From Malacoraja senta (Eukaryota), in contig CM075994.1 of assembly GCA_038087875.1 (NCBI GenBank), forward strand, positions 10,790,001 through 10,854,000: DNA of 64,000 nt. The letters are read 5' to 3'. Below the pieces are notes generated by a model. The model saw only the letters and a list, made by a program, of their open reading frames with translations, was not told the origin of the DNA and ran no database searches. Made by a program: the position numbers and the translations under genes. This document shows positions 1 through 64,000 of the stretch, one piece after another. Every line of letters starts with the position of its first letter. Position 1 is the stretch's first letter.

Positions 1-165
1 GAGTTAGATATAGCTCTTAGGGATAATGGAATCAAGGGATATGGGGGAGAAGGCAGGAACAGGGTACTGATTTTGAATGATCAGCCATGATCAAATTAAA
101 TGGCCCTCGCTCGAAAGGCCGAAAGGCCTATTCCTGCACCTATTTTCTATGTTTCCATGTTTCTA
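1..165 (+). mobile_element. CR1 LINE 3' end
   Basis: Ends with GGATATGGGGGAGAAGGCAGGAACAGGGTACTGA...CCTGCACCTATTTTCTATGTTTCCATGTTTCT, the same 3' end and tail as the RT-encoding CR1 at 12868-14728. Confidence 0.85.
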
Positions 166-779
166 CTTTTCAATGGTGACATTTTGGAGAGTGAATGCAT
201 TGATATGGAATGGAACAAGATTCTCATGAACTGGGCCAATGGGCGGATTAAAGGCTGATTTATTTAACTCGGTTAAAAATGATGCGTTGGAAAGACATGA
301 CAGGGTAGATTATACACATTAAAAAGTTACCCCTTGTATTATTTTTAGCAGACTAGGGAGACATTGGAATGCAGACATACAGATCCATGAAAATGGCATC
401 AGGGATGGGCAGGGAGGCGACGGAGGCGTTTGACACATTTGGTGGGTCCGTGTGGGTATGAAATACAGGATTTGATACAACTGTACAAGACACTAGTGAG
501 ATACACACCTCCAGATTCGGGGACAGTTTCTTCCCAGTTTATATCAGGCAACTGAATCATATTTCCACAACCAGACAGCAGTGCTGAACTACTATCTACA
601 TTTATGGTGACCCTCGGACTGTACATGATCGGACTTTGCTGGCTTTACCTTGCACTAAACGTTATTTCCTTATCATGCATCTATACACTGGAAATGGCTT
701 GATTTCCTGCAAATTGGATCGCACGCAACAAGAGCTTTTCACTGAACAATAAACTAAACTGAACAACTGAACTGACTGC

Positions 780-1210
780 ATTGATAGTACCTTCCTCCTC
801 ACCTCCATCCAGGGATCACTGCCTTCCTTCCAAATGAGACAAAGGTTCACGGTCACCTCATCCACTGCATCCTGTATTCCTGGTGACGCCTGGTGCACAT
901 TCGTGTGACAGTCCAGAGTCGCTGACAATTTAGCTGACACTTGCACTCTGTCAGCCAAAGCTGCCGGATGCCAACCATTTTAACTCCTCTTCCCATTCCC
1001 ACGTTGGCCTTTCTGTACTGGGCCTTCTCCGTTGCCAGAGTGAGGCCATACACAAGCTGGAGGAACAGTGCCTCATATTCCCAACAACTTCAATAACAGT
1101 AATGTTTTATGTGCAACGGGACTGACAGACTCAGGGCAAATTTCGACCAGAGACTCGGAATGTTAACTCATGTCCTCTCTCCGCAGATCCTGCCTGACCA
1201 ACTGCGGGCC
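780..1210 (+). mobile_element. Degraded Penelope-like element fragment (GIY-YIG region and terminus)
   Basis: Recognisable but decayed homology to 63480-63960 (AGGTTCAC...ACCTCAT..., AAGCTGGAGGAACAGTGCCTCATATTC). Confidence 0.6.
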
Positions 1211-2285
1211 CATCCCAAGCCCACTTGACTATCTCAGCTTTGTCCACCCACACAACACGGGTCTGGGCTCAGGCAAAAACGCCTGAGTCAGAGATTGTGC
1301 AGCCCACTTTGTTGGGATTTGGGAATGCTGATTACAAATCTGGAAGATTACGGACATGGGGTGTGGAATGGCAACATTGCTTGAATGAGCGAAGATTATT
1401 TACTAACATTGGAGCCAGGAACAGAAGTGTGTCCCACAGTTTAAGGAGGGAAAGTTGTGAGGAGTGATGTAGATGCAAACTCAGATTAAGGACAAGTAAG
1501 AATTTCATTACTCCGCCTCGGTACAGATGACAATTAACAACTCATGACAATCACTCTCTCTCTTGGGCTGAGGGCGGCGATTAAAGTTTCAGCTGATGGA
1601 TTGGGTGAAAGAAGGGAAGAAACAGAGGCAGATAATCAGAGAAAAATATGTAAAAGGCGTTGGTTCATTGAAATCAAACCCACTTACAATATTGTAGGTC
1701 AGTAGATTAATACAACAGATACATTTAATACCCTGTTGTTGCAGTTGGATAATTCGCACGACCAGTAACATTGATAAGAACCGAATAGAAAGGTTGTGTT
1801 TATTTGAATGATGTGTTTGGTGCTTCTAATACTCCAATTGAAATAAACCCAAATCACTTTGGACAGCATAGCTTGCTTTTACACTCTGTGAATGTTCCTG
1901 TCTGCAAATTGACTCTTGCATTCCAATTGCCATTCCTGGCTGCACTTCAAAGAGAATTGCACCAGTTAACCACTTTGGGGTCTCCTAAAAGAGATGCGAG
2001 GACATTGTGTCAATGTAAGCGGGTTGTTGCTGTACGCACTCGATCTTGGATGGAATAACCCATTTCCGATGCGGAAACAGGGGTAGTGGATAAACGAATT
2101 AGCCGATGGCGTCCGCGGGCTTGGAATGGACATTGGTCACTCGGGTTTTCTCTGAATTGGAGAAAGAGACGGCGAGAAACAAAGGGAAGAGTCGGGGCTC
2201 GACCAGAGCAAAGTGGGAGCTGGTTGGAGACTGGCAGTGAGGGAAATGAAGGGTTAAAGTGGTGAACGAGAGCAGGAAACAGCAC

Positions 2286-2818
2286 CGATACTCATCTATT
2301 GCATTTGCTGCTCTAGATGTCAGCTGATCTACATCGGTGAGACCAAGCATAGGCTTGGCGATCGTTTCGCCGAACACCTCCGCTCGATTCCCAAAAACCA
2401 ACCTGACCTCCCGGTGGCTCAGCACTTCAACTCCCCCTCCCACTCTGTATCCGGCCTCTCTGTCCTGGGTCTCCTCCATAGCCAGAGCGAGCAACACCGG
2501 AAATTGGAGGAACAGCACCTCATATTCTGCTTGGGGAGTCTGCATCCTGGGGGCATGAACATTGAATTCTCCCTAATTTGCTAGCCCCTGCTGTCTCCTC
2601 CCCTTCCTATCTCCCTCAGCTCTCGGGCTCCTCCTCTTCCTTTTTCCTTTCTTCTCCCGGCTGCCCCCCCCCCCCAACCCCCTATCAGTCTGAAGAAGGG
2701 TTTCGGCCCGAAACTTTGCCTATTTCCTTCGCTCCATAGATGCTGCTGCATCCGTTGAGTTTCTCCACCATTTTTGTGTACCTTCGATTTTCCAGCATCT
2801 GCAGTTCCTTCTTAAACA
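2286..2818 (+). mobile_element. Penelope-like element 3' fragment (GIY-YIG endonuclease end plus hammerhead-containing terminus)
   Basis: Translates as ...CSRCQLIYIGETKHRLGDRFAEHLRS...RKLEEQHLIF; followed by CTGAAGAAGGGTTTCGGCCCGAAAC at 2690. Confidence 0.85.
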
Positions 2819-3375
2819 CCGATACAGACATGATGTACCCGAGAGAGAGGTGAGGGAGGGGTCGGGTGGTGACTGAAACAAGGAATGATCTACGTACCGT
2901 ACAGAGAGACAGACCGAGCCTGAGCACAACGGGCTCCCATCTGGAAAGGGGAATTCGATTTGAACCCATTCTTCCAAAGATCCGTTCGAAGAAAACTAAT
3001 CTGTTGTGTGGAATCAAATGCTGCAAACACGCTATAAATTCACTGAATCTATGAGTCGGCGGACTTTAGGAACGGGGGAGCCCGGAGCTCAGGACCCGCC
3101 GCCCCCGGCTGCTGCTGATCCTGCGGGAAGGGCGATTGTTTCAATCTTTATATTTTCACAAAATTAACGGATAGGCAGCTCTGATTTTAGTTGCTGTTTA
3201 TTTCACTCTTCCCACATTTACATTCCCCCTGGTTTTATTTTCCGCGCTCAGTGGGGTTTCACGAAGCGGAATTTGGGGATTAAATGGGAGCCGTTCAGCG
3301 CTGACCTGTTGTTCACTGGTTTTCTGCCCCACATCCCCTGAGCCCCGCACCTAACGCACCCAGGATCCGACTCTT

Positions 3376-3908
3376 TTACACACCCGGAGCGGAACCGGAG
3401 CAGATTGTCAGCCACAGGTTTTCCTCCCAAGTCCAGAAGAAAGGATAAAGTTTCTCCGTGAATTTATTCCCAGTGAAGGTGTGGAGATGGGACTTGGTGT
3501 CCGCGTCATAAAGTAAAACTGTCCCAGACTCATAACTGAGATAAATTCCCACCTTCCCGGGGATGGGACGGGCGGGGAGAGGGGATAGAGGGGAGGTATC
3601 AACAACAAAGTCGTCACCCTGCCGCCCGATGCTCCAGACTCCAGTCTCCGTGGACGGCGGATCCTCTCCATTCCTCTCCACAGACTCTGCGGCGACTCCC
3701 AGACTCCAGCCACGACACTCCGCCACCTCCACCTCCCAGTAGTGTCTCCCCGATGTGAATCCCTCCGATCCCAGCACACACTCCCAGGATCTAAATCTCT
3801 TCTCGGTGTCAGGGAGATTCATGAAGATCTCGGTACATCTCACCCTCTTCCGATCCTCAGACACCTCAAGCTGCGGACCTGCTGTTTCCGCATCCAGGGT
3901 GAGGGAGA
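3376..3908 (-). CDS. TRIM-A exon 6, PRY-SPRY (B30.2) domain
   Basis: Acceptor ttctccccccag|TC; (V)SLTLDAETA...[13 protein letters not shown]...KLYPFF, stop TAA at 3378-3376. Confidence 0.92.
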
Positions 3909-6900
3909 CTGGGGGGAGAAGCAGAGAATAAGAGAGTCCCTGGGGGTTGGGGGAAGACTCGGGCGGCGCGGTCCCGGGATCGGGGAGAAGCCGCTCGGCC
4001 TCAGACACTGTCGGTCTGATAACTGAATCCTTGCTCGAGGTTTCACCCACAACATCAAAATAGATAACAGACATCGGATGGCTAACAGACATCTTTCCCG
4101 GAGTGTCCCGACCGGCCAGGTAAGGGGAAATGACGCGGGTTATCGGGAACGGGCGGGGGCTGGTGGACGAGGAAAACAAATGCGTAAAGTGAGGATAAAC
4201 GAGAGATTGCGGGTGGGGATGGAGAAATAAGGCGGATATTTAAATATCTTAATATAGAAATATAGAAAATAGGTGCAGGAGTAGGCCATTCGGCCCTTCG
4301 AGCCTGCACCACCATTCAATATGATCATGGCTGATCATCCAACTCAATATCCTGTACCTGCCTTCTCTCCATACCCCCTGATCCCTTTAGCCACAAGGGC
4401 CACATCTAACTCCCTCTTAAATATAGCCAATGAACTGGCCTCAACTACCTTCTGTGGCAGAGAATTCCACAGATTCACCACTCTCTGTGTGAAAAATGTT
4501 TTTCTCATCTCGGTCCTAAAAGACTTCCCCCTTTTCTTCAAACTGTGACCCCTTGTTCTGGACTTTCCCAACATCGGGAACAATCTTCCTGCATCTAGCC
4601 TGTCCAACCCCTTAAGAATTTTGTACGTTTCTATAAGATCCCCTCAATCTTCTAAATTCTATCGAGTACAAGCCGAGTCTATCCAGTCTTTCTTCATATG
4701 AAAGTCCTGCCATCCCAGGAATCAGTCTGGTGAACCTTCTCTGTACTCCCTCTCTGGCAAGAATGTCTTTCCTCAGATTTGGAGACCAAAACTGTACACA
4801 ATACTCCACGTGTTGTTTCGCCAAGGCCCTATACAACTGCAGTAGAACCTCCTTGCTCCTATACTCAAATCCTTTTGCTATGAATGCTAACATACCATTC
4901 GCTTTATTCACTGCCTGCTGCACCTGCATGCCTACTTTCAATGAATGGTGTACCATGACACCCAGGTCTCGTTGCATTTCCCCTTTTCCGAATCGGCCAC
5001 CATTCACATAATAGTCTACTTTCCTGTTCTTGCCACCAAAGTGGATAACCTCACATTTATTCACATTATATTGCATCTGCCATGCATTTGCCCACTCACC
5101 CAACCTATCCAAGTCACCTTGCAGTCTCCTAGCATCCTTCTCAAGCTAATACTGCCCCCTAGCTTTGTGTCATCCGCAAACTTGGAGATGTTGCATTCAA
5201 TTCCCTCGTCCAAATCATTAATGTATATTGTAAATAGCTGGGGTCCCAACACTGAGCCTTGCGGTACCCCACTAGTCACTGCCTGCCATTCTGAAAAGTA
5301 CCCGTTTACTCCTACTCTTTGCTTCCTGTCTGCCAGCCAGTTCTCTATCCACATCAATATTGAACCCCCAATACCGTGTGCTTTAAGTGTGCATATTAAT
5401 CTCTTATGTGGGACCTTGTCAAAAGCCTTCTGAAAGTCCAGATATCATACATCCACTGGTTCTCCCTTATCCACTCTACTAGTTACATCCTCGAAAAATA
5501 CTATAAGATTCGTCAGACATGATTTACCTTTCATAAATCCATGCTGACTTTGTCCAATGATTTCACCACTTTCCAAATGTGCTGCTATCCCATCTTTAAT
5601 AACTGAATCTAGCAATTTCCCCCACTACCGATGTTAGACTAACTGGTCTGTAATTCCCCGTTTTTTCTCTCCCTCCTTTTTAAAAAGTGGGGTTACATTA
5701 GCTACCCTCCAATCCTCAGGTACTACTCCAGAATCTAAAGAGTTTGGAAAAATTATCAATAATGCATCCGCTATTTCTGCGGCTACCTCCTTAAGTACTC
5801 TGGGATACAGCCTATCTGGCCCTGGGGATTTATCAGCCTTTAATCCATTCAATTTACCTAACACCACTTCCCGACTAACCTGGATTTCACTCAGTTCCTC
5901 CATAGCATTTGACCCCCGGTCCCCTGCTATTTCTGGCAGATTATTTATGTCTTCCTTAGTGAAGACAGATCCAAAGTAGTTATTCAATTGGTCTGCCACA
6001 TGATCAATTCACCTGTTTCTGACTGCAAGGGACCTACATTTGTTTTAACTAATCTTTTACTCTTCACATATCTATAAAAACTTTTGCAGTCAGTTTTTAT
6101 TTTATCTGCCAGTTTTTATGTTATCTGCCAGTTTTCTTTCATAATCTATTTTCCCTTTCCTAATTAAGCCCATTGTCCTCCTCTGGTGGACTCTAAATTT
6201 CTTCCAGTCCTCTGGTAGGCTGCTTTTTCTGGCTAATTTGTATGCTTCATCTTTTGTTTTTATAGTATCCCTGATTTCCCTTGTTATCCACGGATGCACT
6301 ACCATATAACCATATAACCATATAACCATAACAGCACGGAAACAGGCCATCTCGGCCCTTCAAGTCCGTGCCGAACATTTAAATTTTTTTTTTTTTTTTT
6401 TTTTTTAAATTAAAAATAAAATACTTCCCCCTAGTCCCATCTACCTGCACTCAGACCATAACCCTCCTTTCCTTTCCCGTCCATATACCCATCCAATCTA
6501 TTTTTAAAGGATAACATCGAACCTGCCTCCACCACTTCCACTGGAAGCTCATTCCACACAGCTACCACTCTCTGAGTAAAGAAGTTCCCCCTAATGTTCC
6601 CCCTAAACTTCTGTCCCTTAATTCTCAAGTCATGTCCCCTTGTTTGAATCTTCCCTACTCTCAATGGGAAAAGCTTATCCACGTCCACTCTGTCTAACCC
6701 GCTCATAATTTTAAAGACCTCTATCAAGTCCCCTCTTAACCTTCTGCGCTCCAAAGAATAAAGACCTAACTTGTTCAACCTTTCTCTGTAACTTAGTTGC
6801 TGAAACCCAGGCAACATTCTAGTAAATCTCCTCTGTACTCTCTCTATTTTGTTGACATCCTTCCTATAATTAGGCGACCAAAATTGTACTCCATACTCCA

Positions 6901-9900
6901 GAATTGGCCTCACCAATGCCTTGTACAATTTTAACATTACATCCCAACTTCTATATTCAATGCTCTGATTTATAAAGGCCAGCACACCAAAAGCTTTCTT
7001 TACCACCCTATCTACATGAGATTCCACCTTCAGGGAACTATGCACAGTTATTCCTAGATCCCTCTGTTCAACTGCATTCCTCAATTCGCTACCATTTACC
7101 GTGTACGTCCTATTTTGATTTGTCCTGCCGAGATGTAGCACCTCACATTTGTCAGCATTAAACTCCATCTGCCATCTTTCAGCCCACTCTTCCAAATGGC
7201 CTACATCTCTCTGTAGACTTTGAAAATCTACTTCATTATCCACAACACCACCTATCTTAGTATCATCTGCATACTTACTAATCCAATTTTCCACACCTTC
7301 ATCCAGATCATTGATGTACATGACAAACAACAGTGGACCCAACACAGACCCCTGAGGCACCCCACTAGTCACCGGCCTCCAACCTGACAAACAGCCATCC
7401 ACCATTACTCTCTGGCATCTCCCATTCAGCCACTGTTGAATCCATCTTGCTACTCCACCATTAATACCCAACAATTGAATCTTCTTAACCAACCTTCCAT
7501 GAGGAACCTTGTCAAAGGCCTTACTGAAGTCCATATAGACAACATCCACTGCTTTACCCTCATCAATTTCCCTAGTAACCTCTTCGAAAAATTCAAGAAG
7601 ATTAGTCAAGCATGACCTTCCAGGCACAAATCCATGTTGACTGTTCCTAATCAGACCCTGCTTATCCAGATGCTCATATATATTATCTTTAAGTAACCTT
7701 TCCATTAATTTGCCCACCACTGACGTCAAACTAACAGGTCTATAATTGCTAGGTTTACTCTTCGAACCCTTTTTAAACAACGGAACAACATGCGCAGTAC
7801 GCCAATCCTCCGGCACTATTCCCGTTTCTAATGACATTTGAAATATTTCTGTCATAGCCCCTGCTATTTCTACCCTAACTTCCCTCAATGTCCTAGGGAA
7901 TATCCTGTCAGGACCTGGAGACTTATCCGTTTTCATATTTTTCAAAAGTGTCCGCACCTCCTCTTCTTTGAATCTCACAGTTTCCATTGCTGCTCTGCTC
8001 GTTTCCCTTACCTCACATAATTCCATATCCTTCTCCTTCGTGAATACCGAAGAAAAGAAATTGTTCAATATCTCCCCCATCTCTTTTGGCTCTGCAGATA
8101 GCTGTCCAATCTGACTCTCTAATGGACCGATTTTATTCCTTGTTATCCTTTTGCTATTAATATAGCTGTAGAAACCCTTTGGATTTCCTTCCCTGATTTA
8201 TTCTTTTGCCAAACTGGGATGAACAATTGTTGTAGTTCATCCATGCAGCCTTTAAATGCCTTCCAATGCATATCCACCATCAACCCTTTAAGAATCAATT
8301 CCCAGTTTATCTTGGCCAATTCACGTCTCATACCCTCAAAGTTACCTTTCTTTAAGATGAGAACCCTTGTTTCTGATTTAATTATGTCACTGTCCATCCT
8401 AATGAAGAACACAACCATATTATGGTCACTCTTGCCCAAGGGGCCACGTACAACAAGACTGCTAACTAACCCTTCCTCCGTACTCAATACCCAGTCTGGA
8501 ATAGCCTGCTCTCTCGTTGGTTGCTCTACATGTTGGTTTAGAAAACTATCCCGCATACATTCCAAGAAATCCTCTTCCTCAGCATCCCTGCCAATTTGAT
8601 TCACCTAATCTATATGTAGATTGAAGTCACCCATTATAACAGCTTTACCTTTGTTGCACGCATTTCTAATTTCCTGTTTGATGCCATCCCCAACTCCACT
8701 ACTACTGTTAGGTGGCCTGTACACAACTCCCACTAGCGTTTTCTGCCCCTTAGTGTGTCGCAGCTCTACCCATATCGATTCCACATCCTCCAAGCTAATG
8801 TCCTTCCTTTCTATTGCGTTAATCTAACCAGCAACGCTACCCCACCTCCTTTTCCTTTCTGTCTATCCCTCCTGTATATTCAATATCCCTGGATGTTCAG
8901 CTCCCAGCCTTGGTCACCCTGGAGCCATGTCTCCGTGATCCCAACTATATCGTATTCATTAATAACTATCTGCATATTCAACTCATCCACCTTATTACGA
9001 ATGCTCCTTGCATTGAGACACAAAGCCGCCAGGCTTGTTTTTACAACACTCTTGCCCCTTATACAATTATGTTGAAAAGTGGCCCTTTTTGATTTTTGCC
9101 CTGGATTTGTCTGCCTGCCATTTTTACTTTTCACCTTGCTACCTTTTGCTTCTACCCTCATTCTACACCCCTCTGTCTCTCTGCCCATGCTCCCATCCCG
9201 CCTGCCACATTAGTTTGCCATTAGATGGCTTGGGAGAGGCAGATTAGAAGATGAGGAAACTGGTGCGAGTGTTAATTAGAGGTGGTTAAAGAGGATGTAG
9301 AGATGTGGGGTGGAGTTGCCGTGATCATATTGAACGGGAGTGGATTGGACGCACGAGGCCATCTGCTACTGTTTCCTTACTTTCTTTAGAGGAGGGTGGA
9401 TTTGATGCGTCTGTACAACCAAGAACACTATGATCTCATTGTGAAACAATATGTGAACTTTGCTGGGGGACCAGACAATGTTTTGCATGCAAGGCTGGTC
9501 CAGAAAGTGAAGGCAGGTGGGATCCAAGACGAGTTGTAAAATGGTTCCAAAATTGTCTTGGTGGTTGGAGGTGGAAGGTAGCAGTGGAAGGATGTTCTGC
9601 TTGGAGGACTGTGACTGGTGGTGTGCAGCAGAGATCGGTGCTGCAACCTTTGTTGTTTATTTTCTATTTTCGTGGCTTGGATGTGAATGTAGGAGGTGTG
9701 AAAAGTACGTTTGTGGAGAATGGGAAATCTGGGAAGCGAGGAAGTCTGCCAAAGTCTGCAACAAGATATAGGCTAGATCATCAAAACCTAATTGTCATGC
9801 AGGGATATCAATATTGGAGGACGTCATTTCCTTCATGCACAGAGTTGTAAGAAGTATCAGTTTTACCTCGTTTGATGATATCAGATGTTTCTCTCAATGC

Positions 9901-12416
9901 CATGTTGTGGAAAAAAGTGAGATCAAACTTTTCAATCGGGAACCCACCCTCTATCACACCATCTACCACACACATTGGTTGAGCTTCATCACTAAACCTG
10001 CAAATATTTAACAGCTGGTTAGAAACTGAGCATTCGCTGTTTTTTTGAGCTGTACTATAAAAGCATACATTGTTTCAGACAAAAGCATGTCCTACCTCCT
10101 CTTGCGAACAGCTTGCTCCTGAAATAAATAAAACACAAATCTAAGTAGACTGAGATGGATCATGATCCCGACGGCAGTTATTTCACCAAATTGCTACAAA
10201 AAAAACCTCTGATAATTCCAATTTCCCAACTCTTTGCAGCTCTCCCACAGACAGAAAGTGGATATTGTCGTGGAGAAATCGAACACAGGGGGAAGCATTA
10301 CTGCGAGTATGCAAGTTACGAATCAAACCGGGCAGGTCGTGGGATTTTATCTGGAGAAGATGCCAGAGATAATAGGATGGAATATTTTAAGGTCAGCGGT
10401 GGATTTAAATGGGTGGGGGTTGGAAATATTATCACTACTTGTGGGAAAAAGAAAGATAAAGCCTGGAATGTATGATGGCCTTTAATAAATTCCACAAAAA
10501 ATGTAGTAAAGAGAACGTGGAACTCGGAGGGTGGCCTGAAGACAATATTGCAGATACATTTAAGTTGAAGTGGGATAAATACATGAGGATTCCTGGAATT
10601 TGGGGCATTTTTGTCGGATGTGGTGAGTAGATGGAACAGATGGAACATTGACCCAGTACTGATTTACTGGTAAATGCAGCATTTATTTCAGTAATTTAAC
10701 CCACCATTTTGTGACTGTGCACTTTCACTTCAACAAATTGTAGTGTAACCCCTCACCTTCAGAAATATCACGCCGTCCTTGTGATCTATCTGTTCTTGTA
10801 ACTTTGAGAGTTCCTTCTGAATGGAATTTAAATTATTTTGTATCTCTTGAAGATTTTCCTCCATTGTTTTTACAATTTTCTTCTCTTCTTCCTGGATATC
10901 TCCGAGTAAGCGCTGCTCTTTCTCCACGAGGATGTGGTGCAGTTCAGCAAACTGGGATGTGACCTGTGACTGAAGGTTGTGTGACTCTTCCTATCAGAGA
11001 AAGATAAGATTCAATATATTATGTCACTCTGAGTGCAGGAAAATGCCATTCGGCCCAACATGTCCATGAGCTTCGTATGTATCTACACTAATCCAATTTA
11101 CATGTATTTAATTCGTAGCTTTCATTACCGAGGCAATTCAAGAGCTTCTCTCAATAATTCTGAAATATTTTGTGAAAGTTATGTACAATCACATAATTCC
11201 CATTTCACCAATTCAATTCCCTGCAACCTAAACCATTTTATATGTCCATTAACCCTCACAGGACAGAACTAGGTCACCAGAACTAGCAGACAGCAGCACC
11301 ACTTAGAACAAAATACTTCATAGAGTCATACAGCAAGGGGTGTTAGATACCGACCAAGGCGCCCCATCTGCGCTAATTCCACCTGCCTGCATTTGGCCCA
11401 GATAGCTCTAAAACTTTTCTCTCCACGAATCTGTTCAAATACTTTTCAACTGTTGTTATGGTACCTGACTCAACTACCTCTTCTGGCAGCTCGTTCCATA
11501 TACCCACTATCAAAGTCGTCCTTCGCGTTCCTTTTAAATCTTTTCCCTCTCACCTAAAACATATACCCTCATATTCTCGCCCCCCCCCCCTACTAAGGGT
11601 AAAAGACTGATCATCCAACGTATCATTTCGTTTCATGATATTATACGCCTGCCACAGACAATTCTTCAGACTCCTGCGTTCCAGGGAGTAAAGTCTTTGG
11701 CTGCTCAACCTCTCCCAAGAGTTCTGGCTCTCGACTACTGTGCTCTATAGAGGTGCCAAATTGTTGCACACATAACAGGGATTAAATCTACACAAGAACA
11801 TTAAATCGACAGCACAAACCCGAACTTCAGAAATGCTCCATTTCTGTTCTTGCTCCAATCCCTGGATGTATGATTCACTTTCTGTGAGAGATTTGAAGGT
11901 AGATTTCACCTGGCCCTGGGGTTGGGTTTCAGATCAGAGAATAAAGAGGTCAGATAATGAACACGACATGAAACAATGAAGTGATCAGAATCGGTTTGCT
12001 TTTACCTTGTACATTTCAACAGCTTCATCTAGCGGCATGAAGCTGTGAGACTTGTGTTCCCGCCCAGCTGCACAAACCACACAGATCAGTTTCTTGTCCG
12101 TTTCACAAAACAGCTTCAGTTCTTCCTGATGTTCCTCGCAGTGAGGTTTACTTTCCTTCTCTTTGAGATTCAGGCTCAGTGCTCGAGCTTTCTCAGACAG
12201 TCTCGCCATGGCCCGATTCACTCTGAAGGTGCGGTCTGTAAACTCCTCTCTACATTCTGGGCAGGAGTTTCTCCTCTCGCTGTCCCAACTCCGTGTGATG
12301 CAGTAGCGGCAGAAGTTGTGCCCACACTCCAATGACACCGGATCGGTGAAGAAATCTAGGCAGATGGGACAAACTACCTCCTCGGTCCAACTCTCGACCT
12401 GGTCTTTCGCAGCCAT
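3376..12416 (-). CDS. TRIM-A: tripartite-motif E3 ligase (RING-Bbox-coiled coil-PRY/SPRY; TRIM39/zinc-binding protein A33/nuclear factor 7-like). Join 12416-12006, 11915-11820, 10990-10757, 10118-10096, 9997-9867, 3908-3376; 1428 nt, 475 aa
   Basis: All six exons have GT-AG boundaries, compatible phases (0,0,0,2,1) and open frames. The 411/96/234/23/131/533 exon pattern is typical of class IV TRIM genes. Orthology cannot be assigned from sequence alone. Confidence 0.88.
4251..9215 (-). mobile_element. CR1 LINE (subfamily a), long copy with APE and frameshifted RT, in TRIM-A intron 5
   Basis: ORFs 8880-9188 and 8605-8793 ([20 protein letters not shown]), 5061-5357 ([17 protein letters not shown]), 4612-5112, 4344-4607; CTATATTT-type tail at 4251. 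The paralogous TRIM-B intron (17810-17830) shows the empty site. Confidence 0.9.
6303..8186 (-). mobile_element. CR1 LINE (subfamily b), 5'-truncated, nested in CR1-a; intact RT ORF 6431-8080
   Basis: 549-aa ORF with YADDTK; (GGTTATAT)n tail at 6303-6330; host CR1-a resumes GGATGCACTAC|CTTCCCTGATTT. Confidence 0.9.
9867..9997 (-). CDS. TRIM-A exon 5 (linker, 131 nt)
   Basis: tttgcag|G TTT AGT GAT...AAA CGA G|gtaaaa; open frame [13 protein letters not shown]...ETSDIIKR; paralog at 24721-24839. Confidence 0.82.
10096..10118 (-). CDS. TRIM-A exon 4 (23-nt micro-exon)
   Basis: tttcag|GAGCAAGCTGTTCGCAAGAGGAG|gtagga; a 23-nt exon at this position is characteristic of TRIM-B30.2 genes. Confidence 0.82.
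10757..10990 (-). CDS. TRIM-A exon 3 (coiled coil, 234 nt)
   Basis: gatag|GAAGAG...CTGAAG|gtgagg; [29 protein letters not shown]...DGVIFLK. Confidence 0.88.
11820..11915 (-). CDS. TRIM-A exon 2 (coiled coil, 96 nt)
   Basis: cccag|GGCCAGGTG...GTTCGG|gtttgt; [32 protein letters not shown]. Confidence 0.85.
12006..12416 (-). CDS. TRIM-A exon 1 (C3HC4 RING plus B-box 2, 411 nt)
   Basis: CPIC...CGHNFCRYC...CPEC and CEEH...CETD...CVVC...H..H; donor AAG|gtaaaa. Confidence 0.92.
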
Positions 12417-12489
12417 TTTAAATCCTCCACTTACTGCTTCAAAATGTATTCACTGACGTGGAGCTGCTGAATATGGTCATGGTCAGGTG

Positions 12490-12768
12490 ACCGTCACGGC
12501 GGCGCAGCGGTAGAGTTGCTGCAATGCAGCGAATGCAGCGCCGGAGAACTGAGTTCGAAGCTGACTACGGGTGCTGTCTGTACAGAGTTTGTACGTTCTC
12601 CCGTGATCTGCGTGCTTTTTTCTCCGAAATCTTGGGTTCTTCAGAGGCTTGGCAAAAGTAACAAATGTCCCTAGTGGCTGTAGGATAGTGTTAATGTGCG
12701 CGGATCGCTGGTCGGCTCGGACACGGTGGGCCGAAGGGCCTGTTTGCGCGCTGTATCTCGAAACTCAA
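12490..12768 (+). mobile_element. tRNA-derived SINE (V-SINE/HE1-type) just upstream of the TRIM-A start codon
   Basis: A-box CGGCGCAGCGG and B-box AGTTCGAAGC-like head, central GAGTTTGTACGTTCTCCCCGTG block, CR1-like tail GGGCCGAAGGGCCTGTTT. Absent from the paralogous TRIM-B upstream region. Confidence 0.8.
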
Positions 12769-12867
12769 CAGTACCGTGTCGCTGCGCCCGCTGCCGTCCC
12801 GGGCAATGAGCGCTATTTTACTGCAAGTGTTCAGTGTGAAGATGTCCTGGCCTCCAACTCATCTCAA

Positions 12868-14728
12868 CTGACTGCAAAAGTTTCTATAGATATGTGAAGA
12901 GAAAGAGATTAGTTAAAACAAATGTAGGTCCCTTGCAGTCAGAAACAGGTGAATTGATCATGGGGAACAAGGATATGGCGGACCAATTGAATAACTACTT
13001 TGGTTCCGTCTTCACTGAGGAAGACATAAATAATCTGCCGGAAATAGCAGGGGGCGCGGGTCAAAGGAGATGGAGGAACTGAGTGAAATCCAGGTTAGTC
13101 GGGAAGTGGTGTTGGGTAAAATGAATGGATTAAAGGCCGATAAATCACCAGGGCCAGATAGGCTGCATCCCAGAGTACTTAAGGAAGTAGCTCCAGAAAT
13201 AGTGGATGCATTAGTGATAATTTTTCAAAACTCCTTAGATTCTGGAGTAGTTCCTGAGGATTGGAGGGTAGCAAACGTAACCCCACTTTTTAAGAAGGGA
13301 GGGAGAGAGAAAACGGGGAATTGCAGACCAGTTAGTCTAACATCGGTAGTGGGGAAACTGCTAGAGTCAGTTATTAAAGATGGGATAGCAACACATTTGG
13401 AAAGTGTTGAAATCATTGGACAAAGTCAGCATGGATTTACGAAAGGTAAATCGTGTCTAACGAATCTTATAGAATTTTTCGAGGATGTAACTAGTAGAGT
13501 GGATAGGGGAGAACCAGTGGATGTGTTGTATCTGGACTTTCAGAAGGCTTTCGACAAGGTACCACGTAAGAGATTAGGATACAAACTTAAATCACACGGT
13601 ATTGGGGGTTCAGTATTGATGTGGATAGAGAACTGGCTGGCAAACAGGAAGCAAAGAGTAGGAGTAAACGGGTCCTTTTCACAATGGCAGGCAGTGACTA
13701 GTGGGGTACCGCAAGGCTCAGTGCTGGGACCCCAGCTATTTACAATTTATATTAATGATCTGGACGAGGGAATTGAACGCAACATCTCCAAGTTTGCGGA
13801 TGACACTAAGCTGGGGGGCAGTGTTAGCTGTGAGGAGGATGCTAGGAGACTGCAAGGTGACTTGGATAGGCTGGGGGAGTGGGCAAATGTTTGGCAGATG
13901 CAGTATAATGTGGATAAATGTGAGGTTATCCACTTTGGTGGCAAAAACGGGAAGGCAGACTATTATCTAAATGGTGGCCGATTAGGAAATGGAGAGATGC
14001 AGCGAGACCTGGGTGTCATGGTACACCAGTCATTGAAAGTAGGCATGCAGGTGCAACAGGCAGTGAAGAAAGCGAATGGTATGTTGGCCTTCATAGCAAG
14101 AGGATTTGAGTATAGGAGCAGGGAGGTTCTACTGCAGTTGTACAGGGTCTTGGTGAGACCACACCTGGAGTATTGCGTACAGTTTTGGTCTCCAAATCTG
14201 AGGAAGGACATTATAGCCATAGAGGGAGTGCAGAGAAGGTTCACCAGACTGATTCCTGGGATGTCAGGACTTTCATATGAAGAAAGACTGGATAGACTTG
14301 GCTTATACTCGCTAGAATTTAGGAGATTGAGAGGGGATCTTATAGAAACGTACAAAATTCTTATGGGGTTGGACAGGCTAGATGCAGGAAGACTGTTCCC
14401 GATGTTGGGGAAGTCCAGGACAAGGGGTCACAGCTTAAGGATAAGGGGGAAATCCTTTAAGACCGAGATGAGGAAAAACTTTTTCACACACAGAGTGGTG
14501 AATCTCTGGAACTCTCTGCCACAGAGGGTAGTTGAGGCCAGTTCATTGGCTATATTTAAGAGGGAGTTAGATGTGGCCCTTGTGGCTAAGGGGATCAGGT
14601 GGTATGGAGAGAAGGCAGGTACGGGATACTGAGTTGGATGATCAGCCATGATCATATTGAATGGCGGTGCAGGCTCGAAGGGCCGAATGGCCTACTCCTG
14701 CACCTATTTTCTATGTATCTATGTATCT
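12868..14728 (+). mobile_element. CR1 LINE (subfamily a), 5'-truncated, uninterrupted RT ORF 13070-14632
   Basis: 520-aa ORF with [31 protein letters not shown]; (CTATGTAT)n tail. Confidence 0.92.
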
Positions 14729-15065
14729 CACACGAGGGAGGGGCAGATTGCACATTAAACTGGCCTGAATATGGACGAGAAAGACGAAGGCAGGACAGAA
14801 AGGGACGGGGCCCGGCGCTAAGGAAGCCTGGGGTGGAACCTGAGGAGGCGTTGCACCTGTTGGGCAGTGGAACCCGCTGCCCGCATCTCCGTTCACAGCC
14901 CGGGATCAGGATGGACGGAGACCTCCCTCCGCCCTTATTTTATTCCACAAACGTGCACATGTCTCTCATGCCGCAGTCTTCGGGGCAATCTATGTTTGCG
15001 TGTATTGTTTAAACGATATTATATGACCATCTAAAATTCATTGCAGTTTCCAAAGGTTTACTTTG

Positions 15066-15160
15066 TCTGTCTGAAGAAGGGTCTCGACCCGAAACGTCAC
15101 CCATTCATTCTATCCATAGATGCTGCCTCACCCAATGAGTATCAACAGATTCTTTGTCTG
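15066..15160 (+). ncRNA. Penelope-terminus fragment with minimal type I hammerhead-ribozyme motif
   Basis: CTGAAGA-A-GGGT-CTCG-ACCC-GAAA-CG-TC at 15071-15098: core, stem II and palindromic ACGT at stem III. Confidence 0.65.
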
Positions 15161-15164
15161 CTGA

Positions 15165-15465
15165 TCAGTTTAGTTTAGGTTAGTGTAGAGATAGTTTAGA
15201 AATCAGGCCACTCGGTCCACCGAGTCTGCACCAACCAGCGATCCCCACAAATTAACACTATCCTGCACACACTGGGCACAATTTTACACACTCACCAAGC
15301 CAATTAACCTACATACCTGTACGTCTTTAGAGTGTGGGAGGAAACTGAAGATCTCAGAGAAAACCCACGCGGTTACGGGATTCAACATACAGTCAGCACC
15401 GTAGTCGGGATCGAACCTGGGTCTCTGGCGCTGCAAGGCAGCAACTCTACCGCTGCGCCACCGTG
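15165..15465 (-). mobile_element. tRNA-derived SINE (V-SINE/HE1-type)
   Basis: Reverse strand reads CACGGTGGCGCAGCGGTAGAGTTGCTGCC...CCAGGTTCGATCCCG..., with a (CTAAA)n-like tail. Confidence 0.8.
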
Positions 15466-15660
15466 GAATCAGTGAGTGGAACAAGGAACACTCAGATTCG
15501 AAAGCCCAATTGGCAGCATTTCCTCCGCCCCTGCAGGTCATTCTTGCCGCTAATGCTTCCGAGATGGCGCCCAACCAAGGGGTTTATTTGCGTGCGATGC
15601 AGATCTACAATCACATATTACAATCGCCCCACACTCTTAAATCTCTACTCCCACCTCATC

Positions 15661-15895
15661 ATTTCTCAGCAGGACAGGCAGCGTGTCTAGCGAGATGGAA
15701 TGGCTGACGTTTCGGGTCGAGACCCTTCTTCGGACACTTTCACTCATTTTTTCTACATCTCATTATATCACCGTCTATATCTCTCGCTTCCCTTTCCCCT
15801 GACTCAGTCTGAAGAAGGGTCTCGCCCCGAAATGTCACCCACTCCTTCTGTCCAGAGATGCTGCCTGTCCCGCTGAGTTACTCCAGCATTTTGTG
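15661..15895. mobile_element. Two Penelope termini in inverted (divergent) orientation, each with a hammerhead-like motif
   Basis: Minus-strand motif 15706-15733 and plus-strand motif 15809-15836, each followed by GATGCTGCCTGTCC..CTGAG-type sequence. Confidence 0.7.
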
Positions 15896-16660
15896 ACTAT
15901 ACCCTGATGTTGTACTCTGGGCCTTCATTGATGAGGTTCTGGATTCCCGTTGCCAATACTGGCTGCACTTCAATGTGAATTACGCAGGTAAAACACTCTG
16001 TGGTCTCCGAAAAGAAATGCGAGGTCATTGTATAAATGTTAGCGGGTTGTGACGCTGCAATGCTGAGAACTATATGCTGCACATTGTAACTGTCCCTTTT
16101 CCCTATCTATTGTACTGGAGTTTGACTTAATTGTATTTATCTTTGGTATTATCTAATTTGACTGGATAGGATGCAAAACAAAACCTTTGGACACGTGAAA
16201 ATGATGAACCTAAACCAGTTTGGGACTGGAGACTCTGCTCCAGGTGGGGGTTAGTGCCGGGGGTTGGAGGGGGTCATGGATGTGTTACGGTTCGATTTGT
16301 GATCCTCAGACTTGATGGACGATTGGCTTCTTGTATTTTAAATCATGCGTAAAAAAGATCAAGCCTTTACAGAATTTACACGGGGTAGTGGATGGTCAAC
16401 TACCTAAGACAGAGGTGAGGGAGGGGGCTGGCGGCGACTGAAACAAGGAATGTTCTACGTATCCTTCAGAGAGACAGAGAGAGCCTGAGCACAACGGGCT
16501 CCCACCTGGAACGGGAATCCGGTTTGAACCCATTCTTCCAAAGATCCGTTTCGAAGAAAACGTATCTGTTGTGTGGAGAGCAAATGCTGCAAACACGATA
16601 TAAATTCTTCGTGTCGGCGAACTTTAGGACCCGGGGCAGCCCGGAGCTCGTTGTTTCAAT

Positions 16661-16798
16661 CCCGATAACCCGGTCCCGGGGCCGCGCTGCCCGAGTCTCC
16701 CCCACCCCCCCCCCCCTCCCTCCGGGGACTGACTCTCTGATTCTTTGCTTCTCCCCCCAGTCTCCGTCACCCTGGATGTAGAAACAGCGCATCCGCTC
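16661..16798 (+). repeat. Inverted copy of the TRIM-B intron 5/exon 6 junction (17593-17737)
   Basis: Near-identical reverse complement, including the polypyrimidine tract, AG and first 38 exon nt; flanked by TTGTTTCAATC at 16651-16661 and 16805-16815. Confidence 0.9.
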
Positions 16799-17001
16799 GG
16801 GAGATTGTTTCAATCTATATAGTTTCACAAAAGTAATTTCTGTTCCGTTGCCGGACCCGGTTAACGCGTTAAAATGAACGGATCGACAGACAGCTCTGAT
16901 TTCAGTTGCTGTTTATTTCACTCTTCCCACATTTACATTCCCCCTGGTTTTATTTCCGCGCTCACTCACTGGGGTTTGTTTCCCGAAGCGGAATTTGGGG
17001 A

Positions 17002-17630
17002 TTAAATGGGAGCCGTTCGTTCAGCGCCGACCTGTTGTCCACCGGGTTTCTGCCCCACAGCCCCTGAGCCCCGCTTCTGACGCCGGACCCGGGACCTGAC
17101 CCTTTTAACACCCGGACCGGAGCAGATTCTCAGCCACTGATTTTCATCCCAAGTCCAGAAGTAAGGATAAAGTTTCTCCGTGAATTTATTCCCAGTGAAG
17201 GTGTGGAGATGGGACTTGGTGTCCGCGTCGTAAAATGAAACTGTCCCGGACTCGTAACTGAGATAAACTCCCACCTTCCCGGGGATGGGACGGGCGGGGA
17301 GAGGGGATGGAGGGGAGGTGAATGCTTGAAACTCGCCATCCCACCGCCCGATGCTCCAGACTCCAGTCTCCGGGGTCAGGTCGTCCTCTCCTTTCCTCTC
17401 CACAGACTCTGCGGCGACTCCCAGACTCCAGACCCGACTCCCCGCCACCTCCACCTCCCAGTAATGTCTCTCCGATGTGAATCCTTCCGATCCCAGCACA
17501 CACGTACTGTCTGTAAACCTCTTCCCGGTGTCAGGGAGACTCCTCCGGATCCCGGTACATCTCACCATCTTTCGATCCTTAGACACCTCGAGGAGCGGAT
17601 GCGCTGTTTCTACATCCAGGGTGACGGAGA
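17002..17630 (-). CDS. TRIM-B exon 6, PRY-SPRY (B30.2) domain with extended basic C-terminus
   Basis: Acceptor ccccag|TC; (V)[11 protein letters not shown]...RHYWEVEV...KLYPYF...[19 protein letters not shown]...API*. Confidence 0.9.
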
Positions 17631-20600
17631 CTGGGGGGAGAAGCAAAGAATCAGAGAGTCAGTCCCCGGAGGTCGGGGGGGCGGGGGGGGGGGGGGGGGA
17701 GACTCGGGCAGCGCGGCCCCGGGACCGGGTTATCGGGAACGAGAGAAGATGGTCCGTGCGGACGGGGAAAACGGATGCGCAAAGTGAGGATGAAGAAATA
17801 AGGTATTCAAATATCTTGCCAGTAGATGGTGAGGGAGAGGCAGATTGGAAGATGAGGAGACGGATATAAGTGGTAATTAGAGGTGCTTACAGAGGATGTA
17901 GAGATGTGGGGTGGAGTTGCTGTGATCATACTGAACGGGAGTGGACTGGACGGGCGAGGCAATCTGCTACTGTTTACTTGCTTTCTTTAGAGGAGGGTAG
18001 ATTTGATGGTTCTTTGCAACCGAGAACTTCACTGAGGGAGTTGACAAAGTTCCGGGTGTAAGTCTGGTCCAGAAAGCGAAGGAAAGTGGGATCCAAGCAA
18101 GCTGCTTAATTGGATCCACAATTGGATTGGTGGTTTGAGGTAGAAGGTAGCGGTGGAAGGATGATTGTTCTGCTTGGAGGTCTGGTGACGGGTGGTGTGC
18201 AGCGGAGATCGGTGCAGTCACTGTTGCTGTTCATTTTATGCTTTCATTGCTTGGATGTGAATGTTGGAGGTGTGACTAGTAAGGAACTGAAGGAAACCCA
18301 CATTAGACAGGAAATGGTGCTGGGTAGACTGATGGGACTGAAAGCTGATAAATCCCCAGGGCCTGATGGTCTGCATCCCAGGGTACTTAAGGAAGTGGCT
18401 CTCGAAATCGTGGAAGCATTGGTGATAATTTCCCAATGTTCTATAGATTCAGGATCAGTTCCTGTGGATTGGAGGGTAGCTAATGTTATCCCACTTTTTA
18501 AGAAAGGCGGGAGAGAGAAAACAGGGAATTATAGACCCGTTAGCCTAAAATCGGTGGTGGGGAAGATGCTGGGATCAATTATAAAAGATGAAATAGCAGC
18601 ACATTTGGAAAGTAGTAACAGGATCAGTCTGAGTCAGCATGGATTTACGATGGGGAAGTCATGCTTGACTAATCTTCCGGAATTTTTTGATGATGTAACT
18701 TGGAAAATGGACAAGGGAGAGCCAGTGGATATAGTCTAAATGGACTTTCAGAAAGCATTTGATAAGGTCCCACATAGGAAATTAGTGGGCAAAATTAGAG
18801 CACTTGGTATTGGGGGTAGGGTACTGACATGGATAGAAAATTGGTTGGCAGACAGGAAACAAAGAGTAGGGATTAACGGGTCCCTTTCAGAATGGCAGGC
18901 AGTGATTAGTGGGGTACCACAAGGCTCGGTGTTGGGACCACAGCTATTTACAATATACATCAATGATTTGGATGAAGGGATTCAAAGTAACATTAGCAAA
19001 TTTGCAGATGACACAAAGCTGGGTAGCAGTGTGAACTGTGAGGAGGATGCTATGATAATACAGAGTGACTTGGACAGGTTGGGGGAGTGGACAGATGCAT
19101 GGCAGATGAAGTTTAATGTGGATAGATGTGAGGTTATCCACTTTGGTATCCAAAACAGGAAGGCAGATTACTATCTAAATGGCGTCAAGTTGGGAAAAGG
19201 GGAAGTACAACGGGATCTGGGGATCCTTGTTCATCAGTCTATGACAGTAAGCATGCAGGTACAGCAGGCAATGAAGAAAGCCAATGGCATGTTGACCTTT
19301 ATAACAAAAGGAGTCGAGTATAGGAGCAAAGAGGTCCTTCTGAAGTTGTACAGGGCCCTAGTGAGACCACACCTGGAGTAGTGTGTGCAGTTTTGTTCCC
19401 CTAATTTGAGGAAGGACATTCTTGCTATTGAGGGAGTGCAGCGTAGGTTTACAAGGTTAATTCCTGGGATGGCGGGACTGTCATATGCTGAGAGAATGGA
19501 GCGGCTGGGCTTGTACACTCTGGAGTTTAGAAGGATGAGAGGGAATTTATTGAAACACATAAGATTGTTAAGGGTTTGGACACGCTAGAGGCAGGTAACA
19601 TGTTCCCGATGTTGGGGGAGACCAGAACCAGGGGATACAGTTTAAGAATAAGGGGAAGCCATTTATAACGTAGACAAGGTAACACTTTTTCACACAGAGA
19701 GTTGTGAGTTTGTGGAATTCTCCGCCTCAGAGGGCAGTGGAGGCCGGTTCTCTGGATAATTTGAAGAGAGCTAGATCGGGCTCTTAAAGATAGCAGAGTC
19801 AGGGGATATGGGGAGAAGGCAGGAACAGGGTACTGATCATGGATGATCAGCGATGATCACATTGCATGGCAGTGCTGGCTCGAAGGGCCGAATGGCCTAC
19901 GTCTGCACCTATTGTCTATTGTCTATAAATTGTGGAATACGGGATATGTTATGGATAGCGAGGAAGGAGATCAAAGTCTGCAGCATTATCCTGGAGATGG
20001 GGCACACGGGGGGGGGGGGGGGGAGGTGTCACGTCCCTCCCATGTTCTGAGAGGTGGGGGACAATCCCACCCATGTTTTGTAATCCAGATTTTGAAATTC
20101 GGTAAAAAAAAACTATTAAAATCTCCGCTTTCCTCAAGACAGTAGGGGTGTCACTGCTCAGCGCTTGTTAAATGTCTCTATTAACATCGTATTAACACGA
20201 TGTGTCACCAATTGTGTTTTGACCTTCAAGTATTACTGAAGGTATTCACGGAGAATTTCTTAACGCTGTCTGATGCGGGTACAATTACCATTTGAACTAA
20301 TTGGATGTATTGGTGGATGGGAAAGATTTAAACGGGTATCGTATTTAAATGGGTCAGGTCGAACGGGTTTCCTGGCTGGCTGCAGGTAAGTCCCTCATTC
20401 ACGGACACTCACGTTATTTAGTATGTTTTTCCCATCTCTTTCGCTCTCTGCCCTCCAAGGTTGGTTCTTCTGTTTGCCTTTATTTGCTTCAGTTTTATTT
20501 GTTTAAGTGTTATTTATCACATTGTAGCTTTTGAAAGATTCAAGCGGGTATCAGACGCTTTCTATGGGCTGAATCGGTCCGTTCGCGGGGCCTTTAATCG

Positions 20601-23600
20601 CCCGGCGCGGCTTAGAATTAAACTGCTGCGTCGAGGCGATCGAGGCTCCCGATGTTGAAGCCCCCACCGGCCGATTTTAAGCCGCGCCGGGCGGTGAAAG
20701 GACCCGCGAACGGGCCGATTCAAGCCCCACGATTCGGGGTGGACGAGGCTGCTGTTACTGGAGTTCGGAGTCGGTCACCAACCAGGTCAGCTCCCGATGT
20801 TACCGTCCACAGGGCCCATGGCCGAAGCCTCTGAAGCCTCGCGTTTGTGCGCGTGGCCACCAAGAAACTATGCCCCGCCCCCCATGTTTTGACAGCGATT
20901 TCCGCCCCTGAAAGATCTTCAGAACATTATGTTCATTCAGGGATATGAAAACTGGAGGGTGCGGGTTTTACACAAGAGGATGGAATTTTAAAGTAGATCT
21001 GAGTGGCATGTTTTCTTCATACACGGATAGTGCTTGATATCTGGAATATTTTGCCAGAAAAGGTGGTGGAATCAGATGTAATCACTACATCTAAGAGGCA
21101 TTGCAATTTAACAAATAGGGTGTAGAATAATACAGTTCTAATGTGGGCAAATGGGATTTGTGAGTCTGGGAAAAAAGGTGGCCATGGACGCGATGGGGCG
21201 ATGGGCCTGGCTCTGTAATGTACAACTTTGGCTCTCTGGCTCTAAGAGCAGTGAATGACTGATTATCCACAGCCATGGGTGTAGGGAATTCCAAAGGTTG
21301 CCCAGTCTCTGCGTGCAGTAATGTCTCCTTGTCTCTGTCCTAAATGGTCCAGCCCACATTCTGAGAGGGTTTCCGCTGGCTCCAGACCCCTCAGACAGGG
21401 GAAACATCCTCCCTGAATCCAGCACACTGAGCCCTGTAAGTAATTTGTGTTTCACTGTGATCTCCTTGATTTGAAACATATAAGAATGTTGATGGCTTGG
21501 ACACACTAGAGGCAGGAGACATGTTCCCGATGTTGGGGGAGTCCAGAACCAGGGGCCACAGTTTAAGAATAAGGAGTAAGCCATTTAAAATGGAGACGAG
21601 GAAACACTTTTTCTCACAGAGCGTGGTGCGTCTGTGGAATTCTCTGCCTCAGAGGGCGGTGGAGGCAGGTTCTCTGGATGCTTTCAAGAGAGAGCAGGGC
21701 TCTCGCTTAACTTTTTTTCCCTGTTGCCAGCCAGGCAACCTTGGCAGCTTTTTAGGTTGCCAAATGAAGTTTAGGTGGTCATTTAAGATGGCTTGCATGA
21801 CGCGTGCTCGGACGAAGTGTGTAGTTACCAGTCGGAATTATGCTCAATGAAGCATTCACATATTATTTCTACTTCAAATAAAGTCACAAACTAACATATT
21901 CACCAATCAAGACATGATATATACCACAATGACATGTAGCAACATTATAATACAGTATCAACTCTTTTTACACATTGTAATTAATGCAATTTCTATTATT
22001 TCTTTCCACTTCCAAACAAAAATGTGGTTGGATTATTCAGCTTATGATCAACCTGTGTCAATAAATCCTGGACCTTGATAACATATATGCTTAACCATGC
22101 ACACTACAGATTGATGCAAGTATGTTTTCTGTGAAGGACCGAAAATTATCATGACATGGCCATAGCATGCGTCGTTATTGCTATTGGTACAGAAACACTC
22201 TCGCTTCCCACATAATTTATCCACAACAAAATATACAGGTAGCAAGGAATTTTCTAAAGGAATTTTATGATAATAGCTATTAAAACTGACTATACCCATC
22301 TGACAGGTTAAACATTACACTAACTAACAAGCGATGGCCAAAGGACATAAATGCAGCAAATGTTCTTTTGGTAATATATTTAAAGGTATCAAGACGCCAC
22401 CTTACCGGACATTCAGATTAGATGTATGTGTTGTGAACAGCAATGAAGATACCCAGTTTGTAAGCAACATTTTTTTTTTAAATTGTTGATAAACGCTTTT
22501 TCCATCATTCCCACTTCAGAATTAACGTTAAAATTTCAACTGAAATATCTCCTGACCAAATTTGTGATGTATATGACTGATTGTAGAAGTAAAACCTGGA
22601 TAAATCCAACGTATAGTTGTGAATGTTGCTCATTAAATAACTACAGTACTGATACTCCATATTAAGAGCATTGATTTGCCATTAAAATGAATTCTGTAAT
22701 AACATGTAAACAGTAGCAGTGACAAGCGAACACTGCGGTTTTAATGTTTCACGTGTTCACAATTTAATTAATCCATCTTTAATCCACAAATAATAACATT
22801 GGGAATTAAAACATATTTGATTGCATTCCGTTATCAAACATAGTCAATGTTCGCTTGAAGACATTTCCAGCACAATAGGGTCGGGAGGGTGGTGCAGGTG
22901 TGTGAATCAGTGCAGGATGGATAGATGGTGGTGGTGGGGGGGGGGCTTGAGAAGGCAATCGGTGAGGATTGGATGGATTGAGGTGGGGGAATTAGTGCGT
23001 GTTGGTTGGAGTAGGTAAAATTGTGAGGGGAGAGCACCGGGGATGACAGTGGGTTGAATGGGGGGGATCTGTGCAGGATGGATGGGGGGAGGAGTGCAGG
23101 ATGAAGGGGTGGTGCAGTGCAGGATGGATGGGAAGGGGGATCAGTACAGGATGAATTGGGGGACCAGAGTAGGATTGATGGGGAGTGGCAGGAGAATCAA
23201 TGCGAGGTGGATAGGGAGATCAGTGCAGGATGAATAGATGTGGGGGGGGGGGGGGGGTAGATGAGGAGGGGAGCACAGGGGATGTCAGTGAGGACTGAAT
23301 AGAGGCAGGAATGGGAATCAGTGCGGGATGGAGAGGAGGGGTCTCAGGATAAGGGGAGTGGATGGGGCGTACAAGAGAGAGAAAGAGAGGAAGGCGCAGA
23401 GGAGGTGGGTAGGAAGGCCAGCGCTCCTCGGACAACACCAGCATCATCGCTGCCTTGGCCGTCCCTGTCAGGCACGGAAATAGCTATCAAAATATGGAGG
23501 GGACCGGGGGACAGAATATCTTGGTGGCCGCGCGCGCATGCGCACACTCACACACACGTGCGAGGCTTCGGAGGCCCTGTGAACGGTAATTTCAGCTCAA

Positions 23601-26600
23601 TCCAGCGCTAAATGCAGCTCAACTCTGTCTGTCTCGCCCACAGCCCTGTCTCAATCCAGACAGGTCTGTAGGTTAAACTGGCGGGACAGGCAGAGTTGAG
23701 CTGGGTTTAGCGCTGCTTCTCTGCGCTGGCTGTGGGCCTGGGAGCACCGCGCCCGTCTGACTCCTGACGTCTCTGGCCACCCCCGGGCGTGGGGGGGGGC
23801 TCTCGGGTGGGGACGGGGATGGTCCAGTGGCGGTTCGGCAACGATTGCAGCGCCGGAGACACGGGATCGATCCTGGCTGCGGTGCAGGTCTACCGAGAGT
23901 GTTTTGGCACGTCTCCCTCCTCAGTCCCCCCACCCCCCCCAACTACTTCCGCCGTTGACCGACACCTCCCTCCTCCAAGGGTTTGTTTTGAAAGCATCGT
24001 TGGCGGAGTGGCAGCAGCGGCCGTTATCAGGCAGGTCGGGGTGCGGGAGGAGGAGATGGAGCCGCCGCCGCCGCTGCTGCTGTGCGGGGCCCGACATTCG
24101 CTCCGACCCTCCGTCATGCCACACTTAGCATCTTTCCCACAACCGTCGCCGACACAAAACGTCACGTTCCTTTTCTCCAGAGATGCTGCCGGACCCGCGG
24201 AGTTACTCCATTTTTTTGTGTCTATCTTCGGTATAAACCAAGTTGCTAAGCCGGGCAAAATGACTCGCCGTTTAGGTTGCCCGGCGGCACTTTAGGTGGT
24301 CAGTGGCACCCGGGCAACTGCTAATTTCGAGCCCTGGAGAACTAGATATGGCTCTTAAAAATTGTGGAGTCAAGGGATATGGGGAGAAGGCAGGAACGGG
24401 ATACTGATTGGGGATGATCGGCCATGATCACATTGAATGGCGGTGCCAGCTCAAAGGGCCAAATGGCCTGCTCCTGCACCTATTGTCTATTGTCCTTTAA
24501 TGCACCTGAACTCTCGAGTACACAGGCCTAGTCTACGCAATTTCACCCAGCACAGTAAACCCATTCTCTCAGGAGCAAGGATTTGTTTAGGTGTAAACAA
24601 ACTTCGCTCTCTGTCTCTGTGATGCTTCCTCCAGAGTCCATTAATACTATTAAACTTCACATATAAATGTTGCATAAAGATGACTTAAAAAAAGAACAAT
24701 ATGAAAGGTATTAGTTTTACCTCGGTTGATGATATCAGATGTTTCTCTCAATGCCATGTTCTGGAAAAAGGTGCGATCATACTTTCCATTGGGCATCGCA
24801 CCATCTACAACCAATATTGGTTTGGTTTCACCACCAACCCTGCAAAAATTTAACAGCTGGTTGGAAACTGAGCATTAGCTGTTATTTTGAGCTGTACTAT
24901 AAAAACATACATTGTTTCAGTCAAAAGCAGGTCCTACCTCCTCTTGCGACCAGCTTCCTCCTGAAATAAATGAAACACAAATTTCAATAGACTGAGATGA
25001 ATCGTCATGATCCCGACGGTGGGCATTTCACCAAATAGCTACAAAAAAGCCCTCTGATACTTCCCACTTCCAAACTCTTTGCCGCTGTCACACAGACAGA
25101 AAGTGGATATTGTCGTAGAGACATCGAACACGGGGGAAAGCATTAGGAATGTCGATGAAAATAACTGCGAGTATGCAACTTGCGAGTAAGACCGGGCAGG
25201 TCGTGGGATTTTATCTGCAGCAGGGAGGAGACAAAATGGAGATTTAAGGGAAAGAGAGTATAAGAAAAGTTAAGACACCAGAATTAACGGGGCAGAACGC
25301 ACAGGCCAAGTGAAATGGGTATCAATGTGAAAGGTGAGGTGAGTAATGGATTAAAAGTAATATATATGAATGCACAAAGTATAAGAAGTAAAGTGGATGA
25401 GCGTGAGGCTCAGTTAGAAATTGGCAAGTATGATGTTGTGGGAATTACATAGACATGGCTGCAAGAGGGCCACGGCTAGGAACTGAATATTCAAGGGTAT
25501 ACGTCCTATCGAAAAGACAGACAGACAGGTGGGCAAAGGGGGTGGGGTAGCTCTGTTGGTGAGGAATGAAATTTTGTCCCTGGTGAGAAGTGATATAGAA
25601 CCAGGAGAAGTATAGTCAGTGTGGATAGAACTAAGGAACTGTAAAGGTAAAAAGACCCTAATGGGAGTTATCTGCAGGCCCCCAAACAGTAGCCTGGATA
25701 TAGGGTGCACGATGAATCAAGAGTTAGAATTGGCACGTCGCAAAGGTAATGCTACGTTTGTTATGGGAGATTTCAACATGCAGGTAGACTGGGAAAATCA
25801 GGTTGGTGCTGGACCCCAAAAAAGGGAGTTTGTGGAGTGCCTTCGTAATGAATTCTTAGAGCATCATGTACTGGAGCCTACCTGGGAGAAGGCAATTCTG
25901 GATTTAATGTTGTGTAATGAACCAGACTTGATAAGGGAACTTGAGGTAAAGGAGCCATTGGGAGATAGTGACCATAATATGATAAGTTTTAATCTACAAT
26001 TTGAGAGTGAGAAGGGAAAATTCGAAGTGTCAGTATTAAAGTTGAACAAAGGGGACTATGGAGCCATGAGGGAGGAGCTGGCCAAAGTTGACTGGAAAGA
26101 TACCCTAGCAGGGATGACAGTGGAACAACAATGGCAGCTATTTCTGGGAATAATACAGAAGGTGCAGGATCAGTTCATTCCAAGGAGGAAGAAATATTCC
26201 AAGGGGAGTAAGGGCGACCGTGGCTGACAAGGGAAGTCAAGGACAGTATAAAAATAAAAGAGAAGTACAATATAGCAAAGATCAGCAGGAAGCCTGAGGA
26301 TTTGCAAACTTTAAAGGGCAACAGAAGATAACTAGAAAGGTAATACAGGGGGGGGGGGGGAGGGGGAAAGATGAGATCCAAAAGTAAGGTAGCCAAGAAT
26401 GCAGACTGAAACAACTGAATTTATTATGGGGAACAAGGAATTGGCAGACAAGTTGAAATGGTACTTTGGATCCGTCTTCTCTAAGGAAGACACAAACAAT
26501 TTCCCTGATGTACTAGTGGCCAGAAGACCTAGGGTGATGGAGGAACTGAAGGAAATTCACATTAAGCACGAAATGGTGTTGGGTAGACTGATGGGACTGA

Positions 26601-27298
26601 AGGCTGATAAATCCCCAGGACCGGATGGTCTGCATCCCAGGGTACTTAAGGAAGTGGCTCTAGAAATAGTGGACGCATTGGTGATAATTTTCCAATGTTC
26701 TATAGATTCAGAATGTTCCTGTGGATTGGAGGGTAGCTAATGTTATCCCGCTTTTTAAGAAAGGCGGGAGAGAGAAAACGGAATTATAGGCCAGTTAGCC
26801 TGACATCGGTATTGGGGAAGATGCTGGAGTTAATTATAAAAGATGAAATAGCGGCACATTTGGAAAGCAGTAACAGGATCGGTCTGAGTCAGCATGGACT
26901 TACGATGGGGAAATCATGCTTGACTAATCCTCTGGATTTTTTGAGGATGTAACTAGGAAAATGGTCAAGGGAGAGCCAGTAGATGTAGTCTGCAGTACAT
27001 CTTTCAGAAAGCATTTGATAAGGTCCCACATAGGAGATTAGTGGGCAAAATTAGAGCACATGGTATTGGAGGTAGGGTACTGACATGGATTGAAAATTGG
27101 TTGGCAGACAGGAAACAAAGAGTAGGGATTAACGGGTCCCTTTCAGAATGGCAGACAGTGACTAGTGTGGTACCGCAAGGCTCGGTGCTGGGTGTAGCGG
27201 CCATTTGGCCTGTTTTGCATGTCATTGATGATTTGATTTGAAATCTTATATTTCGAACGATTAAAAAAAGAAAAGATGAAAATGAATAATAAATAAAG

Positions 27299-27330
<32 letters not shown>

Positions 27331-30300
27331 CATAAATACATACACACATACATACATATACATGTACATATATACATACATACATATACACATATAGATA
27401 ACATATATGTACATACATAAATTAAAAAATCAAAAGCCAATTTCAACATAATACACATTAGACTCGTTGGAAAAGGGATAGGAAGAAGCCTATGCTTGTC
27501 AAGTCCTACCCCCATTCTTCACCATTAACAAATGCAAAATTCAATAAAATAAACTAAACAGACAATTCAATTAAAACTACTCCAATCAAGCTATTAAGAA
27601 AAAAGAACAAAAAAAGAAAAGAACAAAAAGAACAAGCACCATTAACATCTGTGAGATTTACATTCTCCTTCCTCATTACTGTACTTTTCAAAGATATATC
27701 TTTTGTACATTTTTTTAAATTGCATTATATTCATACTTTGTTTAATTGTTTCATCAAGACCATTTCACAAAACCACCCCACAAATGGAAATACACATACT
27801 TTTTAAATTGGTCTGAGCATAATGCTGTTTCAAGTTTAGTTTCCCTCTAAAGTTATAACCCCCCTCTCTGTCTCTGAACAGTTTTTGTATGTTTACAGGT
27901 AGCAGTTTATTTTTTGCTTTATAAATTATTTGTGCAGTCTTAAATTCTACCAGATCCTTAATCTTTAAGGTGTGTAATTTTAAATACAGTATATTGGTGT
28001 GTTCATGATATCCTACATTGTTTACTATACGAATAGCTCTTTTTTGTAGTGTGCTTAGTGATTGTAAGGTGGTTTTGTAGGTGGTGCCCCATACTTCCAC
28101 ACAGTAATTTAAATACGGTAACACAAGTGAGCTGTACAGAATATACAGTGCTCTCTCATTCAAAACATGCCTTGCTTTCCCCATCACTCCAATACTCCGT
28201 GCTACTTTTGCTCTCACATGTTTTATATGGGGTTTCCAGCAGATTTTGTGATCAAGAATCACACCCAGAAATTTATTTTCATACACTCTTTCTATTTCAA
28301 CATTATTTATCATTAATTTTACTTGTGGATTTATTTTGCGTTTTCCAAACAGCATAAGTTTGGTTTTGTTTAAATTTAATGATAATTTATTCAAATCAAA
28401 CCATGTTTTCAGTTTACTCATTTCTGCTGTGACCACCTCCAAATTGTCCCCATCACAGAAAATATTAGTGTCATCTGCAAATAACACAAATTTCAAGAGG
28501 TTTGACACCCTACATATATCATTAATATACAAAATAAATAATTTGGGGCCCAAAACCGACCCCTGTGGGACTCCACAAGTTATTTCTAAGCATGTTGATT
28601 TGCAGTCCCCTATTTGCACAAACTGATGTCTTTTACTTATGTAGCTTCTCATCCACTCTAGTACAACCCCTCTGATTCCATACTTTTCCAATTTTTTGAT
28701 TAGCAAATGATGATCAATTGTATCGAATGCTTTTTTCAAATCTATAAATACACGCACTGCATATTTCTTGTTATCTATTGAACTGGTAATGTCTTCAATT
28801 AACTCCATTAATGCCATGGATGTCGATCTGTTTGACCTGAATCCATATTGACTATCAACTAGCAATTCGTGCTTCTCGATAAAGTTATCTAATCTACTTA
28901 CATACAGTTTTTCTAATATTTTTGAGAACTGAGAGAGTAACGACACCGGCCTGTAATTTGTAAATTGATTTCTGTCTCCAGCTTTGTATAGTGGGATGAC
29001 TTTGGCAGTTTTCATTTTACATGAAAATACACCAGTTTTGAAAGATAAATTGCAAATATAAGTTAAGGGTTTTACAATTACACCAATAACTACCTTGATT
29101 AAAGCCATATCAATGTCATTCCAGTCTGTAGACCTTTTATTCTTACAATTACTAACAATGTCAATAATCTCCTTTTCATCAGCTGCTTTCAAAAACATTG
29201 AGTTTGGGTTGCTGTCTAACAAATCCACAATCTTCCCCTCTCCTTCTTCTGACTGTGGATTATCGATTTCTTCTGCCAGTTTTGGTCCCACACTTACAAA
29301 AAATTTGTTAAACCCATTAACCACATCATTCATATCGCTTACAGTTGTATCATTGTCTTTAAAATACTGAGGGTAGTTTATATTCATTGATCCATTCCTG
29401 ATAATATTACAACACATTCCATATGCCCTTGATATTATTTTTATTATCGTTTAATATTTTATTATAATAATCTTTCTTACATATCCTCATAATACTAGTC
29501 AATTTATTTTTATATCTTTTGTATTTACTTTCTGCTTCAATAGTTCTAAATTTTATGAATTCTTTATACAAGATATTCTTTTTCTTGCATGCATTTTGTA
29601 GTCCTTTTGTCATCCATGGCCTATCTATATACTTTTGCTTCTTGTTGTGTTGTTTCAAAGGACAGTGTTCATCATATAATGATTTAAATATTATCAGGAA
29701 TGTTTCATACGCTTTGTTGGTATCAGTCTCTTTAAATACCTGTTTCCAATTTTGGGTCAGTAATACATTTCTAAATTTATTTATAGATTCTTCTGTTCTT
29801 ACTCTCCTGTATCTAATCTTATTAACATCCTTACACTTAACATAATCACAAACAAACATTACAAAAACCGGCAGATGGTCACTGATGTCATTTAGTAGTA
29901 ACCCACTCTTTATGATGGCATGTGCCTTTAAATTTTAGACTGCCCGTTATATTGTGGGTGGGATTTATGATGTGTTTTGGGGCGTGTTTGGAGCTTAGAT
30001 GCTTGCGCAGGTTTAGTTTTTAGATTAGTTTGGAGAGACGATGGGGAAGGTTAACCCTTCCATCATGCGGGATCATGCGGGGTCCATGCGAGATCTAAAG
30101 GAGATCATTCCAGTGTTACGGAGACACGAGGAGTTTTCTAATGTCTAAAGTAATAAGCTGGAGTTCGCTGAAGATTGTAGTAACGACTCGTAAGAAATTT
30201 GGATGTATGGATCGAACTAAGGAATTGTAAGGGTAAACAGACCCTAATGGGACTAATCTACAGGCCCCCAAACAGTAGCCTGGACATAGGGCGCAAGTTG

Positions 30301-33300
30301 AATCAGGAGTTAAAATTGGCATGTAGGTAAAAGTAATGCTGTGGTTGTTATGGGAGATTTCAACATGCAGGTAGACTGGGAAAATCAGTTGGTACTGGAC
30401 CCCAAGAAAGGGACTTTGTAGAGTGCCTTGGTGGTGGATTCTTTGAACAGCTTGTATTGGAGCCTACCAGGGAGAAGGCAATTCTGGATTTAGTGTTATG
30501 TAATGAACCAGATTTGATGAAGGACCTCGAGGTTAATGAGCCATTAGGAGGCAGTGACCATAACATGGTCAGGTTTAATCTACAATTGGAGAGGGAGAAG
30601 AGTAGATTGGAGGTGTCAGTGTTGCAGTTGAATAAAGGGGACTATCTGTGAAGAAGTTCTGAAGGTCTCTGTGAGTGAGTTCCCAAACATTTCGAAGACA
30701 CCCCCTTCAACCATGCTCATCCATTTAGCGGCTAGGGTGCTAATTACCTGAAAGATATGAAAATCTGCCGCTTCATTAAGTCGAAGGGAACCTCCGGCAG
30801 GGGGGTTAAATACCAGTCCCAGAGAGTGGGACAGAAGATTAAATCGAAGAAGACCTCCGTCACAGGAGCGAAACAAGTCCCAGAGATGAAGACAAAAGAT
30901 TGGCTAAGATTCTCGGAGAGGTTTTAGCCAGAAGAAAGTGGTTCCAGGAGGAACTGTAGCCGATAGATCTCGGCCGCAGAAGGGCCTTGAGGTCTATCGA
31001 CAGCATCGAGACTTATCTGAAGACGTATCACGGGATTTGTGTACAAATCGATTGTTACTCTTTGAATTTGAAATCACAGCTTTATTTTTAAACTGCAAAT
31101 GTATCAGAGAACTCAGAAGTGTTTTTCTAGTCTGCATGGAGATTCTAGCCAGACCGACCTTGGATTGTTTTGAGTCTCTTGATAAATGCATTCCATTTGA
31201 ATTAGCATCATCTCTTAGCACCTGGGGTTAGAGAGAAGTTCTCTACATTATTAGTATGTTATGGTTTTGAAAGAAACAAAACAAAGCCAGAGCTACTTGC
31301 AGAGACCTTTGTTCGATTAATTTAAAGACTTGGCAATCTGCCAAGACCTCTTTAAAATCATGGAATTAGAAGAAGAAGAAAGAGCTACGCCAGATGAACC
31401 ACGTGGTGGTAAAGAAAGACCCAGACAACTTAAAGAAACAGATAATACACTAACTGCCTGCTTGAGAGAAACCGAGAGAGAGAGAGAGAAACAAATTATG
31501 GTTACAGCTTACCAGAATAATTGATACACAGAAGAAACTAATGGACCAACAGAACGTGATCAAGGTGAAATCTAATATGAGCCAACTATTGAACCTCTGC
31601 TAGGAGGTTGGCAAGAAACAGAATGTCTGAAGAAGGGTTTCGCCCCGAAACGTTGCCTATCTCCTTCGCTCCATAGATGCTGCTGCACCCGCTGAGTTTC
31701 TCCAGCATTTTTGTGTACCAACAGAATGTACTGCTGTGTTCAGTGCTGTCTTGGGAAGAACGCAGAAGACACACCCAGTGGGATGAAGACAAGAAGAAGA
31801 TATTCAATGGTTTCATGAAAGTGGTTATCTGAAATTATGTCACAAGTTACGAGCTTAGTAGCTGGAAGTGCGAAGCAACAAGGTGCCAGAATGGAAGATG
31901 ACGCGACAGCAAGAAGAGATGGCGCGACAGATGACGCTACAGATTGAGAAGGTGAGAAGATGTAAGGAACAACTGGAAATAGACACAAAGATGGCGGTGG
32001 CCAAAGCAAAGGAGGAGCTACTGAAAAATGAAGGGTCAAGATGCAGCTCTAGATCGTCAAGGACGATGAGCTTTGGACCAAGAAGAAAAACTGCTCGAAG
32101 TGAATCAGCAGTTGGATCAATTCCACAATCGAGGTCCACCGGATTTCTAGGCTTTGATAACCTATTGGAACAGAATAAGATGGGTAACACTTCATCTCAG
32201 CAAATGGGTGCTAGATTGAAACAAATTACTTTTGGAGCGTCTGTGGATGCTCGAGACAAACCAATAGAGGACCACGCTTTTTCGAGGCCTGGTGCACAGG
32301 CTCGAGCAAGCCAGTTTGAATCACAAAGGCCTGTTTATCAACAGGTGGAGCCAAGACAGTTATCAAGATGGATTATTAGCACTGTTGAATAGGCAATCTG
32401 AATTCAACGAGATCATAGCCCGACAAAATACTTCTCTCATTTTACCACCAGTACAAATTCCTACGTATGGTGGAGATCCTTTGCAGTATGAAGCCTTCGT
32501 AAATGCATTAAAACAAATATTAGAAACAAAAGTTATGGATGAAAAAGAGCGCTTACGATTTCTGGTGAAGTACACAAGTGGAAGTGTGAAAGAGCTTGTG
32601 GAAAGTCGTCAGAAAGAGCAAGGTAACCATGGCTATAAAAAGGCCAGAAGATTACTTAAAGAAAGTTTTGGTGATGAACAGAGAATTGCTAACGCATACA
32701 TGGAGAAGGCCCATGCTTGGAAAGAAATCAAACTGGAAGATGGGGATGCATTGAGTGACTAGGCAATATTTCTGAGAAATTGTTGTAGCTCGATGAGAAA
32801 TCTCGGCCACATGAAAGAAATGTATTGAGGTTTAGTAATTGGCTGCTAAGACGTTTATTGAGGATAGTATTATATTCATATTTTAGTTTTAAGATCTTAT
32901 TGTAGTCAGACTGTAAGAGAGAGGATCTATACGTCTCTTCAAGCACTGGAAGCATCTTATCAATATCCCTAAGGCGACGATTAAGTTCTCTTTTTGTATA
33001 TGATTCAAATGAAATAATAACACAACCTCTCATCACAACCTTAAAAGCCTCCCATAAAGTGGAATCAGAGACTTCCCCATTATCATTTATGGTAAGAAAC
33101 TCATCTATACATGCAGTCATTTGGTCAATAAAAGAGTGATCATTAAGAAGAAGAGGGTTGAAGCGCCAGCTGTACTTTTGTTTGGACAGAATATCTTTAA
33201 ATTGAAGTGACACCGGACTATGGTCAGAAATCAAAATATTATGATAGGTGGAATTTGTTATACTGGACAGTAATTCAGACAAAATCAAAAAATAGTCAAT

Positions 33301-36300
33301 CCTAGTGTAAGATTTGTGGACATGAGAATAGAAAGAGAAATCTCTGTTAGTAGGATGCTGCAGTCGCCAAATGTCAACCATGTTCCTAGTCTTAGTTAAA
33401 TCATTTAAAGTTTGCACTGAGGCTATGGTAGGAGCCGGTTTTGTTGAGAGTCTGTCCAGGATTGGGTCTAAATAACAATTGAAGTCACCTCCAATAATGA
33501 CATTAGGGCTAGAGGCTGGTATCATATCAAAAATGTTACGAGACAAAGACGATCTGGCATTCCTCCAAAAAAACACAAAAGACAATAAAAAACACATAAA
33601 CACCACACATTGCGGTGCAAAACACCACACTCACACAACCCCCTAAACATATTCCCTACCCACCCACAGAGTGCCTCCCCAAATGAAGCACGGGTGTCCC
33701 TCTAAGCCTGGGACCGCTAAACGCACGCGAGGTGAGTACCTCCAAAAACAAAAACAAAAAAGTAGCTAGCTGAATAAAGCTACAGGAAGCTCCGCCGCCA
33801 GCCACGACTGAATAAAATAAAATAACATAAATTGACAGTCTCATACAAACTAATTGAATTTTCTGAACTGCAAAGTCACGTTGAAACATAATCAACCCTC
33901 TGAACACTCAGAGTGACGTCAAAGTTTTTAAGATATGTCTTTTAACTCAGTGTTCAGAAATGACGTTGCCTCACCTGGTGTAGTGAAAACCTTGACGCGG
34001 CCCTTGTGTTTGATGCGGAGCTTTGCTGGAAAGAGGAGACTATGCTCCACCTTGAGCTCCCGCAGCTCGCCCAACACATCGCTGAATTCCCGTCGTTGCC
34101 GCATCACATCTGGTGTGTAGTCCGGGAAGATAAGCACCTTATTGCCTTTATACACCAGCTCTCGCGCCCTCCGGAGTCGCAGTATAAGCTCCTTCTCCCG
34201 ATAAAAATGGACCCGTGCGATAATGGCGCGGGGCCTGGCTCCCTCCGGGGGTGGCGGTCGCAGGATCCGGTGTCCCGGTCGATAATCACCTTGGACTGGA
34301 AGTTGTCGTCTCCAAGAAGTTTCGGTATCAGAGCCTCGATGAATTCCGTCGGTTTACCCCCTTCCTCTAGCTCAGGTATGCCGATAATTTTAATATTATT
34401 GCGGCGTGACCGACCCTCGAGGTCCTCCACCTTGAGTTTGAGTGCGCTGTTCTCATCCTTCAGGCTGGAGAATGACTTTTCCAGGAAGCTAATACGGCTT
34501 TCTTGCTCCTGCACCTGCTCCTCGATAAACTCTACCTTCTCCAACAGTTCCTTTTGGGAGCTTTGTACTGCCTGAAGAGTCTGCTCCAACATCAAACCTG
34601 ACATTAATGTGTTTGAGTATCTTATCGGAGACCTTCTCCCAGGTCAGCAGCAAGTCATCGACGTCGTCACCACCTGTAACTTGACCCGGAGCTCGACTGG
34701 GGGAGCTGCCGCTAGCATTGCTAGCATTAACATTAGCTGAAGCTAGTCGGAGCGACTCAGTGTCTTTAGACTTCTTTTGAGGCATGACGTCCCGAAAAAT
34801 CAGTTAGCCGGACCTCTACTGTGCCAGGAAAGTTCCCGAGGCAGGTGAAAAAAAAATGTGAGACTATAAAAATACCAAATATAAAGACTGGCACGGAGGA
34901 GCCTCTGGAAGCACGTGTACTCCATACGCTGCTCACTAGCGCCCCCCCCCCATACTATGGCTATAAAAAGGCCAGAAGATTACTTAAAGAAAGTTTTGGT
35001 GATGAACAGAGAATTGCTAACGCACACATGGAGAAGGCCCATGCTTGGAAAGAAATCAAACCGGAAGATGGGGATGCATTGAGTGACTAGGCAATATTTC
35101 TGAGAAATTGTTGTAGCTCGATGAGAAATCTCGGCCACATGAAAGAAATGTATCATCTGAGTAATGCTAGAATCAGCTTTAACAAATTGCCCAGAAGACT
35201 GAGAGAAAAGTGGAGAGACGAAGCAGGCAAAATTAGAGATGAAAGGAATCAAGTAGCCAGGTTACCAGACATGGTGGACAGGGAAGAACGGAACATGTTA
35301 GAACCACACTGGACTATTGAAGATTACAAACCGATTGCAACTAACAAAGGTTCTACCTTCACCAAAATTGAAGAAATATCTGAACCTACGAGAAGTAGTT
35401 TTGCTATCACAACCAGACCTGTGGAAACGTCAGGTACACAAAAATGCTGGAAATGCTGTGGAAACGACAGATGGAATAAAAAGAAATGTGTCTACTAGCA
35501 AGCAAATAGTATTTTGTTTGTTATGTGATTAAGTTGGTCACACCATAATATGTAGCAATGTTACAATATTTTGAGATTTTAAAAATAAAGTCTGCAATTT
35601 ATCCCATCAGATAAAGCATAAAAAGAAGTTTAATTTGACACCTAATTCACTTTCATATCTTCAGTATTAAAGAAGTTATGGCCATTTTCATACTCGGAAA
35701 TTAGCATCTTGTTCCCTATTGCTTTTCCATTGACTTAACACAAAAGCTGTGATCGAGGACAGTTAAAAGCCCATAACTTTCGTAAAAATTAAGATAACTG
35801 AAAGAAATTTTCAGTTATTATAGATTGAAGCATTCTGAAACAAATATGAAACAATCTTACTTAGAAGACATGAAAGTAAAGCATATAATTAGTTAGTTAC
35901 CTAATTGTAGCTAATTACAAAATTCAATTACTAGATCTAAACATCTATCAATTTCTTAAGAATAGATTAACATTTTTAAATAGCCTAAGTGTCCAAATAA
36001 CATTCACACAATAATTCACAATATAACATAATTTTTAAATCTCATTTTCATGAATTTACAGGCCAAATGGAAGGAATTGAATGTTTAATACCTGTAAATT
36101 AATGGGCATTTAAATCATCTTGTGAGTGAGGATTTCTGGAACGCGATCTTTTGGAACGTTCATTTGCGGTGAATTTAACCCCGTATTGGCATGAAAAATA
36201 CTGCCGTTAGTTCGGGGAATAAAATTACCGTGTCGCATGAAAAAATGTGAATTAAAGGCTTCTTAAGAAGCACTTTTATACATTTAAAGAAACCACTTTC

Positions 36301-39300
36301 GTTTACCTGTCCCGTGTGTGAAATCCGTCCCCGTTATCGGCGTTGACGCTTCAGGAGCTGCTTTTAAAATTACTCTAGCGCTGACATTGACGATTTAATA
36401 AAAATAAAAAATACACAAAACGGCACTAGGAACGATTCTTCAGCCAAAGCTTGTACTCCAACAAAATATTAACCAGGACAAGGGAGGAGAAACCCGTGTT
36501 TTAACCCCGCCCCCCCTTAAAGGCGCCAAAATCGCGCACACGGCCAGTGGCAGAATTACAGCGCGACTGAAGGTAAGTTTTGTAACATACCTATAAGATG
36601 GTGTTGAAGATTCAAGATGAAAGAATATGAAGATAAGATGGATTTCTTGAAAGAGAAGGGTATCTGTTTTGGATGTTTGAAAAAAGGACATATGGAGAGA
36701 GACTGTAAAAGTCCTATAATTTGTTATGAGTGTAAACAATATCATCCAGTAGCACTTCACATTGAAGAAGTGCTACCAGAGCACTGGGAAGAAGAAGAAC
36801 TGGAACAAATGGATGATGAGCTACCAGAGCAAATAGAGGAAGATGAACCGGAGCAAACAGAACAGGGCGAGAAGCTAATTACTAGAAATGGTATCACCTC
36901 GCCTCGAGTAACTGCTCATATTGGGGTCGGGGTAGAAGCTTTTAATTTTTCTATCTTACCAGTGCAAGTAAAGGGCCTGTCCCACGGGCAGGCGATTCCA
37001 GGCGGTAAGCGCGGCGTGGCAGGAAGTGGGGACCGCGCGGGTGCCACCATACGGCCTGTCCCACGAGCATGCGGCTAGTGCAACCTAATCAGAAGCGGTT
37101 GCTGCGCGGAGGCCGAGTGTTTACCGTACGGCCTGTCCCACGAGCATGCGAATGCATGCGGCGAGCGCGGCGTCGGGTGATGACGTCATCGCGCAACGCA
37201 ATACGCTAGCCTACTCCGTCGAGACGGTGCTCGCGGCGTCAGGCCGTTGCCGCGCGGGATTTTTGGACAGTCAGTATTTCTGAGCCCCGCGCGGGGTCGG
37301 GACCAACTACATACGGCTCCGGCGATCTGCGTGGGACCGACCCCGCGGCCCCTGCGCGGTCCCCACTTCCTGCTATGCCGCGCTTACTGCCTGGAATCGC
37401 CAGCCCGTGGGACAGGCCCTTAAGGAACAGCAAGATCAATACAGTGTTGCAAACATATGCTTTTTTGGACCACGGAAGTTTGACTACCTTTTGCACAGAA
37501 AACCTGACGAGAAGATTGAATATCACAGAAGAGACTAAGATTCGATTACGTACCATGACTAAAGAAAAAGAGAGCATGAGTCATTGCATTACGAGTATGG
37601 AGATACACAGTTTGGATGAAGATAATTTCATACCAATATCTGAAGTGTTTACGCATGGAACTATGCCTGTTGGTCGTCAAAATATACCAAGACATGAAGA
37701 CTTGAAGTAATGGCCTTACCTGAAGGATGTCAATGTATCCAAAATGAATTCTAGTGTTGATCTACTGATCGGAATGAATGTTTTGAAGGCTTTGGAACCT
37801 ATACAGATTGTTAGGAGCCAAGGCGATGGACCATATGATATGAAAACCCGACTTGGATGGGTTATCTATGGCTCCTTGAAAAGGAACCACGAAAACGAAA
37901 ATCAGATGAACTGTCCTGCCATTGCTGTCAATCAGATATCTACTGATGAATTAGAAAAGCCGGTGATGAAGCCATACAATCATGACATCAATGAAAGTAC
38001 CAGCAAGGAATCTGAAGAGATGTCGAAAGAAGAGTTGAAGTTCATGGATGTTATGAACTACTCAGTGAAAACTGACGGACACTATTGTGTGGACTTACCT
38101 TTCAAACAAGAAAGTGTTAATCTGCCGAATAATCATCGTATGGCAGAGCAAGGTACCCAGAATTTGAGACACAAGTTTGGCGAGAAGAGTAAATTTCATG
38201 AAAGAATCTCTTTAAAGAATAACTTCAGCAAGGATGATTGCTTAAAATCCATGTTAGAAGCAATTCTACCAGTAGAACATCTGACTTCTCTTTGCAATAA
38301 GGGAGGATTCACACTTTCTAAGTGGAACAGCGCCAATTGTGAAAGCATTCCACTAGATGATAGAGCCAAAGAAACCAGAGAGTTGGATTTGGACAAATAC
38401 AATCTGCCAATGGAAAGAGCATTGGGAGTTACTCATGTTGTACAACTGAAATATGTTAACACAGAAGAAAATTCTGCGAATGAAGTTTCCAGAGAACTGA
38501 CGGCGAACCGTTTCTAAAGCGATAAGAAATGGATCGATAAACTAAAATCTCCCTGCAAGCCAGACAGAGAATGGCCAAAGCTTGAGCTGGGTTTTGAAAT
38601 CTCTGCTAATGATCCGGACATTAAATAAAACTTAACGGTGAACTTTATTGTTAAAGATCTTTTGAAGGATATTCATATTTCAACATTGCTGTTACAACAC
38701 ATCCATGAGTTGATTGGACATGGAGGAAGACGTTTCATGCTGTCAAAGCTTTGGACTATTATGCTTTGGACTATTAAGTTTTGGACTATATATTGGGTAT
38801 CATGCCTGATTTTAAGGGTTTGGTATGCACGGTACGACTCTGAATTAAAACCGGTGTTTTAATAAGATTAATAACCTAGTTGCGCTTGCTTCTAGAAGGC
38901 GAAAGTGAAGCCAGAAGAATCGATGAAGAATTCTGATTGCAGATATATAGGGCATGCTAATTTTTTCCTCGTTAGTATAGTGGTTAGTATCCCCGCCTGT
39001 CATGCAGTAGACCGGGGTTCAATTTCCCAACCAGGAGCCACGGGGTTTTATTCCCTGACCTTTTGATATATGTTAAGCCTTTAGGGCCACTTTTTTGATG
39101 TTTATTAGTAATTGCCTCGTTATATACTCGGAACAATTAGGGGCCGTTATGTAGTGGCCATTTAGCCTGTTTTGCATGTCATTAAGGATGGCATGTGCCT
39201 TTAAATTTTAGACTGCCCATTATATTGTGGGTGGGATTTATGATGTGTTTTGGGGCGTGTTTGGAGCTTAGATGCTTGTGCAGAAGTTTAGTTTTTAGAT

Positions 39301-42300
39301 TAGTTTGGAGAGACGATGGGGAAGGTTAACCCTTCCATCATGCGGGATCATGCGGGCCATGGAGGGTCCATGCGAGAACTAAAGGAGATCATTCCAGGAA
39401 GTGCGGACACTTTTGAAAAATATGAAAACGGATAAGCCTACAGGTCCTGACAGGATATTGCCTAGGACATTGAGGGAAGTTAGTGTAGAAATAGCAGGGG
39501 CTATGACAGAAATATTTCAAATGTCATTAGAAACGGGAATAGTGCCGGAGGATTTGCGTACTGCGCATGTTGTTCCGTTGTTTAAAAAGGGTTCTAAGAG
39601 TAAACCTAGCAATTATAGACCTGTTAGTTTGACGTCAGTGGTGGGCAAATTAATGGAAAGGATACTTAAAGATAATATATATAAGCATCTGGATAAGCAG
39701 GGTCTGATTAGGAACAGTCAACATGGATTTGTGCCTGGAAGGTCATGCTTGACTAATCTTCTTGAATTTTTCGAAGAGGTTACTAGGGAAATTGATGAGG
39801 GTAAAGCAGTGGATGTTGTCTATATGGACTTCAGTAAGGCCTTTGACAAGGTTCCTCATGGAAGGTTGGTTAAGAAGATTCAATTGTTGGGTATTAATGG
39901 TGGAGTAGCAAGATGGATTCAACAGTGGCTGAATGGGAGATGCCAGAGAGTAATGGTGGATGGCTGTTTGTCAGGTTGGAGGCCGGTGACTAGTGGGGTG
40001 CCTCAGGGGTCTGTGTTGGGTCCACTGTTGTTTGTCATGTACATCAATGATCTGGATGATGGTGTGGAAAATTGGATTAGTAAGTATGCAGATGATACTA
40101 AGATAGGTGGTGTTGTGGATAATAAAGTAGATTTTCAAAGTCTACAGAGAGATTTAGGACATTTGGAAGAGTGGGCTGAAAGATGGCACATGGAGTTTAA
40201 TGCTGACAAATGTGAGGTGCTACATCTCGGCAGGACAAATCAAAATAGGACGTACATGGTAAATGGTAGCGAATTGAGGAATGCAGTTGAACAGAGGGAT
40301 CTAGGAATAACTGTGCATAGTTCTCTGAAGGTGGAATCTCATGTACATAGGGTGGTAAAGAAAGCTTTTGGTGTGCTGACCTTTATAAATCAGAGCATTG
40401 AATATAGAAGTTGGGATGTAATGTTAAAATTGTACAAGGCATTGGTGAGGCCAATTCTGGAGTATGGAGTACAATTTTGGTCGCCTAATTATAGGAAGGA
40501 TGTCAACAAAATAGAGAGAGTACAGAGGAGATTTACTAGAATGTTGCCTGGGTTTCAGCAACTAAGTTACAGAGAAAGGTTGAACAAGTTAGGTCTTTAT
40601 TCTTTGGAGTGCAGAAGGTTACTTTGAGGTAACTTTGAGGGTATGAGAAGTGAATTGGCCAAGACAGACTGGCAATTGATTCTTAATGGGTTGACGGTAG
40701 ATATGCAATGGAAGGCATTTAAAGACTGCATGGATGAACTACAACAATTGTTCATCCCAGTTTGGCAAAAAAATAAATCAGGGAAGGTAGTGCATCCATG
40801 GATAACAAGGGAAATCAGGGATAGTATCAAAGCAAAAGATGAAGCGTACAAATTAGCCAGAAAAAGCAGCCTACCAGAGGACTGGGAGAAATTCAGAGTC
40901 CAGCAGAGGAGGATAAAGGGCTTAATTAGGAAAGGGAAAATAGATTATGAAAGAAAACTGGCAGGGAACACAAAAACTGACTGCAAAAGTTTTTATAGAT
41001 ATGTGAAGAGAAAAAGATTAGTTAAAACAAATGTAGGTCCCTTGCAGTCAGAAACAGGTGAATTGATCATGGGGAACAAGGACATGGCAGAACAATTGAA
41101 TAACTACTTTGGTTCTGTCTTCACTATGGAAGACATAAATAATCTGCCGGAAATAGCAGGGGACCGCGGGGTCAAATGAGATGGAGGAACTGAGTGAAAT
41201 CCAGGTTAGCCGGGAAGTGGTGTTAGGTAAATTGAATGGATTAAAGGCCGATAAATCCCCAGGGCCAGATAGGCTGCATCCCAGAGTACTTAAGGAAGTA
41301 GCCCCAGAAATAGTGGATGCATTAGTGATAATTTTTCAAAACTCTTTAGATTCTGGAGTAGTTCCTGAGGATTGGAGGGTAGCTAATGTAACCCCACTTT
41401 TTAAAAAGGGAGGGAGAGAGAAAACGGGGAATTACAGACCAGTTAGTCTAACGTCGGTAGTGGGGAAACTGGAGAATCAGTTATTAAAGATGGGATAGCA
41501 GCACATTTGGAATGTGGTGAAATCATTGGACAAAGTCAGCATGGATCCAGGCGGTGCTCGCGGCGTCAGGCCGTTGCCGCACGGGATTTTTGGACAGTCA
41601 GTATTTCTGAGCCCCGCGCGGGGTCGGGACCAACTACATACGGCTCCGGCGATCTGCGTGGGACCGACCCCGCGGCCCCTTGCGCGGTCCCCACTTCCTG
41701 CTACGCCGCACTTACTGCCTGGAATCGCCAGCCCGTGGGACAGGCCCTTAAGGAACAGCAAGATGAATACAGTGTTGCAAACATATGCTGTTTTGGACCA
41801 CGGAAGTTTGACTACCTTTTGCACAGAAAACCTGACGAGAAGATTGAATATCACAGAAGAGACTAAGATTCGATTACGTACCATGACTAAAGAAAAAGAG
41901 AGCATGAGTCATTGCATTACGAGTATGGAGATACACAGTTTGGATGAAGATAATTTCATACCTATATCTGAAGTGTTTACGCATGGAACTATGCCTGTTG
42001 GTCGTCAAAATATACCAAGACATGAAGACTTGAAGTAATGGCCTTACCTGAAGGATGTCAATGTATCCAAAATGAATTCTAGTGTTGATCTACTGATCGG
42101 AATGAATGTTTTGAAGGCTTTGGAACCTATACAGATTGTTAGGAGCCAAGGCGATGGACCATATGATATGAAAACCCGACTTGGATGGGTTATCTATGGC
42201 TCCTTGAAAAGGAACCACGAAAACGAAAATCAGATGAACTGTCCTGCCATTGCTGTCAATCAGATATCTACTGATGAATTAGAAAAGCCGGTGATGAAGC

Positions 42301-45300
42301 CATACAATCATGACATCAATGAAAGTACCAGCAAGGAATCTGAAGAGATGTCGAAAGAAGAGTTGAAGTTCATGGATGTTATGAACTACTCAGTGAAAAC
42401 TGACGGACACTATTGTGTGGACTTACCTTTCAAACAAGAAAGTGTTAATCTGCCGAATAATCATCGTATGGCAGAGCAAGGTACCCAGAATTGGAGACAC
42501 AAGTTTGGTGAGAAGAGTACATTTCATGAAAGAAGAATCTCTTAGAAGAATAACTTCTACAAGGATGATTGCTTAAAATCCATGTTAGAAGCAATTCTAC
42601 CAGTAGAACATCTGACTTCTCTTTGCAATAAGGGAGGATTCACACTTTCTAAGTGGAACAGCGCCAATTGTGAAAGCATTCCACTAGATGATAGAGCCAA
42701 AGAAACCAGAGAGTTGGATTTGGACAAATACAATCTGCCAATGGAAAGAGCATTGGGAGTTACTCATGTTGTACAACTGAAATATGTTAACACAGAAGAA
42801 AATTCTGCGAATGAAGTTTCCAGAGAACTGACGGCGAACCGTTTCTAAAGCGATAAGAAATGGATCGATAAACTAAAATCTCCCTGCAAGCCAGACAGAG
42901 AATGGCCAAAGCTTGAGCTGGGTTTTGAAATCTCTGCTAATGATCCGGACATTAAATAAAACTTAACGGTGAACTTTATTGTTAAAGATCTTTTGAAGGA
43001 TATTCATATTTCAACATTGCTGTTACAACACATCCATGAGTTGATTGGACATGGAGGAAGACGTTTCATGCTGTCAAAGCTTTGGACTATTATGCTTTGG
43101 ACTATTAAGTTTTGGACTATATATTGGGTATCATGCCTGATTTTAAGGGTTTGGTATGCACGGTACGACTCTGAATTAAAACCAGTGTTTTAATAAGATT
43201 AATAACCTAGTTGTGCTTGCTTCTAGAAGGCGAAAGTGAAGCCAGAAGAATCGATGAAGAATTCTGATTGCAGATATATAGGGCATGCTAATTTTTTCCT
43301 CGTTAGTATAGTGGTTAGTATCCCCGCCTGTCATGCAGTAGACCGGGGTTCAATTTCCCAACCAGGAGACACGGGGTTTTATTCCCTGACCTTTTGATAC
43401 ATGTTAAGCCTTTAGGGCCACTTTTTTGATGTTTATTAGTAATTGCCTCGTTATATACTCGGAACAATTAGGGGCCGTTATTTAGCCTGTTTTGCATGTC
43501 ATTAAGGATGGCATGTGCCTTTAAATTTTAGACTGCCCATTATATTGTGGGTGGGATTTATGATGTGTTTTGGGGCGTGTTTGGAGCTTAGATGCTTGCG
43601 CAGGTTTAGTTTTTAGATTAGTTTGGAGAGACGATGGGGAAGGTTAACCCTTCCATCATGCGGGATCATGCGGGCCATGGAGGGTCCATGCGAGAACTAA
43701 AGGAGATCATTCCAGGAAGTGCGGACACTTTTGAAAAATATGAAAACGGATAAGCCTACAGGTCCTGACAGGATATTGCCTAGGACATTGAGGGAAGTTA
43801 GTGTAGAAATAGCAGGGGCTATGACAGAAATATTTCAAATGTCATTAGAAACGGAAATAGTGCCGGAGGATTGGCGTACTGCGCATGTTGTTCCGTTGTT
43901 TAAAAAGGGTTCGAAGAGTAAACCTAGCAATTATAGACCTGTTAGTTTGACGTCAGTGGTGGGCAAATTAATGGAAAGGATACTTAAAGATAATATATAT
44001 AAGCATCTGGATAAGCAGGGTCTGATTAGGAACAGTCAACATGGATTTGTGCCTGGAAGGTCATGCTTGACTAATCTTCTTGAATTTTTTGAAGAGGTTA
44101 CTAGGGAAATTGATTTGGGTAAAGCAGTGGATGTTGTCTATATGGACTTCAGTAAGGCCTTTGACAAGGTTCCTCATGGAAGGTTGGTTAAGAAGATTCA
44201 ATTGTTGGGTATTAATGGTGGAGTAGCAAGATGGATTCAACAGTGGCTGAATGGGAGATGCCAGAGAGTAATGGTGGATGGCTGTTTGTCAGGTTGGAGG
44301 CCGGTGACTAGTGGGGTGCCTCAGGGGTCTGTGTTGGGTCCACTGTTGTTTGTCATGTACATCAATGATCTGGATGATGGTGTGGAAAATTGGATTAGTA
44401 AGTATGCAGATGATACTAAGATAGGTGGTGTTGTGGATAATAAAGTAGATTTTCAAAGTCTACAGAGAGATTTAGGACATTTGGAAGAGTGGGCTGAAAG
44501 ATGGCACATGGAGTTTAATGCTGACAAATGTGAGGTGCTACATCTCGGCAGGACAAATCAAAATAGGACGTACATGGTAAATGGTAGCGAATTGAGGAAT
44601 GCAGTTGAACAGAGGGATCTAGGAATAACTGTGCATAGTTCTCTGAAGGTGGAATCTCATGTACATAGGGTGGTAAAGAAAGCTTTTGGTGTGCTGACCT
44701 TTATAAATCAGAGCATTGAATATAGAAGTTGGGATGTAATGTTAAAATTGTACAAGGCATTGGTGAGGCCAATTCTGGAGTATGGAGTACAATTTTGGTC
44801 GCCTAATTATAGGAAGGATGTCAACAAAATAGAGAGAGTACAGAGGAGATTTACTAGAATGTTGCCTGGGTTTCAGCAACTAAGTTACAGAGAAAGGTTG
44901 AACAAGTTAGGTCTTTATTCTTTGGAGTGCAGAAGGTTACTTTGAGGTAACTTTGAGGGTATGAGAAGTGAATTGGCCAAGACAGACTGGCAATTGATTC
45001 TTAATGGGTTGACGGTAGATATGCAATGGAAGGCATTTAAAGACTGCATGGATGAACTACAACAATTGTTCATCCCAGTTTGGCAAAAAAATAAATCAGG
45101 GAAGGTAGTGCATCCATGGATAACAAGGGAAATCAGGGATAGTATCAAAGCAAAAGATGAAGCGTACAAATTAGCCAGAAAAAGCAGCCTACCAGAGGAC
45201 TGGGAGAAATTCAGAGTCCAGCAGAGGAGGATAAAGGGCTTAATTAGGAAAGGGAAAATAGATTATGAAAGAAAACTGGCAGGGAACACAAAAACTGACT

Positions 45301-48300
45301 GCAAAAGTTTTTATAGATATGTGAAGAGAAAAAGATTAGTTAAAACAAATGTAGGTCCCTTGCAGTCAGAAACAGGTGAATTGATCATGGGGAACAAGGA
45401 CATGGCAGAACAATTGAATAACTACTTTGGTTCTGTCTTCACTAAGGAAGACATAAATAATCTGCCGGAAATAGCAGGGGACCGCGGGTCAAATGAGATG
45501 GAGGAACTGAGTGAAATCCAGGTTAGCCGGGAAGTGGTGTTAGGTAAATTGAATGGATTAAAGGCCGATAAATCCCCAGGGCCAGATAGGCTGCATCCCA
45601 GAGTACTTAAGGAAGTAGCCCCAGAAATAGTGGATGCATCAGTGATAATTTTTCAAAACTCTTTAGATTCTGGAGTAGTTCCTGAGGATTGGAGGGTAGC
45701 TAATGTAACCCCACTTTTTAAAAAGGGAGATAGATAAAATGGGGAATAACAGACCAGTTAGTCTAACGTCGGTAGTGGGGAAACTGGAGAATCAGTTATT
45801 AAAGATGGGATAGCAGCACATTTGGAATGTGGTGAAATCATTGGACAAAGTCAGCATGGATTTATGAAAGGTAAATCATGTCTGACGAATCTTATAGAAT
45901 TTTTCTAGGATGTAACTAGTAGAGTGGATAAGGGAGAACCAGTGGATGTGTTATATCTGGACTTTCAGAAGGCTTTCGACAAGGTCCCACATAAGAGATT
46001 AGTATACAAACTTAAAGCACACGGTATTGGGGGTTCAGTATTGATGTGGATAGAGAACTGGCTGGCAGACAGGAAGCAAAGAGTAGGAGTAAACGGGTCC
46101 TTTTCACAATGGCAGGCAGTGACTAGTGGGGCACCGCAAGGCTCAGTGCTGAGACCCCAGCTATTTACGATATATATTAATGATTTGGACGAGGGAATTG
46201 AATGCAACATCTCCAAGTTTGCGGATGACACGAAGCTGGGGGGCTGTGTTAGCTGTGAGGATGCTCGAAGGCTGCAAGGTGACTTGGATAGGCTGGGTGA
46301 GTGGGCAAATGCATGGCAGATGCAGTATAATGTGGATAAATGTGAGGTTATCCACTTTGGTGGCAAAAACAGGAAAGTAGACTATTATCTGAATGGTGGC
46401 CGATTAGGAAAAGGGGAGATGCAACGAGACCTGGGTGTCATGGTACACCAGCCACTAAAAGTAGGCATGCAGGTGCAGCAGGCAGTGAAGAAGGCGAATG
46501 GTATGTTAGCATACATAGCAAAAGGATTTGAGTATAGGAGCAGGGAGGTTCTACTGCAGTTGTACAGGGTCTTGGTGAGACCACACCTGGAGTATTGCGT
46601 ACAGTTTTGGTCTCCTAATCTGAGGAAAGACATTCTTGCCATAGAGGGAGTACAGAGAAGGTCCGAATGGCCTACTCCTGCACCTATTTTCTTGTTTCTA
46701 TGTTTCTATGTTAAGAGGGGACTTGATAGAGGTCTCTAAAATTATGAGCGGGTTAGACAGAATGGACGTGGATAAGCTTTTCCCATTGAGAGTAGGGAAG
46801 ATTCAAACAAGGGGACATGACTTGAGAATTAAGGGCCAGAAGTTTAGGGGTAACATTAGGGGGAACTTCTTTATTCAGAGAGTGGTAGCTGTGTGGAATG
46901 AGCTTCCAGTGGAAGTGGTGGAGGCAGGTTCGATGTTATCCTTTAAAAATAGATTGGATGGGTATATGGACGGGAAAGGAATGGAGGGTTATGGTCTGAG
47001 TGCAGGTAGATGGGACTAGGGGGAAGTAAAAAAAAAGAAAAAAAAAAGTGTTCGGCACGGACTTGAAGGGCCGAGATGGCCTGTTTCCGTGCTGTTATGG
47101 TTATATGGTTATATATATGTTACGGAGACACGAGGAGTTTTCTAATGTCTAAAGTAATAAGCTGGAGTTCGATGAAGATTGTAGTAACGACTCGTAAGAA
47201 ATTTGGATGTATTTGGATAGATCTCACAAGGACCCCCCATGTCCCGCGTGGATAAGACGAAGGAGATGGTGATTGATTTCAGGAGGGCTGGCAAACACCA
47301 TCATACACCGCTGCACAATTGGCGGTGCAACTGTGGAGAGGGTCAGCAGCGTGCAGTTCCAGGGAGTTCACCTAGCGGACGACCTAACCTCAACGACCAA
47401 CACCACAGCAGTCATCAAAAGAGCACAGCAGTGGCTCCACCCCCTCCGGAGACTCAGAAAAGCAGGTCGCCCCACATTTCACCTTACCACCTTCTACAGG
47501 GGCACCATTGAAAGCATACTGACCTACGGCATCACTTCCTGGTTTGGGAGCTGCAAGGCTTACGAACAAAGACAGCTAAACAGGATAGTGAAGACAGCCA
47601 GTAGGATCATTGGTGCCCCCCTCCCTTTCCTTTTGGAGTTCTACCAGAAGCGCTGCATCCGCAGAGCCACCTCCATCATTAAGGACCCTTACCACCCCTC
47701 CCACTACATCTTCTCCATTCTGCCATCTGGGAAGAGGTACAGGCGTATCAGCTGCAGAACCAGCAGGATGCTAAACAGCTTCTTCCCACAAGCAATAAAA
47801 ATTGTCCCCTCCCCAAACACATACACCCGCACATCTAACCTCGCCCAACACCTTGACAGCTAGACACCTGTCAAGGTAAAGTCACTGAACAGCACCTTGA
47901 AATTGTTCCTATTTTAGGGATCGATTGTTCGGTTTGAACGTCTGTTTTAGTTCCATTTTAGGTCTATTTTAGAGATGATCATTTTTAACTTGTAAGTATT
48001 TATTTCTGTTTTTATTAATTGCACTGACAAAAACTGATGAGAATTTTTCGTTTCTTCTGTGTATGGTGAAATGACAATAAAGTGAATACTGATCTTACTG
48101 CTTTCTATCAGCAATAAAGCATTTATTCATCAAAAGACTGTGTTTTGAAGCCATATCTGTGAAGAAGTTCTGAAGGTCTCTGTGAGTGAGCTCGCATGCG
48201 TTTCAAAGACACCCCCTTCAACCATTCTCATCCATTTAGTGGCTAGAGTGCTAATTACCTGAAAGATATGAAAATCTGCTGCGACACTGGGACCGCAGCT

Positions 48301-59263: not shown

Positions 59264-59884
59264 TCTATCCCTGCGGCTGGGGGTTGGGGGTTGGGGGTCG
59301 GGGGGGGGGGGGTCGGAGAGGTCGGGGGAGGAGGTCGTGGGGGGGGGGAGGTCGGGGCAGGGAGTCGTGTGGGAGGAGATCGAGGGGGGGGGTCAGGGGG
59401 GGAGGAAGAGGTCGGGGTGTTGCTGCAGCGCGGTCAGTGACTTTGGGTGGGCGGAGGGAGCAGACCGTCCCCAACTCTGCTGCAGTAGACGTTGCCCGGA
59501 GCCGCGGCCCCACACCACCCAGCCCCGTGTGTGGGCGCTGCCGACCCACAGCCCCTGAAAATGCGGCCCACAGGGGGAGACGGGGCGGAGGGAGGCCGTG
59601 GCCGGACAGCGCTGACCCCGGGGTGGGGTGGGGGGGGGGGTGTGGGCTGTCCCGAGAGATGCGCTCCTTCGGCCGCTTACACCTTGGAGCTCGGGCTCAG
59701 AGCAAAGATACTGGAGCTTTTGCTCATCAGTCACCCAAAAAAAGAACCCCACAATATTGCACTCAAATTTCTCTGACGTTGAGTTCGCTTGTTATAGCAA
59801 AGGCTTATCGAGATTGTGCCGTCTGGACACGACAATGAGTGCGGCTATGAGTCGCGGATGGTAAAATACGCTACACCATGGGAT

Positions 59885-60220
59885 GAGGTGGACAAAAATG
59901 CTGGAGAAACATAGCGGGTGTAGCAGCGTCTATGGAGCGAAGGAAATAGGCAACATTTCGGTCCGAAACCCTTCTTTAGACTGTGTGAGGGTGGGGGGCT
60001 GGGGGGGGGGAGAAGAAAGGAAGAGGAGGAGCCAGAGGGCTGAGGGAGAGCTGAGAAGGGAAGGAGACAGTAAGGACTATCTGAAATTAGAGAGGTCAAA
60101 GTTCGTACCGCTGGGTGACAAACTGCCCAAGCGAAATATGAGGAGCTGCTCCTCCAATTTCCGGTGGTCCTCACTCTGGCCGTGGAGGAGGCCCAGGTCA
60201 GAAAGGTCAGATTCGGAAAG
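59885..60220 (-). mobile_element. Penelope-like element 3' fragment
   Basis: SESDLSDLGLLHGQSEDHRKLEEQLLIFRLG; degenerate hammerhead-like motif at about 59951-59981. Confidence 0.82.
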
Positions 60221-60777
60221 GATGACTATAACTGCATTGCCCGGATAAATAAGTTCAATAATGCCCAATGTGTAAATACACATTCACTGGTCTGGTATGT
60301 TTCCACAACTTCCATCAAAAATACCCAAGGGGGGGTTAGACTTTTCCACAATCGCACTATATTTAGACCCTGAATCATGAGGCTAAGATACAGGAATAGA
60401 GGCATCCGGGGGGAAATCGCGTGATCGTGGGGAGAATGAACAACCACCACACGGGCAGAACCGGAGGTCAGGATCGAACCCATGTCGCTGGAGCTGGCAG
60501 GTGGCAGCTGTAACCACTGGAACAGTCTGCGAGCCACAGCAGCGCTTGTCTTGGGGGCAGTGCAGCAAATTTGTCGATTAAATAAAATGCACGACACCTA
60601 GGAAAGTGATTCTTGCTTTTTATTCCAGATATCTTACTTTCATCACAGATTTTACAAAGGCCTGCGTGATGTTGTTGATTGCAAGGTTTTTAATCGCAGC
60701 TATTCCTTGCCGTCCTTGTGCATTTGACAATTAATTCGACTTGGCTTAATTCTAACTGTATTTTTACAAGTACTACA

Positions 60778-62110
60778 AGTAAGTAAGTTTATTGGCCAAG
60801 TATTCAATTTCAAGGAATTTGCCTGGTGCTCCGCCCACAAGTAACAACATGACATACAGTGACAGTTACGAATGACTCAGAAAACACTAAACATTAATAA
60901 TAATAAAACATTAATGATATAACACTATTGATCAAGCATGTGAACCAACAAAATACCAGATCAAAGGGAGGCTACTGATTTTTGACTGAGTAGAGCAACT
61001 ACTCGTGGATAAATACTGTTATTATGTCTGACTGTAGCAGCTTTGACAATCCGGAGTCGCCTTCCAGAGGGAAGTGATTCAAAGAGTTTGTGGCCAGGGT
61101 GAGAAGGGTCAGAGGTGATCTTACGCGCTCACTTCCTGGCCCTTGCAGTGTGCAGTTCATCAATGGAGGGAAGGTTGCAGCCAATAACCTTCTCTGCTGA
61201 TCGGACGATTCGCTGCAGCCTCCAGGTGTAGTGCTTGGTGGCTGAGCCAAACCAGACCATGATGGAGAAGGTGAGAACAGACTCTACGATGGCCGTGTAG
61301 AATTGGACCAGCATTACCTGTGGCAGATTGTGCTTCCTCAGCTGCCGTAGGAAGTACATCCTCTATTGTGCCTTTTGACTGTAGAGTCGATGGTAGCCCC
61401 CCACTTAAGGTCCTTGGAGATGATGGTTCCCAGGAACTTAAAATACTCCACAGGTGTGATTGTGGTGTTGATGATGGTGAGTGGGGTGAGGGGAGGGGGA
61501 GCTCTCCTAAAGTCTACAATCAATTCCACTGTCTTAAGAGCATTGAGCTCTAGGTTGTTGCGACGGCACCAGGAAGCCAGCTGTGACACTTCCTGTCTGT
61601 ATGCAGATTCCTCCCCATCCTGGATCAGTCCAATCAGGGTTGTGTCATCTGCAAACTTGAGAAGCTTGACAGAGGTGTCTGTGGAGGAGAGGAGAGAGTA
61701 CGCAGCCTTGTGGTGCTCCTATGCTGAGCGTTTGCGGGTCCGAGATATGCTTTCCCAGCCTCACATGCTGCTTCCTGTCTGTCAGGAAGCTGGTGATCCA
61801 CCGACAGAGGGGTTCAGGCACAGTCAACTCGGAAAGTTTGGAGTGTAGTAGCTCTGGCACAATGGTGTTGAATGCAGAGCTAAAATCAACAAACAGGATC
61901 CTCGCATAGGTCCCCTGGCGGTCTAGGTGCTGTAGGATGAAGTGCAGGCCCAGGTTGACTGCATCATCCACAGATCTATTGGCCCGATATGCAAACTGCA
62001 GAGGTTCCAGCAGGGAGATTGTGATATTTCTCAGTTTGGCCAGCACAAGCCTTACAAGTGTCTTCATGACTACAGAGGTCAGTGCGACAGGCATGTAGTC
62101 ATTAAGACAA
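60778..62110 (-). mobile_element. Rex1/Babar-type LINE, 5'-truncated, frameshifted RT
   Basis: LNDYMPVALTSVVMK...LQFAYRANRSVDDAV...FVDFSSAFNTI...GAPQGCVLSPLL; NLELNALKTVELIVDFRR; AATAAACTTACTTACT tail. Confidence 0.85.
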
Positions 62111-62385
62111 GTATTAACCATCGTTTTACACCCCAGTCAGTCTCCTTTTAGGTCTGGTCCTTCTTCGCCCCGCTTCAGACTGTCTTCAACGCATTCTCTG
62201 CGATCCCATTTACATTACGGTCTGTTTAATATCTCACTCACCCCACTGTAGTGTTTGAGGCCAGTCCACCTCAACGCTGAACACTAGCAGCGGAATTCAT
62301 TAGCGTGCGCAGTGGACACTCGTGGTATTGCAGGGGGTTTAGCATCTGAAGGTTGCTTTTGAACCAGGAAGTGCCGGGAGTTAAC

Positions 62386-62917
62386 ATAGCTTCTGAACGC
62401 CAGGCGGAGAGTTGGACTGAGGAGACACTTTGTCCCATCTGCCTGGATTTCTTCGCCGATCGGGTTATACTGGAGTGTGAGCGCAGCTTCTGCCGCTCCT
62501 GCATCACACGGAGTTGGGACAGGGAGGGGAGAAACTCCTGCCCGGAATGTAGAGAGGAGTCTATCGGGCCTTGGTTAGACTGTCTGAGAAAGCTCGAGCA
62601 CTGAGCCTGAACACGGAAGAGAAGGAAAGTAAACTTCACTGCGAGGATGATCATGAAGAACTGAAGCTGGTTTGTCCAGATGCGCGGGAACACAAGTCTC
62701 ACAGCTTCATATCGATTAAAGAAGTTGTTAAAACTGCAAGGTAAAAGCAAACCGACTACGATCACTTGCTTGAATGTATAGTTGAATGTTTATTGTCTAA
62801 CCCCCTTTCTCTCTGATTCCAGGTTCAAGTTAAATCATCCATACAATCTCTGTAATCAAAAAATCAGCCATCGAGGAAATGGAAGAGCAACAGAAGCAGA
62901 AGATTTCTCAAGGCCGG
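62386..62917 (+). pseudogene. TRIM-C pseudogene, exons 1-2 (62386-62740, 62823-62917)
   Basis: ATA in place of ATG; RING has lost its His (CERSFC); frameshifting deletions after CPECREE; truncated B-box; exon 2 is 95 nt with an in-frame TAA. Confidence 0.82.
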
Positions 62918-63074
62918 GTGAGGCCTTGCTGTGCGGCATTTCTGAACGTGTTGTGTCATTTTGTATTTTGGTCAATGCACTACTGCGTAGCGTGGCAGCA
63001 GTTAGTTGTGCTGCTTCACCGTGGTACGCCCCTGAGCCTCTGGTACTCTCTGCGTGAAACCGCTATGTTTTCGC

Positions 63075-64000
63075 TGTGACGAGGATGGGCTCCGCCCTCA
63101 TCTACATAACACGTCCATTTTATTCAGGGAACGGGGGTTCCCCTCCTCCACCATAGATGAGGCTCGCACCAGGGTCTCTGCCATACCCCGCAACACTGCT
63201 CTCTCTCCCCATCCCCCCACTCACAACAAGGGCAGAGTCCCCCTAGTCCTCACCTTTCACCCCACCAGCCGTCACATACAACAACTGATCCTCCGTCAGT
63301 TTCGCCACCTCCAACGTGACGCCACCACTCGCCACATCTTCCATCTCCCCCCATGTCTGCCTTCCGCAAAGACCGCTCCCTCCGTAACTCCCTTGTCAAT
63401 TCTTCCCTTCCCTCCCATACCACCCCCTCCCCTGGTACTTTCCCTTGCAACCGCAAGAGATGCAACACCTTTCCCTTCACCTCCCCCCTCCACTCCATTC
63501 AAGGACCCAAGCAGTCGTTCCAGGTGCGACAGAGGTTCACCTGCGTCTCCTCCAACCTCATCTATTGCATTCGCTGCTCTAGATGCCAGCTGATCTACAT
63601 CGGTGAGACCAAGCGGAGGCTTGGCGATCGTTTCGCCGAACACCTCCGGTCGGTCCGCAATAACCAACCTGAACTCCCGGTGGCTCAGCACTTCAACTCC
63701 CCCTCCCATTCCGTATCTGACCTCTCTGTCCTGGGTCTCCTCCATGGCCACAGCGAGCAACACCGTAAATTGGAGGAAATGCACCTCATATTCCGCTTGG
63801 GCAGTCTACGTCCTGGGGGTTTGAACATTGAATTCTCCCAATTCTGCTAGCCCTTGCTGTCCCCTCCCCTTCATCAGCCATCTGGTTGTCTCCTCCCCTC
63901 CCCCAGCCCTCGGGCTCCTCATCCGCCTTTTTCCTTTTTTCCTTTTTTCCTTTCTTCTCCCCACCACCTATCAGTCTGAAGAAGGGTTTCGGCCCGAATC
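63075..64000 (+). mobile_element. Neptune-type Penelope-like element (RT C-terminus, Cys linker, GIY-YIG, terminus); runs off the window
   Basis: FRERGFPSSTID...VPLVLTFHP; PCNRKRC...FTCVSSNLIYCIRCSRCQLIYIGETKRRLGDRFAEH...GLNIEF; CTGAAGAAGGGTTTCGGCCCGAA at 63976. Confidence 0.9.

Follow-up and report, generated by a model that had tools for sequence, protein, structure and literature searches.

A BEL/Pao retrotransposon of Malacoraja senta that probably primes from its own transcript and likely carries a tRNA-Asp as a passenger

Comparison of sequences suggests that the BEL/Pao retrotransposon described here probably starts reverse transcription from a primer cut off the front of its own RNA, and that the tRNA-Asp it carries would be a passenger. 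The element lies in a 64,000-nucleotide stretch of Malacoraja senta DNA, the whole of which we call the window. The first-pass annotation of this DNA had suggested that the primer may be self-encoded and had considered two roles for the tRNA, as the source of a Pol III trailer that primes or as cargo. The suggestion of a self-encoded primer is probably right, with an LTR motif as its source, as judged by the covariation and the chimeric junctions reported below. Of the two roles, cargo fits best, given tRNA-less relatives with the same type of site, a site that covaries with the LTR motif and a damaged tRNA.

Structure and classification of the element

The element spans 27193-48286 between CTGGG target duplications, and both of its LTRs have been broken up by later LINE insertions (Table 1); nested CR1-type LINE fragments dominate the window as a whole (1-64000). 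The LTR ends are TG...CA, the target duplication is short, and a polypurine tract is present (purine-rich near 39130-39147). The frame of the gag-pol remnant stops at 38934-38936, most of RT and integrase is gone, and a Pfam search of the window element's own frames gave no significant match. That the element belongs to BEL/Pao, as first annotated, was established through a family member, L164, whose gag-pol frame contains the Pao peptidase (PF05380, Peptidase_A17, 1e-42), DUF5641 (PF18701, 2e-22) and weaker matches to RVT_1 and DUF1759, and to which the window copy aligns along gag and pol at 76-88%. Matching 5-bp target duplications were found in 6 of 11 other full elements examined, the rest having no located end. 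The window element is an internally deleted BEL/Pao retrotransposon.

A 4.3-kb tandem duplication (37219-45861, 98.8% identity), genuine or an assembly artefact, covers the 3' part of the element and a CR1, so the two tRNAs in the window are not independent copies. Inside the pol remnant, a short insertion with terminal inverted repeats of ~70 nt (36971-37421) is probably a non-autonomous DNA transposon. The leader (30776-30960, and likewise in L060 and L105) contains tandem repeats after the primer site, their number differing between copies, and some of these repeats start with a near copy of the primer site.

Table 1. Features of the BEL/Pao element, in window coordinates
Feature	Position	Strand	Remarks
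Left target-site duplication CTGGG, 5 bp	27188..27192	+	Element landed in an older CR1 LINE; CR1 continuity from 27190 to 48287
5' LTR, piece 1, begins TGT	27193..27232	+	Followed by LINE insertion
5' LTR, piece 2	29909..30208	+	Carries candidate start and primer motif
TTAGTTT, presumed initiator-like	30025..30031	+	Candidate transcription start
LTR motif complementary to post-LTR site	30046..30063	+	Predicted 3' end of self-primer
5' LTR, U5 piece, ends CA	30643..30775	+	
Spacer TTAA, 4 nt	30776..30779	+	LTR end to primer site; copied in L181 junction
Putative primer-binding site, non-TGG, begins GT	30780..30795	+	Complementary to LTR motif
gag-pol remnants	32512..38936	+	Large internal deletions and later insertions; by alignment to L164
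TATATA	38944..38949	+	Ancestral untranslated sequence, also in tRNA-less relatives
Captured tRNA-Asp(GTC), 72 nt, degenerate	38966..39037	+	ARAGORN; capture likely
Encoded CCA	39038..39040	+	Not encoded in the single host tRNA-Asp gene examined; points to capture from a mature tRNA
Trailer	39041..39064	+	Second, partial tRNA T-arm, then ancestral T run
Polypurine-tract region and 2-nt spacer	39130..39149	+	Before 3' LTR
3' LTR, first copy	39150..39395	+	Cut by CR1 insertion at 39396
Tandem duplicate of 37219-41546	41546..45861	+	98.8% identity; second tRNA at 43296-43367
3' LTR of duplicate	43480..48286	+	LINE-split into 43480-43713, 47118-47212 and 48101-48286
Right target-site duplication CTGGG, 5 bp	48287..48291	+	

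Pairing of the post-LTR site with the LTR

Past the end of the 5' LTR at 30775 the sequence reads TTAAGTCGAAGGGAACC; as had been noted earlier, no TGG stands there, and the same holds for the other family copies examined. A motif some 160-185 nt into the LTR ends in CCCTTC(G/T)AC, and its complement, GT(C/A)GAAGGG, lies four bases past the LTR. Both sites could be read in 29 of 33 elements, and by alignment the variable pair is G:C in 14, T:A in 11 and mismatched in 4, so that compensatory pairing is kept in 25 of the 29 readable copies. Because the copies are related, the Fisher p of 6e-6 overstates this covariation, which within the family may come down to one paired change inherited by many copies. 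The mismatched four include the window copy, whose motif has two departures from perfect pairing common to all three LTR copies of the element; two loci carry one and the same mismatch in both LTRs.

The duplex formed by the LTR motif beats shuffled sequences in 9 of 10 elements. In five copies the motif ends 36-37 nt after TTAGTTT, which resembles the initiator consensus, and five natural copies folded from this candidate start gave predicted pairing probabilities of 0.92, 0.85, 0.59, 0.32 and 0.0. One poly(A) RNA run contained 560 reads on the LTR and leader, mostly 90-95% alike or less, and these marked no start or end sites. The 3-9 nt spacer between LTR and site in the clade of this element would need trimming beyond the usual 2 nt, which counts against self-priming. 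As in elements of the Tf1 type, the primer site has its complement in the LTR of the same element and shows compensatory change, and the primer is probably element-encoded.

Related families and LTR introns

Relatives were sought through DUF5641, which gave 150 matches; 60 of these were taken at 10 kb, many had no findable 5' LTR, and 10 entered a complement test. The test comprised 12 elements of different families or subfamilies, 9 of them without the tRNA, those nine having been obtained through the integrase-end domain. The best LTR complement (8-12 nt) begins at a GT at or near the LTR end in 11 of the 12, with LTR ends set by hand. The fraction of shuffles doing as well was <=0.03 in 10 of the 12 (null means near 6 nt), a comparison that pitted the better of two observed LTRs against a single shuffled one and in which the choice of splice patterns came after the junctions were known. 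Primer sites vary among families and track each family's own LTR, high off-diagonal values occurring mainly between close relatives.

The LTRs of L094, L097, L110, L142 and L156 contain introns of ~105-275 nt, and once these are taken out the complement to the post-LTR site is whole, while L100, L143 and L152 have the motif and no intron. In four elements, taking out the LTR intron lengthens the complement from 6, 6, 9 and 6 nt to 10, 10, 10 and 11 nt. The clade of the window element has no LTR intron and a spacer of 3-9 nt. The rule of a self-complementary site is not universal, since one BEL/Pao family in this genome (L175-L179) keeps a TGG-type site, placed after an LTR of ~285 nt and an AT, that is, 2 nt past the LTR. 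Every LTR copy read in that family precedes the site, which suggests tandem arrays.

Chimeric loci

In both LTRs of L151, exon 1 and the spliced motif are followed by 49 nt of reverse-complemented LTR end and then by the base directly after the motif, the intron being absent. Such chimeric LTRs number five at three loci of an intron-bearing sister subfamily (L151, L202-L206), and so the chimera itself has been copied further. We infer that reverse transcriptase reached the cut 5' end of its template and jumped onto the primer with short cDNA attached; a plain DNA inversion does not account for these loci, because the intron is removed and the sequence resumes at the base after the motif. Within the tRNA family, LTR-type sequence in L181 ends at the AC of the motif, after which come spacer and U5 in reverse complement. 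An exact probe for this junction found one locus and its reversed control none; by itself, L181 could have arisen by inversion between 9-nt inverted repeats. The chimeric loci fall at the junction expected from an RNase H cut.

In one contig from run X17 (L032:1302-1622) the LTR motif continues, at the primer site, on the opposite strand, with the geometry of L181; the contig may come from the same locus or species and was not counted as independent. Two other candidates were set aside. L035, with a 5' LTR that begins at the initiator-like site, had looked like a copy beginning at the transcript start, and it is uninformative since an insertion separates it from its U3, 2.5 kb upstream. The inverted LTR piece of L037 is not at the motif.

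Distribution, state and origin of the tRNA-Asp

The tRNA-Asp(GTC) described in the first-pass annotation is called by ARAGORN at 38966 and, in the duplicate, at 43296, and we also find the CCA behind it (ACA in the duplicate) and the trailer with its T run. The TATATA upstream was correctly located, but as a piece of a captured Pol III cassette it was ruled out, for the tRNA-less relatives L086, L155 and L162 have it too. Searching with the tRNA plus flanking sequence yielded 834 candidates, of which 40 were scored and 30 fetched. A check proposed earlier, whether the tRNA recurs at the same position in independent insertions, gave a positive answer: it stands at the same place in all 30 fetched loci, ~110 nt upstream of the 3' LTR of an element several kb long, ARAGORN calls it in 23 of them, and the elements examined for target duplications have their own in the proportion given above. 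As the loci were chosen by a tRNA query, 30 of 30 indicates many copies and not a fraction. The best 30 of 367 candidates for tRNA plus trailer all have element flanks, so the tRNA is not a free SINE among the best matches; a tRNA-derived SINE inserted in the window copy was rejected on this ground. Near-identical tRNA-bearing copies ~19 kb apart on contig C5841 (L114-L116, L120, L125) are likely a segmental tandem array.

The element tRNAs are degenerate. Position 61 is T in 47 of 47 copies, differing from the host gene; the second G of the D-loop is A or T in 25, with D-loop changes common to many copies; and the T-loop C of the trailer is T in 38, while CCA is kept in 40. Element tRNAs score 42-45 bits with the Rfam model, the host tRNA-Asp 70, and divergence of the tRNA (0.079) is near that of its flanks (0.074-0.088) in copies picked by similarity to the tRNA region. 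The one host tRNA-Asp gene found by Rfam search has no encoded CCA, its flanks are unlike those of the element, and at three positions it differs from all three element copies compared, which makes capture from a mature tRNA by reverse transcriptase the simplest and a likely reading of the origin. A functional host tRNA-Asp gene was ruled out by the loss of C61 in the T-stem, the changes in the D-loop GG, the encoded CCA and the element flanks. A damaged tRNA with a CCA that the host gene lacks is likely captured cargo.

Relatives without the tRNA were obtained by an integrase-end domain search and have the same 3' region, with an uninterrupted T run and often the same TATATA. The earlier remark that no marks of insertion are visible is accurate for the window copy taken by itself, but against these relatives the insertion is clear, the tRNA and trailer interrupting their T run. 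A tree of 61 rows (22 without tRNA, 3 with a 3'-truncated form ending in the T-arm and 36 with the full form), which mixed in non-homologous upstream sequence in deleted copies, placed the tRNA-bearing rows in one clade (100/99) nested among tRNA-less rows. The order was unchanged in a second tree of 34 of the 61 rows, trimmed to mostly homologous sequence, in which the full forms are a clade (100/98) and the three short forms fall outside. Three pol-bearing tRNA copies have a truncated tRNA, without acceptor 3' strand or CCA, and the trailer, a second partial T-arm, resembles the end of the short form. The trees suggest the order none, short, full as likely but not firm, there being only three short forms. 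The tRNA-Asp is thus likely a captured passenger, in a lineage nested among tRNA-less BEL/Pao relatives.

Alternative sources of the primer

The proposal that the Pol III trailer of the element tRNA serves as the minus-strand primer, or as a helper primer, deserves hardly any credence on the present evidence. The resemblance of trailer and post-LTR sequence on which it was built is real: the duplex does better than shuffles (p<=0.05) in each of the 6 C-type elements, 6 of the 10 examined, and outscores the LTR duplex in 3 of the 10 (one with an over-long trailer); the UU end of the trailer would also fall 2 nt from the LTR, the usual offset, and CCA is widely kept. But this duplex is gapped and reaches significance in none of the 4 A-type elements (p 0.06-0.46), and the covariation of trailer and site that had been suggested as a check is lacking, the trailer being identical in C-type and A-type elements, unlike the primer site. 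The site covaries with the LTR motif instead. A site of this type, matching the LTR of the element itself, is also present in relatives without any tRNA; the pol-bearing tRNA copies lack acceptor 3' strand and CCA; the trailer is a duplicated T-arm; and in L181 the primer end lies at the LTR motif. Priming by the tRNA 3' end with its CCA was rejected as well, since in 10 elements its duplexes reach no more than -5.9 to -12.5 kcal/mol. That some host tRNA, or a fragment of one, primes at an unusual site while the LTR pairing is purely regulatory is very improbable too. Host tRNA priming is what ICTV states for the family (PMC8742986), one BEL/Pao family of the same genome has the TGG site 2 nt after its LTR, and our comparison covered only 7 host tRNA types; the best complement of the site to these 7 is 5 nt, though, the site varies by family after each family's own LTR, and the chimeras join the LTR motif to a copied LTR end.

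Two further readings accept the pairing. The motif that pairs could be the copy in the 3' LTR, the RNA circularising or a 3'-end piece acting as primer; the start site is a candidate, so the motif could lie in U3, and in the L097 family it stands directly before AATAAA. We regard this as distinctly improbable, for in the tRNA family the motif lies ~150 nt before AATAAA, the intron families need splicing to form the motif and yet keep the intron in their LTRs, as expected if the 5' copy is spliced and the 3' copy is not, and in the L151-type chimeras the sequence takes up again with the base that follows the motif, the outcome expected of a template that had been cut close to its 5' end. Alternatively, self-priming would proceed as proposed and the tRNA would aid the deleted family as a Pol III promoter or insulator, a packaging signal or a cleavage site for RNase P/Z. 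The family of full-length forms is indeed large (834 first-look candidates, of which 40 were scored), the short form is probably older than the full one with its CCA, and at position 69 a wobble pair of the host gene has become a Watson-Crick pair in the three copies compared. The change at position 61 in all 47 copies, the widespread D-loop changes, the altered trailer T-loop and a tRNA divergence near that of the flanks, albeit in copies picked by similarity, speak against a function, and we consider one unlikely.

Proposed mechanism

Under self-priming from the cut-off front piece, Pol II would begin transcription ~37 nt short of the motif end, at the initiator-like site, and the motif, whose complementarity to the GT-starting site 4 nt past the LTR is observed, is predicted to fold onto that site. 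By the example of Tf1 and from the chimeric loci, RNase H would then cut just after the motif AC, and reverse transcriptase would extend from the cut across spacer and U5. Both new LTRs would inherit the motif from the parent 3' LTR, so that the LTR intron survives in the splice-primed sister families and copies with a mismatched motif can arise. The spacer would be trimmed at integration. As to the tRNA, the phylogeny places a single entry of a 3'-truncated tRNA-Asp into the 3' untranslated T run; the full tRNA with CCA and the leftover T-arm would have come later, probably by template switching of reverse transcriptase on a mature tRNA, and the deleted tRNA family would then have been copied in trans.

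A broader reading, to which we incline as reasonably probable, is that a large share of vertebrate BEL/Pao elements do without a host tRNA and use their own transcript. The cut in it would follow an invariant AC, the pairing partner of a GT that stands at the LTR end or close to it. In one clade the primer would be ready-made and the spacer 3-9 nt long, while in others the primer would be built by splicing out an intron within the LTR, so that host splicing gates replication. The chimeras would record the primer end and cut site, and the tRNA-Asp lineage would have picked up a tRNA twice without needing it as primer.

Relation to known systems

According to excerpts of the respective papers, Tf1 RNA primes with its initial 11 bases after an RNase H cut (PMC7175516), Tf1-like self-priming has been proposed for Tj1 (PMC4600332), and the plant lineages Tcn1 and TAR are predicted self-primers (PMC6317226). 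In the same excerpts, Tf1/Tf2 of S. pombe, Tj1, the Tf1/sushi group (Metaviridae), Tcn1 and TAR likewise have no tRNA site and a site complementary to their own LTR-derived RNA (PMC7175516, PMC4600332, PMC6317226). The present elements differ from Tf1, as far as it is described there, in being BEL/Pao and in a pairing segment predicted to end ~37 nt into the RNA instead of comprising its first 11 nt, and from the Tf1 group in the 3-9 nt spacer of the window clade and in the completion of the motif by splicing in sister families. Their domains are BEL/Pao and not those of a Ty3/gypsy chromovirus pol, which sets them apart from the Tf1/sushi group.

TG...CA LTRs, 5-bp duplications, a polypurine tract and, in the pol-bearing member, Pao peptidase, DUF1759, RT and DUF5641 are shared with Belpaoviridae (Semotivirus). 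The ICTV profile gives that family an 18-nt site for host tRNA-Arg or tRNA-Gly and calls its replication poorly understood (PMC8742986). No such 18-nt site is seen here, judging by the missing TGG, as tRNA-Arg and tRNA-Gly were not among the host tRNAs read. What we describe is likely, from the sequences compared, self-priming of the Tf1 kind, a known mechanism with a spliced form in sister lineages, here in a family to which ICTV ascribes priming by host tRNA. Helenus has a tRNA-like sequence inside its LTR and, with Ajax and Cassandra (TRIMp3), resembles the window family as a non-autonomous LTR element with small-RNA-derived sequence unlikely to be a working tRNA; in TRIMp3, by the available portion of that paper, the small-RNA piece is in the LTR and priming is by tRNA, whereas here the tRNA is internal, before the polypurine tract of a 4.4-5.5 kb BEL/Pao derivative (PMC10886601). 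Membership in TRIMp3 (Helenus) was rejected, since the tRNA is not in the LTR and the element is not under ~1.3 kb. Cer7 of C. elegans, a BEL-like element, reportedly encodes its own tRNA-like primer near the 3' end. The 3' end of the Cer7 RNA reportedly matches the primer site, whereas here the tRNA 3' end with its CCA does not.

The portions available of a BEL/Pao survey (PMC3118150) contain no occurrence of primer, tRNA or PBS. In those of the Sinbad paper (PMC554778) the terms tRNA, PBS and priming do not occur, and those of PMC3601003, PMC8220671 and PMC8672886 contain nothing on this subject. Our literature search, with thin coverage of subscription papers and without Repbase and the full ICTV report, returned no BEL/Pao self-priming and no internal tRNA in BEL/Pao.

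Implications

The element-borne tRNA-Asp copies pass tRNA finders in many cases (ARAGORN, in the proportion given above) and would inflate tRNA gene counts in this genome. The chimeric loci predict exact primer ends, which makes the proposal testable in small-RNA or 5'-end data. If it is true, self-priming arose again in a third LTR superfamily, and annotation tools that require a tRNA site would miss such elements. BEL/Pao elements would evade tRNA-fragment silencing aimed at primer sites, and a primer built by splicing would couple reverse transcription to splicing.
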